DNA of 64,000 bases from Bacteroidota bacterium (GTDB lineage: Bacteria; Bacteroidota; Bacteroidia; AKYH767-A; 2013-40CM-41-45): assembly GCA_043747595.1 (NCBI GenBank), contig JAYTOX010000021.1:1371-65370 (forward strand), written 5' to 3'. Position numbers and translations under genes: made by a program. This document shows, piece after piece, positions 1 to 64,000 of the stretch. Positions within the stretch are counted from its first letter, which is position 1, and each line of letters begins with the position of its first letter. The notes below the pieces were generated by a model that worked only from the letters and a program-made list of their open reading frames with translations, had not been told where the DNA came from and did not search any database.

Positions 1-1
1 T

Positions 2-751
2 TATTTTTCTCAAGAAAAATCAAGTGGTTCACTTACTTCTGCTTCGGTGTATGTTAGAGATTTTGAAAAGGGTAAATGGTTTGCAATCAACCCCGATGAA
101 AAATATAGTCCGGGAAGCGTAATGAAGATTATGACTCTAATCACCTTCTTGAAAGAATCTGAACGTGACCCAAGCCTACTGAATAAGGAAATTAAGTTTT
201 CAAAGCATATCTCTGAATTACCTACTCAATCAATCGTAGTTGAAGAATTACAAGAAGGAAAGTATTATTCTGTAAAGGAATTGCTTACTAGAATGATTAC
301 TGATTCAAATAACGATGCAACCGCGTTATTAAATTCAATGATGGACTTTTCTACATATTTCACAATTTTAAAAGGGATTAATCTTGACTTACCTTCAATT
401 TATCAAGCCGATTATCCCTTGACTGCTGTTCAAACTAGTCGATTGCTCCGCCTTATTTATAACTCAGGTGTATTAAGTACCGACAATTCTGAATATGCAA
501 TGACCTTGTTGTCTAAAAGCAAATTTCATGATGGAATTGAAAATTCTTTGCCAAAAGGAGTCGACATAGCACATAAGTTTGGCGAAAAATTTACCCCTTC
601 CGAACAACAATTACATGAGACTGCAATTATTTATTGTAACAACAAACCGTATCTACTCACAGTAATGACGAAAGGAACCAAGCAGGATGAATTGAAGCAT
701 GTCCTTTCTAAAGTTAGTAGTCAAGTGTGGGATTTTATGGCTTCTCGTTGA
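2..751 (+). CDS. Class A beta-lactamase-like serine hydrolase (5' truncated by window edge)
   Basis: Frame is open from base 2. SxxK (SVMK), SxN (SNN) and KTG-equivalent (HKFG) motifs, plus a C-terminal 'HETAIIY..KPYLLTVMT' typical of the family. Confidence 0.8.
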   Translation, partial: YFSQEKSSGSLTSASVYVRDFEKGKWFAINPDEKYSPGSVMKIMTLITFLKESERDPSLLNKEIKFSKHISELPTQSIVVEELQEGKYYSVKELLTRMITDSNNDATALLNSMMDFSTYFTILKGINLDLPSIYQADYPLTAVQTSRLLRLIYNSGVLSTDNSEYAMTLLSKSKFHDGIENSLPKGVDIAHKFGEKFTPSEQQLHETAIIYCNNKPYLLTVMTKGTKQDELKHVLSKVSSQVWDFMASR

Positions 752-807
752 TAGTTTAGTCATCTAATTCTTTTAAAAAGCTCCACTCTTTTTTGTATTT
801 TTCGAAC

Positions 808-2361
808 GTGAAAAGAATATTTCCCTTCTGCCGTCTACTCTGTATTTTCGTATTTCTTTCTTTTTTTTCTTTGGGACAAAAGCCAGAGAAAATAGAATTA
901 GTACATGCCGACGTAAGTGAATTTGATCAAGCCGTTAATGCAAAGGCTACTCGGCTTCTTGGAAATGTAATATTTAAACATCAAAATGCAACGATGTACT
1001 GCGATAGCGCTTACCTCTACCGTGATGAAAATAGATTAGAAGCCTTTAATAATATTCGTATCACTCAAGGTGATTCGATCACTCTTACCGGAAAGCATCT
1101 CAATTATGATGGAAATACAAAAAACGCTAGAGTTACCGAAAACGTAGTTATGTCTGATCGAAAAATGACGTTGAATACAAGTCAAATCGACTATAGTCTC
1201 GAAAAAGATATTGCTTTCTATAACGACAGCGCGCATATCGTAGATGGACAAAATACGTTGACATCTAAAATTGGTTATTTTTATAGTCAATCTCATGATC
1301 TTTTTTTTCGGAAAAATGTGCTCTTAGTCAATCCAAAGTATACGATGAACTGTGACACATTGAAATATAATACGCTGAATAAAACCGCTTACTTTTTAGG
1401 ACCAACATATATTCGATCGAAAGAAAATTTAATTTATTGTGAAAGTGGATGGTACAATACAGACTCGCAGCGGTCTAATTTCAAAAAAAATTCATACTTA
1501 CAAACAAAAGATCAAAAACTTGAAGGCGATTCTGTTTATTACGACCGATTAAAGGGAATTGGAAAAGTTTTTGGAAATGTGGCGATCACTGATACTACTA
1601 ACAAAATTATTATTGGTGGAGATTATGGCGAATATCATGAAAATACAGATAGTAGTTGGGTTACAGGACATGCAATAATGACTCAGCTAGTTGACAATGA
1701 TTCGTTATTTTTACATGGCGATACTCTGCTTGCTATCGGAAATCAACTAAATGATACTTCGAATCGAAAGAAGGACATCTTTGCATTTCATCACGTAAAA
1801 TTATTTAAAAGCGATTTACAAGGGTCTTGCGATTCATTAGTATATGCTGCAAATGATTCGACGATCCGCTTGTTTCATTCACCTATTATTTGGTCGGGGT
1901 CAAATCAATTGTTGGCCGACAGTATTACACTTCAAGTTGCGAATTCAGAGATTAAAAATATTTATTTAGTCGGTAATTCTTTTATTGCGGCCAAGGCCGA
2001 CAGCGTTGAAAATGCAAATAAAGACTCACTTCAATTCAATCAAATAAAAGGAAAAAGTATGATTGGTTATTTGACAAATAATAAACTTAATCGGATAGAC
2101 GTGAATGGAAATGGTCAAACCATTTACTATACCAAAAATAAAAAGCAGAAAAATTTTGGAGTTAATAGAGCCGAATGTAGCGACTTAATTATTTATGTTG
2201 ATGATAATAAAGTGAAAGGAATTTCATTGCTCAATGAGCCAGATGGAACTTTATTTCCAATTAAAGAGTTAGCAATTAATGAACTTAGACTAAAAGGTTT
2301 CAAATGGATGGAAGAAAATAAACCCACGAAAAAGGAAGATATTTTTATACGGAGAGAATAA
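808..2361 (+). CDS. OstA/LptA-like beta-jellyroll protein (LPS transport family)
   Basis: Signal peptide, repeated 'CDSAY/CDTL/GDSV/GDTL/CDSL/ADSI' jellyroll units and C-terminal 'LKGFKW'. GTG at 808 is preferred over TTG at 793, which overlaps a promoter-like box. Confidence 0.8.
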   Translation: MKRIFPFCRLLCIFVFLSFFSLGQKPEKIELVHADVSEFDQAVNAKATRLLGNVIFKHQNATMYCDSAYLYRDENRLEAFNNIRITQGDSITLTGKHLNYDGNTKNARVTENVVMSDRKMTLNTSQIDYSLEKDIAFYNDSAHIVDGQNTLTSKIGYFYSQSHDLFFRKNVLLVNPKYTMNCDTLKYNTLNKTAYFLGPTYIRSKENLIYCESGWYNTDSQRSNFKKNSYLQTKDQKLEGDSVYYDRLKGIGKVFGNVAITDTTNKIIIGGDYGEYHENTDSSWVTGHAIMTQLVDNDSLFLHGDTLLAIGNQLNDTSNRKKDIFAFHHVKLFKSDLQGSCDSLVYAANDSTIRLFHSPIIWSGSNQLLADSITLQVANSEIKNIYLVGNSFIAAKADSVENANKDSLQFNQIKGKSMIGYLTNNKLNRIDVNGNGQTIYYTKNKKQKNFGVNRAECSDLIIYVDDNKVKGISLLNEPDGTLFPIKELAINELRLKGFKWMEENKPTKKEDIFIRRE

Positions 2362-3387
2362 TCATTCTTCCGTTTTTCCTTCTAGAAATTCATTAATGAA
2401 AATCTTTAGTAATAGTACAAAATAACTAATGAGTAACGGCCCAAAAATTACTCCCGGAATCCCGAAGAGTTGTAGTCCAACGATCAATCCGACGATAGTT
2501 ATTAATGGATGTACATCTGCAAACTTTTTTTGAAATACTAATCTGAAAACATTATCTACTGTACCAATAACTACAATTCCATAGACAGAAATTGCGATTG
2601 CTTGCCAAGTAAGGCCTTGTGAAAGTTGATAGATAGCTGCAGGAATCCAAATTAATGCTGAACCTAAAATTGGCAGCAACGAAAAAAATCCGGTCATGAT
2701 TCCCCAAAAAAATGGTTCAGGAATTCCAAACACCCAGTAACCTACCGATGCAAAAATTCCTTGGCATAACGCAAGTAATGGAATTCCGATTGCATTGCTT
2801 TTGGTTTGACCTTCGAGCTCTTTTGCAAATTGATCGAATTTCTCTTTTGAAAATGGAATAATTCTCTCTAATAATTTTTCTATAGTACCGGTGTTAACCA
2901 ATAAATAGTAAAAAAACAAATACAACAAAGCAAGATCTGTTATGATATTCAACGATTCACCTAGAATGTTTGATATCATTCCTGTTGCAGCAGATTGCAA
3001 AGAAGTAATATTATCTGTAGTCAGTAAATGATAGCTAGTTAAATCGGCAATTTTTTGATCTGCTCGTAAAACACTTTCCATTAGGAGAGACCCTTTCGAA
3101 AATAAAATGTAGATTCTTGGGATTATCATTGATCCTATACCATAGACTGGAACAAAAACAATGAAAAAACTAATTAATGTAATCAAAAGTGCAGCTAATG
3201 ATTTCTTCCATTTTTTCACCTCGACCAATTTTCTCATCATTGGACGAAATAACACGTAAAGGATAATTGCTCCTAGAAAGCCATCCAAAAATATTTGAAG
3301 TGTAAAATAAAAAAGCACCAAACATATCAATAGGCAAGTGATTACAAATCGACGCGCAAATTTTTTATTGTATTCTTCTGCCAGCAT
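2362..3387 (-). CDS. AI-2E family transporter
   Basis: Multi-TM protein with 'DNVFR...HPLITIVGLIVGLQLFGIPGVIFGP' signature. Confidence 0.85.
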   Translation of the reverse strand: MLAEEYNKKFARRFVITCLLICLVLFYFTLQIFLDGFLGAIILYVLFRPMMRKLVEVKKWKKSLAALLITLISFFIVFVPVYGIGSMIIPRIYILFSKGSLLMESVLRADQKIADLTSYHLLTTDNITSLQSAATGMISNILGESLNIITDLALLYLFFYYLLVNTGTIEKLLERIIPFSKEKFDQFAKELEGQTKSNAIGIPLLALCQGIFASVGYWVFGIPEPFFWGIMTGFFSLLPILGSALIWIPAAIYQLSQGLTWQAIAISVYGIVVIGTVDNVFRLVFQKKFADVHPLITIVGLIVGLQLFGIPGVIFGPLLISYFVLLLKIFINEFLEGKTEE

Positions 3388-3479
3388 AAAATTTTGTTAA
3401 TACTTTTTAAATTAGGACATGTAAAATCAGTTTAATTCCCGTAGCTAAAATAATCTTTATTTTATATACTTCCACTTCT

Positions 3480-3487
3480 TATCTTTG
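3480..3487 (+). promoter_or_regulatory. Bacteroidota sigmaA -7 box (TATCTTTG) for the S4/Hsp15 gene
   Basis: Exact TAnnTTTG match 5 nt before the ATG at 3493. Confidence 0.6.
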
Positions 3488-3492
3488 GCTGA

Positions 3493-3879
3493 ATGGAAAA
3501 TCAGGACATTAAAATTCGACTTGATAAATGGTTGTGGTCGATGAGACTTTATAAGACGCGTACTCTTGCCACTACAGCTTGTGATCAAGGCAAAATCTTG
3601 ATCAACGAACAATCAGCTAAGCCAAGCCGAACCATCCATCTGAACGATCTAATTAAAATAAAAAGAACCGGTTTAACTCAAACATTCAAAGTGTTGCAAA
3701 TACCAACAACCAGAATGGCGGCCAAATTAGTTCCTGAGTTTTGCGAAGACCTTACACCTCAGGCTGATATTGAAGCCTATAAATCGCGTATTTCCAGAAT
3801 CAGTATTTATCGTGAGCCGGGAACCGGACGACCAACTAAATACGATCGACGAGCATTGGACGACTTTTTTGATTTCTAA
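3493..3879 (+). CDS. hslR: Ribosome-associated heat shock protein Hsp15 (S4 domain)
   Basis: 'RLDKWLWSMRLYKTR' S4 start and 'GRPTKYDRR' C-terminal motif. Confidence 0.85.
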   Translation: MENQDIKIRLDKWLWSMRLYKTRTLATTACDQGKILINEQSAKPSRTIHLNDLIKIKRTGLTQTFKVLQIPTTRMAAKLVPEFCEDLTPQADIEAYKSRISRISIYREPGTGRPTKYDRRALDDFFDF

Positions 3880-4025
3880 GTGCTATTTGCTTAGCTAGGG
3901 TGCAATTATTTCTCTACAATGCCGTTTAAATATTGTTAATATTTATTGGGAAAAAACCAATTTTTCAGTGGGTGATTTTATCTCATAACTGTACTTTTAA
4001 GGCAAATTCATTTCAACACCAATCT

Positions 4026-4871
4026 ATGAAATCGACTCAAGAATTAGAAAAAATTGCTTTTCAAGTTAGACGTGATATTGTTCGTCAAGTTCATTTGGCT
4101 AATTCTGGTCACCCTGGCGGATCTCTCGGTTGTGCAGATTTTCTAGTTGCTCTTTATTTTCGTCAAATGACTATTCATTCTAGTGAATTTAAAATGGATG
4201 GAATTAATGAAGATCTTTTCTTTTTGAGTAATGGTCATATTTCTCCGGCTTTCTATAGCGTGCTTTCAAGAGTAGGATATTTTGAAATTGCTGAATTAAA
4301 TACTTTCAGAAAAATCAATTCTCGCTTACAAGGTCATCCGACTACGCACGAACATTTACCCGGAGTTCGAATGGCCAGCGGATCTTTAGGACAAGGAATA
4401 AGCGTTGCTATTGGTGCTTCTCTTTCAAAAAAATTATTGAAAGACGAGCATCTCGTCTATTGTCTTTGTGGCGATGGCGAAATGGAAGAAGGTCAAATTT
4501 GGGAAGCTGTAATGTATGCCGGTGCAAAAAAAGTTGACAATATTATTGTTACTGTTGATGTAAACTTGCAGCAAATTGATGGCTCCGTTGAACATGTACT
4601 TCCTTATGGTGATTTACGACCTAAATTTGAAAGTTTTGGATGGACAGTATTGGAGATGAATGGAAATAATATGCAAGATACAATCGATACTCTTGATAAA
4701 GCTAAAGCGCTTTGTGGAAACAGTAAACCTATATGCATTCTTATGAAAACCGAAATGGGGCAAGGTGTAGATTTTATGATGGGGTCGCATAAATGGCATG
4801 GCATTGCCCCTAATGCTGAGCAAACAGAAAAAGCATTAGCACAACTCGAAGAAACATTAGGCGATTTTTAA
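4026..4871 (+). CDS. Transketolase, N-terminal (TPP-binding) subunit
   Basis: 'SGHPGGSL', 'LSNGH', 'LQGHP', 'GSLGQG' and 'GDGE...N' TPP motifs. ATG at 4026 is the likely start. Confidence 0.9.
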   Translation: MKSTQELEKIAFQVRRDIVRQVHLANSGHPGGSLGCADFLVALYFRQMTIHSSEFKMDGINEDLFFLSNGHISPAFYSVLSRVGYFEIAELNTFRKINSRLQGHPTTHEHLPGVRMASGSLGQGISVAIGASLSKKLLKDEHLVYCLCGDGEMEEGQIWEAVMYAGAKKVDNIIVTVDVNLQQIDGSVEHVLPYGDLRPKFESFGWTVLEMNGNNMQDTIDTLDKAKALCGNSKPICILMKTEMGQGVDFMMGSHKWHGIAPNAEQTEKALAQLEETLGDF

Positions 4872-6265
4872 TTTACGTTCATATCAAAAAATTTAAACTA
4901 CATAGCTTTTTTATTTTTATTGGTTTTATCTTTTTTTGCTATCATAGCTCTGCTCAGCAAAAAAATGAAAAGCCACAACTTACGCGTATTGAATTTTTAT
5001 TCGATGCTTCTCAATCGATGTATGGCAAATGGCAATCGGGTGCCAAGATCGATGTTGCTAAGCGACTTATGGCTCAACTTATGGACAGCTTAAGATATGT
5101 TAGAGATATTGAAGTTGCCCTAAGGGTTTACGGTCATCAAAAACCTTTTCCTCCGCAAGATTGCGACGATAGTAAATTGGAAGTTCCTTTTTCCAGAGGT
5201 AATATTTCGAGAATTCAGGAAGTTCTGAAAAATATTATTCCGCGAGGAACAACACCGATTGCCAAATCACTCGAATTGTGTGCAAATGATTTTCCTTCTA
5301 CTTCCTCTAGAAATATAATTATTTTAATAACTGATGGAATTGAAGAATGTGGTGGCGACCCTTGTGCAATCTCTCAAGCACTTCAGAAAAAAGGAATTTT
5401 TCTAAAACCATTTGTAATTGGATTGGGATTAGATGATCTGCTGAAGAAAACATTTGAATGTGTGGGTAGGTATTTTGATGCTACAAATGAAACTATGTTC
5501 AGAGATGCTTTGAATATTGTGATATCGCAAGCTCTTAATAACACAACTCTTCAAGTAAATTTGCTGGATGTAAATCACAACCCGACAGAGACTAATGTGA
5601 ACATGACTTTTTATGATAAGTTTACGGGACAAGACAAATATAATTTTATCCATACGATTAATTCAAAAGGCAATCCGGATACTTTGGTAATTGACCCTCT
5701 CCCCTTTTATAAAATTGTTGTTCATACTATTCCTCCTGTCTTTAAAGATTCAATATTTTTAACACCCGGGAAACATACTATCGTAGGAATTGATGCTGCC
5801 CAAGGTGATCTCTTAGTAAAATTTGACGGGCCATCTGAATATAAAAAAACACAATGTATCATCCGTCAAAAAGGTAGTTTGGTAACATTAAATGTTCAAG
5901 ATGTAAATAGCACGGATAAATATCTTGTAGGTAAATATGATTTAGAGGTTTTAACCTTGCCAAGAATTAATTTAGAGAATGTAGACGTAGCTCAATCTAA
6001 ATTGACAACTGTTGCTGTTCCTCATCCAGGTATACTTACGTTACTCACCAGTAACCAAGGTTTTGGAAGTATTTATACCTATGAGAAATCGTTGTTAAAA
6101 TGGGTTTGTAATTTGGATAGTAATGTTCCAAAGCAAACCATAATTTTGCAACCAGGTAAATATAAAGTTATTTATAGACCAAAGAATTCAAGAGAAAGTC
6201 TTTATACAATTGAAAAAGAATTTTCTGTTGTTTCTGGTGAATCAAGTATTGTTCCTTTAAATTGA
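4871..6265 (+). CDS. Secreted von Willebrand factor A (MIDAS) domain protein; start uncertain, upstream of the ORF-track ATG at 5018
   Basis: In-frame upstream sequence encodes a signal-peptide-like segment and the MIDAS 'FDASQS'. Downstream motifs are 'GTTPI' and 'ITDG.EEC.GDPC'. Confidence 0.75.
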   Translation: MYVHIKKFKLHSFFIFIGFIFFCYHSSAQQKNEKPQLTRIEFLFDASQSMYGKWQSGAKIDVAKRLMAQLMDSLRYVRDIEVALRVYGHQKPFPPQDCDDSKLEVPFSRGNISRIQEVLKNIIPRGTTPIAKSLELCANDFPSTSSRNIIILITDGIEECGGDPCAISQALQKKGIFLKPFVIGLGLDDLLKKTFECVGRYFDATNETMFRDALNIVISQALNNTTLQVNLLDVNHNPTETNVNMTFYDKFTGQDKYNFIHTINSKGNPDTLVIDPLPFYKIVVHTIPPVFKDSIFLTPGKHTIVGIDAAQGDLLVKFDGPSEYKKTQCIIRQKGSLVTLNVQDVNSTDKYLVGKYDLEVLTLPRINLENVDVAQSKLTTVAVPHPGILTLLTSNQGFGSIYTYEKSLLKWVCNLDSNVPKQTIILQPGKYKVIYRPKNSRESLYTIEKEFSVVSGESSIVPLN

Positions 6266-6276
6266 AAAAGATAAAT

Positions 6277-7248
6277 ATGAAGAAGTATACATACACAGAA
6301 AAAAAAGATACACGTTCAGGATTTGGAGCTGGATTGGTTGAATTAGGCCGTAATAATCCAAATGTTGTAGCACTTTGTGCCGACCTTACGGGCTCTTTAA
6401 AGATGGATGCCTTTGAAAAAGAATTTCCTGAAAGATTTTTTCAAATTGGAATCGCTGAAGCCAATATGATGGGAATTGCTGCAGGTTTAACAATTGGTGG
6501 GAAGATTCCTTTCACAGGAACATTCGCCAATTTTTCTACAGGACGTGTTTATGATCAGATACGTCAAAGCATCGCTTACTCGGGTAAAAATGTAAAGATC
6601 TGTGCATCTCATGCCGGTATTACCCTTGGAGAAGATGGAGCAACGCATCAAATATTAGAAGATTTAGGAATGATGAGAATGTTGCCGGGAATGGTAGTTA
6701 TTAATCCATGTGATTATAATCAAACTAAAGCCGCAACACTTGCAATAGCAGAATACGAAGGTCCGGTATATTTACGATTCGGTAGGCCTGTTGTGCCTAT
6801 TTTCACTCCTGCTGATCAGAAATTTGAAATTGGAAAAGCCCTCACTTTTAATGAAGGAGCTGATGTAAGTATTTTTGCAACGGGTCATTTAGTTTGGAAA
6901 GCAATCGAAGCCGGAGAAATATTGGCTGAGAAAGGAATTGATGCCGAAATTATCAATATACATACTATTAAACCATTAGACATTCAAGCAGTCTTAAAAA
7001 GTATCCGTAAAACAAATTGCGTTGTTACAGCAGAAGAACATCAAGTTTTTGGAGGTTTAGGTGATTCAATAGCTCATGTTATTTCTCAAAATCATCCGGT
7101 TCCTCAAGAGTATGTTGGAGTAAAAGATTCTTTTGGTGAAAGTGGTACTCCCGAGCAATTGATGGTAAAATATGGATTAGAAGCAGTGAATATTGTAGCT
7201 GCAGTTGAGAAAGTAATGTTGAGAAAAAATCAGTTGGTTAGTATGTAA
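6277..7248 (+). CDS. Transketolase, C-terminal subunit
   Basis: 'DTRSGFG', 'GIAEANM', 'GEDGATHQ', 'GPVYLR', 'TAEEH' and 'FGESG' motifs. ATG at 6277. Confidence 0.9.
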   Translation: MKKYTYTEKKDTRSGFGAGLVELGRNNPNVVALCADLTGSLKMDAFEKEFPERFFQIGIAEANMMGIAAGLTIGGKIPFTGTFANFSTGRVYDQIRQSIAYSGKNVKICASHAGITLGEDGATHQILEDLGMMRMLPGMVVINPCDYNQTKAATLAIAEYEGPVYLRFGRPVVPIFTPADQKFEIGKALTFNEGADVSIFATGHLVWKAIEAGEILAEKGIDAEIINIHTIKPLDIQAVLKSIRKTNCVVTAEEHQVFGGLGDSIAHVISQNHPVPQEYVGVKDSFGESGTPEQLMVKYGLEAVNIVAAVEKVMLRKNQLVSM

Positions 7249-7276
7249 TTGTTTTTTCTTAGTCCAAATTTAAACG

Positions 7277-7828
7277 ATGGTCGAAGAATTCAGTGATGAG
7301 GAACTCCTCCAAAAATATAAGGATGAAGGAACCAGACATTATGCTTTTAATTTATTGGTAAATAAATACCAAAAAAAACTTTATTGGCATGTTAGGCGAA
7401 TTGTAATAGATCACGACGATGCTAATGATGTAATCCAGAATGTTTTTATTAAAGTTTGGAAAGGATTAGAGAATTTTCGGAGCGACTCACAACTTTTTAC
7501 TTGGCTTTATCGTATTGCTACGAATGAATCCATTACTTTTCTCAATTCAAAAAGAAAACGATTTTTTGTTTCTTTCCATGATGTAGAAAACGAGCTTTCA
7601 GAAAAGCTCGTAAGTGATCCATTGTTCACAGGTGATAAAATCCAACTTAAACTTCAACAAGCCATATTGAAATTACCGCCACAACAACGTATAGTTTTTA
7701 ACATGAAATATTTTGAAGGACTTAAGTATGAGGAAATAGCTGCTATCCTGAATCTCTCAGTTGGTGGATTGAAAGCAAATTATCATCATGCAGTTAAAAA
7801 AATTGAAAAATATCTGATTGGTAATTAA
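7277..7828 (+). CDS. ECF (sigma-70 group 4) RNA polymerase sigma factor
   Basis: Region 2 'DDANDVIQNVFIKVW...FTWLYRIATN' and region 4 'LPPQQRIVF...YEEIA.IL..SVG'. Confidence 0.92.
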   Translation: MVEEFSDEELLQKYKDEGTRHYAFNLLVNKYQKKLYWHVRRIVIDHDDANDVIQNVFIKVWKGLENFRSDSQLFTWLYRIATNESITFLNSKRKRFFVSFHDVENELSEKLVSDPLFTGDKIQLKLQQAILKLPPQQRIVFNMKYFEGLKYEEIAAILNLSVGGLKANYHHAVKKIEKYLIGN

Positions 7829-7852
7829 ACCTTTTTGCACTTACAGCATCTA
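7826..7852 (+). promoter_or_regulatory. Putative ECF-type promoter TAAACC-N15-CATCTA
   Basis: AAAC/-35 and CATC/-10-like boxes overlap the sigma stop codon, 7 nt before the next ATG. Confidence 0.45.
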
Positions 7853-7859
7853 ATAAACA

Positions 7860-8402
7860 ATGAAAAAGGAAGAAAACATAGAAAAAATGTTGAATAATAT
7901 GCTAGAATCGTCTACTACAGATTCTGCATTTTCTACTCCGGTAAATTATTTTTCCGTGTTGCCTTCCGATATCACAAATTCAATTCAGAAAATTTCTTCT
8001 CTTTCTCTAGAAAATCCTACCATTGAGGAATTTCCCTTTGAAATTCCTGATCATTATTTTGAAAACTTAAGCAGCCAAGTTAGCAATCGCATCAAGTCGA
8101 AGAATGAAACAAAGAATAGTATATTCGTTTTATTGAAGCATACTGTGTTTACTCCCTCACTGCTTTCTGCAGCTATGGTAATTATCGGTTTCTTTTACTT
8201 TCAACGACCTCAACAAATAATAATTAACCATCCGGTATATAGTGTTCAAGAGTTTGGAGATTCAAAATATTTGGACGCACTCAATGAAAATGATTTAATT
8301 GATTTTCTTTCAGATCAAGGGCTTGAAAAAGAAAATAATGAGTTGGAACAATATCTACTCGATAATAATGTTGATGCTTCACAATTGGAAATAATTCTAT
8401 GA
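7860..8402 (+). CDS. Putative single-pass anti-sigma factor
   Basis: Follows the ECF gene. Two F-x-x-P-x-x-YF repeats, one central TM (LLSAAMVIIGFFYF) and an acidic C-terminus. Confidence 0.6.
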   Translation: MKKEENIEKMLNNMLESSTTDSAFSTPVNYFSVLPSDITNSIQKISSLSLENPTIEEFPFEIPDHYFENLSSQVSNRIKSKNETKNSIFVLLKHTVFTPSLLSAAMVIIGFFYFQRPQQIIINHPVYSVQEFGDSKYLDALNENDLIDFLSDQGLEKENNELEQYLLDNNVDASQLEIIL

Positions 8403-8884
8403 AAAAATATCTACTCATTGCTTTAATAATTATTGGTATTACTAAAGATTCGTATTCACAACGAGGTGGTTTTCGAGGACAGGAACGCAGACCGATGCGT
8501 GAAAAAGTTGATGCTATGAAAATCGGTTACCTCACAAATTTTTTAGACTTGACTACAGAAGAAGCTAAGAATTTTTGGCCTGTTTATAATAAATATCAAG
8601 ACGAGTTGAATCAACTTCGTAAAAGCAGAAGGGATAATCTTATGAAAGGTCAGGTAGCCATTGATTCTATGTCTGATGCAGAATTGGAGAAAATCGTTGA
8701 TGGTGAATTGGCCTTCCACCAAAGTGAAATTGATATTCAAAAAAAATATCATCCACAATTCAAAAAAGTACTTCCGATGAAAAAAGTAGCTAAGCTTTAT
8801 CGGGCTGAAGAGGAATTTAAAAAACAACTGCTTCAAATGATTCGCGACAAACGAAAAGATGATAGACAAGAAATGAAGCAATAA
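8399..8884 (+). CDS. Periplasmic helical Spy/CpxP-like protein associated with the ECF locus
   Basis: Signal peptide, 'LDLTTEEAKNFWPVYNKY' and 'KVAKLYRAEEEF'. Overlaps the previous gene by 4 nt. Confidence 0.65.
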   Translation: MKKYLLIALIIIGITKDSYSQRGGFRGQERRPMREKVDAMKIGYLTNFLDLTTEEAKNFWPVYNKYQDELNQLRKSRRDNLMKGQVAIDSMSDAELEKIVDGELAFHQSEIDIQKKYHPQFKKVLPMKKVAKLYRAEEEFKKQLLQMIRDKRKDDRQEMKQ

Positions 8885-8901
8885 GCAAGAAAATAATTCT
8901 C

Positions 8902-8933
8902 AAAAAAAAAGCACTCCAACGAGTGCTTTTTTT
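8902..8933. terminator. Bidirectional intrinsic terminator
   Basis: A9-GCACTC-caac-GAGTGC-T7 between convergent genes. Confidence 0.85.
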
Positions 8934-8941
8934 GTTTTTAT

Positions 8942-10084
8942 TTAAGAGGAAACTTTTACTGAATAAAGTTCCTTTAGTTTTTCAACTACAATATCTATTT
9001 CTTCTTTATTCGTGTATTTACTAAATGAAAATCGAATTGAGGGGCGATCTGTATTTCCATAAAGCGCTTTTAAAACATGAGATCCTGAATTGCTTCCACT
9101 ACTGCAGGCAGATCCTCCAGAACAAGCAATGCCGGCTATGTCCATATTGAAAAGTAACATTTCGGAAAAATCGGTTGCAGGAAAAGATACATTCAATACC
9201 GTATATAAACTGTTCCCATTTGAATCTCCATTGAATTGCAATCCGGGAATATGTTCATTCAGATTATCGGCCATATATTTTTTTATCGCTGTGATATGTT
9301 CTTCGTGTTTCGCCATATCTCTTTCAGCAATTTCCAATGCTTTCGCTAAGCCTACAATACCGTATACATTTTCTGTACCGCCTCTCATATTTCGTTCTTG
9401 AGCTCCTCCAAAAATGAATGGGTTTATTTTCACATTATGATTAATGTACAAAAAACCAATTCCTTTCGGTCCATGAAATTTATGAGCAGCGCAAGTAATA
9501 AAGTTTACATTTATTTCTTTCAAGTCGATTGGATAATGAGCCATCGTTTGTACTGTGTCGCAGTGAAACAATGCATTATATGCTTTACATAATTCTCCCA
9601 CTTTTTTAATTGGCAGCAAATTTCCAATTTCATTATTTGCATGCATTAAACTAACAAGCATTTTTTCGGTTGAACTTTTTAGAATTTCTTCCAAATGATT
9701 GATGTCGACATGTCCATTAGAAGAGAGTTGAACAAAACTAAGCTTGATCTTCCCTGCTTTTTCCAGTTCCTCTAAAGTATGAAGAACGGCATGGTGTTCA
9801 ATTTTACTCGAGATAACATGCTTCACGTTCAAATCGCGAACGGAGCAAAACAAAGCCATATTATTGGCTTCCGTGCCTCCGCTTGTGAAAAATATTTCTG
9901 CTGGTGCTACATTCAAAAATTTAGCTACACTTTTTCTTGCATTTTCAAGTGCAGTTTTTATTTCGCGACCCCATGAATGGATTGACGATGGATTCCCAAA
10001 CTGATTTTGCATGACAGGTATCATTGCTTCAATAACAGCAGGATCCATTGGTGTCGTCGCTGCATTATCCAAATAAATTTTCAT
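8942..10084 (-). CDS. Cysteine desulfurase (IscS/NifS-like, group I)
   Basis: 'YLDNAATTP', 'FTSGGTE', 'AHKFHGPKG' (PLP lysine) and 'SGGSACSSG' (catalytic Cys). Confidence 0.92.
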   Translation of the reverse strand: MKIYLDNAATTPMDPAVIEAMIPVMQNQFGNPSSIHSWGREIKTALENARKSVAKFLNVAPAEIFFTSGGTEANNMALFCSVRDLNVKHVISSKIEHHAVLHTLEELEKAGKIKLSFVQLSSNGHVDINHLEEILKSSTEKMLVSLMHANNEIGNLLPIKKVGELCKAYNALFHCDTVQTMAHYPIDLKEINVNFITCAAHKFHGPKGIGFLYINHNVKINPFIFGGAQERNMRGGTENVYGIVGLAKALEIAERDMAKHEEHITAIKKYMADNLNEHIPGLQFNGDSNGNSLYTVLNVSFPATDFSEMLLFNMDIAGIACSGGSACSSGSNSGSHVLKALYGNTDRPSIRFSFSKYTNKEEIDIVVEKLKELYSVKVSS

Positions 10085-10101
10085 TGAATATCCTTGTTAA
10101 T

Positions 10102-11511
10102 TTAATTTTGAAGACTCTTTTGATTGATCATATCCTTAATGTCGAAAATGATTTTTTCAGCTAGATTATTCGCAGTAGTTTGCGATTGACTTTCAGCATA
10201 AATTCTAATAATAGGTTCGGTGTTACTCTTTCTCAGATGAACCCATTCTTTATCAAATTCAATCTTTACTCCGTCGATTGTATTAATTGGTTGACGATTG
10301 TATTTGGTTTGAATCTGATCTAGTATTTTATCAACGTTTATCTCAGCAGTAAGCTCAATCTTATTCTTCGAAATGAAATAGTTCGGATAAGTAGCTCTTA
10401 ACATTGAAGTGTTCTTCCCATACTTCGCAAGATGAGATAAGAACAATGCAATACCAACCAATGCATCACGCCCATAATGTAACTCAGGATAAATAATTCC
10501 GCCGTTACCTTCACCACCTATTACTGCATTGTGTGCTTTCATGGCTTCCACTACATTTACTTCACCTACAGCAGCAGCAAAATATGTTCCTCCCGATTTT
10601 TCAGTGATATCGCGCAAGGCACGAGTCGACGACAGATTAGAGACTGTATTTCCTTTTTTGTTTTTCAATACGTAATCGGCTACAGCTACAAGTGTATATT
10701 CTTCACCAAACATTTCTCCATCTTCACAAACCAATGCAAGGCGGTCTACATCCGGATCTACTACAATTCCAAGGTGTGCATTTTTCTTTTTTACTTCTTT
10801 TGAAATGTCTCCTAAGTATTCGGGTAACGGTTCCGGATTATGTGGAAATTGACCGTTCGGATCGCAATACAATTCAACAATGTCTTCTACTCCAAGTGCA
10901 CGTAAGAGCGCCGGGACTACAATTCCGCCACTACTATTTACACAGTCGATAACAACTTTAAAGTTTTTTGCTTTAATGGCATTTACATCAACTAACGGTA
11001 GTGCAAGTATCTTTTCAATATGTTTGTGATGATAATTCGGAACACTAATATATTTTCCCAATTTATTTACTTCTGCAAATGTAAAGTCATCTGCTTCGGC
11101 TATCTTCAACACTTCTGCTCCATCGTTGGCCGAGAGGAATTCTCCTTTTTCATTCAATAGCTTTAAAGCATTCCATTGTTTTGGGTTATGACTTGCCGTA
11201 AGAATGATTCCACCATCAGCTTTGAAATCAGTTACCGCCATCTCAACAGTTGGTGTAGTAGAAAGGCCAAGGTAGATCACATCTATTCCTAATCCCTTCA
11301 AAGTACCAGCTACTAAATTCTGAACCATTTCTCCTGAAATCCGAGCATCTCTTCCAATAGCAATTACTGGTTTGTCGGTAGTCGTTTTTCTCCTTATAAG
11401 CCACGTGCCATACGCTGCCGTATATTTTACTATGTCAACCGGTGTTAATCCATCTCCCGGGCGCCCGCCTATTGTTCCTCTTATTCCGGAAATTGATTTT
11501 ATAAGTGTCAA
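10102..11511 (-). CDS. glmM: Phosphoglucosamine mutase / phosphohexomutase
   Basis: 'TASHNP', 'DPDVDR' and 'GGEGNGG' motifs. TTG start. Confidence 0.85.
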   Translation of the reverse strand: MTLIKSISGIRGTIGGRPGDGLTPVDIVKYTAAYGTWLIRRKTTTDKPVIAIGRDARISGEMVQNLVAGTLKGLGIDVIYLGLSTTPTVEMAVTDFKADGGIILTASHNPKQWNALKLLNEKGEFLSANDGAEVLKIAEADDFTFAEVNKLGKYISVPNYHHKHIEKILALPLVDVNAIKAKNFKVVIDCVNSSGGIVVPALLRALGVEDIVELYCDPNGQFPHNPEPLPEYLGDISKEVKKKNAHLGIVVDPDVDRLALVCEDGEMFGEEYTLVAVADYVLKNKKGNTVSNLSSTRALRDITEKSGGTYFAAAVGEVNVVEAMKAHNAVIGGEGNGGIIYPELHYGRDALVGIALFLSHLAKYGKNTSMLRATYPNYFISKNKIELTAEINVDKILDQIQTKYNRQPINTIDGVKIEFDKEWVHLRKSNTEPIIRIYAESQSQTTANNLAEKIIFDIKDMINQKSLQN

Positions 11512-11785
11512 AATATTTCTTCTTTTAAATGTTTCTTTTGGGTGTAAAGATAGTCGATTTGCTATGATTTTACCTCGTAAAAGTGCTTTTTAGATTTTTA
11601 TTTAAACTTAGCATTTTGATTTTGGGATCAAAACAAGATATTTATCTAATGAGATTAATATCTTTTAAATGAAGTGTTTATTGCATTTATGTGTAGAAAT
11701 TATCCTTTATCTTTTAATGAATTCATAATACTTATACGCATTTTTTGTTTTTTGATCAATTATAACAATGTCAATAAGAGTATCA

Positions 11786-12394
11786 TTACTTTATGAATAT
11801 ATAAGCTCCTTCTGTCGCGCCCCATACTTGTTCACCTTGCATATTATATCCTCTATCCCAACTATGCAATTCATTTGGAATAAGGATAACGTCGGAAGTA
11901 GCATAACTAGCACCTTTACGATCGCTCGGACAACTTTTTCCATCTGTTGAACCAGCATAATTTCCTTTTTCGTCAATTTTTAATTTTACATCACATCCCT
12001 TTCGTTCTTGCAATGAATCTATCGTCAATACTTTTTCGAGTAATTTAGGGTGATGAGTAAACCGAAGAGGGTCGTTGAATGTAAAAATGAAACTAGAAAA
12101 ACTCCCATCATTATTTTCTATTAAATGATATACTCTTTGTCTGTAAGGTTTGTCGATTGATGTTGCAACTGCTTGCTCAACATAAAACCAAAAGCCATCT
12201 TTTTGCTTTTTCCAAATTGGTTTTATCTGAAGACGAATATCGAAATAGTTCGTTGTGTCTTTTAAATGTTGAGCCGTGCTGGTATAGGATCCTTTCATCG
12301 CCTTAGCTAATTTTTTCAACTGGACAGACTGAGCAGAGGACTGATTAGCGAAAATTAAACTTAATATTAGAAGGATAAAAATATTTTTTTTCAT
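11786..12394 (-). CDS. CpcT/CpeT-family (chromophore lyase-like) exported protein
   Basis: 'YVEQA...KPYRQRVY', 'GC', 'SWDRG' and 'QVWG' motifs, with an N-terminal signal peptide. Confidence 0.8.
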   Translation of the reverse strand: MKKNIFILLILSLIFANQSSAQSVQLKKLAKAMKGSYTSTAQHLKDTTNYFDIRLQIKPIWKKQKDGFWFYVEQAVATSIDKPYRQRVYHLIENNDGSFSSFIFTFNDPLRFTHHPKLLEKVLTIDSLQERKGCDVKLKIDEKGNYAGSTDGKSCPSDRKGASYATSDVILIPNELHSWDRGYNMQGEQVWGATEGAYIFIK

Positions 12395-12430
12395 ATACTA
12401 TTACTTTAATTTTTTACTTCGACTAATAAC

Positions 12431-12461
12431 AAAAAAAAAGAGGCTACTAATAGTAGCCTCT
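12431..12461 (-). terminator. Intrinsic terminator of the csp gene
   Basis: AGAGGCTACT-aat-AGTAGCCTCT hairpin followed by a U-run on the minus strand. Confidence 0.85.
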
Positions 12462-12479
12462 CATTTCTTTTCGGTTCAA

Positions 12480-12668
12480 TTATGCAAGCTTAACATTTAC
12501 TGCATTAAGACCTTTTTTTCCGTCTTGTACATCAAATGTTACGTTGTCATTTTCACGAATTTTTTGTGTTAGACCTGTTACATGAACAAAAATTTCTTGT
12601 CCGTTTTCGTCTTTAATAAATCCGAAACCTTTTTGTTCGTTGAAGAATTTTACTACTCCGTTTTTCAT
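12480..12668 (-). CDS. Cold-shock protein (CspA family)
   Basis: RNP1 'KGFGFI', RNP2 'IFVH' and C-terminal 'GKKGLNAVNV'. Confidence 0.95.
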   Translation of the reverse strand: MKNGVVKFFNEQKGFGFIKDENGQEIFVHVTGLTQKIRENDNVTFDVQDGKKGLNAVNVKLA

Positions 12669-12709
12669 TGCTGTGATAATTTAATTGTTATTAGTTGTTA
12701 TTGGGTTTG

Positions 12710-13843
12710 TTATTTTACAAATGGATGAGACTTTACAATCTCGATATTCTTATTGATCAGTTTATTTATATCCCGAATATAAGAAACTTCTTCTTTCGCA
12801 CAAAATGAAAGTGCAATTCCTGAACTTCCTGCTCTGCCGGTTCTGCCAATACGATGAACATATGTTTCTGCCTGCTCGGGTATTTCATAATTGATTACGT
12901 GCGTCAGTTTGTCAACATCTATTCCTCTGGAAGCAATGTCAGTTGCCACTAAAACACGAATTTTTCTGCCTTTAAAGCCTTTTAATGCTCTTTCACGAGC
13001 ACCTTGGCTTTTATTGCCATGAATTGCTTCTGCTTTTATCCCGTCGTTGTTCAAATCACGAGCTACTTTATCTGCTCCTCGCTTTGTACTGGTAAAAACT
13101 AATGCATGTTCGATCGTATCGTTATTTAATACATGCTTCAAAAGAGATCTTTTATCTTCCTTATTCACATAGTAAAGTGATTGTTTAACTGTTTCGGCTG
13201 TCGATGAAACAGGTGAAACTGATACATAAGATGGGCTCACTAAAATATTGTTAGCGAGTTGTTTAATTTCAGGCGAAACTGTCGCTGAAAAGAATAATGT
13301 TTGTTTTTGCTTCGGTAATTTAGAAATGATCTTTTTGATGTCATTGATAAATCCCATGTCGAGCATTCGATCTGCTTCATCGAGAACAAAATGTTGAACA
13401 TCGTTCAATTTCACAAAACCTTGGTTCATCAGATCTAATAAACGGCCCGGTGTTGCAACAACAATGTCGGTTCCGTTTCTAAGAGACGATACTTGAGCGG
13501 CTTGGCCTACTCCACCAAATATTACGCAAGCATTCAGTTTGTAATTGCTTCCATATACTCGAAAGCTATCATAAATTTGTTGTGCAAGTTCACGTGTGGG
13601 CGCAAGAATAAGAGCTTTAATCGTCTTCTTGGTAGAAGGATTGTTTTTCTCTTGAAGAAGTTGAAGAATGGGTAAAGCGAAAGCGGCTGTTTTGCCGGTG
13701 CCGGTTTGAGCACAACCGAAAATGTCTTTTCCGTTTAAAACGATTGGAATTGATTGTACTTGAATGGGTGTTGGAACTAAATATCCCTTATTGATCAACG
13801 TTTCGATCAGGGATTGACTTACTCCTAAATTTGTAAATGTCAT
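12710..13843 (-). CDS. DEAD-box RNA helicase (RhlE-like, core only)
   Basis: Q motif, AQTGTGKT, PTRELA, TPGRL, DEAD, SAT and HRIGRTGR. Confidence 0.95.
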   Translation of the reverse strand: MTFTNLGVSQSLIETLINKGYLVPTPIQVQSIPIVLNGKDIFGCAQTGTGKTAAFALPILQLLQEKNNPSTKKTIKALILAPTRELAQQIYDSFRVYGSNYKLNACVIFGGVGQAAQVSSLRNGTDIVVATPGRLLDLMNQGFVKLNDVQHFVLDEADRMLDMGFINDIKKIISKLPKQKQTLFFSATVSPEIKQLANNILVSPSYVSVSPVSSTAETVKQSLYYVNKEDKRSLLKHVLNNDTIEHALVFTSTKRGADKVARDLNNDGIKAEAIHGNKSQGARERALKGFKGRKIRVLVATDIASRGIDVDKLTHVINYEIPEQAETYVHRIGRTGRAGSSGIALSFCAKEEVSYIRDINKLINKNIEIVKSHPFVK

Positions 13844-13988
13844 TAACTGGTATTAAAATAATTTGTTGTTACCGAAGGGTTTTCACTATTGAATTTGATC
13901 AGCGGTAAACTACTAGAAAAGTGTAAAAACGCGAATTGTGATTATTTTAATTACAAACTACTTGGTATACAATCTTCTGAGAAGTGTA

Positions 13989-13996
13989 CAAATGTA
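13989..13996 (-). promoter_or_regulatory. -7 box TACATTTG for the helicase-csp transcript
   Basis: Exact TAnnTTTG on the minus strand, about 145 nt upstream of the helicase ATG. Confidence 0.55.
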
Positions 13997-14165
13997 CTAC
14001 TATTTATTCTTAATGTCCTAATAAATATTGCTTTAAGTGAAAATATTATCTTAAAAGCAGGATAAGGGCTTTATTTAAAAGGATTCGCTCTGTTTTTAGA
14101 TCCACTAAAAATGAAAACAAAAGAAGAATTTCGGAATTAAATGTTTGATAAGTGTCTTTTTGGAA

Positions 14166-15305
14166 TCAAAGTTCCAGACCTTCACTTTCAATCATTGTAA
14201 CCCACTTCCCCATCTTTTTTTGAATAACTCTGAAATGATGTTGGTCTTCCGGTGTTATTAAGGATATAGCCTCGCCCGGATTTTCAGCCCTTCCTGTTCG
14301 TCCTATTCGATGAATAAAATCTTTCGGTGAGCGTGGCAATTCATAATTGATTACAAAAGGTAAAAAACTAATGTCTATTCCTCTTGAAATTAAGTCGGTT
14401 GCAACCAACACTTTCAACTTCCCTGCTTTGAATTTAGTAAGTGCATCGGTTCTTGCTCCTTGGCTTTTCTTACTGTGAATAGCCATTGCGTCAATCCCAT
14501 TTTTACAAAGCTTGTCGGTTACATTGTCGGCTTTATAAACTGACGAGGTGAAAACCAAAACTTGCTTCATCTCCTTATGCTTAATCAGATATCTCAACAA
14601 TGGTCCTTTTCGTTCCTCTTCTACAAAGTAGCCGATTTGTTGAATGAGATCTAATTGCTCCTCATTTTCTTTTTCTTCAATTTGAACTACTACAGGGTTA
14701 TGCAAGACGAGCATTTTGAGTGCATCTAAATCTTTGCTCAATGTGGCAGAGAATAATAAATTCTGACGCTTCTTTGGCAAGTACTCCAGTATTCTTTGCA
14801 TCTCTTCTTCAAAACCGATGCTCAACATTTTATCGGCTTCATCGAGTACTAATGTTTCTATCTCATCTAAGTGAACGGCATTCGATGAAATCAATTCTAA
14901 TAATCTTCCAGGTGTTGCAATCAATACATTCACTTGATTAAGCGCCATCATTTGAGGATTGATAGATACTCCACCATATACGGCCAACGATTTAATCTTT
15001 TGATCTAGGCCGCTGCTGAAAAGTTGGAAGACGAGATTAACTTGAACTGCTAATTCTCTAGTCGGTACTAACACCAAAATTTGAGCACTTCTGTTTTTGG
15101 GCTTATTTTTATCTTGAAGATTCATCAAGATGGGCAACACATAACTTGCAGTTTTTCCTGAGCCCGTTTTAGAAATTCCTAATACATCTTTCTTTTTTAA
15201 GATGAGCGGAATTGCAGCACTCTGTATTGGATATGGCTCCGAATACTTTTGTTCAACTAATACTTTTAGTAAAGCCGGCGATAAGCCTAAATTGGAAAAA
15301 GGCAT
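14166..15305 (-). CDS. DEAD-box RNA helicase (core only), second paralog
   Basis: Q motif, KTGSGKT, PTRELA, TPGRL, DEAD, SAT and HRIGRTGR. Confidence 0.95.
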   Translation of the reverse strand: MPFSNLGLSPALLKVLVEQKYSEPYPIQSAAIPLILKKKDVLGISKTGSGKTASYVLPILMNLQDKNKPKNRSAQILVLVPTRELAVQVNLVFQLFSSGLDQKIKSLAVYGGVSINPQMMALNQVNVLIATPGRLLELISSNAVHLDEIETLVLDEADKMLSIGFEEEMQRILEYLPKKRQNLLFSATLSKDLDALKMLVLHNPVVVQIEEKENEEQLDLIQQIGYFVEEERKGPLLRYLIKHKEMKQVLVFTSSVYKADNVTDKLCKNGIDAMAIHSKKSQGARTDALTKFKAGKLKVLVATDLISRGIDISFLPFVINYELPRSPKDFIHRIGRTGRAENPGEAISLITPEDQHHFRVIQKKMGKWVTMIESEGLEL

Positions 15306-15450
15306 TAAGGATTTATTAAGTATTCGATTGAAATAAATGACTTGAAAAATAAAATTAGATTAAGTTGAACAAATAAATATTTTATTGTTCAACAAGAAAT
15401 TATTTAGCCTGAAATAAAATTGAAAAAGCAGATTCCTACTCAAAAAAAAT

Positions 15451-15903
15451 CTACGCTTCTACCAATTCGCTTTTTTTAATATTTCGATGGAGGTAAGAAT
15501 GAAATATATGACGACGTGCAAATCGTGCTGGAATAGGCGTGCTAATTAAATTACCATATATTTTTTTAGGAACTCCAAAATATTCATAAACGCTTCCGTC
15601 TTGAAAAGTTACTTTCAATGTTTGTCCTTTATAAGAAAAATCATCGATACCCGAAGTACTTGTAGTTTGTGTATAGTTTTCAGAATTCTGAGCGTGAGTT
15701 TCCGGAGAGATACTCACCAAAAAATGATACGCTTCAATAATATGTTTACTTTTCTCCGCTGCCATTTCCGCTTGCTCATCGTTTACTTGAAACTTGTCGG
15801 GATGCCATTCTTTCATCAAATTACGATAAGTAACTTTTAATACGCTGAGATCAGCATTTTGATCAACATTAAATAATTTTCTACTATCAAGAATCCTTTT
15901 CAT
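15451..15903 (-). CDS. J-domain (HPD)-KTSC domain fusion protein
   Basis: N-terminal 'LKVTYRNLMKEWHPDKF...IIEAYHFL' J-domain and C-terminal 'TLKVTFQDGSVYEYFGVPKKIY' KTSC signature. Confidence 0.85.
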   Translation of the reverse strand: MKRILDSRKLFNVDQNADLSVLKVTYRNLMKEWHPDKFQVNDEQAEMAAEKSKHIIEAYHFLVSISPETHAQNSENYTQTTSTSGIDDFSYKGQTLKVTFQDGSVYEYFGVPKKIYGNLISTPIPARFARRHIFHSYLHRNIKKSELVEA

Positions 15904-16064
15904 CGTTTTTTATTAATCAGTCTAATTGTTTTTTTATTTTTTAAGCTACTATTTCAATCTATCATGTTCCATTTTTGCCTGGATATTCAGCAATAAAACC
16001 GATTTCTTTAGCTAAAAAGCATAAATTATCAAATTTTTCATGCCGGACAATTGTCAATCTGCGG

Positions 16065-16072
16065 CGAAAGTA
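16065..16072 (-). promoter_or_regulatory. -7 box variant TACTTTCG for the J-KTSC gene
   Basis: TAnnTTCG on the minus strand, about 160 nt upstream of the ATG. Confidence 0.45.
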
Positions 16073-16227
16073 CACTTTTTTTTCGTTTTCGTTTAGTTTT
16101 TTTTAGCATTCTCATCTAACACAAGCAATTAGCTTAATAATTCAACCATCAATAACCTATCTTTATTGCAAATTATCATTCCCAATTCTAACTGAACAAT
16201 TATCGGTTGTTGATGTTCCATTCATAT

Positions 16228-17142
16228 ATGCAGGCAGGAGAAAAAATTATTGAGATAAAAAACCTTGTTAAGTATTATGGAAAAATTTGTGCGCTTTCGG
16301 ACATTTCATTCGATGTATTTCAAGGCGATGTATTTGGTTTTTTAGGCCCCAATGGTGCCGGTAAAAGCACAACGATTCGTTCAATGCTTTCTTTGATTTC
16401 GTCTACCTCCGGGCAAATAAAAATTTTCAACAAAGACCTTCACCTCCATCGAAATTCTATTCTATCGGAAATTGGATGTATTGTAGAGAAACCAGATTTC
16501 TATAAATATCTCTCTGCTCAAAAAAATCTTGAAATTTTAGCGCGTTTATCAAATAAAAAAGTTAGCCAATCAAAAATTCAAGAAATAATTGAATTCGTAG
16601 GATTAAAAGGTAGAGAAAAGGATAAGGTTCTCAGCTATTCTCATGGAATGCGACAACGACTCGGAATTGCTCAAACATTAATTCATGACCCACAACTTAT
16701 CATTTTAGATGAGCCAACAACCGGACTAGACCCACAAGGTATAATTGATATCCGAAATCTAATACTCCAATTAAAAAATGAACGCAATAAAACAATTGTA
16801 TTAAGCTCACATATTTTATCAGAAATAGAATTGATAGCAAATAGAATGGTAATTATTAATAAAGGAAAAGTTATTGTTCAAGGTGAGGTAAAGGAATTAC
16901 TAGATGAAAGTAAACTAATTGTTACTTTTTCTGTAGATCGTAGTGTAGATGCTATTCAACTTTTAAACAAACACTTTCCTTCTACTCTTGAGCATTCAAG
17001 TAATGATCAAGTTAATGTATCTGTATCGAAAGATATGATCTCAGAAATTAATAAAATGTTTTGTGATAATAATATTCAAGTTAGTGGTATAGAAGCGAAA
17101 CGAAAATTGGAAGACTATTTTTTAAAATTAATAAACAACTGA
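16228..17142 (+). CDS. ABC-2-type exporter, ATP-binding subunit
   Basis: Walker A GPNGAGKS, signature YSHGMRQR and Walker B IILDEP. Start could be 16213 or 16228. Confidence 0.92.
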   Translation: MQAGEKIIEIKNLVKYYGKICALSDISFDVFQGDVFGFLGPNGAGKSTTIRSMLSLISSTSGQIKIFNKDLHLHRNSILSEIGCIVEKPDFYKYLSAQKNLEILARLSNKKVSQSKIQEIIEFVGLKGREKDKVLSYSHGMRQRLGIAQTLIHDPQLIILDEPTTGLDPQGIIDIRNLILQLKNERNKTIVLSSHILSEIELIANRMVIINKGKVIVQGEVKELLDESKLIVTFSVDRSVDAIQLLNKHFPSTLEHSSNDQVNVSVSKDMISEINKMFCDNNIQVSGIEAKRKLEDYFLKLINN

Positions 17143-17984
17143 TGTTTTTAAAAAGTGTTTATAATGAATTTCTGAAAATTGCTTCAAAGCCGAGAAGTTA
17201 TATTGGTTTAGGTGCAATCACACTAATAATAGGTGTTATCCTCTTTGCAATGCGAGTAGATGGAATGACTTACATTTCCTTTATCACTGCTCCTTTCGAG
17301 CAATCGTTAAGTTTCGGTGGTGAAATTCTGAATGGTAATCTCATGGCATTTATTATTCTGCAGATGCTCATCATTCACATACCGCTATTAATTGCATTTG
17401 TAACAGGCGATTTAATTTCAGGTGAAGGTGCAATGGGTACAATTCGTTTACTACTTACAAAGCCAATTTCTCGTTCAGGAATATTACTTAGTAAATATGT
17501 TGCCGGTTGCTTTTATACCTTAATTGTACTGTTGTGGATGGCGCTGATGGCCATATTTGTTGGGAAAGTAATGTTTGGTAGCGGCGACTTGATGGTTCTT
17601 AAAAGTGATGGTTTAACTATTATTCAAGCACATGATGTTGGCATCCGTTTCTTTTATGGCTTTACAGTTGCTTACTTAGCTTTAGTAATGATTGCTACAT
17701 TGTCTCTTACTCTTTCGTGTTTCTCTGATAATTCTATCGGACCTATTGTTTCTACTATGGGCTTAATTATTTTACTTACTATTATCAGTACGCTCGATGT
17801 TCCGGTTTTTACTCGACTACAACCTTTTTTATTTACTACTCATATGGCTGCATGGAGAAGTTTCTTTGAAGATCCTATCCCCTACGAGCAAATTAAAACT
17901 TCTATCATGGTTTTAGTTGGTCATATTGTCGTGTTACTTACCATCGCCTTAGTTAAGTTCAATAAGAAAGATATTTTATCGTGA
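17142..17984 (+). CDS. ABC-2-type exporter, permease subunit
   Basis: About 6 TMs, 'GE...GTIRLLLTKPISR...LLSK' and C-terminal 'FNKKDILS'. Stop/start overlap with the ATPase. Confidence 0.88.
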   Translation: MFLKSVYNEFLKIASKPRSYIGLGAITLIIGVILFAMRVDGMTYISFITAPFEQSLSFGGEILNGNLMAFIILQMLIIHIPLLIAFVTGDLISGEGAMGTIRLLLTKPISRSGILLSKYVAGCFYTLIVLLWMALMAIFVGKVMFGSGDLMVLKSDGLTIIQAHDVGIRFFYGFTVAYLALVMIATLSLTLSCFSDNSIGPIVSTMGLIILLTIISTLDVPVFTRLQPFLFTTHMAAWRSFFEDPIPYEQIKTSIMVLVGHIVVLLTIALVKFNKKDILS

Positions 17985-18676
17985 AAAAAATAATTCTACC
18001 ACTATTAGTTTTTATTTTGTTTAATGATGTCTTTGGCCAAGGCATTTCTGCTCCTTTGTTGCTCGAACTTGTCAACAAAAAAACATTAAAAGCGAAAGAT
18101 TATTCTGTAGACGCTGCCATAAAAGTTGATTTACCTTTTTTGAAAATGCTCCCTATTACTGCCAAAATTTATTTCAAACAAAAGGATAAGTTTAAGATCG
18201 ATTCTAAATCTATTTCTATTTTACCACGACAAAGTTTTGACCAGCTTACAACTTTGCTCCAAAACCCAACTTCTTTTTCGTCAATGATCCAAAATACGGA
18301 AATGATTGGCAATACTGAAACCAAAGTTGTTAGTATTCTTCCATTTTCTGACACTACAGATTTGATACTGGGTCGACTTTGGATTGACCCTCTAAATTTA
18401 TTAGTGCTTAAATCGCAATTAACCAGCAAAAGTAACGGAACAATTCTCACCGAATATTTTTATGGAAGTCAATCTGAATTTGGATTACCTGATCGTATGA
18501 TTTTCACCGTAGATATTAAAAAATTTAAGATCCCTAAAAGTGTTACAATCGATATCAATAATTCAAAACCAACAAAGGAGACGAAAGAAAAGCAGGGAAA
18601 AATTTTCATTTCTCTCAGCAATTATTCAGTAAACCGAGGAATTGCAGATAGCATTTTTAAGAAAAAGCAAGAATAA
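17981..18676 (+). CDS. Exported LolA/LolB-like beta-barrel protein
   Basis: Signal peptide, 'RLWIDP..LLVLK' and 'YSVNRGIADSIF' end typical of LolA-like folds. GTG start overlaps the permease stop. Confidence 0.6.
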   Translation: MKKIILPLLVFILFNDVFGQGISAPLLLELVNKKTLKAKDYSVDAAIKVDLPFLKMLPITAKIYFKQKDKFKIDSKSISILPRQSFDQLTTLLQNPTSFSSMIQNTEMIGNTETKVVSILPFSDTTDLILGRLWIDPLNLLVLKSQLTSKSNGTILTEYFYGSQSEFGLPDRMIFTVDIKKFKIPKSVTIDINNSKPTKETKEKQGKIFISLSNYSVNRGIADSIFKKKQE

Positions 18677-18688
18677 TAATATTATCGA

Positions 18689-19900
18689 TTAACTTTTCAT
18701 TTTAATTGTATGACCTAATTTATCGCGCTTTGTAATCAAATAATTTTCATTGTGACTGTTGCTCTGAATTTCAATAGGAATAACTTGAGAGATTTCTAAT
18801 CCGTAACCAATCAATCCGGCTCTCTTCTTGGGATTATTCGTCATCAATTTCATTTTTGTAATTCCTAAATCACGAATAATTTGTGCACCTACACCATAAT
18901 CACGCTCATCACTTTCAAAGCCAAGTTGAATGTTTGCTTCTACTGTGTCGAGCCCCTGTTCCTGCAATTTATAAGCTTTCAATTTATTTAATAGTCCTAT
19001 TCCTCTTCCTTCTTGATTCATATAAACTACGACGCCCTTTCCTTCTTTCTCTATCATTTCCATCGCGCTGTGAAGTTGTGGTCCGCAATCGCATCTACAC
19101 GATCCGAAAATATCACCGGTAATGCATGATGAGTGAACGCGAACCAATACAGGTTCGTCGGGTTTCCAAGTTCCTTTTACCAACGCAAGATGTTCCTGGC
19201 CGGTAGTAACTTGTTTGTAGGCTATCAGATCAAAATCGCCGAAGATTGTAGGTAGTTTTACTGTTACTTCTTTTTCTATCAAGCTTTCTTTTTGCAATCG
19301 GTAAGAAATAAGATCTTCAATAGAGATAATCGACAAATTAAATTTTTGTGCGATCTGAATAAGGTCTGGTAAGCGAGCCATCGTTCCATCTTCATTCATA
19401 ATTTCAACCAATGTTCCTGCTGGAGCAGCTCCCGAAAGTCTTGCTAGGTCTATGGTTGCTTCGGTATGTCCCGCCCTTCTTAGTACACCACCTTTTTTTG
19501 CTCGTAATGGAAAAATATGTCCTGGTCGTCCTAGCTCTTCTTGTTTTGTATCCGGATTAATAAGTGCTTTAATTGTTTTTGACCTATCTGAAGCAGAGAT
19601 ACCGGTTGTTGTTCCATAACCTCTTAAATCGACAGATACAGTGAATTGCGTCTCGTGTGAAGAAGTATTTTGGCTAACCATTAATGGCAAATTCAAGTCG
19701 GCACATCGTTCTTCGGTTAATGCAACACAAATCAAACCTCTTCCATGAGTTGCCATAAAATTAACGACTTCAGGTGTTGAATTTTCTGCCGTGGTAATAA
19801 AGTCTCCTTCGTTTTCGCGATTAGCATCATCAACTACTATTATAACCTTGCCATTTTTAAGATCACTAATGGCCTGGTCGATCGTATTAAACTTAAACAT
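18689..19900 (-). CDS. ribBA: Bifunctional DHBP synthase / GTP cyclohydrolase II
   Basis: '[10 protein letters not shown]', 'RAGHTE', 'VRVHSSC.TGD.FGS.RCDCG' and 'QEGRGIG'. Confidence 0.97.
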
Positions 19901-19919
19901 AGCTATAAATTATAGGCGA

Positions 19920-19927
19920 CAAAGTTA
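19920..19927 (-). promoter_or_regulatory. -7 box TAACTTTG for ribBA
   Basis: Exact TAnnTTTG 19 nt upstream of the ATG. Confidence 0.55.
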
Positions 19928-20172
19928 ATAAACTTAGTTGGTTGTCTGATTTTTAATTATAAATCCAATTATAGCAGAATAACACTTCCCTCCTTACAAA
20001 GTTTTAGTGCTAAAAAATTAGTTAATAGTGAAAAAATCAGAGAAAAGTAATTGAGGAGGTTTCAATTTTCGAAAGTGATTGCAAATGTAAGATTGAATGA
20101 AAAAGAAGCTACTATCAACTCTTGAAAGCTATAATATTGTATTCATAACCTAAACATTGAATGGTTTAACTA

Positions 20173-20229
20173 CAACCCCGTAAGGTTGACTTCAAAAGAT
20201 GGCAAGTCCCGTAAGACTTCCATCTTTTG
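20173..20229. repeat. Tandem hairpins sharing a CCCGTAAG core, directly after the tamB stop
   Basis: CAACC-ccgtaa-GGTTG (20173-20188) and CAAAAGATGG-c-AAGTC-ccgtaa-GACTT-CCATCTTTTG (20193-20229). Confidence 0.7.
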
Positions 20230-23200
20230 TTATTTAGGGATAGCTGTATTGTTTTCAGCTTCATTATTTTTTGCTCGCCAATTTTTTATTAAATCGGAAA
20301 ATGAATTGAAATCTTTTCTATAAAAAACACCCAAACCTTGAGTATAGGGTGATTGAGAATAATTAATAATATTATCGGCATTTGATCTGTTAAATCCTTT
20401 TATCCTAAATCGACCATCTTCGCTTACTTTGTATTCAGCATTAAAGTCACCTACCACAGAACTTGTCGCATAACTTTGTGTGCTACTTAAATAACCTACG
20501 TTTCCTTCGAAGGTAAGTCGATCGTTTAAAATTGATTTACTCAAAATTACCTGAAACTCTTCGCTACTATAAGTGTCTTTAGCGCGGTAATTAAAACCAA
20601 TATTGACATCTTTACTCAGTTGCCCAAGCCAATTGCTCACTTGATTACTCAACAATTCACTTGCGCTAGCTCCTGCTCCTGCTCCTGCATCTAATCGCCC
20701 AACTTGTCCTGGACCAGTTTGCGGAATAAATTGGTTCAGCACCAATAAACCAAACATCTGCTTGTTAATTTCTTGTTCAGAATTAAGAATAGTTTTCACT
20801 AAACCTTCTGCTGTTGGATCAAGTCCCTTAACTGTTATTTCGTAACTAATTGTAGGATTCATCAATTTATTGGTAAGAAACAAACGACATTCAACCGGAA
20901 TCCTTCGCTTATAACTGCTGTCTGCAAGTAAATTATAGAGCGACGATGTATTTACAATATAAACAGCACTCATGTCTACATTCGCTTCGTATGGATCGCC
21001 GGCCCATGTAATCTTACTTCCCGGATCGATCGTAAACTTTTTATTGATTAAATTTTGCAGTGTAAATAGATAATCTCCTTTTTCAATAATATATGTTCCA
21101 TACATATTAAAATTTCCTGCCGTATTAATATCGAGTTTTAAACTACCTGTTCCACTTCCGGAAATTACGTCACCAATTTTTTCATCAAAGATAATATTGA
21201 TCAACGCGTTTCTATTCATATCCAAATTCATATTTAATTTTACCCCTGAAAGGTCAACACGATTGCCTCTGCCACCTTTTAATGTTGAATCAGCTGACTT
21301 GTCAATAAAACTAATATATTCGCTCTTACTTAAATCGCTTGATGTGTTTAATGGTATGTTTACAACAGTCCCTTTACTTGGACTCATAGATATATCCATA
21401 TTCATATTTTCAAGGGGGCCATAAAAATGTGCATAGCCAGAAGCATTTGCTATGCCATAATAAAGGGAGTTGTCGAGCGCTGTCGTATTTAACACTTGAA
21501 ATTTTTCCGCATTCATATCCGCATCAAATCTAAAGTCTCTAAAAAATCGATGAGTAACTTTACCATTTACAATTGCTTCGTTTCCGTTATCGTCGTTAAG
21601 TTTCAAATTGTTTATTAAAAAATTATTGTCATTTACTTTTACTTCTGTTGTAAAGCTGTAATGTGTCTGTAAGTAATTAATAAGTAAACTCATTTTATTA
21701 AGTACTAAATTTCCGTTGAACATCGGTTTTGAAAAAGTTCCGGTAAGATGAAGGTCGGCGTTAATTTTTCCATATAGATTTGTAAAAATATCGGCGATGT
21801 ATTTTTCTATTGGGTGGATATACAAATTATTAAGAGTAATTTTGTAATCGAGATTATCTTCTTCTTTAGATAAATAATATTTACCGGTTATGTCTATAAT
21901 TTTTGCTGTTCCCTTTACTGCAGAAATAGTTGATGTTAGAATTTCCTTTTCATTGTCGTACGCTGAAGTAATAGACATATTTCCTATTGTATCTTTATTC
22001 ACCGTTAAGGTATTTATTTGCAGATCGGATTCTATTTGTAATTTGTGATATACATCAGACAGATGTAATTGTCCGCTCATTTCTCCACTCAGAAAATCTT
22101 TGTCTGCTTTTGCTATTGTATTTATATGCGAAAGACCGAAATTAGAGAGCAATACATTTAATTTATCAGAAGGGTTTTCACTTATTCTTCCACTCACCGA
22201 TATTGATTCTGCACCTTTCACAAAAAATAAATGATTAATATCAATCAATGATGAATCGAACACAATTGAATTGAGCTCGTCTAATTTCCACTGCTGATTT
22301 TCTACTACTAAATAAGAACTATCAATTTTTAAATCGAATTTCGAAGAATTATCAAAATGAATACTACCATTTAATCGTGCTCGGTTTATGAAAGTATCTC
22401 TATCTGCCAATTGAATTTTAAATCCAATTTGATTGTTTTTTGTAAGTGCATTAATTACTGGTAACTCAATGATTGAATTGGCATCTTTATCGGATACTCG
22501 TTTAGCCTTAGCAATGAGATCCATTTTGTCGCGGTCAGTTGATGAAGTAATTGACAGCGAATCAAAAACTAATCCTTTAAATCGTACATAGGGTGTGTTA
22601 AGTTTCAAATTGAAATCATACTGAGAGCTGTTGAAATGCCCGGATATAATTGTATTTGGTGCAAAATCCCACGATGGTAAAAAATTTTCTGTAATTACAT
22701 TTAAGTTTTTCAACTTTATTTCATAGGTGAAATTTTGATTGCTTTGAAAAGATTTTTTTGGAAGTATAACTGATGGTAAATAACGTGGAATAATTTCTTT
22801 GAAGGCATCTCCTATTGTAGCAAATTCAAAAATTCCAACACAATGCGCATCTAAGTTATCGGAGTTAATATCTACTGTTCGCGTTCCATTCTCTTGCGAT
22901 GAATGGATATCGATATTGTTGATATGATATAGTTTTTTACCCGATTTGAGATTCGTGTTTTTAATAAGTATTTCTCCAACTATATTGTCAGGTTTATTTC
23001 CGATAAATCGTGTGCTGATATAGGTTTGAAGTACATTGCTTCCATTCAGTTTAAATAAATTTAGTGAATCGAGTTGTGCTCTTTTTATATCTGCCACAAA
23101 ATTAAACTCAGGAAGAGTCGATCGGAAATCTATCGACCCAAGAAAGTCAAATTGAACATTTGGTTCATTAACAGATAAAGTTCCATTGAATAATTTTTTT

Positions 23201-24678
23201 GCAAACTGCCCGTCCACATTTATCTTCCTATAAGTATAGTTTTTAAAATCTAAAGCTGCGATTTTACCATTAATAGTAGCATTTAAATTATCGAATTTAA
23301 GTCCTGAACCTTTTACATCTAAACTTAACGAGACTTTTCCTAGATCTGGCAATTTTGCAATCACGCCTGCATTAAATTGTGAAGATGATAAATGCCCGCT
23401 GTATGTAGTTTGTTTAGTGTCTCGATTGTATTTTAAATTTAAATCTGATGTTAATAAGCCAAGGTCGGTGTTGATTGAACCATACGCGACAAAGTCATTA
23501 TAGAATCCATTGAATTTCCCTTTAAATGTAACGGTTCCAAGTTGCGCTAAATTTTCAGGAATAAGAATATGGTTAGGAGTTGAAAATGGTGGAACCGATA
23601 TTGATTCTATATCTTTCTTGTTTGTTTTAATGGCTTCAGCAGTTAATTCGATATACGTGTCTTCAATTTTCGGAAGACCATTCATCGCAATATTGCCCTT
23701 AAAATATGATTCTTTTCCCCATTCAATTGTAACATCTTTTCCTTTAAATCTATTTACAGTTCCTCGGAAATTTCCATCCAATCTTAGAGAATCCTTCATT
23801 CCCCAAAGATCGTCGGTGAAATAAGAGATATCTTGGAAACAAATAACAGATTTAGTGAAATCCGATTTCCAATGTACTTCATGTGTAAATTCATTGAAAG
23901 CTGAAAAGTTTGAATAGAAAAATGAAAGGTCGGTTTGTATTAAACTAATTGGAGTACGGAGAATTAATTTTTTAGCATTGATTTCTTGTGATGATATTTT
24001 TGCCTCAGCACTTAACTCATTAATTTGAAAGCCTGACTTATCTTTAAACTTCAGCTGATTGATGTTTACGAAAAAGTTCGAATTTTCTTGATGAAAGTTA
24101 TTGAAAGAACCATTTATGTTTGTTAATAAAAGATCGGAGAAATTTACTCCATTTACGTGTAAGGTATCATTTTCATCTAGGCGTTTAAAGCGAAGGTCAA
24201 TCAGTGAAAGGTTTTTCACATTGATTTTCCAAGGAGCCGAACTTGTGGTATCGCTAGAGGAGAAATATTCTGCAATGAAGTTCAGATTGTCATGTTCCTC
24301 GCCTTTATATTTGTTTAAATTAAAAATAGCTTTGTCTACTGTAAGCTTACTTATTTTTAATAAATGTTTTTTAGCTGAAAAATCAGAAATGTCGACATCA
24401 ATTTCTTGAGCATAAATTAATGTATCGTTGTGTAGGTCTTTAATAAGTACACCATCTAACCTTACATTTTTCACTAATCTAAAACTAAGGCCTTGAATAC
24501 TTACTTCTGTATTGAGTTCGGACGACATATACGCTGCCACTCGCCGTGCAAAAAATGTTTGTACGCTATCGACTCTCAATACCAAAAGGACAAAAACCAG
24601 AAAAATTAAAATCAGGCCAAGTGTCCAATATAGAAATCGTCTAAATTTTTTGATAATTTTGAATTTTAATAACGACAA
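20230..24678 (-). CDS. tamB: Translocation/assembly module TamB (DUF490) family protein
   Basis: 1482 aa, N-terminal TM anchor, beta-taco-like repeats and C-terminal 'YTQGLGVFYRKDF'. Divergent from tsaD; start uncertain. Confidence 0.85.
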   Translation of the reverse strand: MSLLKFKIIKKFRRFLYWTLGLILIFLVFVLLVLRVDSVQTFFARRVAAYMSSELNTEVSIQGLSFRLVKNVRLDGVLIKDLHNDTLIYAQEIDVDISDFSAKKHLLKISKLTVDKAIFNLNKYKGEEHDNLNFIAEYFSSSDTTSSAPWKINVKNLSLIDLRFKRLDENDTLHVNGVNFSDLLLTNINGSFNNFHQENSNFFVNINQLKFKDKSGFQINELSAEAKISSQEINAKKLILRTPISLIQTDLSFFYSNFSAFNEFTHEVHWKSDFTKSVICFQDISYFTDDLWGMKDSLRLDGNFRGTVNRFKGKDVTIEWGKESYFKGNIAMNGLPKIEDTYIELTAEAIKTNKKDIESISVPPFSTPNHILIPENLAQLGTVTFKGKFNGFYNDFVAYGSINTDLGLLTSDLNLKYNRDTKQTTYSGHLSSSQFNAGVIAKLPDLGKVSLSLDVKGSGLKFDNLNATINGKIAALDFKNYTYRKINVDGQFAKKLFNGTLSVNEPNVQFDFLGSIDFRSTLPEFNFVADIKRAQLDSLNLFKLNGSNVLQTYISTRFIGNKPDNIVGEILIKNTNLKSGKKLYHINNIDIHSSQENGTRTVDINSDNLDAHCVGIFEFATIGDAFKEIIPRYLPSVILPKKSFQSNQNFTYEIKLKNLNVITENFLPSWDFAPNTIISGHFNSSQYDFNLKLNTPYVRFKGLVFDSLSITSSTDRDKMDLIAKAKRVSDKDANSIIELPVINALTKNNQIGFKIQLADRDTFINRARLNGSIHFDNSSKFDLKIDSSYLVVENQQWKLDELNSIVFDSSLIDINHLFFVKGAESISVSGRISENPSDKLNVLLSNFGLSHINTIAKADKDFLSGEMSGQLHLSDVYHKLQIESDLQINTLTVNKDTIGNMSITSAYDNEKEILTSTISAVKGTAKIIDITGKYYLSKEEDNLDYKITLNNLYIHPIEKYIADIFTNLYGKINADLHLTGTFSKPMFNGNLVLNKMSLLINYLQTHYSFTTEVKVNDNNFLINNLKLNDDNGNEAIVNGKVTHRFFRDFRFDADMNAEKFQVLNTTALDNSLYYGIANASGYAHFYGPLENMNMDISMSPSKGTVVNIPLNTSSDLSKSEYISFIDKSADSTLKGGRGNRVDLSGVKLNMNLDMNRNALINIIFDEKIGDVISGSGTGSLKLDINTAGNFNMYGTYIIEKGDYLFTLQNLINKKFTIDPGSKITWAGDPYEANVDMSAVYIVNTSSLYNLLADSSYKRRIPVECRLFLTNKLMNPTISYEITVKGLDPTAEGLVKTILNSEQEINKQMFGLLVLNQFIPQTGPGQVGRLDAGAGAGASASELLSNQVSNWLGQLSKDVNIGFNYRAKDTYSSEEFQVILSKSILNDRLTFEGNVGYLSSTQSYATSSVVGDFNAEYKVSEDGRFRIKGFNRSNADNIINYSQSPYTQGLGVFYRKDFNSFSDLIKNWRAKNNEAENNTAIPK

Positions 24679-24698
24679 ACTTTGACAACATTCATACC

Positions 24699-25715
24699 AT
24701 GGATAAGGTCTTCATTTTAGGAATAGAATCATCATGCGATGAAACGTCGGCATCAGTAATTTGCAATGATACTGTTTTGTCGAATGTGATTGCTAGTCAA
24801 GAACTTGTACACCAATTTTATGGTGGCGTAGTTCCTGAATTAGCCTCACGTGCGCATCAACAGAAGATTATTCCGGTAATAGAAGAAGCACTTATAAAGG
24901 CAAATATAACTAAAAACGACCTTAATGCAGTAGCTTTTACAAGAGGTCCCGGATTAATGGGTGCTTTATTGGTTGGTGTTTCTTTTGCCAAATCGTTTGC
25001 GATGGCATTAGACATCCCAATAATTGAAGTGAACCATATGCAAGGCCATATTCTTGCTCACTTTATTCAAAAACCTGATACACGAAAAAGTGTTCCCTCC
25101 TTTCCCTTTTTATGCTTAACGGTTTCTGGCGGCCACACACAGATTGTTCGAATCGATTCAATCTTAGAAATGGAAATTATTGGGATGACAATTGATGATG
25201 CAGCTGGTGAAGCATTCGACAAAACGGCTAAGATACTTGGCCTTCCTTATCCGGGAGGTCCTTTGATCGATAAGCATGCACAAAGTGGAAATGCCGAACG
25301 ATTTAAATTTACACACCCTAACGTGGAAGGATTAAATTTTTCATTCAGCGGATTGAAAACAGCGATACTTTATTTTATCAAAGAGAATACGAAAAACGAT
25401 CCGCAATTTGTTTTGAATAATCTCAATGACATTTGTGCATCTGTACAGAAAACCATCGTTGATATTCTGATGCATAAAATTAAATTGGCAAGAGTCCAAA
25501 CTGGAATTAATCAACTCACTCTTGCCGGTGGAGTTAGTGCAAACAGTGCCCTAAGAAAGGCCTTTCTCGAACTCGAATCTGATAACTGTGATGTATACAT
25601 TCCCGCTTTTGAGTTTTGTACTGACAATGCAGCTATGATTGCAATTACAGGATATTTTAAATTCTTGGAAAAGCAATTTTCAGGTTTAAATGTTACTCCA
25701 TTAGCGAGATATTGA
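24699..25715 (+). CDS. tsaD: tRNA N6-threonylcarbamoyltransferase subunit TsaD
   Basis: 'ILGIESSCDET', 'GGVVPELASRAH', 'HMQGH', 'VSGGHT', 'DDAAGEAFDK' and 'TDNAAMI'. Confidence 0.97.
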   Translation: MDKVFILGIESSCDETSASVICNDTVLSNVIASQELVHQFYGGVVPELASRAHQQKIIPVIEEALIKANITKNDLNAVAFTRGPGLMGALLVGVSFAKSFAMALDIPIIEVNHMQGHILAHFIQKPDTRKSVPSFPFLCLTVSGGHTQIVRIDSILEMEIIGMTIDDAAGEAFDKTAKILGLPYPGGPLIDKHAQSGNAERFKFTHPNVEGLNFSFSGLKTAILYFIKENTKNDPQFVLNNLNDICASVQKTIVDILMHKIKLARVQTGINQLTLAGGVSANSALRKAFLELESDNCDVYIPAFEFCTDNAAMIAITGYFKFLEKQFSGLNVTPLARY

Positions 25716-25746
25716 TTTTAAGAGCAGACTTATTACATCTAAATTC

Positions 25747-26445
25747 ATGAAAACAAAAAATAGATTCTACTTCCCATTACTTATTATTTCCGTTTGTATT
25801 CTTGCTTGCACTCAAAAAGTAAAAGAAGAAAGCAACAGTCAAGCAACTGTGTCAAATGTTCAAGAGAATGTTCAACTCATAAATGAATTTATTTGTGGAT
25901 TATGGAGCCTCGACAGCAATCGATCACTTACAAATGTTGGCTTTTATATCAAACCGGATGGCACTATCGATTTTGTTACAGGCGATTTATCTGGTAGCTG
26001 GAAATTGGAAGGAAAGGACTTGTTAGTACTCTCCTTTTCACAAAATGAAAAAGATATAGTTCTTAAATACCATCTTGATTCGCTAAATGAATCACAAATG
26101 ATTCTATCGGATTCTTCAGGACAAAATATTTATAGAAAAGTTCCATTCGGAATAAATAACGACGAAATAGTTCTTACCGGATTTCATGGAACATTATTTC
26201 CGGGAATCTCCAAAGAATATTCGTTTATGTTGCCTTCTGCAAAGAAAATTCGACTGTCATTAAAGAGCGAGGATTCAACTATCAAAATGCGAATCTACGA
26301 TGCAACAAAAGAGTTAACTTCTATTCCACTTACCGATTGGCAATCCATTATGGTGAAAAGTGGAACGTATAAGGTGAAGGTAAATTACTTGAATCAGAAG
26401 ATTGGCAAGATGAACGACTTTGATTTAAAAGTTTACGGGCAATAG
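25747..26445 (+). CDS. Hypothetical lipoprotein
   Basis: Lipobox-like 'ILAC' after a hydrophobic stretch; beta-rich body. Confidence 0.6.
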   Translation: MKTKNRFYFPLLIISVCILACTQKVKEESNSQATVSNVQENVQLINEFICGLWSLDSNRSLTNVGFYIKPDGTIDFVTGDLSGSWKLEGKDLLVLSFSQNEKDIVLKYHLDSLNESQMILSDSSGQNIYRKVPFGINNDEIVLTGFHGTLFPGISKEYSFMLPSAKKIRLSLKSEDSTIKMRIYDATKELTSIPLTDWQSIMVKSGTYKVKVNYLNQKIGKMNDFDLKVYGQ

Positions 26446-26492
26446 TTTTTTTGCGAATTATTATGTTAAGTGAGCTTTTGTATTCAGGAATT

Positions 26493-26529
26493 AAAAAGCC
26501 CCGGTGAACTTGAATCATCGGGGCCTTTT
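26493..26529. terminator. Bidirectional intrinsic terminator
   Basis: AAAAAGCCCCGGTGA-loop-TCATCGGGGCCTTTT between convergent genes. Confidence 0.8.
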
Positions 26530-26549
26530 AATGTAAGTGAGTTGATCGA

Positions 26550-28604
26550 TTACCAGATTTTAACTCTCATTGAATCTGTTCTCCACATATTGTCTCCTTC
26601 TTTTATTCCAAACGCTTCGTAGAATTCAGGCATATCGCTCATTGGTCCGTTTACACGCAAAAAATTTGGTGCATGAACGTCTGTCATTACTTGCATGGCT
26701 AACGATTTATCTCTTGCATGTCCTAGCCAACCTAAAGTATAACCTAAGAAATATCGTTGTACCGGAGTTAAGCCATCGATCTTCTCCCCTTTCTTAAATT
26801 CTTCGGTGCGTTTAAAGGCATCGAGTCCAATTACCAATCCACCAAGATCTGCAATGTTCTCACCTAATGAAGCTTTGCCATTTACATGTAAGCTGTCTAA
26901 TACAACATAGCTACTAAATTGATCAGCTAGTATTTTCGCTTGCTTGCTAAAATTGATTGAATCTTCTTTCGTCCACCAATTTGATAAATTTCCGTTTGCA
27001 TCAAACTGACGGCCTTCATCATCGAAGCCATGTGTTAGCTCATGACCAATTGTACTTGCAGCAGCATAACCATAAATGATAGCATCATCTGCCAAAGAAT
27101 CCGGAAGTCCGGGAATCAAGAATTGAGCAGCAGGAAGTACAATTTCATTATTCGACGGATTATAATATGCATTGTAAGTTTGAGGAGTCATGTCCCACTC
27201 TGTGCGATCGACAGGCTTATTGAGTTTGTCTACATAATAATTGAATTGCCATGTTCTGCATTGAATTACATTATTTACAAACGAGCTTCTATCAATTTTC
27301 ATCGACGAATAATCTTTCCATTTATCCGGATAGCAAACTTTGTAACTGATTTTTGCAAGTTTATCAAGTGCTTTCGCTTTTGTTTCTTTGCTCATCCATG
27401 AAAGATTTTCAATATGGATTTTGTATTCAGCTAACATATTTTTAACCAAAATCGTGTAACGATCGCGCATAGCTGGAGAAACAAATTTGTTCACATATAA
27501 TTGTCCTAAAGCATCGCCTAAAAAACTTTCTTCAGAATCGAGTATTCTTTTCCACCTAGGGCGCTGCGAAGTCGTACCTGTCATTACTGAACCAAAAAAA
27601 TGAAAATTTTGATCGTTGATATTCGAACTCAGTTCTGTAGCAAAACTGTTTATCAAATTCCATCTCAAATAAGTTTTCCAATCGTTAATAGGAACAGTGG
27701 TTAAACTTTTTTCCACTTGCTTATAAAATTCCGGCTGACCAATAATAACTGTATCAACGCCGGCTATGTTCATCGACTTCATTAAATCCATCCAGTTAAT
27801 TGAAGGAGTAATTTTATTAAAATCGGCAATAGCCATTTTATTGTAATTAGCATAAGGGTCGCGTAGATCTTCCAACTTTCTGGAAGCCTTCGCAAGATCT
27901 TCTTCTATTTTATAAACCGTTACAGCATTCGCAGTTGCTATTTTTTCATTGTCACCTAGAAGCATGAACATTTTCTGTAAATGAATTTTATATTCTGCTC
28001 TGATGGTTTTGGTGCGTTCGTCGGTGTTAAAATAATAATCACGTTCAGGTAGACCTATACCTCCCTGATAAAAATGCATCGCGTATTTCGTGCTATTCAT
28101 TTCATCCTGATAAATACCTGTACTGAATAATGGAGAACCGGCATATATTTGAAAATGCGATATTGCATTTATCACATCTTGCTTTGTTTTGATAGCATTA
28201 ATTATTTCGAATTCTTTGTTCAAAGGTGTTAGCCCTTGCGTTTCGATAACTGCACTATCCATTCCTGTGTGCCAAAAATCTCCAATACGCTGAGCATTGC
28301 TTTCCGTTTCTGATTTAGAATTCGCAGCTTCATTGCTCAATGTTTGCAATTTATCATAGATATCGTTTCGAACTAGGTTTGCAATTCCCCAACGGCGTTC
28401 ACTCGAAGGAATCGGATTGTTCTTCATCCAATTGCCGGTAGCAAATTTGAAAAAATCATCCCCCGGTTTAATGGTGCTATCGATGTACTGAAAAAGGAAA
28501 TCATCTTCGGTTACTTTACTCAAGTCTTGTTTTGGTTTTGTAGTACAAGATGAGAGAGCAATTACCGGAATCATTAATAAAAGAAATTTTCTTAGCTTAT
28601 GCAT
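26550..28604 (-). CDS. M13 family metallopeptidase (PepO-like), lipoprotein
   Basis: Lipobox LSSC, 'YNAYY', HELTH zinc motif, 'GENIAD' and 'HAP..LRVNG'. Confidence 0.93.
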   Translation of the reverse strand: MHKLRKFLLLMIPVIALSSCTTKPKQDLSKVTEDDFLFQYIDSTIKPGDDFFKFATGNWMKNNPIPSSERRWGIANLVRNDIYDKLQTLSNEAANSKSETESNAQRIGDFWHTGMDSAVIETQGLTPLNKEFEIINAIKTKQDVINAISHFQIYAGSPLFSTGIYQDEMNSTKYAMHFYQGGIGLPERDYYFNTDERTKTIRAEYKIHLQKMFMLLGDNEKIATANAVTVYKIEEDLAKASRKLEDLRDPYANYNKMAIADFNKITPSINWMDLMKSMNIAGVDTVIIGQPEFYKQVEKSLTTVPINDWKTYLRWNLINSFATELSSNINDQNFHFFGSVMTGTTSQRPRWKRILDSEESFLGDALGQLYVNKFVSPAMRDRYTILVKNMLAEYKIHIENLSWMSKETKAKALDKLAKISYKVCYPDKWKDYSSMKIDRSSFVNNVIQCRTWQFNYYVDKLNKPVDRTEWDMTPQTYNAYYNPSNNEIVLPAAQFLIPGLPDSLADDAIIYGYAAASTIGHELTHGFDDEGRQFDANGNLSNWWTKEDSINFSKQAKILADQFSSYVVLDSLHVNGKASLGENIADLGGLVIGLDAFKRTEEFKKGEKIDGLTPVQRYFLGYTLGWLGHARDKSLAMQVMTDVHAPNFLRVNGPMSDMPEFYEAFGIKEGDNMWRTDSMRVKIW

Positions 28605-28759
28605 GCGGTTTTAGTTATAGGTGAATAAATTCTATTGCTGTTTGTGATTGCAAAGCTATTCAAAAAATCAGATGATAAAAGTCGGAAAATGTCACAAAGA
28701 AACAGTACCGTGACACGTAAATTGATGTTCTTTTCATAGCTTCGCACAAAAAACAATCT

Positions 28760-29836
28760 ATGTACTATCTACATTTTTTGCGTGCCTGTTTATTGTTAAT
28801 TGTCATTAACACTTCCATTTTCGGACAAGAGAATGCTAAGCCCATAAAGCCAGATACAACAACTCATTTTCCACAAGAAATACATTTATCGGATATTCGT
28901 CAATTGACATTTGGAGGCGATAATGCCGAAGCTTATTATAGTTTCGACAGTAAAAAAATTGTGTTTCAAATGACAAACACCGATTTTAACGCAGTGTGTG
29001 ATCAAATTTTTTATTCTGATTTGAATGTATTCAATCCGAAAATGGTAAGTACAGGGGCAGGACGGACGACTTGCTCTTATTTCCTGCCGGGCGACACAAC
29101 TATTATTTATGCCAGTACGCATTTGTCAGGTAAAGATTGTCCCCCTAAACCCGCTCCTAGAGCAGATCATAAATATGTTTGGCCGGTTTATGAAAGTTTC
29201 GACATTTTTATGGCTGATTTAAATGGAAAAATTATTAAGCAACTTACAAATGTGAAAGGGTATGATGCAGAAGCTACCGTGAGTCCTAAAGGTGACAAAA
29301 TAGTTTTTACCAGTACCAGAAACGGCGACCTAGATCTTTACACTATGAATATAGATGGCAGTAATGTAAAACAGATCACGAATGAATTGGGCTATGACGG
29401 AGGTGCATTTTTTTCGCCAGATGGAAAAAAATTAATCTTCAGAGCTTCACGTCCCACTTCTAAAGAAGAAATTGAGACGTATAAAAATTTACTAGCTCAA
29501 GGATTAGTAATGCCTGTTGAGATGGAACTTTTTACATGTAATGTAGATGGAAGCGATTTGCATCAGGTTACGCACTTGGGTAATGCAAACTGGGCACCTT
29601 TTTTTACACCTGATGGGAAAAAGGTAATCTTCTCGAGCAATCATTTAACAGGTGGCTATCATTTCAATTTGTGGATGTGCGATTTAAATGGTGAGCAATT
29701 AGAACAAATATCGTTTGATAAAACATTCGATGCCTTTCCTGTTTTCTCGCCCGACGGTAAGCATCTTATCTTTTCATCGAACCGCAATAACAAAGGTGGC
29801 CACGATACAAATTTGTTTTATGCTACTTTCAAATAA
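28760..29836 (+). CDS. TolB-like PD40-repeat beta-propeller protein
   Basis: Signal peptide and repeated 'SPDGKKLIF/SPKGDKIVF/TPDGKKVIF' units. Confidence 0.85.
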   Translation: MYYLHFLRACLLLIVINTSIFGQENAKPIKPDTTTHFPQEIHLSDIRQLTFGGDNAEAYYSFDSKKIVFQMTNTDFNAVCDQIFYSDLNVFNPKMVSTGAGRTTCSYFLPGDTTIIYASTHLSGKDCPPKPAPRADHKYVWPVYESFDIFMADLNGKIIKQLTNVKGYDAEATVSPKGDKIVFTSTRNGDLDLYTMNIDGSNVKQITNELGYDGGAFFSPDGKKLIFRASRPTSKEEIETYKNLLAQGLVMPVEMELFTCNVDGSDLHQVTHLGNANWAPFFTPDGKKVIFSSNHLTGGYHFNLWMCDLNGEQLEQISFDKTFDAFPVFSPDGKHLIFSSNRNNKGGHDTNLFYATFK

Positions 29837-30053
29837 GGAAATTCAAAAATATTTTTGTCCCTCTCCTTTTTGCTCAAATAAGTGGTACTCAATTAATTCA
29901 ATTTGATTATTACAACAAGAATTAAATTATTCTTTATAATAATTTAGGACGTATTCAAGTAGATTGTTGGTTCTAAGAAGTTCTCTAATTATTTTTATCT
30001 TTGAATGAAAGTTGGTCGCTTGAAATTAAGCTGTTTTATTATCATGTTACTTT

Positions 30054-31112
30054 ATGAAACCAGGAAGAATTTTATTAATAGTTATTGTAATCTTTTTTGG
30101 GGTTGTTATTTTTTTGAATAAATGCCAACACCCATCATCATCTGATAAAAATAATAAAATCGCATCAGCGCCTGCTCTTTCGGTTGATGTTGTAGTTGCC
30201 CAAAATCAAAAATTAGAATACCCAATTTATTCTAACGGAACTCTTTTATCAAATGAAGAAGTAGAATTAAAAAACGAAATAGCAGGTAGAGTTGTTAAGA
30301 TTAATTTTAAAGAAGGAGCCTTTGTAAAGCGGGGTTCATTATTAGTGAAATTGTATGATAACGATCTTCAAAGTCAACTTAAAAAATTATTATTTCAAGA
30401 AGAGCTAGCTCAAAAGATCGAATTGCGTCAAAAAGATCTTTTATCTGTTAATGGAATCTCTCAACAAGACTATGAGATTTCTCAAAATGAATTGAATACT
30501 TTTAAAGCTGACATTGAAATATTAAAAACCGCTATTTCTAAAACTGAAATCAAAGCACCTTTCGACGGAAAAATTGGGCTCAAAAATATTTCTGAAGGAG
30601 CCTTTCTTCAAGTAAATTCTACCATAGCAACTTTCTATGATATTGATCCAATAAAAGTTGAATTTTCAATCCCTGAAAAATTTTTACATCAAGTCAATTA
30701 TGAAAGCCCTATTTTTTTTACTACCTCATCGGACACTTTAGTTTACAATGCAAAGATTTATGCAATTGAACCTGAAATTGAAATTTCAAATCGAAGTTTA
30801 AAAATCAGAGCAAAGACATCTAATAGTGAACTTAAATTATTACCAGGTGAATTTGCAAAGATTACTATTCCGCTGAAAACAATTCCTTCTACTATATTAA
30901 TTCCAACTCAATCATTAATTCCAGAATTGTCAGGTCAGAGCGTTTATATTTCTGTACAAGGAATGGCAAGAAAAATTAGCGTAGAAACAGGGATGAGATT
31001 CGATTCTACAGTTGAAATAGTGAAAGGAATTCACGCAGGCGACACTATCCTTACCTCCGGAATGATGCAGGTTAGACCAAAGATGCCTCTTAAAATTAAT
31101 ATTACTCAATAA
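30054..31112 (+). CDS. RND efflux periplasmic adaptor (MFP)
   Basis: N-terminal TM, lipoyl motifs 'G.V.KI.F.EG..VK.G' and 'I.APFDG.IG', with a coiled hairpin. Confidence 0.92.
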   Translation: MKPGRILLIVIVIFFGVVIFLNKCQHPSSSDKNNKIASAPALSVDVVVAQNQKLEYPIYSNGTLLSNEEVELKNEIAGRVVKINFKEGAFVKRGSLLVKLYDNDLQSQLKKLLFQEELAQKIELRQKDLLSVNGISQQDYEISQNELNTFKADIEILKTAISKTEIKAPFDGKIGLKNISEGAFLQVNSTIATFYDIDPIKVEFSIPEKFLHQVNYESPIFFTTSSDTLVYNAKIYAIEPEIEISNRSLKIRAKTSNSELKLLPGEFAKITIPLKTIPSTILIPTQSLIPELSGQSVYISVQGMARKISVETGMRFDSTVEIVKGIHAGDTILTSGMMQVRPKMPLKINITQ

Positions 31113-31129
31113 CTCGGTAATTTAAAATA

Positions 31130-34100
31130 ATGTCATTAAGTTCAATTAGTATCAGACGTCCAGTTATGGCGATGGTGTTTTCAATCATCATCATGTTGTT
31201 TGGTGCAATAGGATTTAATTTTTTAGGTGTAAGAGAATATCCATCTATTGATCCCCCAATTATTACAGTACGCACCGCCTATACCGGAGCGAGTTCTCAG
31301 GTAATTGAGTCGCAGATTACCGAACCTTTAGAAAAAGCAATCAATGGAATTGCCGGGATTCGCTCCATTTCTTCTGCAAGTAATCAGGGCACAAGTAATA
31401 TTACAGTTGAATTTAACCTCGATGTGGATCTTGAAGCTGCGGCAAATGATGTTCGCGACAAGGTTTCGCAGGCTGTTCGCCAATTGCCTCAAGACATAGA
31501 TGCTCCACCTGTTGTTACTAAATCGGATGCAAACAGTGATGCAATTTTATCTATGACGATCGAGAGCACCACTAAAAATCAAATGCAAGTGAGTGATTAC
31601 GCAGCGAACGTATTACTTGAACGATTGCAAACAATTCCAGGTGTAAGTACCATTCAGATTTGGGGAGAAAAAAAATATGCCATGCGAATTTGGCTAAACC
31701 CTTCCCTTCTCGCTGCCTATCGTTTAACGCCAATGGATATTCAAAATGCATTGAATCGAGAAAATGTTGAATTGCCCGGAGGTAAAATTACTGGTCAAGC
31801 AACAGATCTTACCATTAATACTATGGGCAAATTGGTAACTGAAGACGATTTTAATAATTTGATCATATCTTCAAATAATGGTGTAACAGTTCGACTCAAA
31901 GATGTTGCAACGGCGCAGCTCGGTCCGGAAAATGATGAAACAATATTAAAACAGTCAGGTACACCAATGATAGGATTAGGAATTGTACCACAACCGGGTT
32001 CAAATTATATTGAGATAGCAGATGAATTTTATAAACGGTATGATCAACTCAAAAGAGAACTTCCAAAAGATTTTAAATTAGATATTGCCTTAGACAATAC
32101 AAAATTTATTCGCCAGTCTATCGGTGAAGTTGAGGAAACACTTCTGATTGCATTTTTATTAGTTGTACTTATTATTTACTTGTTCTTCCGTGATTGGTTA
32201 ATAGCCTTACGACCACTAATTGATATTCCTGTTTCTTTAATTGGTGCATTTTTCATTATGTATGTTTCAGGTTTTAGCATTAACATACTTACTTTACTAG
32301 CTATTGTACTTGCTACAGGTTTAGTTGTTGATGACGGAATTGTAGTCACGGAAAATATTTTTAAAAAAATAGAGGGTGGTATGGAACCTAAAGAAGCGGC
32401 TATAAAAGGTTCGAATGAAATTTTCTTTGCGGTAATTTCCACTTCACTTACACTCGCTGTTGTTTTTATACCCATCATTTTCTTACAAGGCTTTGTCGGT
32501 CGATTGTTTAGAGAATTTGGGATTGTAATGGCCGGCGCCATATTAATTTCGGCATTTGTGTCACTTTCTCTTACTCCTGTTTTAAATGTAAAGCTTGCCA
32601 GAAGAAATCAAAAACATTCACGCTTTTATAATTTGACTGAACCATTCTTTGAACAAATGACAGAAAAGTATAAAGCGTCATTAACAGCTTTTATCAATGT
32701 AAGGAAATGGGCGTGGTATATTTTAGGAGCTACGGTGTTGATGATTTATTTTATTGGAACAAATCTTCCTTCTGAATTAGCGCCACTAGAAGATCGGAAC
32801 CTGATTCGATTATCTGTTAGCGCTCCTGAAGGAACTAGTTATGGTTACATGGATAATTTTATGGATCGTTTGGTGAATTTTGTAAATGATTCAATCCCTG
32901 AAAAACGAATAGCATTAAGTGTGACAGCTCCAGGTTTTACAGGATCCGGTGCGGTTAATTCAGGATTTATGAGAATTGCATTGAAAGATCCGAATGAACG
33001 AAATAAAAGTCAACAGCAAGTTGCTGACTACATCAACAAAAATATGAAGTACTTTCCGGAAGGAAAAGTTTTTGCTTTGCAGGAACAAACAATAGGCGCC
33101 GGTGGTGCTTCACGAATTGGTTTACCTGTTCAGTTTGTACTCTTAGCTCCTAATTTCGAAAAGCTCAAAGAAGTGCTTCCTAAGTTTATTGATGCTGTGA
33201 ATAAGAATCCGGTATTTCAAGGTGTCGATGTAAATTTAAAATTCAATAAACCTGAATTAAATATTTCAATTAATCGCGATCGAGCTGCTGAACTTGGTGT
33301 TTCAGTCAACGACATTGCTCAAACGCTTCAATACTCCTATAGCGGTCGTAGAATGTCATATTTTACAATGAGTGGCAAGCAATACCAAGTTATTGCTCAA
33401 GTTAAACGAAGCGACCGTAACGAGCCCATCGACCTCCGTTCACTTTATGTGAAAAACAATAATGGTCAACTTATCCAGCTCGACAATGTTATAAATGTAA
33501 AAGAAGAAAGTAGTCCGCCGCAATTATATCATTACAATCGATATAAATCGGCTACAATTTCTGCCGGATTAGCATCAGGAAAAACGATTGGCGATGGAAT
33601 TGATGAAATGAATCGAATAGCGAAGAATGTTATCGACGATTCATTTTCAACAGCTCTCACCGGACCATCACGGGATTTTGTTGAATCAGGATCAAATATA
33701 CTTTTTGCTTTCCTCCTTGCAATCGTTTTAATCTATTTGATACTAGCGGCTCAGTTTGAAAGTTTTATTGATCCATTCATTATCATGATTACGGTGCCTT
33801 TGGCTTTGGGCGGAGCCGTACTTTCTTTATGGCTATTCAATCAATCATTAAATATTTTTAGTCAGATTGGAATTATTATGCTTATTGGTTTGGTTACCAA
33901 AAACGGAATTTTAATTGTCGATTTTGCAAACAAAAGAAGAGCTGCCGGACTTTCAATGAACGAGGCAGTAATCGATGCTTCAACAAATCGCTTACGTCCT
34001 ATTTTAATGACCAGCATTGCTACTATTTTAGGTGCACTGCCAATTGCAATTGGTTTGGGTAACGGTGCTCACAGTCGTATACCTATGGGAATCGTAGTTG

Positions 34101-34195
34101 TTGGCGGTTTATTATTTTCACTTGTGCTTACATTGTATGTAATACCTGCTATATATACCTTCATTTCTAGAAAAAAGATAAATGAAACGAACTAA
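31130..34195 (+). CDS. RND efflux permease (AcrB/HAE1 family)
   Basis: 1021 aa; 'SIRRPV', 'GLVVDDGIVV.EN', 'KNGILIVD' and 'RLRPILMT'. Confidence 0.95.
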   Translation: MSLSSISIRRPVMAMVFSIIIMLFGAIGFNFLGVREYPSIDPPIITVRTAYTGASSQVIESQITEPLEKAINGIAGIRSISSASNQGTSNITVEFNLDVDLEAAANDVRDKVSQAVRQLPQDIDAPPVVTKSDANSDAILSMTIESTTKNQMQVSDYAANVLLERLQTIPGVSTIQIWGEKKYAMRIWLNPSLLAAYRLTPMDIQNALNRENVELPGGKITGQATDLTINTMGKLVTEDDFNNLIISSNNGVTVRLKDVATAQLGPENDETILKQSGTPMIGLGIVPQPGSNYIEIADEFYKRYDQLKRELPKDFKLDIALDNTKFIRQSIGEVEETLLIAFLLVVLIIYLFFRDWLIALRPLIDIPVSLIGAFFIMYVSGFSINILTLLAIVLATGLVVDDGIVVTENIFKKIEGGMEPKEAAIKGSNEIFFAVISTSLTLAVVFIPIIFLQGFVGRLFREFGIVMAGAILISAFVSLSLTPVLNVKLARRNQKHSRFYNLTEPFFEQMTEKYKASLTAFINVRKWAWYILGATVLMIYFIGTNLPSELAPLEDRNLIRLSVSAPEGTSYGYMDNFMDRLVNFVNDSIPEKRIALSVTAPGFTGSGAVNSGFMRIALKDPNERNKSQQQVADYINKNMKYFPEGKVFALQEQTIGAGGASRIGLPVQFVLLAPNFEKLKEVLPKFIDAVNKNPVFQGVDVNLKFNKPELNISINRDRAAELGVSVNDIAQTLQYSYSGRRMSYFTMSGKQYQVIAQVKRSDRNEPIDLRSLYVKNNNGQLIQLDNVINVKEESSPPQLYHYNRYKSATISAGLASGKTIGDGIDEMNRIAKNVIDDSFSTALTGPSRDFVESGSNILFAFLLAIVLIYLILAAQFESFIDPFIIMITVPLALGGAVLSLWLFNQSLNIFSQIGIIMLIGLVTKNGILIVDFANKRRAAGLSMNEAVIDASTNRLRPILMTSIATILGALPIAIGLGNGAHSRIPMGIVVVGGLLFSLVLTLYVIPAIYTFISRKKINETN

Positions 34196-35486
34196 CTTGC
34201 TTCTTTTCTTATTTTTAATTTCATTTTGTGTTAATGCTCAAGGAGTACTTACTATTGAACAAGCAATAAGTATTGGTTTAGAAAATAATTTTGATGTACG
34301 TATAGTAAAAAATAATTTAGACGTTAATCAAAACAATAATTCTCTTGGCAATGCAGGGATGTTACCTTCTTTGGATCTCAATGGAAGTTACGCCGAGTCG
34401 ACAACAAATCTGAAGCAAAATTTTTTTACAGGATCAGAAGTGAATAAAGATGGTTCCGTTTCGAAAAATTATGCGATGGATCTAGCTCTCAACTGGGTGA
34501 TATTTGATGGAATGAAAATGTTTTTCACAAAAGACAAATTGAGTAAATTGTCGTCTTACTCTGAAAAGCAATTAAAGATTCAGATGGAGAATACTATGGA
34601 AGAAATAATTTCTGTTTATTATTCAATCATCAGAAATAATCAATTAGTTTCCGCAACGCAACAAGAACTTGATTTTTCGAATACACGGCTCAGTATTACA
34701 GATCAAAAAATGAAAAATGGTTCAGGATCAAAATATGAATACCTTCAAACAAAAGCAGATTATAACAAACAAAAATCGGTCGTGTTATCTGCTAAATCTG
34801 ATGCAGAGTCAGCAAAAATTAAATTGAACCAACTTTTAGCACGACCACTTACAACAGAATTTTTTCCTTCCGATACGGTAATCATCAATTATTTTCCTGA
34901 TATCAACGAACTCACTTCGCAAATTTCCGTTAATTCATCAATTGGCTTGTATGAGATAAATCAAAATATTAGTGAACTCAGTTTAAAAGAAACAAAAGCA
35001 ATACGTTCTCCCAAAATTTCGTTGAATAGTCATTACTTTCAAAATAAAGTTACGAGCGATGCCGGTTTCACGCTTCTGAATCAAAACTCCGGTTACACTT
35101 TTGGAGTTACTGCCACACTTCCTTTGTTTCATGGTTTTAATACCAACCGACAAATTTCTAATTCTAAAATTGATTTACTCAGTGCTCGATTGGAATTGCA
35201 ACGCATCAAAAGTGAAGTTAATGGAGACATGTTAAATGCCTTTCGCGAATTTATTACTCAGAAAGAAATACTTGATTTAGAAGAAGCCAATATTATTATT
35301 GCTAGAGAAATTTATCATATTGCACAAGAGCGTTATAAATTAGGAACTATTAATGTAACTGAACTTCAAGATGTGCAACGACTTTTTGAAGAAGCACTTT
35401 TGAGATTGGTTGATGCGCGATATACTGCAAAAATTAAGGAAACTTCATTGAAGAAAGTGGCAAATCAACTTATTATTGCAAAATAA
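34182..35486 (+). CDS. TolC family outer-membrane efflux protein
   Basis: Signal peptide, 'LTIEQAI...LENN', two OEP repeats, and third position in the RND operon. Confidence 0.9.
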   Translation: MKRTNLLLFLFLISFCVNAQGVLTIEQAISIGLENNFDVRIVKNNLDVNQNNNSLGNAGMLPSLDLNGSYAESTTNLKQNFFTGSEVNKDGSVSKNYAMDLALNWVIFDGMKMFFTKDKLSKLSSYSEKQLKIQMENTMEEIISVYYSIIRNNQLVSATQQELDFSNTRLSITDQKMKNGSGSKYEYLQTKADYNKQKSVVLSAKSDAESAKIKLNQLLARPLTTEFFPSDTVIINYFPDINELTSQISVNSSIGLYEINQNISELSLKETKAIRSPKISLNSHYFQNKVTSDAGFTLLNQNSGYTFGVTATLPLFHGFNTNRQISNSKIDLLSARLELQRIKSEVNGDMLNAFREFITQKEILDLEEANIIIAREIYHIAQERYKLGTINVTELQDVQRLFEEALLRLVDARYTAKIKETSLKKVANQLIIAK

Positions 35487-35502
35487 AACTTATTTTGTAG
35501 CT

Positions 35503-36678
35503 ATGAACTCTCTTCAGTCAAAAAATACATTTTTAAGTGAAACTTTCGGAAATTTTTTTTCTAGCCAAAAGGTATCAGGTTTGATTTTGCTTTGTGCAAC
35601 CCTATCAAGTCTTTATATTGCTAATTCAAATTACTCAAATCAATATTGTGCTTTTTGGGAAAAGGAAATTTCGCTAACCAGTACGGTACATTTTTCTATT
35701 TTGCATTTTATTAACGAGGGATTAATGACCATTTTCTTTTTCTTAGTTGGTCTAGAAATAAAACGAGAACTAAGAGATGGTGAATTAAAGGGATTCGAAA
35801 AAGCATCTATTCCTGTTAGCGCTGCTTTGGGCGGTATGCTTTTCCCGGCACTTATCTATTCATATTTTAATTATGGATCGTCTACTTCAAATGGATGGGG
35901 AATTCCCTTGGCGACCGATATAGCTTTTGCTATTGGTGTTATATCTATTTTAGGAAATCGAATTTCTAATACTGCAAAAGTATTTATCACTGCGCTGGCA
36001 GTTGTTGATGACCTAGGTGCTGTTTTAATCATTGCGATATACTATTCTGCTTCCTTGAAAATATTTTACTTATTAATTTCTACTTTTATCATGATGCTTT
36101 TGATTTTCTTAAATCAAAAAAACGTTGAGAATGGATTTATTTATATATTTCTTGGAATGTTACTTTGGTTTTGCGTATTCTCTTCAGGCATTCACTCTAC
36201 TTTGGCCGGAGTTCTTCTTGCTGCTACAATTCCTTTCAAAGGGAAGAGCGATTCTTTATTGCAGAAGTTTGAGCAAGCATTGCATAAGCCGGTCAATTTA
36301 TTAATTATGCCAATTTTTGCAATGGCTAATACTGCAATTGTAATAAATGGTGGATTTATCAATCACATTCAAACGGATGAAGGCTTGGGCATTATTTTCG
36401 GTCTGGCATTGGGAAAACCAATTGGCATTACTCTATTCGTATTGCTTACTCTGTTTATTTTGAAACGGAAAATGCCCGATGGAATGAATTTAAAAACTCT
36501 GATTGGTCTAGGTTTCTTAGCTGGAATAGGCTTTACAATGTCAATATTTATTTCGATGCTTGCTTTTAAAGACCAAGGATTCATTGCAAATGCAAAAATA
36601 TCGATCATGTTTGCTAGTTTTTTATCAGGTGTTATTGGTTATGTTTTGTTGAATTTATTTAATAAAAAAAATGGTTGA
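35503..36678 (+). CDS. nhaA: Na+/H+ antiporter NhaA
   Basis: 'FFFLVGLEIKRE', 'ATDIAF', 'VVDDLG', 'GKPIG' and 'GIGFTMSIF'. ATG at 35503. Confidence 0.95.
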   Translation: MNSLQSKNTFLSETFGNFFSSQKVSGLILLCATLSSLYIANSNYSNQYCAFWEKEISLTSTVHFSILHFINEGLMTIFFFLVGLEIKRELRDGELKGFEKASIPVSAALGGMLFPALIYSYFNYGSSTSNGWGIPLATDIAFAIGVISILGNRISNTAKVFITALAVVDDLGAVLIIAIYYSASLKIFYLLISTFIMMLLIFLNQKNVENGFIYIFLGMLLWFCVFSSGIHSTLAGVLLAATIPFKGKSDSLLQKFEQALHKPVNLLIMPIFAMANTAIVINGGFINHIQTDEGLGIIFGLALGKPIGITLFVLLTLFILKRKMPDGMNLKTLIGLGFLAGIGFTMSIFISMLAFKDQGFIANAKISIMFASFLSGVIGYVLLNLFNKKNG

Positions 36679-37321
36679 TTTTGTAGAGTTCTCAGGCCAA
36701 TTAAGAAAACCTTCGGGCATTGGTGCTAAGCAAGTGACAAATTTTATGGCTAAGGCTAACATGCAGATGTACGATTTCGTTCTGTCGAAAATTAATTTTT
36801 TTTCCGGAATGAAAATTCTCGAACTTGGAATGGCCGATGGGTTTTTCGTTAACAAATTCTTTGGGCTTGAAAGTGATATTGCTTACGTCGGAGTCGATTA
36901 TTCGACCGATATGGTGGATGAAGCGAAAAAATTAAATGAAGAGTTGAGAAAAATACATGACATACAATTTAAAGAAGGAAATATTTCTGCACTTGAAATT
37001 TATAATAATGCTTTCGATACGTTTCTTACTATCAATACTCATTATTTTTGGGAAAACTTAAGTGAAGGAATCAGTGAAATGCTTCGAGTTGTTAAACCGA
37101 AAGGCCAATTTATAATTTGTGGCAGAACAATGGAAAGTATGAAATTGCTTCCTTTTACACAATGTGGCTTTGCTCATTATTCTAATGAAACTCTACAAGA
37201 GCATTTTGATATTTCTAAAATTGCTGATTTTAAGTTTGAAACGTTTACAGAAAAAATTACACTACCAAATGGAGAACAAACGGAATTGGTGAATTTCTGT
37301 GCATTTGGAATAAAAGTATAA
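36671..37321 (+). CDS. Class I SAM-dependent methyltransferase
   Basis: 'QLRKPSG..', motif I 'ILELGMADG', 'GVDYS', 'FDTFLTINTHYFW' and 'RVVKPKG'. Confidence 0.85.
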   Translation: MVDFVEFSGQLRKPSGIGAKQVTNFMAKANMQMYDFVLSKINFFSGMKILELGMADGFFVNKFFGLESDIAYVGVDYSTDMVDEAKKLNEELRKIHDIQFKEGNISALEIYNNAFDTFLTINTHYFWENLSEGISEMLRVVKPKGQFIICGRTMESMKLLPFTQCGFAHYSNETLQEHFDISKIADFKFETFTEKITLPNGEQTELVNFCAFGIKV

Positions 37322-37351
37322 AAGTTATATTATTGAATTATATTTGAAATA

Positions 37352-37783
37352 ATGAAATTGATCTCCCTCTACTTTGCTGCGTTTCTTCTAACCAACAGCA
37401 TCTCTGCACAGAAAGTTACAAAGCTTACTATTACTGATAATTTAAGTGCATCTAGTCGTTTTTCCTATGGGAAAGCAAAGCCTGCGCCTGCTAGAGATCA
37501 TTTTTATATTCTTTCTGATAAAGGAACTCAGGTTTTATTCTATGTCGAATTGAATTCAACTGATTCACTAAATTTGAGAAATCCCAGCCTTAAATTTACT
37601 GCTTACAAAACTGATTCCGGTAAAGATGAATGGGTAGATGATCGTGTAATTGATATTAAAATTGGTAGTACTTATGTTATGACTGCATTCAATTTTTCAT
37701 CGATTGGTAATTATAAAATTATTATTGGTCCGGAAATTGGCAATGAAATTTTAGCAGAAGGCACTTTTATTATTACAAAATAA
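37352..37783 (+). CDS. Hypothetical exported beta-rich protein
   Basis: Signal peptide ending ISAQ; preceded by a TATATTTG box. Confidence 0.6.
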   Translation: MKLISLYFAAFLLTNSISAQKVTKLTITDNLSASSRFSYGKAKPAPARDHFYILSDKGTQVLFYVELNSTDSLNLRNPSLKFTAYKTDSGKDEWVDDRVIDIKIGSTYVMTAFNFSSIGNYKIIIGPEIGNEILAEGTFIITK

Positions 37784-37872
37784 AGCAAACTTTAAGAGTC
37801 CATTTTTGTTTACTAAAAATGATAAGTAGATTCGAACGAATAATTTTAAAGTTTATAAAAAGGTAAAATTGA

Positions 37873-38412
37873 ATGGAAATAGAAATTGCAACAGTAGGTG
37901 GTGGATGTTTTTGGTGCACTGAAGCACAGTTCCTCTTATTAGATGGTGTATTATCTGTTCAATCGGGTTATTCTGGTGGAAAAATAAAAAATCCTTCTTA
38001 CAGAGAAGTCTGCTTAGGAATTACCGGGCATGCTGAAGTAATACAGGTTTCGTTCGATGCAAGCAAGCTCTCTTATACCGATATTCTCAAAGCATTCTTT
38101 GAATCGCACGATCCCACACAATTAAATAGACAAGGAAATGATGTTGGAACACAATATCGATCCGTAATCTATTACCACTCCAACGAGCAAAAAGCTATTG
38201 CATCAAGAATAATTTCTGAGTTGAATGATTCAAAGGTTTACTCTTATCCGATCGTGACTGAACTTTCACCCTTTACAGTTTTTTACAAAGCGGATGATCA
38301 CCATCAAAATTATTACAATATGAATGGTGAACAATCCTATTGTCAGTATATTATTACACCAAAAATAGAAAAATTTAAAAAGGTGTTTAAAAATCTTTTA
38401 AAGGAAAATTAA
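37873..38412 (+). CDS. msrA: Peptide-methionine (S)-S-oxide reductase
   Basis: 'GGGCFWC', 'GYSGG', 'GHAE' and 'HDPTQLNRQGNDVGTQYRS'. Confidence 0.97.
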   Translation: MEIEIATVGGGCFWCTEAQFLLLDGVLSVQSGYSGGKIKNPSYREVCLGITGHAEVIQVSFDASKLSYTDILKAFFESHDPTQLNRQGNDVGTQYRSVIYYHSNEQKAIASRIISELNDSKVYSYPIVTELSPFTVFYKADDHHQNYYNMNGEQSYCQYIITPKIEKFKKVFKNLLKEN

Positions 38413-38696
38413 AAATAATATTCACTTGTTGATCGTATTAGATGGTCGTGGCATCAATTTTAATTGTGGATTATTATGGACAATTATTACTCATAATGCG
38501 CAATTGATTTTCTGCATGCTTTTAGGTAGATTTCATTTTTAATAAAAAACAGCTCTATTTAGAAACATTTTTAAACTAACGATTTACTTTTTAAGGCTCT
38601 AAAATCTTGTTATTGATTTTTAATCTTTACATAGAATTGTTGGCACGCTTTTTTTACATATTATAGTGAATACGTTTACTTGAAAAATACGTAACG

Positions 38697-38900
38697 ATGG
38701 AAAAGAAAAAAAATGTTTCTAATGAAAAAGGATTTGATGTGAAAGGTCGAAGTCCACAAAACCAAAAGGCTTCCGGCAATAAGAAAAATTTTATTTTCGA
38801 TTTGGTGAAATCTGAAATTAAAAAACTTCCTTCTAAAACCACCATTGAAGCTATTCAAAAATATCCGGAAGTGGTATGGAGATTCGCTAGAGACAAATAA
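38697..38900 (+). CDS. Small basic hypothetical protein (67 aa)
   Basis: ATG in A-rich context, Lys-rich, followed by a terminator. No recognisable family. Confidence 0.45.
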   Translation: MEKKKNVSNEKGFDVKGRSPQNQKASGNKKNFIFDLVKSEIKKLPSKTTIEAIQKYPEVVWRFARDK

Positions 38901-39003
38901 GTTCCACAATGAATGATCAACTAACGATGAGAGCTGTTAATCTTTTGAAAAAAATTGAAGCGTCTTGCACATTTAAATAGGTTGAACATTGTGGTAGGTA
39001 AAT

Positions 39004-39037
39004 AAAAAAAGCCGGGAAATTTATCTCTCGGCTTTTT
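39004..39037. terminator. Bidirectional intrinsic terminator
   Basis: A7-GCCGGGA-loop-TCTCGGC-T5. Confidence 0.75.
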
Positions 39038-39056
39038 CAATAATCATGTAAAGTAT

Positions 39057-39467
39057 TTACTTCGTTACTTTTTCAGGAATAGTATAATTAATAATTTGCT
39101 CTCCGTTTGTTGAATAGTAAGTCGTTTTATTCTGTTGGTCGATAAAACCCCAAACTTTAATCGTAGCAGAAGTAGACTTATCTTTTGCTATTTTTTCTGC
39201 GATAGCTGCAGGAATTGAACTTCCCGAAATTTCATAATCGTGGCGAATCACACTATCATTTGAATCATATATTTTAAAATGTTCGTTCATATCTTGGTCA
39301 TAATAATGAACGCGATAGTTTACACCATCAACCGACCAAGTAATTCGATCGGCAGTCGGATTGGTTTGTTTGAACTGATCTTGTACATGATGCGGAATTT
39401 GAGTCTGGGAAAATGCAATTCCTGTAAAACAAATTAATGTTACGATAACGAATATGATTTTTTTCAT
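39057..39467 (-). CDS. Exported PepSY-like (BLIP-like) protein
   Basis: Signal peptide and 'IP..V...F....P.A..I.W......Y' pattern. Confidence 0.6.
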   Translation of the reverse strand: MKKIIFVIVTLICFTGIAFSQTQIPHHVQDQFKQTNPTADRITWSVDGVNYRVHYYDQDMNEHFKIYDSNDSVIRHDYEISGSSIPAAIAEKIAKDKSTSATIKVWGFIDQQNKTTYYSTNGEQIINYTIPEKVTK

Positions 39468-39608
39468 TGGTCAGTATTAATATGATTATTTTTGTGTTGC
39501 TAAATTAACTATTTATTTGCTTCCAAGAATCACTTTTTGGCCAAGTATCAGTAATTCGATGTGGATATCTTGGTGGGCTCCTAATATTAACTCTAAAAGA
39601 CGGCTGAT

Positions 39609-39974
39609 TTATTCGGCATGTTCACTATCCCAAGCATCAAAGAGAATCTGTAAAAAATTGTTTTCTTCTGCTGTGATTTTTTCATCGGCACTGACTAACT
39701 TGACAGCAAAATCCATAAAGTGGGTACGTTCTTCAGGCGTAGAATCTTGGTAAAAATCGTCCATGCATTTTTGAAAATGTAGAATATAATCTGCCGGTTT
39801 CAATACTGAAATTTCATCCATGGCTCCATCAAGATTTACATGAAACGGATAATTTTCTACCAAATATCTTCTTATTATCAAATCTTCGCTTACAGAAAAA
39901 TCTCCGTCAATTACAGATAACAGTTGAAGTAAATGATAGCCGGCTTCTGCTTTATTGAATTTGAGTGTTTCCAT
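39609..39974 (-). CDS. TerB-like family protein
   Basis: 'L..IDG.FS..E...I..YL' and 'LV.ADEKIT.EE..FL' helical metal-binding-like motifs. Confidence 0.7.
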   Translation of the reverse strand: METLKFNKAEAGYHLLQLLSVIDGDFSVSEDLIIRRYLVENYPFHVNLDGAMDEISVLKPADYILHFQKCMDDFYQDSTPEERTHFMDFAVKLVSADEKITAEENNFLQILFDAWDSEHAE

Positions 39975-40324
39975 TCGATGCTTATTTTGACTACTTTAAA
40001 GTACTTCATTCTTTTATCAAAAAAAAATATTCTAGTAATTATTTATGACGAATTTTTTGCTCAATTCTGTTGAGTGGAATTTTTTTTATTTATTTATTGA
40101 TGGGAATTTACATCTCAAGTTAATCATTCAACGATGTGTTAGGATAAGTAATTGTATTTCAAAGAAATGGGAGGGCTATTTTGATTATTTGATTAACTTT
40201 GAATTGAGGATAAAATCTTGAGAAATCGTAAAAATTTGAGGATTTTCAATTAAATTCGCAGTATATTGTTTGAATCAGAATTGATCAAAGAAATGGCTCT
40301 TATTATCTGAAGAAAGATTGGTGT

Positions 40325-42118
40325 ATGACGGATATTATTCAACTATTACCGGAGACGGTATCTAATCAAATTGCAGCCGGCGAAGTAATTCAACGGCCTT
40401 CATCTGCTGTAAAAGAACTTTTGGAAAATGCAGTAGATGCAGGAGGAACAAACATTGAACTAATTGTAAAGGATTCTGGGAAAACTTTAATTAGAATAAT
40501 TGATAATGGCATTGGAATGAGTTCGACCGATGCGCGCCTTTCGTTTGCTCGACATGCTACTTCTAAAATTCGCTCAGCCGACGATCTCTTTGCCATCAAA
40601 ACAAAAGGATTCCGTGGTGAGGCTTTAGCGTCTATTGCATCTATTGCACAAGTTGAGTTAAAAACCATGCGAGCTGATGAAGAAATTGGTACGTTGATAG
40701 AAATTGAGGGCAACATAATCAAAGATCAACAACCAGTTGGTATGACTTCCGGTACCAGTATCTCTGTAAAGAATCTTTTTTACAATGTACCTGCTCGTCG
40801 TAATTTTTTAAAATCAAATTCAATTGAAGCAAGACATATCATAGACGAATTTGAACGTGTGGCTTTGGCACATCCTGAAATAAGTTTTTCATTAAACATG
40901 AATGGAGTAGAATATTTTAGACTTCCAGCAAGCAATCATAGGCAACGAATCGTGAATATTTATGGGAGTTCATATAATGAGCGCTTAGTGCCAATATCTG
41001 AAGACACTACCCTACTTTCGATTAATGGTTTTGTAGGCAAACCTGAATTCAGCAGAAAGACGAGAGGTGAACAATTTTTCTTTGTCAATCATCGATTTAT
41101 TAAAGATGGATATCTTCATCATGCTGTTACGAACGCTTTTGAAGAGCTATTGTCGAAAGACAGCTATGCTAGCTATTGGTTGTTCATCGATATCGATCCG
41201 TCTAAGATTGATGTAAATATTCATCCAACAAAAACAGAAATTAAATTTGAAGACGAACGATCTGTTTATGCAATCGTTCGATCAGCAATAAAACGTTCTC
41301 TTGGGCAATATAGTGTGAGTCCTGCGTTGGATTTTGACCAGGAGAAAACCTTCGATGTACCACATGCAATGCGTTACCAGCCGGCTCAGCAACCGATGGT
41401 AACTGTCAATACTGGTTACAATCCGTTTGAGAAAACAAATAAAGAAATAATAAACTCAGGCTGGGATAAAGTTTACACCGATCTCCGTAATGTAGAAATA
41501 CCAAGCCAACAGGTATCTCAAACGAGTGCACACTTTATCAATGAACCTATTTCAGATGTCGTAGTTTCTTCTTTTCAGCTCGGACAATTTATTCTGTGTA
41601 AATTGAATGAGCAATTATTGATGATTGATGCAACGGCAGCACACGAACGAATTATTTACAATCAGCTAATGGATAAATTGGCAGGTAAACCATTTAGTTC
41701 ACAACAATTGCTTTTCCCTCAAACACTACAATTTAGTGCTTCCGATTTTCAAATAATTGCTGAAATACAGCAGCAGATACGAGAATTTGGATTTGATATT
41801 TCTGAATTTGGCCTTAATACTTTTGTTTTGAATGCAGCTCCAATTGGAGTTCCATCCGGACATGAAAAAGAGGTGTTAGAAAATATTATTGAACAATATA
41901 AACTAAACTCCACGTTGATAAGTCTAGGCATTCAAGAGAAATTAGCTTATTCAATGGCGAAAAGCATGGCTATAAAAAAAGGCGACCCTCTCTCGAAAGA
42001 AGAAATTGATGAACTTGTTCAGGCGATTTTAAAAACCGATAAAGGTGACAAAGGAATTGATGGAAAGGTTTGCCTTCGTTTTATTAAGTCAACAGAACTT
42101 CCTGATTATTTTAAATAA
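40325..42118 (+). CDS. mutL: DNA mismatch repair protein MutL
   Basis: 'NQIAAGEVIQRP', 'KELLENA.DAG', 'HATSKI', 'GFRGEAL.SI' and 'DVNIHPTK'. Confidence 0.96.
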   Translation: MTDIIQLLPETVSNQIAAGEVIQRPSSAVKELLENAVDAGGTNIELIVKDSGKTLIRIIDNGIGMSSTDARLSFARHATSKIRSADDLFAIKTKGFRGEALASIASIAQVELKTMRADEEIGTLIEIEGNIIKDQQPVGMTSGTSISVKNLFYNVPARRNFLKSNSIEARHIIDEFERVALAHPEISFSLNMNGVEYFRLPASNHRQRIVNIYGSSYNERLVPISEDTTLLSINGFVGKPEFSRKTRGEQFFFVNHRFIKDGYLHHAVTNAFEELLSKDSYASYWLFIDIDPSKIDVNIHPTKTEIKFEDERSVYAIVRSAIKRSLGQYSVSPALDFDQEKTFDVPHAMRYQPAQQPMVTVNTGYNPFEKTNKEIINSGWDKVYTDLRNVEIPSQQVSQTSAHFINEPISDVVVSSFQLGQFILCKLNEQLLMIDATAAHERIIYNQLMDKLAGKPFSSQQLLFPQTLQFSASDFQIIAEIQQQIREFGFDISEFGLNTFVLNAAPIGVPSGHEKEVLENIIEQYKLNSTLISLGIQEKLAYSMAKSMAIKKGDPLSKEEIDELVQAILKTDKGDKGIDGKVCLRFIKSTELPDYFK

Positions 42119-42159
42119 AAAAAATTCTAAACTGATCATTTGAGCAGCTAGATTTAATT

Positions 42160-43023
42160 ATGGACAACAACTATGTAAGACCAACCGGATTCAATTTCCT
42201 TCCGGTTGTTGTAAAGAATATTCTGATCATTAACGTGATTATGTTTTTAGCGACTCAAGTTCTTTTGTCACGTGGCATCGATCTTAACGACATGCTTGGT
42301 TTGCATTATTTTTTATCTGAAAAATTTCACATCTGGCAATTTTTCACCTATATGTTCATGCATGGAAATATTATGCATATTTTCTTCAATATGTTTGCTG
42401 TCTTTATGTTCGGAGCAGCAATGGAAAATATATGGGGACCCAAAAAATTTCTTACTTATTATCTACTTACCGGATTAGGAGCTGCTGTTGCGCATTATGC
42501 CATTGTGTATTTTCAAATGGATGCTGCAATGGGAACACTCAATAACTATATAGCTTCTCCATCAATCGACAAACTTCAATCGCTCTTATCTTCCAATGTC
42601 TTTTCCGGATTTTCATCGCGAGATTTCTCTGAGCGATTACAAGATTTTATACGAACCTTTAATGAAACATATACAACAAACCCTTCACAAGCATTAAATA
42701 TGAGTGTTGAGTTCATGAAAGAATCGCGGATGGAAGTTTATAACGCTCCGGTTGTAATTGGCGCTAGCGGTGCTTTGTTTGGTTTATTGTTGGCTTATGG
42801 AATGACATTCCCCAACAATTTTCTTTATGTTTATTTAATTTTACCAATCAAAGCAAAGTACTTTGTAATTATTTATGGACTTATCGAATTATTTTCGGGT
42901 GTCGCTAATTATTCGGGCGACAATGTTGCTCACTTCGCACATCTTGGAGGTCTAGTAACCGGTTTTATTATTATCAAAATTTGGGACGCCAAAAATAAAA
43001 ATAAACGGAATAATATTTATTGA
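42160..43023 (+). CDS. Rhomboid intramembrane serine protease
   Basis: 'TYMFMH...HIFFNM', catalytic GASG and 'AHFAHLGG'. Confidence 0.92.
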   Translation: MDNNYVRPTGFNFLPVVVKNILIINVIMFLATQVLLSRGIDLNDMLGLHYFLSEKFHIWQFFTYMFMHGNIMHIFFNMFAVFMFGAAMENIWGPKKFLTYYLLTGLGAAVAHYAIVYFQMDAAMGTLNNYIASPSIDKLQSLLSSNVFSGFSSRDFSERLQDFIRTFNETYTTNPSQALNMSVEFMKESRMEVYNAPVVIGASGALFGLLLAYGMTFPNNFLYVYLILPIKAKYFVIIYGLIELFSGVANYSGDNVAHFAHLGGLVTGFIIIKIWDAKNKNKRNNIY

Positions 43024-43035
43024 TTGGAATTAATA

Positions 43036-43911
43036 ATGAAAGCAGCGAATAACATTTGGTTTGGTACAAATAATTCTCTTCAAAAGATCATGTATATTAA
43101 TGTCATGATATTTGTGGTGATTCGGATTACTTTTGCTATTACCTCTTTATTTAATGCTCCTGTTTTTAGTTTTGAATTTGTAACGCATTGGTTGGCGATT
43201 CCTTCGAATTTAGGATCTCTCTTAGTTCGGCCTTGGACATTACTTACATACATGTTTCTTCATTGGGATTTTATGCATATCCTTTTTAATATGTTATGGC
43301 TTTATTGGATGGGAAATATTATCGTTGAATATTTAGGCGAAAAAAAACTCTGGGGTATCTATTTAATGGGCGGTATTTTTGGTGCCTTTGCTTATGTGAT
43401 CGCCTTTAATATTTTTCCTGTTTTTTCTGAAAGGGTTGATCAATCATTTGCTTTAGGAGCGTCTGCCAGTGTACTTGCAATTACGGTTGCTGCTGCGACT
43501 CTACTTCCTAACTATCGTATTCAATTATTGTTTTTAGGAAGTGTACCTCTAAAAGCAATTGCGGCAGTTTCTGTTTTACTAGATGTGATTAGCGTGTCAG
43601 GTGATAATGCGGGAGGCCATATAGCCCATCTCGGAGGAGCTTTATTTGGATTTATATTCATCCGCCTTCTGAAAAACGGAACAAATTTAAATGGGTGGTT
43701 GGAGAATATTAGTTTTCCATCATTTCGAAGAGGGAATATGAAAGTCGCTCATCGTAGAAATACTTCAGATGATTTTTTTAACGCAAGTATAAAAGCGAAT
43801 CAAGAACATATGGATGAAGTCCTCGATAAGATTAACAAATCAGGATATGGAAGTTTAACACAAACTGAAAAAGATTTTCTTTTTAGGATGAGTAAAGAAG
43901 ACAAGAAATAG
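43036..43911 (+). CDS. Rhomboid intramembrane serine protease with C-terminal soluble tail
   Basis: 'PWTLLTYMFLH', GASA, 'GGHIAHLGGA' and tail 'D.VLDKINKSGY.SLT..EK.FL'. Start 43036 (ATG) or 43024 (TTG). Confidence 0.9.
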   Translation: MKAANNIWFGTNNSLQKIMYINVMIFVVIRITFAITSLFNAPVFSFEFVTHWLAIPSNLGSLLVRPWTLLTYMFLHWDFMHILFNMLWLYWMGNIIVEYLGEKKLWGIYLMGGIFGAFAYVIAFNIFPVFSERVDQSFALGASASVLAITVAAATLLPNYRIQLLFLGSVPLKAIAAVSVLLDVISVSGDNAGGHIAHLGGALFGFIFIRLLKNGTNLNGWLENISFPSFRRGNMKVAHRRNTSDDFFNASIKANQEHMDEVLDKINKSGYGSLTQTEKDFLFRMSKEDKK

Positions 43912-43917
43912 GATTTT

Positions 43918-45048
43918 ATGGCCATCGAAAAAACAAAGCCTTCCATTTTTAATCGTATCGTTTGGATTTTTAATATCCTGGCAATAATAGGAATTTCATT
44001 TTCCTATCTTGCTTCCTATGTTAGTCCACGTATCATTTGGTGGCTGGCATTGTTTGGTTTAGCCTATGAGATTTTTCTTGCAATTAATTTATTGTTTGTT
44101 ATTTACTGGGCTGTAATGAGAAGCCGCCGCTTTGCTTTTTCTTTGTTTTTTATTTTATTGGGACTTGGGCGATTTTTTTCTATCGTTCAATTTAATTCCT
44201 CGGTTAAATCGGAAACAGAATTACGGTCAGAAAACAATATTAAATTAATGTCGTTCAACGTTCGATTGTTTGACCTTTATAATTGGTTTAATAACAATGA
44301 AACACGAATTGATATTTTTAATTTTTTAAAAAAGGAATCTCCGGATATCATATGTTTTCAAGAGTTTTATGCAACTGATCGCAAACGACCCGAATTCAAT
44401 AATGCTGATACACTTCGTTCAATTTTAAATACGAAGTATTCTCAAGTTGAATATTCTATTACTCTCAGAAATACAGATCATTGGGGTATTGCCACCTTCA
44501 GCAAGTACCCAATTGTAAGAAAACAAAATGTTCATTTTGCTGCTAAAGGTGGAAACGTTTTTATTGTAAGTGATTTAAAAATTGGTAACGATACAGTGAG
44601 AGTATTTAATACTCACTTGGAGAGCGTTCATTTTGGATGGAACAGTTACCGTTTTATTGAGAACCTTAACAATGATGATGTTCAGCAAGATGAGTTAGCA
44701 GGAAGTTTGATGATTCTCCGACAATTAAAGCATGCATTTGTGAAGCGAGCTATACAGGTTGAAATTCTCCGCGATTCAATAAATGCTAGCCCATACCCTG
44801 TTATTATTTGCGGTGACTTTAACGACACGCCCAATTCCTATACTTATCACATTTTATCTAAAAATTTAAAAGATACTTTTAAAGAAAGCGGTTCTGGCTT
44901 GGGTAAGTCGTACGTTGGCCCCTTCCCTTCTTTCCGGATAGATTATATTTTTCATGATCAAAAAATATCATCATCGGCCTTCAAGACGATTCATCAAAAA
45001 CTTTCAGATCATTTTCCGATTTCATGTATGATCAAATTGAAAGAATAA
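43918..45048 (+). CDS. Membrane-anchored endonuclease/exonuclease/phosphatase (EEP) family protein
   Basis: Three N-terminal TMs; 'SFNV', 'DIICFQE', 'NTHLES', 'GDFND', 'RIDYIF' and 'SDHFP'. Confidence 0.9.
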   Translation: MAIEKTKPSIFNRIVWIFNILAIIGISFSYLASYVSPRIIWWLALFGLAYEIFLAINLLFVIYWAVMRSRRFAFSLFFILLGLGRFFSIVQFNSSVKSETELRSENNIKLMSFNVRLFDLYNWFNNNETRIDIFNFLKKESPDIICFQEFYATDRKRPEFNNADTLRSILNTKYSQVEYSITLRNTDHWGIATFSKYPIVRKQNVHFAAKGGNVFIVSDLKIGNDTVRVFNTHLESVHFGWNSYRFIENLNNDDVQQDELAGSLMILRQLKHAFVKRAIQVEILRDSINASPYPVIICGDFNDTPNSYTYHILSKNLKDTFKESGSGLGKSYVGPFPSFRIDYIFHDQKISSSAFKTIHQKLSDHFPISCMIKLKE

Positions 45049-45061
45049 ATCAATTTTATTA

Positions 45062-46702
45062 TTATTGCTTTTTAACTGCTTCAAGCATCAATAAGTTCAT
45101 TGCATTGGATTTTAAATCGTGAATATTGTTTTGATGCAATCGAAGAATTTTGTCGTAGTATAATATTATTACCGGAGCTTGATCCATTACCATTTGATCT
45201 AATTCACGATACATAGTAAATCGAATGCTATCGACTGTTTCTTTCATCGAACGATCAAAAAGTTCATCAAAATCTTTATTGCTGTAATGCGTATTGTTTG
45301 GTCCTCCTGGTGAAAAATTTTTAGAATAAAACAACGACAAATAATTTTCGGCATCAGGATAATCAGCGAGCCAACTTCCACGAAAAAAGGCTAATTTTTT
45401 TTCAGCAATCATTTTCCGGTGAACTGCAGCTTGATTAACATCTATTTTAATTTTAAAACCTATTTCTTCCCATTGATTTTTAATAAATTCACAGAGATCA
45501 AGATAATTTCCTGTTGTACTCAATGTGATTTCAGAAAGGCCTCGGCCTTCTTCATGGCCACTTAGCTTTAACTCCTCTTGTGCCTTCTGTATGTTATATG
45601 GATAGCCTATTACAGTTGTATCGAATGAAGGCATTCCTGGAGGCACAAAACCATAGTTGCCGGCTATCCCCATATTGTTTCTCAAATAAGCAATCATCTT
45701 TTTTCTATCGATTGAATAGGATAATGCTTTTCGAATATGAATATCATTGAGCATTTTACTTTGATCAGAATTCGGTTCCATCATGAACCCTAAATATTCA
45801 GTATTCAAATAGGGTTCGGTTTCCATAACAAATTTATTTTTGTACTTCGCTTGCAAGTTGCCACTTCTAGTTAGCAATTCGTCTTTATAGCTAGCATCTA
45901 GTCCACTCATAAAATCAAGATTGCCTTTTAAAAATTCAATGAAAGCACTTTGTTTATCTGATATGAACGACACTTCCACCGCATCTAAATATGGTAAGTG
46001 TTGTCCATTGCTATCTGTTTGGAAATAATTTTCATTCTTTAATAGTATCAACCGAACTCCTTCTTTCCAAAAACTAAATTTAAAAGGTCCTGTTCCGCAT
46101 GGATGGCTTCTAAAATCGTTTCCATAATATTCAACTACTTCCTTTGGAACCACCGAACAATATGGCATCGTGAGTAAACCTAGAAAAGAAGGATTTGGAT
46201 TTGATAATGAAATTTGAAACGTACTATCATCTATTGCTTGAACGCCTTTCAAATTCCCTGAGTCGTCCTTGTCGATAGAATTAAGTACCCAGGAACCAGG
46301 TGAAGCTACTGTCTTTGATGTGAGTCGGTTCAGGCTATAAACAAAGTCGTTTGCTGTTACTGCTCTCGAATTATCTTTGCCGGCAAATAAATTATTACGA
46401 TGAAAAAAAACATCGCTTCTCAAATGAAAAATATATGTTAAACCATCGTTACTAACTTCCCACGTTTTAGCAATGCATGGTTGAATTTTTAGATATTCGT
46501 CAAAACGTACTAATCCATTATACAGTTGTAAACATGGCCAAATAAGTGACTGATCTTTTGCAAATGCAGGATCGAGTGATGAAATTCCTACAAACTCATT
46601 GTACCTGAAAGATGTTTTGGTTGAGTGTTGATTATTGGAAGAAGTGCATGATACAAGACCCAAAAGTAGGAAGAGTAAATAGCGGTAGGACGATTTAAGC
46701 AT
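45062..46702 (-). CDS. ABC transporter substrate-binding lipoprotein (family 5, DppA/OppA-like)
   Basis: Lipobox LVSC, 'SLDPA', 'LYNGLV', 'TANDFVYSL', 'GTGPF' and 'W.ADYPDAEN'. ATG at 46702 is preferred. Confidence 0.88.
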   Translation of the reverse strand: MLKSSYRYLLFLLLGLVSCTSSNNQHSTKTSFRYNEFVGISSLDPAFAKDQSLIWPCLQLYNGLVRFDEYLKIQPCIAKTWEVSNDGLTYIFHLRSDVFFHRNNLFAGKDNSRAVTANDFVYSLNRLTSKTVASPGSWVLNSIDKDDSGNLKGVQAIDDSTFQISLSNPNPSFLGLLTMPYCSVVPKEVVEYYGNDFRSHPCGTGPFKFSFWKEGVRLILLKNENYFQTDSNGQHLPYLDAVEVSFISDKQSAFIEFLKGNLDFMSGLDASYKDELLTRSGNLQAKYKNKFVMETEPYLNTEYLGFMMEPNSDQSKMLNDIHIRKALSYSIDRKKMIAYLRNNMGIAGNYGFVPPGMPSFDTTVIGYPYNIQKAQEELKLSGHEEGRGLSEITLSTTGNYLDLCEFIKNQWEEIGFKIKIDVNQAAVHRKMIAEKKLAFFRGSWLADYPDAENYLSLFYSKNFSPGGPNNTHYSNKDFDELFDRSMKETVDSIRFTMYRELDQMVMDQAPVIILYYDKILRLHQNNIHDLKSNAMNLLMLEAVKKQ

Positions 46703-46864
46703 ATCTACAAAACTAATTGAAGCCATTCAATTGTTAGAAGGCCTTTTGTATAGTTATCAACGAAGAGTTGAGAATACCAAAATATCAACTATTTAACTCT
46801 TTTTGAACGAAAAGTGGCTTCTATTTCAATTGCCTACCTATAATGTTTTGTGTATTTTCGCCCA

Positions 46865-48217
46865 ATGAATAATAGGTCGACAGTTGCATTTCACACACTG
46901 GGATGTAAACTGAATTTTGCTGAAACCTCAACTATTGCGCGCCAACTGAAAGAATCCGGATTTCAAAAAATTGAGTTTGAAAAAGGTGCTGATGTTGTTG
47001 TGATAAACACTTGCTCTGTTACCGAGAATGCTGACAAAGAATGTAAGTCTATTGTTCGTCGTGCACAACAGGCTAACCCCAATTCCTTTATTGCAATTAT
47101 TGGATGCTATGCTCAATTAAAGCCGGAAGAAATTGCAAGTATTGAAGGTGTCGATTTAGTATTAGGGGCAACAGAAAAATTTAATCTCCCTGCTTATTTA
47201 ATAGATCTTCAGAAAAAAGAAATTGCTGAAGTGCATTCATGCGAAATTCAAAATGTTGGTGATTTCAAAACAGCTTACTCAATTGGTGATCGAACAAGAG
47301 CCTTTTTGAAAGTGCAAGATGGATGCGATTACTCTTGTACTTATTGCACTATCCCACTAGCAAGAGGAAAAAGTCGAAGCGATACATTATTAAATGTCGT
47401 TGAGAACGCAATTGAAATTGGAGAGAAAGGAATCAAAGAAATTGTTTTAACCGGAGTTAATATTGGTGATTATGGCATAATTAATTCTAACGAATCTACA
47501 AGAGAAACAAATTTCCTTGCTCTTATTACAGAACTAGAACAAGTAAATTCAATTGAGCGTTTTCGTATTTCTTCAATTGAACCTAATTTACTTACCAATG
47601 AAATTATTGATTTCGTCTCGACATCAAATCGATTCGTACCGCATTTTCATATTCCTTTGCAATCTGGCTCAGATAAAATATTGGGCTTGATGAAAAGGAG
47701 ATATCAACGTAAACTATATACAGAACGGGTACAAAAGATTAAGGAAGTTATGCCGGATGCTTGCATAGGAGTCGATGTTATTGTTGGTTTTCCCGGTGAA
47801 ACAGAAAAAGATTTTATTGAAACGTACAATTACTTGACGGAATTGGAAATTTCATATTTGCATGTATTTACTTACTCGGAAAGAGAGAATACCGAAGCTG
47901 CAGAAATGCTAGGAGTAGTTCCGATAGCTGAAAGGAAAAAAAGAAATCATATGCTTCGAATTCTTTCGGAGAAAAAGAAAAATATTTTTTACGAAAAATA
48001 CATTGGAGCTAGTTTTGATGTATTGTTTGAATCTGAAAATAAAGACGGACAACTATTTGGTTTTACAAACAATTATATTCGTGTTTGTATTCCATTTGAA
48101 AATCGGCTTACAAATACAGTTCAACGAGTAAAATTAGAATCGTTTAATGGTTCTATTGCAGTACAATCTAGTTTGGTGAATGAACCAGTTGAAGAAATTA
48201 ATTACCTCAAAAATTAA
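46865..48217 (+). CDS. mtaB: tRNA threonylcarbamoyladenosine methylthiotransferase MtaB
   Basis: 'TLGCKLN', 'NTCSVT', 'GCYAQ', CxxxCxxC (CDYSCTYC) and 'HVFTYSER'. ATG at 46865. Confidence 0.92.
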   Translation: MNNRSTVAFHTLGCKLNFAETSTIARQLKESGFQKIEFEKGADVVVINTCSVTENADKECKSIVRRAQQANPNSFIAIIGCYAQLKPEEIASIEGVDLVLGATEKFNLPAYLIDLQKKEIAEVHSCEIQNVGDFKTAYSIGDRTRAFLKVQDGCDYSCTYCTIPLARGKSRSDTLLNVVENAIEIGEKGIKEIVLTGVNIGDYGIINSNESTRETNFLALITELEQVNSIERFRISSIEPNLLTNEIIDFVSTSNRFVPHFHIPLQSGSDKILGLMKRRYQRKLYTERVQKIKEVMPDACIGVDVIVGFPGETEKDFIETYNYLTELEISYLHVFTYSERENTEAAEMLGVVPIAERKKRNHMLRILSEKKKNIFYEKYIGASFDVLFESENKDGQLFGFTNNYIRVCIPFENRLTNTVQRVKLESFNGSIAVQSSLVNEPVEEINYLKN

Positions 48218-48254
48218 TTACTTCAAATTTATACAAAAGCTCTAATTTCAATAT

Positions 48255-49409
48255 ATGTACGCAGGACTTACCGATTTACTGAACGACCTTTTCGGAACTC
48301 ATTTTACTTTTTCTTTCCCCCCAATGTTTGGACTTTTAGTAGCGTTATCTTTTTTACTTGCAGCTTATACATTGGCATCTGAATTAAAAAGGAAAGCCGT
48401 ACTTGGAATACTAACATCGGAAACAAAAAAAATTATTGTCGGCGAATCTGCTAATCCAATTGAGTATTTTTGGAATGGATTATTTGGTTTTATTCTCGGT
48501 GCCAAAATAGTATATTCAATTTCTAGTAGCACCGAATTTTTTACTGATCCACAGGCTGCCCTTCTTTCACTTAAAGGCAATATGCTTGGCGGAGTATTTG
48601 GAGCAGTTCTATCGATTGGATGGCGGTTTTATGAAAGTAAAAGAGATGAGCTTCCTCAACCCAAAGAACAAGAAGTAAAAATTTTTCCGCATCAGTTGGT
48701 TTCTGAAATCACAATGGTTGCTGCATTGGGTGGACTTTTAGGAGCTAAAATATTTCACTTGCTTGAGTATTGGGATGATTTTATTGCAGATCCGGCCGGT
48801 ATGTTTTTTAGTGGCAGTGGACTTACTATGTATGGTGGATTGATTGTAGGAGCAATTTCTGTATTATGGTATGGCAAGAAAAATAATATTCCCGGATTAG
48901 TTTTATGTGATTCTGCTGCACCTGCATTAATGTTGGGCTATGGTACTGGTCGCATTGGATGTCAGCTTGCAGGCGATGGTGATTGGGGAATCGATAATAT
49001 TCATCCCAATCCATTTTCATTTCTTCCTGATTGGATGTGGTCTTTCAAGTATCCGCATAATGTGATTAACGAAGGCATTCCAATTCCGGATTGCATTGGC
49101 CATCATTGTCATGAACTTGCAGTTGGTGTGTACCCTACTCCCTTTTACGAAAGTATCATGGCAATTTCACTTTTTTTTGTGTTGTGGTCGATGAGAAAGA
49201 AAATAAGTACGCCCGGTAGATTGTTTAGCTGGTATTTAATTTTCAATGGCATCGAACGATTTGCAATTGAATCTATCAGAGTAAATTCTCATTATCACCT
49301 TGCTGGAATTGCATTTACACAAGCACAGTTAATATCAATTCTACTTTTGCTCACCGGCCTTATCGGACTTTCAATTCTGAAAAAAGATCAATCATCTTTA
49401 TCCAAATGA
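48255..49409 (+). CDS. lgt: Prolipoprotein diacylglyceryl transferase (long form)
   Basis: 'YGG', 'GYGTGRIGC..AGDG', 'YPT.FYE' and 'ERF.IE.IR'. Confidence 0.85.
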   Translation: MYAGLTDLLNDLFGTHFTFSFPPMFGLLVALSFLLAAYTLASELKRKAVLGILTSETKKIIVGESANPIEYFWNGLFGFILGAKIVYSISSSTEFFTDPQAALLSLKGNMLGGVFGAVLSIGWRFYESKRDELPQPKEQEVKIFPHQLVSEITMVAALGGLLGAKIFHLLEYWDDFIADPAGMFFSGSGLTMYGGLIVGAISVLWYGKKNNIPGLVLCDSAAPALMLGYGTGRIGCQLAGDGDWGIDNIHPNPFSFLPDWMWSFKYPHNVINEGIPIPDCIGHHCHELAVGVYPTPFYESIMAISLFFVLWSMRKKISTPGRLFSWYLIFNGIERFAIESIRVNSHYHLAGIAFTQAQLISILLLLTGLIGLSILKKDQSSLSK

Positions 49410-50209
49410 CAATTTTAGAATTACAAGAACTTTGTAAACACGTTACACTTTTAACAAAAGATGTAGGCCAGTTTATTATGGAAGAGAGAAATAAATTTAC
49501 CTCTGCTTCTATTGAAAAAAAAGGCCACAATGATTTTGTGAGCTATGTCGATAAGACAGCAGAGATTAAAATTGTTAACCATATAAAACAATTGCTTCCA
49601 ATTGCCGGTTTCATAACCGAAGAGGCTACGGAAACAAAAAGAGGAATAGAATACAATTGGATAATTGATCCACTAGACGGTACTACTAATTTTATTCATG
49701 GAATTCCTTGCTTCTGTATCAGCATTGCTTTGATGCGAAATGATGAAATTGTAATTGGCGTGGTTCATGAATTGAATTTGGATGAATGCTTTTATGCTTG
49801 GAAAGATGGCGGAGCTTTTATGAATAATCAACCGATCTCTGTCAGTACAATTAATAAACTTTCAGATTCATTAATTGCTACAGGTTTTCCTTACCACGAT
49901 TACGATAGAATGTTACCGTACATGCGAGTATTTGATTGGTGTATGAAAAATACTCATGGCTTGAGACGATTAGGTTCTGCAGCGGCAGATTTAGCCTATG
50001 TGGCCTGTGGTAGATTTGAAGCGTTTTATGAATATGGATTAAATTCATGGGACGTGGCTGGAGGTGCACTAATTGTTAAAGAAGCTGGTGGGAAAGTAAC
50101 AGATTTTGTTAACGGCACTAATTATATTTTCGGTGCAGAAATGATTGCGTCTAATTCAAATGTCCACGATGAAATTCAAAAAGTAATTACACACGAATTC
50201 AATAGTTGA
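49406..50209 (+). CDS. suhB: Inositol monophosphatase family protein (SuhB-like)
   Basis: 'EE', 'WIIDPLDGTTNF', 'RRLGSAA' and 'WDVAGG'. Confidence 0.85.
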   Translation: MTILELQELCKHVTLLTKDVGQFIMEERNKFTSASIEKKGHNDFVSYVDKTAEIKIVNHIKQLLPIAGFITEEATETKRGIEYNWIIDPLDGTTNFIHGIPCFCISIALMRNDEIVIGVVHELNLDECFYAWKDGGAFMNNQPISVSTINKLSDSLIATGFPYHDYDRMLPYMRVFDWCMKNTHGLRRLGSAAADLAYVACGRFEAFYEYGLNSWDVAGGALIVKEAGGKVTDFVNGTNYIFGAEMIASNSNVHDEIQKVITHEFNS

Positions 50210-50216
50210 CTATTAT

Positions 50217-50738
50217 ATGGAATTACTTTTTGAAGAACAGCAACGCTTTTCTCACAAGATTTTTTGGATTACTCTTCTGTCCCTTACCGGTTTATTTTGT
50301 TATGCTTTTATTCAACAATACTTTTTTCATTTACCTTTTGGTCATAAACCAATGACAAATGTGGGGTTAGTGTTTGCCATTTTGTTTATGTGTTTTATTA
50401 TTATTCTCTTTTACAATTTCAAGTTGAGTACAAAAATCACTGATGAAGCGATTATTATCAAACTATATCCATTTCATCTGTATTCAAAAAGGTTTGAATG
50501 GCCACAACTAAGTGAAATAATTGTTCGGGAATATAATCCGCTAAAAGAATATGGAGGCTGGGGATTAAGAGGCTTTGGTGATAAAAAATCGGCTACTGTT
50601 AACGGCAGTTGGGCTATTGAGTTAGTGTTCCACAATGGCCAAAGTTTGCTTATAGGTACTAAAAATCCGGAAGACGCAAAGGCTAGTTTGAAGGTCTCGA
50701 AAATTTTAACAGAGTTCATTGCGCCATCAAAAATCTAA
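50217..50738 (+). CDS. Two-TM membrane protein (DUF6141-like)
   Basis: 'LFEEQQRF', 'Y.PL.EYGGWGLR' and 'LLIGT.NPE'. Confidence 0.7.
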   Translation: MELLFEEQQRFSHKIFWITLLSLTGLFCYAFIQQYFFHLPFGHKPMTNVGLVFAILFMCFIIILFYNFKLSTKITDEAIIIKLYPFHLYSKRFEWPQLSEIIVREYNPLKEYGGWGLRGFGDKKSATVNGSWAIELVFHNGQSLLIGTKNPEDAKASLKVSKILTEFIAPSKI

Positions 50739-50775
50739 TAGAGTATTTGATTCAATAAATGGTATCAGGTAGTAA

Positions 50776-51225
50776 CTATGCTATTGAAAGTACTTTAAAA
50801 CTATTACCATTTAACTCCATTTTCGACTTCACTTTTAGCCCAATTAGCGCTTGACCAATTGGTGAAATCGGCGATACTACCATGCATGATTCATTCGTGA
50901 TCATTACTTTTCCGATGGGTACAGCTATCAAAATAGTTCCTTTGTCAGTTTTTACTAGTGAACCTACTCTTATTTCATCACTTTCTACATCGGTACGAAT
51001 ATTATTTAGTGCCTCCTCTTGTTTTTGAAACTCTGAAATTTGACGATTTAATTTTTCCTGTTCTAATTGCATCATCGCTCGTGCTGTTTCGTGTTTATCG
51101 CCTGCCGAACTTTTGGAATCGCTCTCTGCATCATTCATCAATTCATTAACCTGACTTTTAAGTTCGTCCAATTTCTCGGAAATTAAAACTCGGCAATATT
51201 CAATTATTTCTTTTTTATCAATCAT
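50776..51225 (-). CDS. GreA/GreB-like protein
   Basis: N-terminal coiled coil with 'KSSAGDKHET.RAM.QLE' and C-terminal 'SP.SPIGQAL.G'. Confidence 0.75.
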   Translation of the reverse strand: MIDKKEIIEYCRVLISEKLDELKSQVNELMNDAESDSKSSAGDKHETARAMMQLEQEKLNRQISEFQKQEEALNNIRTDVESDEIRVGSLVKTDKGTILIAVPIGKVMITNESCMVVSPISPIGQALIGLKVKSKMELNGNSFKVLSIA

Positions 51226-51311
51226 CTTTTTGTTTAATTGGTAAATGCACTTTTATAAAACTTATTTTTTTTAAAAAAAATATGATAAATTAAAACCAAT
51301 TCTTGTCGACT

Positions 51312-51821
51312 TTATTTATTATTTTTTTTCATTCTAAAATACTCTTTTCGGTATTCTCCATTTTTATTTCCATCAACGTAGGCAATCAACGAATCTTGAT
51401 CAGGATGGGTATAAACAATTCGTTGAGGAAAATCATGGTCTTTGTTTTCAAATATCCACTCTCCATTTTTGAATCCTGCATACTTAAATAGTATTGGCAA
51501 TGCTCCATCTTCTGATTGAATACTAGGAATATAATAAATAATATTTTTAATTTTTTTCAGAGAAATCTCTTCATAAAAAATTGTATCGATTCCTGCTAAA
51601 TAAATACTACTTCCAACTAAAATTGAGTCGTTTATCTGATTCCACATTTCAACCATTTTTCCGGATGATGAACTATCCATCCATTGGCCTGTAAGCCATG
51701 AAAACTCGCTTAGATCATTTGTACTGTTTTTCGGATCACTTGAACATCCACAAACGTAAATCAAAACAAAAAGGAAGCTGACTTCTCTGATTAGTTTGAA
51801 ACTCAATTTATTATTTTTCAT
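51312..51821 (-). CDS. DUF6265-like lipoprotein
   Basis: Lipobox-like CGC, 'WLTG.W', 'E.W' and 'FEN..HDFPQRI.Y'. Confidence 0.75.
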   Translation of the reverse strand: MKNNKLSFKLIREVSFLFVLIYVCGCSSDPKNSTNDLSEFSWLTGQWMDSSSSGKMVEMWNQINDSILVGSSIYLAGIDTIFYEEISLKKIKNIIYYIPSIQSEDGALPILFKYAGFKNGEWIFENKDHDFPQRIVYTHPDQDSLIAYVDGNKNGEYRKEYFRMKKNNK

Positions 51822-51963
51822 TAATCTTTTTTAGTTGATCTTCATGTCTTCTACTTAATTTGCATTTGACTTTAAAATGTAAAGGAAAAAAAGCAGTGAA
51901 TTAATAAGACTTTCTGTTCAAATATAAATAAAGGTAGCGAACAAAACTAATCACTATTGATTT

Positions 51964-52560
51964 CTAAAACTCAATCTCTCCTGTCTCTATTTGATGAACG
52001 ATAGATTCAATTGTTTTATCAGCTCCTGTTGGATCATATCTGTCGTTTAGATCATGTCCGAAAAGTTTTGCTAACCCTTGAGCAAAAAAAGCGTTAAAGG
52101 TTCCTTTGAGCTCCTTTATTAATGCAAAAGAACTTTGACCTGTTTCTCGATCTATTAATTTTATTAATACATTTCCTTGATTGATGCTCAATTTTTTTAC
52201 TTGATCTTCAAAATCTTTTCTAACCTGATCTTCAACTTGATTTCGATATCGCTTTTTCTCCCGCTCGTTTGGTAGTGAAGCCATTTTATTATTCATCTCT
52301 TGTAATTTAACGGCAGCCAATCGTGCATACGGATATACTTTTATTACATTGAATCGTAATCGGTAATATTCTTGTAAATTTTTTAAGTAATCAGGCCCTT
52401 CAGCTTCAATATTTATAGTACTTAAATTTACAACATAAATCGTGTCTTCTTTTTCAATGATAAAAGGTAAATTTTTACCAAATTTTTTATCCTGCGCCAT
52501 CAATATTTGAAGCGAGAAAAATTTAAAAAATAAAAAAATAACAACTACCTGTTTATTCAT
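51964..52560 (-). CDS. DUF4294-like exported protein
   Basis: 'KVYPYA', 'QG.VLIKLIDRETG' and 'LIKELKG'; signal peptide. Confidence 0.8.
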   Translation of the reverse strand: MNKQVVVIFLFFKFFSLQILMAQDKKFGKNLPFIIEKEDTIYVVNLSTINIEAEGPDYLKNLQEYYRLRFNVIKVYPYARLAAVKLQEMNNKMASLPNEREKKRYRNQVEDQVRKDFEDQVKKLSINQGNVLIKLIDRETGQSSFALIKELKGTFNAFFAQGLAKLFGHDLNDRYDPTGADKTIESIVHQIETGEIEF

Positions 52561-52571
52561 GCATATGTCGA

Positions 52572-52587
52572 TTCAACAAACGTGCCT
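52572..52587 (-). promoter_or_regulatory. Putative sigma54 (-24/-12) promoter AGGCACG-N4-TTGAA
   Basis: GGCACG-N4-TTG with correct spacing, immediately upstream of the DUF4294-like gene. Confidence 0.5.
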
Positions 52588-54079
52588 AATCATTATTTCG
52601 AAGTCGATTCTGTTTCCATTTAGAAGTTACAGCCGATTGATTATTGTTCTCTTGAGTTTGTTTTTTATTTTTTGCTGAAAGTTTAACTGCAATTATTGCA
52701 GCTATCTTCGATTCTTCCTCGTTAGTATTTTTTTTACTGAAAGGAATAAAATACTTACTCACGAAATGTGTATCGAAATTTCCCGAAACGAATGCTTCAT
52801 GATTCATTACAAAATGACAAAATCCTAACGTTGTCTTTACTCCTATTATTTTATAATCTTCTATTGCTCTTTTCATTCTATCAATCGATTCTTCCCGATC
52901 CTTTCCATAAGTAATTAATTTGGCAATCATGGGGTCGTAATAGATAGGAATATCCATGCCTTCTTCAAAAGCATCGTCACACCGTACTCCCGGTCCTTGA
53001 GGTATTTTGTAGGTTAGTAGTTTGCCTATATCTGGTAAAAAATTATTATCCGGATCTTCTGCATAAACGCGAATTTCCATTGCATGTCCTTGTATCTTTA
53101 AATCACTTTGTTTGAAAGTGAGTTTCTCGCCTCTAGCAATTTTTATCTGTTCTTTTACTAAATCCAATCCTGTGATATATTCAGTAACCGGATGTTCAAC
53201 TTGCAAACGTGTATTCATTTCAAGAAAATAGAAATTTTTCTTTTCATCCAATAGAAATTCTACCGTTCCGGCTCCAACATAATTACACGCTTTTGCAACT
53301 TCAACTGCACATCTTCCCATTTCATTGCGAATCTCTTCTGTTAACACAGACGATGGTGCTTCTTCAACAACTTTTTGATGGCGCCGTTGAACACTGCATT
53401 CTCTCTCGAAAAGATGAACGATATTACTATGTGTATCACCTAAAACTTGAATCTCTATGTGTCTAGGAGAACCAACATAACGTTCTATAAAAACTGCACC
53501 GTCGCCAAAACTAGAGATTGCTTCACTTACGGCTAATTTCATTTGTTCCTCGAACTCACTTATTTTATTGACGATCCTCATCCCTTTTCCTCCGCCACCG
53601 GCAGAAGCTTTAATTAAAATTGGGAAGCCAATTTTTTCTGCAATAACTTTCGCTTCATTGATATCATCAATTGCTTTTGCTGTTCCTGGAACTAGAGGAA
53701 TATTGTGTTTCTCAGCAGTCGCTTTTGCTGCCAGTTTACTTCCCATCATCCTCATGGAATTGCCACTTGGACCAATGAAAATTAACCCTGACGCAATAAC
53801 TAAATCGGCAAACTGTGCATTCTCCGATAGAAAACCATAACCGGGATGGATCGCATCGGCACCGGTCGATTTAGCAGCTGCAATAATTTTGTCCATTACC
53901 AAATAACTTTGAGATGAAGCCGGTGGACCAATACATATTGCTTCATCGGCATAACGCACATGCAAGGCATTACGATCGGCTTCAGAAAATACTGCTACTG
54001 TCGCTATGCCCATTTCTTTTGCTGAACGCATAATACGGATCGCAATTTCTCCTCTGTTGGCAACAAGTATTTTTTTCAT
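52586..54079 (-). CDS. accC: Biotin carboxylase subunit of an acyl-CoA carboxylase
   Basis: 'KILVANRGEIA', 'HPGYGFLSEN', 'GGGGKGMR', 'ERECSVQRRHQK' and 'EMNTRLQVEHPVTE'. Confidence 0.9.
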   Translation of the reverse strand: MKKILVANRGEIAIRIMRSAKEMGIATVAVFSEADRNALHVRYADEAICIGPPASSQSYLVMDKIIAAAKSTGADAIHPGYGFLSENAQFADLVIASGLIFIGPSGNSMRMMGSKLAAKATAEKHNIPLVPGTAKAIDDINEAKVIAEKIGFPILIKASAGGGGKGMRIVNKISEFEEQMKLAVSEAISSFGDGAVFIERYVGSPRHIEIQVLGDTHSNIVHLFERECSVQRRHQKVVEEAPSSVLTEEIRNEMGRCAVEVAKACNYVGAGTVEFLLDEKKNFYFLEMNTRLQVEHPVTEYITGLDLVKEQIKIARGEKLTFKQSDLKIQGHAMEIRVYAEDPDNNFLPDIGKLLTYKIPQGPGVRCDDAFEEGMDIPIYYDPMIAKLITYGKDREESIDRMKRAIEDYKIIGVKTTLGFCHFVMNHEAFVSGNFDTHFVSKYFIPFSKKNTNEEESKIAAIIAVKLSAKNKKQTQENNNQSAVTSKWKQNRLRNND

Positions 54080-54143
54080 AGTTATCGAAGATGATTTAGT
54101 ACAGCGGAGAATTCATGAATAAGTTACTGAAAACTTTTGATTG

Positions 54144-55031
54144 TTATTTTTTTATTGAATGATATCCTATTAATCTATAAACTAATTTTGCTAGTGTATA
54201 TTCAGATAAAATTGTTCCTTCCATTGGCGCACATTCTAAAACGTCAAAGCCAACAATTTCTCTTTCTTCAAAAACGCGTCGCAAGAAAGTTAATGTTTCC
54301 GACCAATAGATACCATTTGGTTCGGCAGTTCCTACTGCCGGCATAATTGATGGATCAAAACCATCTGCATCAATAGATAGGTAAACATGTTTGGGAAGGC
54401 AAGCAATTGCTTGATCCATCCAATTATCGTTTTTACGAATTTGATGCGCGTAGAAAGTATTTATTATGGTACTACTTTTAATGAGATCTGATTCTTCTTT
54501 GCATTGAGCTCGAATCCCAATCTGCACGAGTGGTATTTGCATGTCATGAACTCTTTTCATTACTGATGCATGCGAATATTTATTGCCATTGTATGCTTCA
54601 CGAAGATCGGAATGTGCATCTATTTGCAATACTGCCATGTGAGGATATAATCTGTGATGGGCTCTAACAAAACCATTTGTAATGGTATGTTCTGCACCTA
54701 ATGAAATTACAAATTTTCCGTCTTTCAACAATTTATTTGTTTCATCGTCGATGTATTGCATTGCCTCTTCATCGACTTTATTGCTGAAATCCATTGCTTC
54801 CATCGTCGCTATTCCCCCATTTCTAAAGGTTTCGCAATCTAATTCTTCGTCGTAAAATTCTACAAAATGCGATGCAGATAAAATTGCAGCCGGACCTTTC
54901 GATGAACCTTCTAAATAAGATGATGTATGTTCGTAAGGCACTTGTTGTATAACATATTTTGCTTGAGAATAATCTGCGAACGATTCTTCAGGTAATGCTA
55001 AAAAAGCCTTGTCGGCAGGTAGTGCTTTCAT
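54144..55031 (-). CDS. speB: Agmatinase (ureohydrolase family)
   Basis: 'GAEH', 'DAHSD', 'SHAS', 'SIDADGFDP' and 'GT.EP.G'. Confidence 0.88.
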   Translation of the reverse strand: MKALPADKAFLALPEESFADYSQAKYVIQQVPYEHTSSYLEGSSKGPAAILSASHFVEFYDEELDCETFRNGGIATMEAMDFSNKVDEEAMQYIDDETNKLLKDGKFVISLGAEHTITNGFVRAHHRLYPHMAVLQIDAHSDLREAYNGNKYSHASVMKRVHDMQIPLVQIGIRAQCKEESDLIKSSTIINTFYAHQIRKNDNWMDQAIACLPKHVYLSIDADGFDPSIMPAVGTAEPNGIYWSETLTFLRRVFEEREIVGFDVLECAPMEGTILSEYTLAKLVYRLIGYHSIKK

Positions 55032-55092
55032 GAAACTATTCTTAAAATTTTGATTTTATTTTTTCAACTTATAATTCAGACAAGTTGATACT

Positions 55093-55129
55093 AAAAGCAA
55101 AATTCCGGTGAGTGACCGGAATTTTGTTT
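55093..55129 (-). terminator. Intrinsic terminator after sucC
   Basis: CAAAATTCCGGT-gagtg-ACCGGAATTTTG inverted repeat with a U-tract on the minus strand. Confidence 0.75.
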
Positions 55130-55132
55130 GTT

Positions 55133-56326
55133 TTATTTTTTCAAAACTAAATTGACCAGGTCTGCTGCTTCTTTCAGTTGTATGGCTGAATACACTTTTA
55201 ATCCACTGTCGTCTATGATCTTTTTTGCTTCTACGGCGTTCGTTCCTTGCAAACGAACAATAATAGGAACAGGAATTGCTCCGATATTTTTGTAAGCATC
55301 TACAATGCCTTGTGCAACTCTATCGCAACGAACAATACCACCAAAAATATTTACAAGTATTGCTTTTACATTCGGATCTTTTAAGATAATACGGAAAGCT
55401 TGTTCAACACGAGCAGCATTTGCAGTACCTCCAACATCTAAAAAGTTTGCCGGTTCGCCACCTGCAATTTTAATAATGTCCATAGTTGCCATTGCTAAGC
55501 CGGCACCATTTACCATACATCCTACGTTACCATCTAATTTTACATAGTTAAGATTGTGCTCTCCTGCTTCTACTTCTGTTGCATCCTCTTCTGTAATATC
55601 GCGCATTGCTAAATAATCTGGATGACGGAACAATCCATTTTCGTCGAAATTTACTTTTGAATCGACTGCAATTATTTTATCATCCGAAGTTTTTAAAACC
55701 GGATTGATTTCAAACATTGATGCATCGATTGAATCATATGCTTTGTATAGTGAAGCAATAAATTTCGTCATTCCTTTGAATGCTTCTCCACTAAGACCTA
55801 AGTTGAAAGCGATCTTTCGTGTTTGAAATGCTTGCAGTCCTACGGAAGGATCAATTTCTTCTTTGTGTATTAAGTGTGGTGTGTGTTCTGCAACTTCTTC
55901 AATGTCCATTCCACCTTCAGTAGAATACATGATTATATTTCTTCCTGTTTGACGATTTAATAAAACAGAAACATAAAATTCTTTCGTTGGACTAGCGCCA
56001 GGATAATAAACATCTTGTGCAACGAGTACTTTACTGACTTTTTTTCCTTGAGGGCCAGTTTGAGGTGTTATTAGATTCATTCCAATTATATTGGTCGCTC
56101 TTTCCTTTACTTCCTCTAACGATTTCGCCAATTTCACTCCTCCACCTTTCCCTCGGCCACCTGCATGAATCTGAGCTTTGATAACCCACCAGTTTGTACC
56201 GGTCAATTTAGTTAACTCTTGCGCTGCAGCAACAGCTTGCTCGGGTGTGTCAGCAACAATACCTTCTTGAATTCCAACTCCAAAAGATTTGAGAATGGAT
56301 TTGCCTTGATATTCGTGAATATTCAT
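55133..56326 (-). CDS. sucC: Succinyl-CoA synthetase beta subunit
   Basis: 'MNIHEYQGK', 'KAQIHAGGRGKGGG', 'NGAGLAMATMD', 'ANFLDVGG' and 'NIFGGIVRCD'. Confidence 0.97.
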   Translation of the reverse strand: MNIHEYQGKSILKSFGVGIQEGIVADTPEQAVAAAQELTKLTGTNWWVIKAQIHAGGRGKGGGVKLAKSLEEVKERATNIIGMNLITPQTGPQGKKVSKVLVAQDVYYPGASPTKEFYVSVLLNRQTGRNIIMYSTEGGMDIEEVAEHTPHLIHKEEIDPSVGLQAFQTRKIAFNLGLSGEAFKGMTKFIASLYKAYDSIDASMFEINPVLKTSDDKIIAVDSKVNFDENGLFRHPDYLAMRDITEEDATEVEAGEHNLNYVKLDGNVGCMVNGAGLAMATMDIIKIAGGEPANFLDVGGTANAARVEQAFRIILKDPNVKAILVNIFGGIVRCDRVAQGIVDAYKNIGAIPVPIIVRLQGTNAVEAKKIIDDSGLKVYSAIQLKEAADLVNLVLKK

Positions 56327-56601
56327 AAGAATGTGTTCTAATAGGATGCCACCATTGGCATTGTGGGCGCAAAAATAGAACTTTTAAGCTATTTTAAGGC
56401 ACTTTTTTCAGGAAATTTGCCTTGAATTAGTGATGAAATGCCACTAGTTATTAACATCTTATCTATTCGAATGGAAATATTCCTTTTTTACAGTTTATAA
56501 CTAGTAAATCAGACGGGAATTCAACAATTGAAAAGTTTTAATTTCTTCCATAAAAGTTACTGTACTCTACTGCCAATTCTCTTGTTTCATGACAAACAAT
56601 T

Positions 56602-57123
56602 TTACAAGTATCTGCTCTTGATAACTGACAAATGGTGGCGTTCGTGAACCAAAATAAAATAAATAATCGACCGAACGCTTACTTCTTTTTCGTTTGCTGT
56701 TCCAACTTGATCCAACAATTTAAAGTCCATATTTTGAATCATAAGTATAGTTGATGTTCTCACTGCTTTCATTTCCTCGGAAATATCATTCAATTTCCTT
56801 GTCGAATAATTACTGTTTTTGGCGTATTCATTTTCGTCAAATGCCGGTAAGGATTGCTTCTCTCCCCTCATAAAACACAAAAGTCGGTAACTTAATATTC
56901 GTTCCGTATCTATCAAGTGGCCTAAAACTTCTTTCACTGACCACTTACTTACTTCGTACTTAATTTCACCTTGATCTGTTTTTAATGATTGCATGAATTG
57001 ATATGTAGTCGATTGTTGATCGATCAATGCTTGTAAGATGTCTGTTTCAACAAGTAGATGTCGATACGACTCATAATAGGGAATCATAGTCCCTACTGCC
57101 GGTGCTGAAATGTGTGTGTACAT
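56602..57123 (-). CDS. DinB/YfiT family protein
   Basis: 'KWSVKEVLGHL.DTERI..YR', 'FDENEY' and 'HERHH'. Confidence 0.88.
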   Translation of the reverse strand: MYTHISAPAVGTMIPYYESYRHLLVETDILQALIDQQSTTYQFMQSLKTDQGEIKYEVSKWSVKEVLGHLIDTERILSYRLLCFMRGEKQSLPAFDENEYAKNSNYSTRKLNDISEEMKAVRTSTILMIQNMDFKLLDQVGTANEKEVSVRSIIYFILVHERHHLSVIKSRYL

Positions 57124-57246
57124 GCTGATGTGATTTGAAGATGTGAATTTAATTTAAATTAAAACAAATTTGCCTTTCATAAACAATTAACTTTTCAATA
57201 ATATTTGAAGTTGGCTAACTTTATTATGTTTGTATTGCCACAATCT

Positions 57247-59700
57247 ATGAAACTAACTCTTACATTATTTTTTCTACTTTCCTTTTTAGCCCGCCAAGAA
57301 GCAGCTGTAATACCCAAAACGTACAGGGCTATATCTACTTCGCTCGGAATAAAAATTGATGGGAAAGGTTCCGATGAAGCTTGGAAAACAGCAGAAATAG
57401 CAAATAGTTTTAAACAATTAGATCCTGTAGAAGGAATAGATCCATCTCAACAAACGGAAGTTCGATTGGTGTATGATAATACGGCATTATACGTTTTTGC
57501 CAGAATGTTCGATACACATGCAGATAGTATTCTTCATGAATTGGGAAATCGCGATGAAGGAAGTGAACTTAATAGTGATGCTTTTCGATTTGGATTCGAC
57601 CCTTACAACAAGCGACAAAATGGATATGTTTTTGAAGTTACTGCTAGTGGTGTTCAGAGTGAATCGTTCAGCGATGATATGACGTTCGATGCTGTTTGGC
57701 AATCTGCAGTAACTATTGATTCACTTGGATGGAATGTTGAGATGAAAATTCCTTATTCTGCAATTCGTTTTCCTTCCGGAAATATTCAAACTTGGGGAAT
57801 GCAATTTGCAAGAGTAATTAGAAGAAATCGTGAGTACGATCAATGGACGTTGACTCCAAAAGAAACTCAAAATAAAATGCTCTATTGGGGAACAATGACG
57901 GGCATAGAAAATATTCATCCTCCTCTTCGATTAAATCTTACTCCTTATTTTTCTATCTATGGCATTCGTTCGCCGAGATATGTAAATGGTAGCATTTCCG
58001 GTAGCGACAAAACTTTTGGGTATTCCGGTGGTGCAGATATTAAGTACGGAATTGATGAACGTTTTACACTTGATATGACTTTGCTTCCCGATTTTAGTCA
58101 AGTACAAAGTGACAATAAGATTAAAAATCTTTCAGCGTTCGAGACTATTTACAGTGAGAACCGTCCATTTTTTAAAGAAGGAACAAGTTTGTTTAATCAA
58201 GGCGGAATTTTTTATTCGCGGAGAATAGGAAAAACGCCTTCGCTTTATTATGATGTTCCATACATGTTGGAAGAAGGCGAAGAAATTGAATCGAATCCCG
58301 ACAAATCGCGTTTGGTAAATGCAACTAAAATTTCAGGAAGAACCGATAAAGGACTTGGCATCGGATTGATTAATGCAATTACAGCAAATACTTATGCAAT
58401 TATCAAAAAAGCTGATGGTAGTTTGCGGAAAATACTCACTGAGCCTCTCACAAATTATAATGTTCTGTTGATTGATCAACAATTTAAACATAACAGTAAT
58501 CTCATTATTGAAAATGCCAATACACTTCGTGAAGGCAAAGGCCGTGATGCAAATGTAACCGCTATTCAAAGTAGGATTGAGGATAAAAATAATACGATGC
58601 GATTTTCTTTTGGGTCTACTATTACTCATGTAGCAACATGGACTGAAGTGAAAAATACAAAGGACGGAGGTAAATTGTTTGGAGGATTCGATAAAATAAA
58701 AGGAGCTTCGCAGTATGGAATTTTCTTTGAAGCCGCAAATAAAAATTATGATAAAAATGATTTAGGTTACAGCTTCTACAAAGATTATAGCATTTTGAAT
58801 ATGTACTATAGTTTAAATGCATTCAATCCTTTTTGGAAATATTTTAAACAAGGTAGCATTACTCCCTATTACAGTAGAAATGGCATTCCAAGTTTGCAGA
58901 ATAGATCGACTAATGAATATGCAGGATTCAATTTTTTCTTGCTAACGAATCATAACTGGTCGGCCTTTTGTGATTTTGGAACAGCTCTTACTGCTCAACA
59001 CGATTATTATGAGCCACGCATTGAAGGACGATATGTAGTGATTCCGAAAAACTATAATGGCTCGCTTAATTTCAGCACTAATTATAATAAGCGTTTGGCT
59101 TTCGATTTCGGTTCTAGATATAACATTATTGACGATTGGAATACCAAAAGCTATGGCTATTATATTAATCCTATTTTTCGTGTAAGCGATAAAATGAAAA
59201 TCAGATTTGAACATTATTTAGATGTGAGTACAAACGATCGAGGATTTTCTGATTATAACGATCTTACTAACGATGTATATTTTGGTCGACGAGATATCAT
59301 TACGATAACAAATGCATTGACCTGCCGCTACCTTATTAAAAACGACATGTCTATTACTCTCACAGAGCGCCACTATTGGTCGGAAGGAACTTATAATGCT
59401 AAATTCTTGCTTACTTCTGTTGGAAATTTGGAATATAGCCCTGCACCTGCATCAACTATTTCAAATTTAAATTTCAATAGTAATTACTTTACTGTCGACT
59501 TAGTTTACAACTGGCAATTTGCTCCGGGAAGTTCCTTTATTGCGACGTATAAAAATGTTATTTTCTCAGATAATTCTTCCACTCAATTTGACTATTTCAG
59601 TAACCTTAATCGAACGTTTTCTTCGCCTCAAACAAATTCCATTTACCTCAAATTTTTGTACTATTTGGATTATCAATATTTGGTAAAAAAGAAATCATAG
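57247..59700 (+). CDS. CBM9-like / DUF5916 domain exported protein
   Basis: 'IDG...DEAW', 'YD..ALYV', 'E.KIP.SAIRF', 'PDFSQV.SD', 'ENRPFF.EG' and 'FYSRRIG'. A TATGTTTG box upstream supports the start at 57247. Confidence 0.8.
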   Translation: MKLTLTLFFLLSFLARQEAAVIPKTYRAISTSLGIKIDGKGSDEAWKTAEIANSFKQLDPVEGIDPSQQTEVRLVYDNTALYVFARMFDTHADSILHELGNRDEGSELNSDAFRFGFDPYNKRQNGYVFEVTASGVQSESFSDDMTFDAVWQSAVTIDSLGWNVEMKIPYSAIRFPSGNIQTWGMQFARVIRRNREYDQWTLTPKETQNKMLYWGTMTGIENIHPPLRLNLTPYFSIYGIRSPRYVNGSISGSDKTFGYSGGADIKYGIDERFTLDMTLLPDFSQVQSDNKIKNLSAFETIYSENRPFFKEGTSLFNQGGIFYSRRIGKTPSLYYDVPYMLEEGEEIESNPDKSRLVNATKISGRTDKGLGIGLINAITANTYAIIKKADGSLRKILTEPLTNYNVLLIDQQFKHNSNLIIENANTLREGKGRDANVTAIQSRIEDKNNTMRFSFGSTITHVATWTEVKNTKDGGKLFGGFDKIKGASQYGIFFEAANKNYDKNDLGYSFYKDYSILNMYYSLNAFNPFWKYFKQGSITPYYSRNGIPSLQNRSTNEYAGFNFFLLTNHNWSAFCDFGTALTAQHDYYEPRIEGRYVVIPKNYNGSLNFSTNYNKRLAFDFGSRYNIIDDWNTKSYGYYINPIFRVSDKMKIRFEHYLDVSTNDRGFSDYNDLTNDVYFGRRDIITITNALTCRYLIKNDMSITLTERHYWSEGTYNAKFLLTSVGNLEYSPAPASTISNLNFNSNYFTVDLVYNWQFAPGSSFIATYKNVIFSDNSSTQFDYFSNLNRTFSSPQTNSIYLKFLYYLDYQYLVKKKS

Positions 59701-59831
59701 CTCGTAAGGAAGAACGGCGAAAAGCTGCAAATTAATTCAGTCGTACCTCCATATTATTCATTTGCTATGAAAAGATATTATTACCTTCGCTGCGATAGTA
59801 AATAAATTCATCTTCAAATGGACGATCATCC

Positions 59832-61211
59832 ATGGTTACGGCAGAAGAAATGGAATTGCTCGCCGAAAGGTTGGTTACAAGCAATTTATACAAATTAAAA
59901 CACATCTGCGCTACTCTTCAACCGGAAGAACTGGCCGAATTGATCAATGATAACAAGTCAATAGATTTTATTAAAGTATTTCAAGTGCTTGAGGCGGAGA
60001 AAGCCATCAAGACCTTTGAAAACCTCGACTTCAATATCCAAATGGTATTGTTGAAGTCGTACTCTGTAGAACTTGTATCCTCTACCCTTAACCAGATTAG
60101 TCCGGATGACCGTACTGCTCTCTTCGAAAAACTTCCGGAAGAAACTCTCCAAAAGTATCTTTCGCTTTTAACTGACGAGGAAAGAAAGACTACTAAAGAA
60201 TTACTTCAATACCCGGAAGATAGTATTGGACGTTTGATGACTCCCGATTTTATTTCTGTAAAAGAAAATTGGACTGTTCAACAAGTGCTCGATTACATCA
60301 GGAAATATGGCAGAGATAGTGAAACCATCTCAAATATTTATGTAACTGATTCGTCGGGTTACTTGATTGATGATATAAAAGTGAGCGATTTTCTACTTGC
60401 CTCGCTCGATAAAAAAGTAAGCGAATTGATGGATCATCAATACGTAAATCTTCGTGCAAGAGATGATCAGGAATCGGCCATTGATGTTTTTAAGCAAACC
60501 AATCGAATGGCATTGCCCGTAACCGATTTTAATGGTTTATTGATTGGGATCATTACAATTGATGACGTTGTCGATGTCATCGAGGAAGAAGATACGGAAG
60601 ATATCCAGAAATTTGGTGGTACCGAAGCCTTAGATGAACCTTACCTTAAAGTTTCGTTACCTAAAATGATTCGGAAGCGTGCAGGCTGGTTAGTGATTCT
60701 CTTTTTAGGTGAGATGTTAACGGCTAGCGCTATGGGTTATTTTAACGATGAACTGAACAAAGCTGTCGTACTTACACTCTTCATTCCTCTTATTATTTCA
60801 AGCGGCGGAAATAGTGGATCGCAAGCGGCTACTCTTATTATTCGTGCAATGGCATTAGGGGAAGTTACGTGGGCAAATTGGTGGCATGTAATTCGAAGAG
60901 AAGTTCTTTCCGGTTTAGCATTGGGTTCCCTTCTAGCTGTAATTGGATTTCTTAGAATTGCTTTATGGTCGATGTTCACCACAATTTATGGAGCACACTG
61001 GCTTGGAATTGCTTTTACCGTTTCTTTTACTCTTATCGGTGTCGTATTATGGGGCACGCTTGCCGGTTCTATGATTCCTATGCTCTTAAAACGATTAGGA
61101 CGTGACCCGGCAGTTTCTTCCGCTCCTTTTATTGCCACGCTTGTAGATGTTACAGGACTAATTATTTATTTCTCGCTGGCATTCTTAATTCTTAAAGGAA
61201 CGTTGCTCTAA
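59832..61211 (+). CDS. mgtE: Magnesium transporter MgtE
   Basis: N domain, CBS pair ('GRLMT', 'GIITIDD'), 'GGNSGSQ' and 'DPAVSSAPFIATLVDVTG'. Confidence 0.96.
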   Translation: MVTAEEMELLAERLVTSNLYKLKHICATLQPEELAELINDNKSIDFIKVFQVLEAEKAIKTFENLDFNIQMVLLKSYSVELVSSTLNQISPDDRTALFEKLPEETLQKYLSLLTDEERKTTKELLQYPEDSIGRLMTPDFISVKENWTVQQVLDYIRKYGRDSETISNIYVTDSSGYLIDDIKVSDFLLASLDKKVSELMDHQYVNLRARDDQESAIDVFKQTNRMALPVTDFNGLLIGIITIDDVVDVIEEEDTEDIQKFGGTEALDEPYLKVSLPKMIRKRAGWLVILFLGEMLTASAMGYFNDELNKAVVLTLFIPLIISSGGNSGSQAATLIIRAMALGEVTWANWWHVIRREVLSGLALGSLLAVIGFLRIALWSMFTTIYGAHWLGIAFTVSFTLIGVVLWGTLAGSMIPMLLKRLGRDPAVSSAPFIATLVDVTGLIIYFSLAFLILKGTLL

Positions 61212-61252
61212 TAAAGTGAATTAATTTTTCGTGCAATTAGGATACGTTTCTC

Positions 61253-62002
61253 TTATTTACCAATTACTCCACATATTTCTAATTTCACTTCAGGGGTTTT
61301 AGGATCGTTAAAAAAAACGGATACAAAACTGGAGTCCTTGCCTTCTTTACCAAATGAATCAAATTCTATTTTTATTGAAGTACTTTCTCCCGATAAAACT
61401 TCATTCTTCAAAATAGATATTTTTATGCATCCACAAGTTGACTTTGCTTTACGAATAAGCAATGGTTGAAGCCCTTCATTTTTTATTATAAAATCGTGGC
61501 TGGCTTTTTCACCTTGATGGATGGTACCATAGTTAAAACTACGTTCTGACAATACAACTTTAGGAACAAGCGAATCGTTTGTATTGGAAAAAAAATCTGA
61601 AATCGTAGCGGTAATATTTAAATTTTTAATTGGAAATTCTTTGTCGGTCGTAATCAGGTCTATTCGATCTAACACAAAGCCGAGATCGTTTCTATTTCCT
61701 ACGTCGTAAGAAACCGATAACCATCCCTCTGCTCCTGCTTCTAACTGAGCTGAACTGACATTAGTTTTGATAAATTTTTCTTTCGTTTCAATTTTTATTT
61801 TTATTATTTCTTTCCCTGCATTCATTAGCCAAATGGTATCGTTCCGTGTTTCATTTGTGAAAACTTTCCCGAAATTCAATGTTGATGTAGAAAATCGAAT
61901 GTTGCCAATTTTTTTCGAATACTTATCGGCCATTGAAACTGTTTGTGAAAGACTTGTTATAACGAAAAAAGAAAAAGCCGACACTAAAATTAATTTTTTC
62001 AT
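61253..62002 (-). CDS. DUF1573 (Ig-like) domain exported protein
   Basis: Signal peptide and two Ig-like units; 'F.IKNEG.QPL.I.K....CGC'. Confidence 0.8.
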   Translation of the reverse strand: MKKLILVSAFSFFVITSLSQTVSMADKYSKKIGNIRFSTSTLNFGKVFTNETRNDTIWLMNAGKEIIKIKIETKEKFIKTNVSSAQLEAGAEGWLSVSYDVGNRNDLGFVLDRIDLITTDKEFPIKNLNITATISDFFSNTNDSLVPKVVLSERSFNYGTIHQGEKASHDFIIKNEGLQPLLIRKAKSTCGCIKISILKNEVLSGESTSIKIEFDSFGKEGKDSSFVSVFFNDPKTPEVKLEICGVIGK

Positions 62003-62005
62003 GAA

Positions 62006-63397
62006 TTAAGTTGTAATACTATTAGTAGATTTTGTAAGTTCTTCTGCAAATGATTCTAAATTTAGGCCATCGAATGTTCCGGAACTCATCATTAAGAAGA
62101 CACTTTTTCCATTTCGATTCATTCGTAATTTTTTTTGCAATTCGATCACGTCAGTAAAAACTACTATCGAATTATCAGCAAAACATTTTTTTACTATATC
62201 GGGAGTAATCTCTTTTAACTTTTTATGCTCGATGGTTTTCGGGTTAAAATAAACAATTTTTTCATCGGCACCATCCATACTTCCTGCATATTGATCCAAG
62301 AAATCTTCGTTGAGCGAGCTAAAGGTATGTAATTCCATACATGCAATCAATTTCCTATCAGGAAACTGAGCTCGTACTGCTTCAGTTGTTGCCTTTAATT
62401 TGGAGGGCGAATGAGCGAAATCCTTATATACCGAAACATTGGTATTCTTTGACAATAACTCAAGTCGTCTCGAAGCTCCTGTAAAAGTTTTAATGGCGGC
62501 ATAAAAATCTTTATCAATTATTCCAAGACTCTCACAAACATTTCGTGCGCCTTCCAGATTCATTAAGTTATGTTCTCCAAATATCGATAACTCTAATAAA
62601 GTGTCGTTCGTAGTAAGATATGTCACGCCGTTGTTAATTTGATTTTTCGGAATAGTATAGGCGATCTTCGTGGCTTTTACACTTTTTGACTCGGCAACTT
62701 TTTTTACTTCCTTGTCATTCTCACAATAAATTAATGTTCCTTTTTCATCGATTGAGTCGGCAAATATTTTAAACTGGTCTACGTACATCTCAAATGTGGG
62801 AAAAACATTTATATGATCCCACGCAATTCCACTTATAAGTCCAATGTTTGCTTTGTACAAATGAAACTTCGGTCTCCGATCAATTGGCGAAGAAAGATAT
62901 TCATCGCCTTCTAAAATAATTATCGGTGCATCGCTTAAGCGAACCATCGTATCAAATCCTTCTAGTTTAGCGCCAACCATATAGTCAAAGTCAACTGCTA
63001 GTTGGTTTAACACATGCAATATCATAGCTGTGATTGTCGTTTTGCCATGCGAACCTCCTATAACAACTCGCACTTTTTCTTTTGAATGCTCATACAAATA
63101 CTCCGGATAAGAATAAACCGGTATTCCGATTTCTTGTGCAGCAATCAATTCAGGATTGTCTACTCGAGCATGCATTCCTAACACTATTCCATCCAAATCT
63201 TTCGATATCTTTTCCGGGTACCAGCCCATTTCAGAAGGCAATAATCCGGCAGATTCCAGTCTGGATTTTGATGGTTCATTTATTTCATCGTCCGATCCTG
63301 AAATAATATAACCGTTTTGCTGTAAGGCAAGCGCTAAGTTGTGCATTGCAGCACCTCCAATAGCAATAAAATGGAGTCTTTTTTTGTGGGTCGTCAT
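62006..63397 (-). CDS. Mur ligase family protein (Mpl/MurC-like)
   Basis: 'HFIAIGGAAMHNLA', 'GSHGKTT', 'EGDEY', 'WDH', 'RRLE' and 'DFAHSP'. Confidence 0.88.
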   Translation of the reverse strand: MTTHKKRLHFIAIGGAAMHNLALALQQNGYIISGSDDEINEPSKSRLESAGLLPSEMGWYPEKISKDLDGIVLGMHARVDNPELIAAQEIGIPVYSYPEYLYEHSKEKVRVVIGGSHGKTTITAMILHVLNQLAVDFDYMVGAKLEGFDTMVRLSDAPIIILEGDEYLSSPIDRRPKFHLYKANIGLISGIAWDHINVFPTFEMYVDQFKIFADSIDEKGTLIYCENDKEVKKVAESKSVKATKIAYTIPKNQINNGVTYLTTNDTLLELSIFGEHNLMNLEGARNVCESLGIIDKDFYAAIKTFTGASRRLELLSKNTNVSVYKDFAHSPSKLKATTEAVRAQFPDRKLIACMELHTFSSLNEDFLDQYAGSMDGADEKIVYFNPKTIEHKKLKEITPDIVKKCFADNSIVVFTDVIELQKKLRMNRNGKSVFLMMSSGTFDGLNLESFAEELTKSTNSITT

Positions 63398-63546
63398 CTC
63401 TTCGAAAATAGAACAAAGTGTTGTTCGGATAGCCTAAACATTGATTCGATATAAACACTTTTACTAACATTTTATGCTCACTTTTACCGTTTAAACAAAA
63501 AAGTTAGCTTTGCCATCTGCTATTAAAGTGATAAATATCGAACAAA

Positions 63547-64000
63547 ATGAAGTTACATACGATTGATACCGGATTTTTTAAATTAGATGGTGGGGCTATG
63601 TTTGGAGTAGTACCGAAATCAATTTGGCAAAAATTAAATCCTGCCGACGAAAATAATATGTGCAATTGGGCAATGCGTTGTTTATTGGTTGAAGATGGTG
63701 ATCGGCTGATTTTAGTCGACAACGGAATTGGAAATAAACAGGATGCGAAATTTTTCAGTTATTATTTTTTAAATGGAGATGCTACTCTCGAGAGTTCACT
63801 GAACAAATTAGGCTTCCATTCAAACGACATTACCGATGTATTTCTTACTCATCTTCACTTTGACCATTGTGGTGGAAGTGTAAAATGGAATGCCACAAAA
63901 GAATTACTAGAACCCGCTTTTAAAAATGCAACGTATTGGAGTAATGAAGATCATTGGGAATGGGCAACGAAACCCAACCCACGAGAAAAGGCCAGTTTCC
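63547..64000 (+). CDS. MBL-fold metallo-hydrolase (YtnP-like), 3' truncated by window edge; absent from the ORF track
   Basis: Manual translation gives MKLHTIDTGFFKLDGGAMFGVVPK...THLHFDHCGG (HxHxDH). A TAGCTTTG box lies upstream. Confidence 0.9.
   Translation, partial: MKLHTIDTGFFKLDGGAMFGVVPKSIWQKLNPADENNMCNWAMRCLLVEDGDRLILVDNGIGNKQDAKFFSYYFLNGDATLESSLNKLGFHSNDITDVFLTHLHFDHCGGSVKWNATKELLEPAFKNATYWSNEDHWEWATKPNPREKASF

Follow-up and report, generated by a model that had tools for sequence, protein, structure and literature searches.

Introduction

J-domain proteins determine where Hsp70 works, and to our knowledge no client is known for most bacterial class C J-domain proteins. Among the eukaryotic J proteins, Zuotin (Zuo1) and Jjj1 bring Hsp70 to ribosomes or pre-ribosomes via an RNA- or RNP-binding part, and we know of no bacterial counterpart. 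E. coli has a cold-shock DEAD-box helicase plus a cold-shock protein (Csp) in CsdA/DeaD and CspA. A helicase-Csp partnership is tabulated, after Hunger et al. 2006, for Bacillus subtilis CshB with CspB in the available portion of PMC6178137. The available portion of a further paper (PMC6715715) describes AtcJ of the AtcJABC cold-adaptation operon of Shewanella oneidensis, which binds AtcC through a 21-residue extension.

Here we analysed a 64,000-nt stretch of DNA from a Bacteroidota genome (the window), in which an earlier note had proposed a single RNA-stress system made of a J domain-KTSC fusion (J-KTSC), two DEAD-box helicases (DEAD1 and DEAD2) and a cold-shock protein (csp). The results replace this four-gene picture, identify a conserved DEAD2-csp operon and, through the helicase tie of J-KTSC, lead to a concrete hypothesis in which DnaK would be recruited to RNA-helicase substrates. 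If this is so, it has implications for the way in which bacterial protein and RNA chaperones are coordinated in the cold.

Results

The features of the locus, from the flank downstream of csp to the divergent flank beyond J-KTSC, are as follows.

11786..12394, minus strand: CpeT/CpcT-family protein (Pfam, 156.1 bits); conserved flank downstream of csp
12438..12462, minus strand: intrinsic terminator-like hairpin; 11-pair stem with 5 G-C pairs, then a T run
12480..12668, minus strand: csp, 62 aa; predicted CspA-family cold-shock protein, 41 nt after DEAD2
12710..13843, minus strand: DEAD2, 377 aa; predicted tail-less RhlE-like DEAD-box helicase (Pfam and NCBIfam)
13844..14165, minus strand: gap between DEAD1 and DEAD2, 322 nt (multi-genome alignment)
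14166..15305, minus strand: DEAD1, 379 aa; predicted DEAD-box RNA helicase without the C-terminal tail; distinct orthogroup (Pfam)
15306..15450, minus strand: gap between J-KTSC and DEAD1, 145 nt; RNA fold z-score -0.80, not significant
15451..15903, minus strand: J-KTSC, 150 aa; predicted class C J-domain protein (Pfam DnaJ and KTSC)
16207..17142, plus strand: ABC transporter ATPase; divergent flank and synteny anchor

ORF calling placed all four genes on the minus strand and, as the earlier note had read from the sequence, they end in one strong terminator-like site (12462..12438); the terminator scan returned no second minus-strand site of this kind in the intergenic gaps of the four-gene stretch. 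Since the gaps measure 145, 322 and 41 nt, a single transcript across the four genes is possible.

The reading of the first gene as an intact HPD J domain fused to a KTSC domain was borne out. Pfam matched J-KTSC to DnaJ (PF00226; 33.9 bits, cut-off 27.8) and KTSC (PF13619; 54.1 bits, cut-off 25) and to no other domain, giving a J domain at about residues 1-66, a helical linker at 67-83 and a basic KTSC domain at 84-144. The HPD motif occupies residues 34-36, and in a 23-sequence alignment H34 is invariant and P35 and D36 are at least 90% conserved. In the AF2 model (pLDDT 91.6, pTM 0.81) helices 19-33 and 42-64 flank this motif, and structure comparison with Foldseek superposed the J part on solved J domains, with an rmsd of 1.7 over 56 columns for the J domain of DnaJ bound to DnaK (5nro_B). 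With an HPD J domain, no G/F-rich, zinc-finger or DnaJ C-terminal domains, and scores far under the cut-offs of the NCBIfam DnaJ equivalog models, J-KTSC is predicted to be a class C (type III) J-domain protein; the genome encodes four J-domain proteins and one DnaK. Relatives of J-KTSC carry the label 'curved DNA-binding protein CbpA' in some sources. As far as the available text on AtcJ goes (PMC6715715), the two are alike in being short class C J-domain proteins with a small C-terminal targeting part, which in J-KTSC is the KTSC domain and in AtcJ the AtcC-binding extension. AtcJABC identity was rejected, as J-KTSC scored 22.9 bits against NF050028 (cut-off 150) and is followed by helicase genes and csp; among its annotated neighbours here none was identified as atcA-, atcB- or atcC-like.

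Both profile score and fold place the C-terminal part of J-KTSC in PF13619. Foldseek matched it to the stand-alone KTSC proteins 7x8c (Methanolobus vulcani; TM 0.83) and 4rgi (Yersinia pestis YPO2434; TM 0.79, both normalised to the target), and a sequence profile reached 7x8c at E 1.9e-08. The alignment shows no variation at the central Y-x-Y (Y106, Y108), and the domain is basic, with a median pI of 9.8 and a median net charge of +4.7 in 34 relatives. The same small fold recurs in the C-terminal KTSC-like arm of HerA in SIR2-HerA (8wiv; PMC11472057); unlike J-KTSC, none of these three proteins is fused to a J domain. SIR2-HerA is the only solved case that we found of a KTSC domain within a larger assembly, and the contact is protein-protein: the available text describes the arm as stabilising the hexamer (PMC11472057). 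Searchable texts yielded no reported function for the stand-alone KTSC proteins, and in the papers found nucleic-acid binding by KTSC, whether of RNA or DNA, is a prediction only. Searching full texts for the KTSC domain returned nothing about a J-KTSC fusion; neither 'KTSC' nor 'PF13619' occurs in the one available supplement of a large J-domain-protein census, which is itself absent from the full-text KTSC matches.

Both helicases proved to have about the length, the motifs and the missing C-terminal extension that had been noted. Pfam DEAD (PF00270) matched DEAD1 at 155.7 and DEAD2 at 182.6 bits, and Helicase_C (PF00271) matched at 106 and 109.6 bits, ending at residues 340 and 339, respectively. 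The translations contain the Q motif and motifs I, Ia, Ib, II (DEAD), III (SAT), IV, V and VI, so that, with two RecA-like domains and all motifs, both are predicted DEAD-box RNA helicases. The RhlE model NF007882 (456 positions), the top-scoring model for DEAD1 and a close second for DEAD2, aligns over positions 1-377 and 1-370, respectively, and the basic C-terminal tail of that model is therefore absent from both. RhlE-type helicases thus share all core motifs with DEAD1 and DEAD2 and differ in the tail; RhlE equivalog identity was rejected on this ground and on the scores (411.8 and 465.6 bits, cut-off 743). DEAD1 orthologs were delimited at E <= 1e-141, beyond which no paralog appeared down to 1e-105, a clean gap; those aligned are 377-385 aa long, and identity is at least 61% across the class.

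Comparison with the 18 other genomes of the genus separated the four genes into two pairs. J-KTSC is present in 7 of the 18 (8/19 counting this genome), and DEAD1 orthologs (at least 72% identity) occur in exactly the same 7, the best helicase match in the remaining genomes being at most 45% identical. In all 6 evaluable relatives the two genes are adjacent and co-directional. Their position between the ABC gene and DEAD2 is shared by no genome but this one and its nearest relative, L002 (G012); in relatives without the insertion the ABC ATPase gene directly faces DEAD2. One genome, G005, retains a DEAD1 remnant (residues 255-379, 84% identical), whose downstream flank is shared with G013, G007 and G011, where the pair is complete; this indicates loss by deletion. 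Synteny thus points to J-KTSC-DEAD1 and DEAD2-csp as very probably separate units, recently juxtaposed here and in the nearest relative, in place of the one system first proposed. The former would be an accessory two-gene module, retained or lost jointly in the genus, which in these two genomes moved to the gap immediately preceding the latter.

The product of csp carries a cold-shock domain (CSD, PF00313; 64.3 bits), which places it by sequence in the CspA family, and KGFGFI and IFVHV in its translation presumably correspond to the RNP1 and RNP2 motifs. The order ABC ATPase / DEAD2 -> csp is kept in six genus relatives (G005, G007, G009, G011, G013 and G016), some with and some without J-KTSC and so independently of its presence; DEAD2 is 81-83% identical in these genomes, csp follows in each and is 98-100% identical, and CpeT comes after csp in 4/4 of those whose contig extends that far. 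DEAD2 -> csp also occurs in G003, of the same genus (70% identity), and in G023, of another family (69%). When 7 genomes, and then 10, some carrying the insertion and others not, were aligned, about 170 nt upstream of the DEAD2 start codon (13844 to ~14010) proved to be conserved, and similarity to the insertion-free genomes ends just upstream of this block. Within it lies TACATTTG at 13996..13989, the sole minus-strand match to TANNTTTG in 12431-16300; in the same scan neither J-KTSC nor DEAD1 was preceded by an exact TANNTTTG promoter motif. The 322-nt gap gave no Rfam match. We suggest that the block is a putative promoter-like element and leader (~140-170 nt) of DEAD2-csp, and that the distal part of the gap is probably the junction left by insertion of J-KTSC-DEAD1. 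DEAD2-csp would then be a conserved cold-shock-type operon with its own promoter-like block and leader, held in this genus at a fixed site between the ABC transporter and the CpeT-like gene, and csp would belong to this independent operon.

Beyond the genus, J-KTSC is widespread, being found in 101/400 sampled genomes of the class, in at least 576 species of the genome collection and in at least 4,475 clusters at 90% identity. When the 989 ORFs lying within three genes of 177 J-KTSC loci were clustered (690 clusters), DEAD-box helicases emerged as the sole recurrent neighbour family, in 13/100 lineages (9/95 outside the genus; 17 loci, 26 genes), and the runner-up family reached three lineages; ABC ATPases and other families of far greater abundance did not recur. 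All 26 helicase genes are co-directional with J-KTSC. They represent three orthogroups, stand in both orders across the class (J -> DEAD1 and DEAD1 -> J) and are separated from J-KTSC by as little as 10-57 nt in other lineages. The neighbourhood analysis called for at the outset thus upheld a helicase link, but only for a minority of loci, and did not support one with csp. Within 6 kb, a DEAD-box gene was found at 7/100 evenly drawn loci; these held 11 canonical genes in 1.14 Mb, where about 2 are expected on an estimate from the 6 canonical genes of the 3.59-Mb genome. No canonical DEAD-box gene lies within 6-7 kb at 93/100 evenly drawn and 75/80 best-matching loci.

The occurrence of DEAD1 and J-KTSC across the class is also associated. 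J-KTSC is present in 30/39 DEAD1-positive vs 71/361 DEAD1-negative genomes (counts that include the unpublished genome G122), and in 15/17 families with DEAD1 vs 10/66 others, a family-level co-distribution that could reflect shared ancestry or habitat. The J-KTSC-DEAD1 pairing is conserved within the genus, but each gene also occurs alone in near-complete genomes: 9 of the 39 DEAD1-positive genomes lack J-KTSC, eight of them 97-100% complete and one (G320) 90%. The DEAD1 ortholog adjoins J-KTSC in only 4/30 genomes with both, the two lie 155-560 kb apart in three genomes having both on one contig, and J-KTSC was found within 3 kb at 0/6 DEAD1-type metagenome loci. In a second genus of 22 genomes, where the two are unlinked, 5 have both, 3 DEAD1 only, 7 J-KTSC only and 7 neither. 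Overall, the tie of J-KTSC to RNA helicase genes is weak and repeated across the class, a reasonable lead and not a defined system.

Discussion

Judged from gene content and synteny, the reading that we favour, with reasonable though far from complete assurance, is that J-KTSC belongs to class C of the J-domain proteins and has a facultative link to what DEAD-box helicases do on RNA-protein particles, its gene lying here beside a separate DEAD2-csp unit. We give slightly under an even chance to J-KTSC and DEAD-box helicases being genuinely linked in function. The HPD J domain would activate the ATPase of the single DnaK, and the basic KTSC domain would select the target. Because DEAD-box helicases are the sole recurrent and always same-strand neighbour, the likeliest target would be an RNA-protein particle on which they work, or the helicase itself; candidate particles are intermediates of ribosome assembly or of mRNA processing, with cold as a plausible setting. 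The coupling would be facultative, most J-KTSC genes standing alone and each partner occurring without the other. Direct RNA binding by the KTSC domain is rather doubtful. The specific version, in which J-KTSC brings DnaK to RNPs remodelled by DEAD-box helicases (cold ribosome-assembly intermediates, for example), with KTSC as RNA or RNP anchor and DEAD1 as preferred partner where the genes stay together, we regard as unlikely. If true, it would make J-KTSC a bacterial functional counterpart of the eukaryotic ribosome-associated J proteins and join protein and RNA chaperoning; the likeness to Zuo1 and Jjj1 would be a functional analogy, with no relation in sequence or fold beyond the J domain.

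It is somewhat unlikely, yet to be taken seriously, that the client of J-KTSC lies elsewhere (a protein, or DNA as for CbpA-like nucleoid proteins) and that occasional adjacency to helicases comes from a shared habitat, from hitch-hiking or from clustering of stress or cold genes, and not from joint action. Helicases are missing from at least 90% of J-KTSC loci, the neighbours are otherwise heterogeneous (297 ORFs in 209 clusters, including a glycosyltransferase, a hybrid kinase and PhyH), and the second genus shows no tight co-occurrence; the CbpA label points the same way, as do the protein contact in SIR2-HerA and the description of KTSC as DNA-binding in the available portion of one paper (PMC9503650). 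Chance or co-regulation sits less well with DEAD-box genes being the only neighbour family in more than three lineages and uniformly co-directional while more abundant families fail to recur, and with a pair whose two genes are present or absent in the same genomes throughout the genus and which came through relocation intact.

We consider it distinctly improbable that KTSC serves for protein docking and binds the helicase, with DEAD1 as a client or partner of DnaK (in folding or release from RNA, for example) and no direct RNA contact. The KTSC-like HerA arm (8wiv residues 606-694) does make contact with an adjacent subunit in a P-loop ATPase ring, and the tight J-KTSC-DEAD1 pairing in this genus would suit docking; against it, J-KTSC occurs without DEAD1 in 71/101 J-positive class genomes and in 10 J-positive families, stands beside three different helicase orthogroups and has a consistently basic KTSC domain.

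A dedicated, co-transcribed four-component RNA-stress system, in which KTSC or Csp would target both tail-less helicases in trans, would account for the shared direction of the four genes and the lone terminator-like site at their end, for the lack of a C-terminal tail in both helicases and for the similar order J-KTSC -> DEAD -> DEAD -> csp in Aquimarina longa (L080) and J-KTSC -> DEAD -> DEAD in a second Aquimarina (L046), but is very unlikely, being already weakened by a synteny in which the two pairs stand apart elsewhere in the genus and DEAD2-csp has its own conserved upstream block, by the rarity of csp within 6-7 kb of J-KTSC (1/100 evenly drawn, 2/80 best-matching loci), and by the Aquimarina helicases, which at 436-448 aa are not tail-less and belong to other orthogroups. 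Among 187 loci examined, all four genes occur together only in this genome, in L002 and, with the other helicase types, in L080.

Like partnerships of the CshB-CspB type, which act on RNA in the cold, DEAD2-csp combines a DEAD-box helicase with a CspA-family protein; unlike them it forms one conserved operon (41-nt gap) with a tail-less helicase and a long conserved leader, which may be a regulatory element.

Four co-directional genes and their products

The region contains four genes on the minus strand and a terminator-like site:

15903..15451, minus strand: J-KTSC, a fusion of an HPD J-domain and a KTSC domain, 150 aa, Pfam DnaJ and KTSC
15305..14166, minus strand: DEAD1, DEAD-box helicase, 379 aa, Pfam DEAD and Helicase_C, the latter ending at residue 340
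13843..12710, minus strand: DEAD2, DEAD-box helicase, 377 aa, Pfam DEAD and Helicase_C, the latter ending at residue 339
12668..12480, minus strand: csp, cold-shock gene, 62 aa, Pfam cold-shock domain
12462..12438, minus strand: strong terminator-like hairpin with T run, past csp

The minus-strand ORFs, their Pfam domains and the finding that the gaps between the genes (145, 322 and 41 nt, in order from J-KTSC to csp) hold no further minus-strand terminator-like site confirm the earlier note's description of four co-directional genes followed by one strong terminator. Its claim that neither helicase has a C-terminal extension was likewise borne out: RhlE is the nearest NCBIfam model for both DEAD1 and DEAD2, with scores under the equivalog cut-off, and because the alignments to it end at positions 377 (DEAD1) and 370 (DEAD2) of 456, both proteins lack the basic tail.

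The 145-nt gap between J-KTSC and DEAD1 contains a perfect, A/T-rich, 9-bp inverted repeat with a 12-nt loop (15360-15395, minus strand), and the fold of the gap as a whole is no better than that of shuffled sequences (z = -0.80). At the other end of the cluster, a gene conserved across the genus directly 3' of csp (11786-12394, minus strand) encodes, here in a Bacteroidota genome, a protein of the CpeT/CpcT family (DUF1001) whose N-terminus resembles a signal peptide. The sole Rfam match over 11000-17500 was a sub-threshold L20_leader (30.8 bits vs 58.7) at 12426-12520 on the minus strand, which overlaps the 3' end of csp and the terminator and is probably due to chance.

J-KTSC, a J-domain protein of class C

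The HPD motif of J-KTSC occupies residues 34-36 and is kept across relatives. An AlphaFold2 model built from 34 sequences is confident (pLDDT 91.6, pTM 0.81): a helical J domain is followed by two linker helices and then by a small KTSC domain of beta-alpha fold, and the pTM predicts that the two domains are held rigidly. In Foldseek the J part resembled numerous J domains, DnaJ bound to DnaK among them. For the KTSC part the matches were 7x8c (TM 0.83) and 4rgi, both stand-alone KTSC proteins, and the C-terminal portion of the HerA subunit of SIR2-HerA; a profile search agreed with these matches. The KTSC part is basic in 34/34 relatives (median pI 9.8, net charge +4.7). The HPD motif, the model, the Foldseek matches and the basic KTSC part therefore identify J-KTSC as a class C J-domain protein, with the KTSC domain as its presumed targeting part. 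The window genome encodes one DnaK and four J-domain proteins, namely a DnaJ-like protein of 387 aa, proteins of 321 and 244 aa, and J-KTSC.

Passages in two papers from one group term KTSC, in passing, an RNA-binding or DNA-binding domain (PMC7824862, PMC9503650). The KTSC match within HerA (606-694) lies inside the 'arm domain' (aa 576-696), which in the solved SIR2-HerA complex contacts a helix of the neighbouring subunit (PMC11472057). In Flavobacterium psychrophilum, a transcript labelled 'KTSC domain-containing protein', which may or may not come from a J-KTSC gene, is named among highly abundant small transcripts (PMC10057207).

The nearest characterised analogue of J-KTSC is AtcJ of Shewanella. 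J-KTSC fails that family's NCBIfam model, whose name, 'ActJ', we take to mean AtcJ, and the downstream genes differ. AtcJ is described as a short J-domain protein that heads a cold-adaptation operon (PMC6715715). A full-text literature search on KTSC, with bioRxiv supplements and subscription journals outside its reach, found no publications on J-KTSC; a large J-domain census was absent from the results of that search, and one of its supplements does not contain the term KTSC.

Two units in the genus

Within the genus, J-KTSC is present in 7/18 relatives (an extra weak match in G010 falls on the J domain of a protein of 382 aa), and no true match came from 12 genomes in other families of its order. 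The seven relatives with J-KTSC, and no others, also carry a DEAD1 ortholog (at least 72% identity, against at most 45% in every other genome), and the two genes lie side by side on one strand in 6/6 evaluable relatives; G001, where both genes lie at contig ends, stands outside this count. Only two loci have the pair between the ABC ATPase gene and DEAD2: the window and L002, the locus of the nearest relative, G012. G013, G007 and G011 carry it in a different context that is common to the three. In G005, a genome without J-KTSC, a DEAD1 remnant (L196:6004-6375, G005:C16) covers residues 255-379, the last 125 codons, at 84% identity. Because this remnant shares its downstream flank with the intact pairs of G013, G007 and G011, it looks as if G005 lost the pair by deletion.

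The other two genes belong to a different setting. The order ABC ATPase (divergent), DEAD2 (81-83% identity) and csp (98-100% identity) recurs in six genus relatives, independently of whether J-KTSC is present elsewhere in the genome, with a CpeT-like gene 3' of csp in all four of the six whose contig is long enough. Two more genomes have csp after DEAD2: G003, of the same genus (70% identity), and G023, which belongs to a different family within the order (69%). Upstream of DEAD2, a block of ~170 nt (13844-14010, minus strand) is strongly conserved, with long invariant runs, in 10 genomes (window, L002, L188, L190-L195 and L197), and similarity to the insertion-free genomes stops just upstream of it. 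The block contains the promoter-like element TACATTTG at 13996..13989, which fits the Bacteroidota -7 promoter consensus and is the sole minus-strand match to that pattern in the region. With 98 matches in the window vs 90.7 expected, the promoter motif TANNTTTG shows no enrichment; it carries weight by its position inside the conserved block alone. A sigma-70-type promoter scan returned fewer sites than in shuffles (11 vs 16.9) and is thus uninformative for this phylum. The block probably comprises the DEAD2-csp promoter together with a long 5' leader of that operon. Rfam gave no match to it, RNAalifold (9 pairs, 0 covarying, -2.07 kcal/mol) gave no support for a defined structure in the leader, and a genome-wide search with the leader's most conserved words revealed no regulon-like repetition. 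We regard DEAD2-csp as an ordinary, conserved operon with an interesting conserved leader; it resembles known helicase-Csp partnerships, for example that of CshB with CspB, which appears as such in a listing in PMC6178137.

Overall, the synteny, the block upstream of DEAD2 and the placement of the pair in relatives point to a four-gene cluster that arose recently, when an accessory pair, J-KTSC-DEAD1, came to lie beside a resident operon, DEAD2-csp. There may be read-through from DEAD1 into DEAD2-csp. The earlier note had read the four genes as a candidate RNA-stress system that would couple protein and RNA chaperoning: its observation of the genes, domains and terminator stands and its interpretation is partly supported, but the single system is not borne out, since by genus synteny the cluster is two units and its full composition is, within the genus, confined to the window and L002.

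DEAD-box genes beside J-KTSC across the class

J-KTSC is widespread: a search at E <= 0.001 gave at least 4,475 clusters, and at least 576 species of the genome collection encode it. It is present in single copy in 101/400 evenly drawn class genomes (G122 included; the two matches in G316 are one gene split across contig ends); some families have it as a core gene, whereas others lack it. Canonical DEAD-box genes lie within 7 kb of J-KTSC at 5 of the 80 best-matching loci, all of them adjacent, and within 6 kb at 7 of 100 evenly drawn loci (11 genes; G122 excluded). Pooling gave 177 loci with a called J-KTSC ORF, some genomes being in both samples. At 80% J-KTSC identity these loci group into 100 lineages, and clustering of their 989 neighbouring ORFs yielded 690 clusters. 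The DEAD-box cluster is found in 13/100 lineages (9/95 outside the genus; 17 loci, 26 genes), against a chance expectation of ~1 lineage as estimated from 6 canonical DEAD-box genes in a 3.59-Mb genome, the lineages not being fully independent. The second-ranking neighbour family reaches 3 lineages. The neighbourhood enrichment looked for at J-KTSC loci was found for DEAD-box genes and not for csp, which occurs at 2/80 best-matching (within 7 kb) and 1/100 evenly drawn loci (within 6 kb).

All 26 DEAD-box neighbours are on the J-KTSC strand. Both gene orders are seen, the shortest gaps measure 10-57 nt, and the helicases come from three orthogroups, namely the DEAD1 type and types of 437 aa and 446 aa. 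In Aquimarina longa (L080:7001-10537), J-KTSC is followed by DEAD-box genes of 446-448 aa and 436 aa and then by csp, and a second Aquimarina locus (L046:7001-10201) has the same order up to the second helicase. Both loci echo the window, although with helicases of other orthogroups. The Aquimarina-type helicase tandem also lies 1-2.7 kb upstream of J-KTSC at L157 and L161, and three loci (L096:4532-7624, L099:4750-7894 and L031:2833-6385) have DEAD-box genes on both sides of J-KTSC, with a type of 401-437 aa on the upstream side and the DEAD1 type on the other.

Extent of the link to DEAD1

The DEAD1 orthogroup is sharply bounded, its orthologs being at least 61% identical at E <= 1e-141 with none between that value and 1e-105, and is present in 39/400 class genomes. 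J-KTSC occurs in 30/39 DEAD1-positive vs 71/361 DEAD1-negative genomes (G122 included), which leaves nine DEAD1-positive genomes without it. By family, it is found in 15/17 DEAD1 families vs 10/66 others, a co-distribution that could reflect ancestry or habitat. The two genes are adjacent in only 4/30 class genomes with both, and in three genomes a distance of 155-560 kb separates them on a single contig. In another genus (n=22), where the genes are unlinked, five genomes have both, three DEAD1 only, seven J-KTSC only and seven neither; genus g57 is uninformative on co-variation because 9/9 genomes carry J-KTSC. Most matches in a metagenome scan that used the DEAD1 alignment were paralogs (43-50% identity); only six loci were of the DEAD1 type, with J-KTSC within 3 kb of 0/6. 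The tie between J-KTSC and DEAD-box helicases is real as enrichment, yet facultative.

J-KTSC is a common, uncharacterised class C J-domain protein, and a DEAD-box helicase is its only recurrent genomic partner. Because of this partnership, the best mechanism to propose for J-KTSC on genomic grounds is one in which DnaK would be recruited through it to helicase substrates.

Other neighbours were seen in a few lineages. A gene for an RlmF-like RNA methyltransferase (PF05971) adjoins J-KTSC in three separate lineages (L010; L021:3868-4845; L062:5687-6646) and one for a pseudouridine synthase does so at Mucilaginibacter loci (L032:3309-4034, L035 and L043), which together give a weak hint of rRNA-related company.
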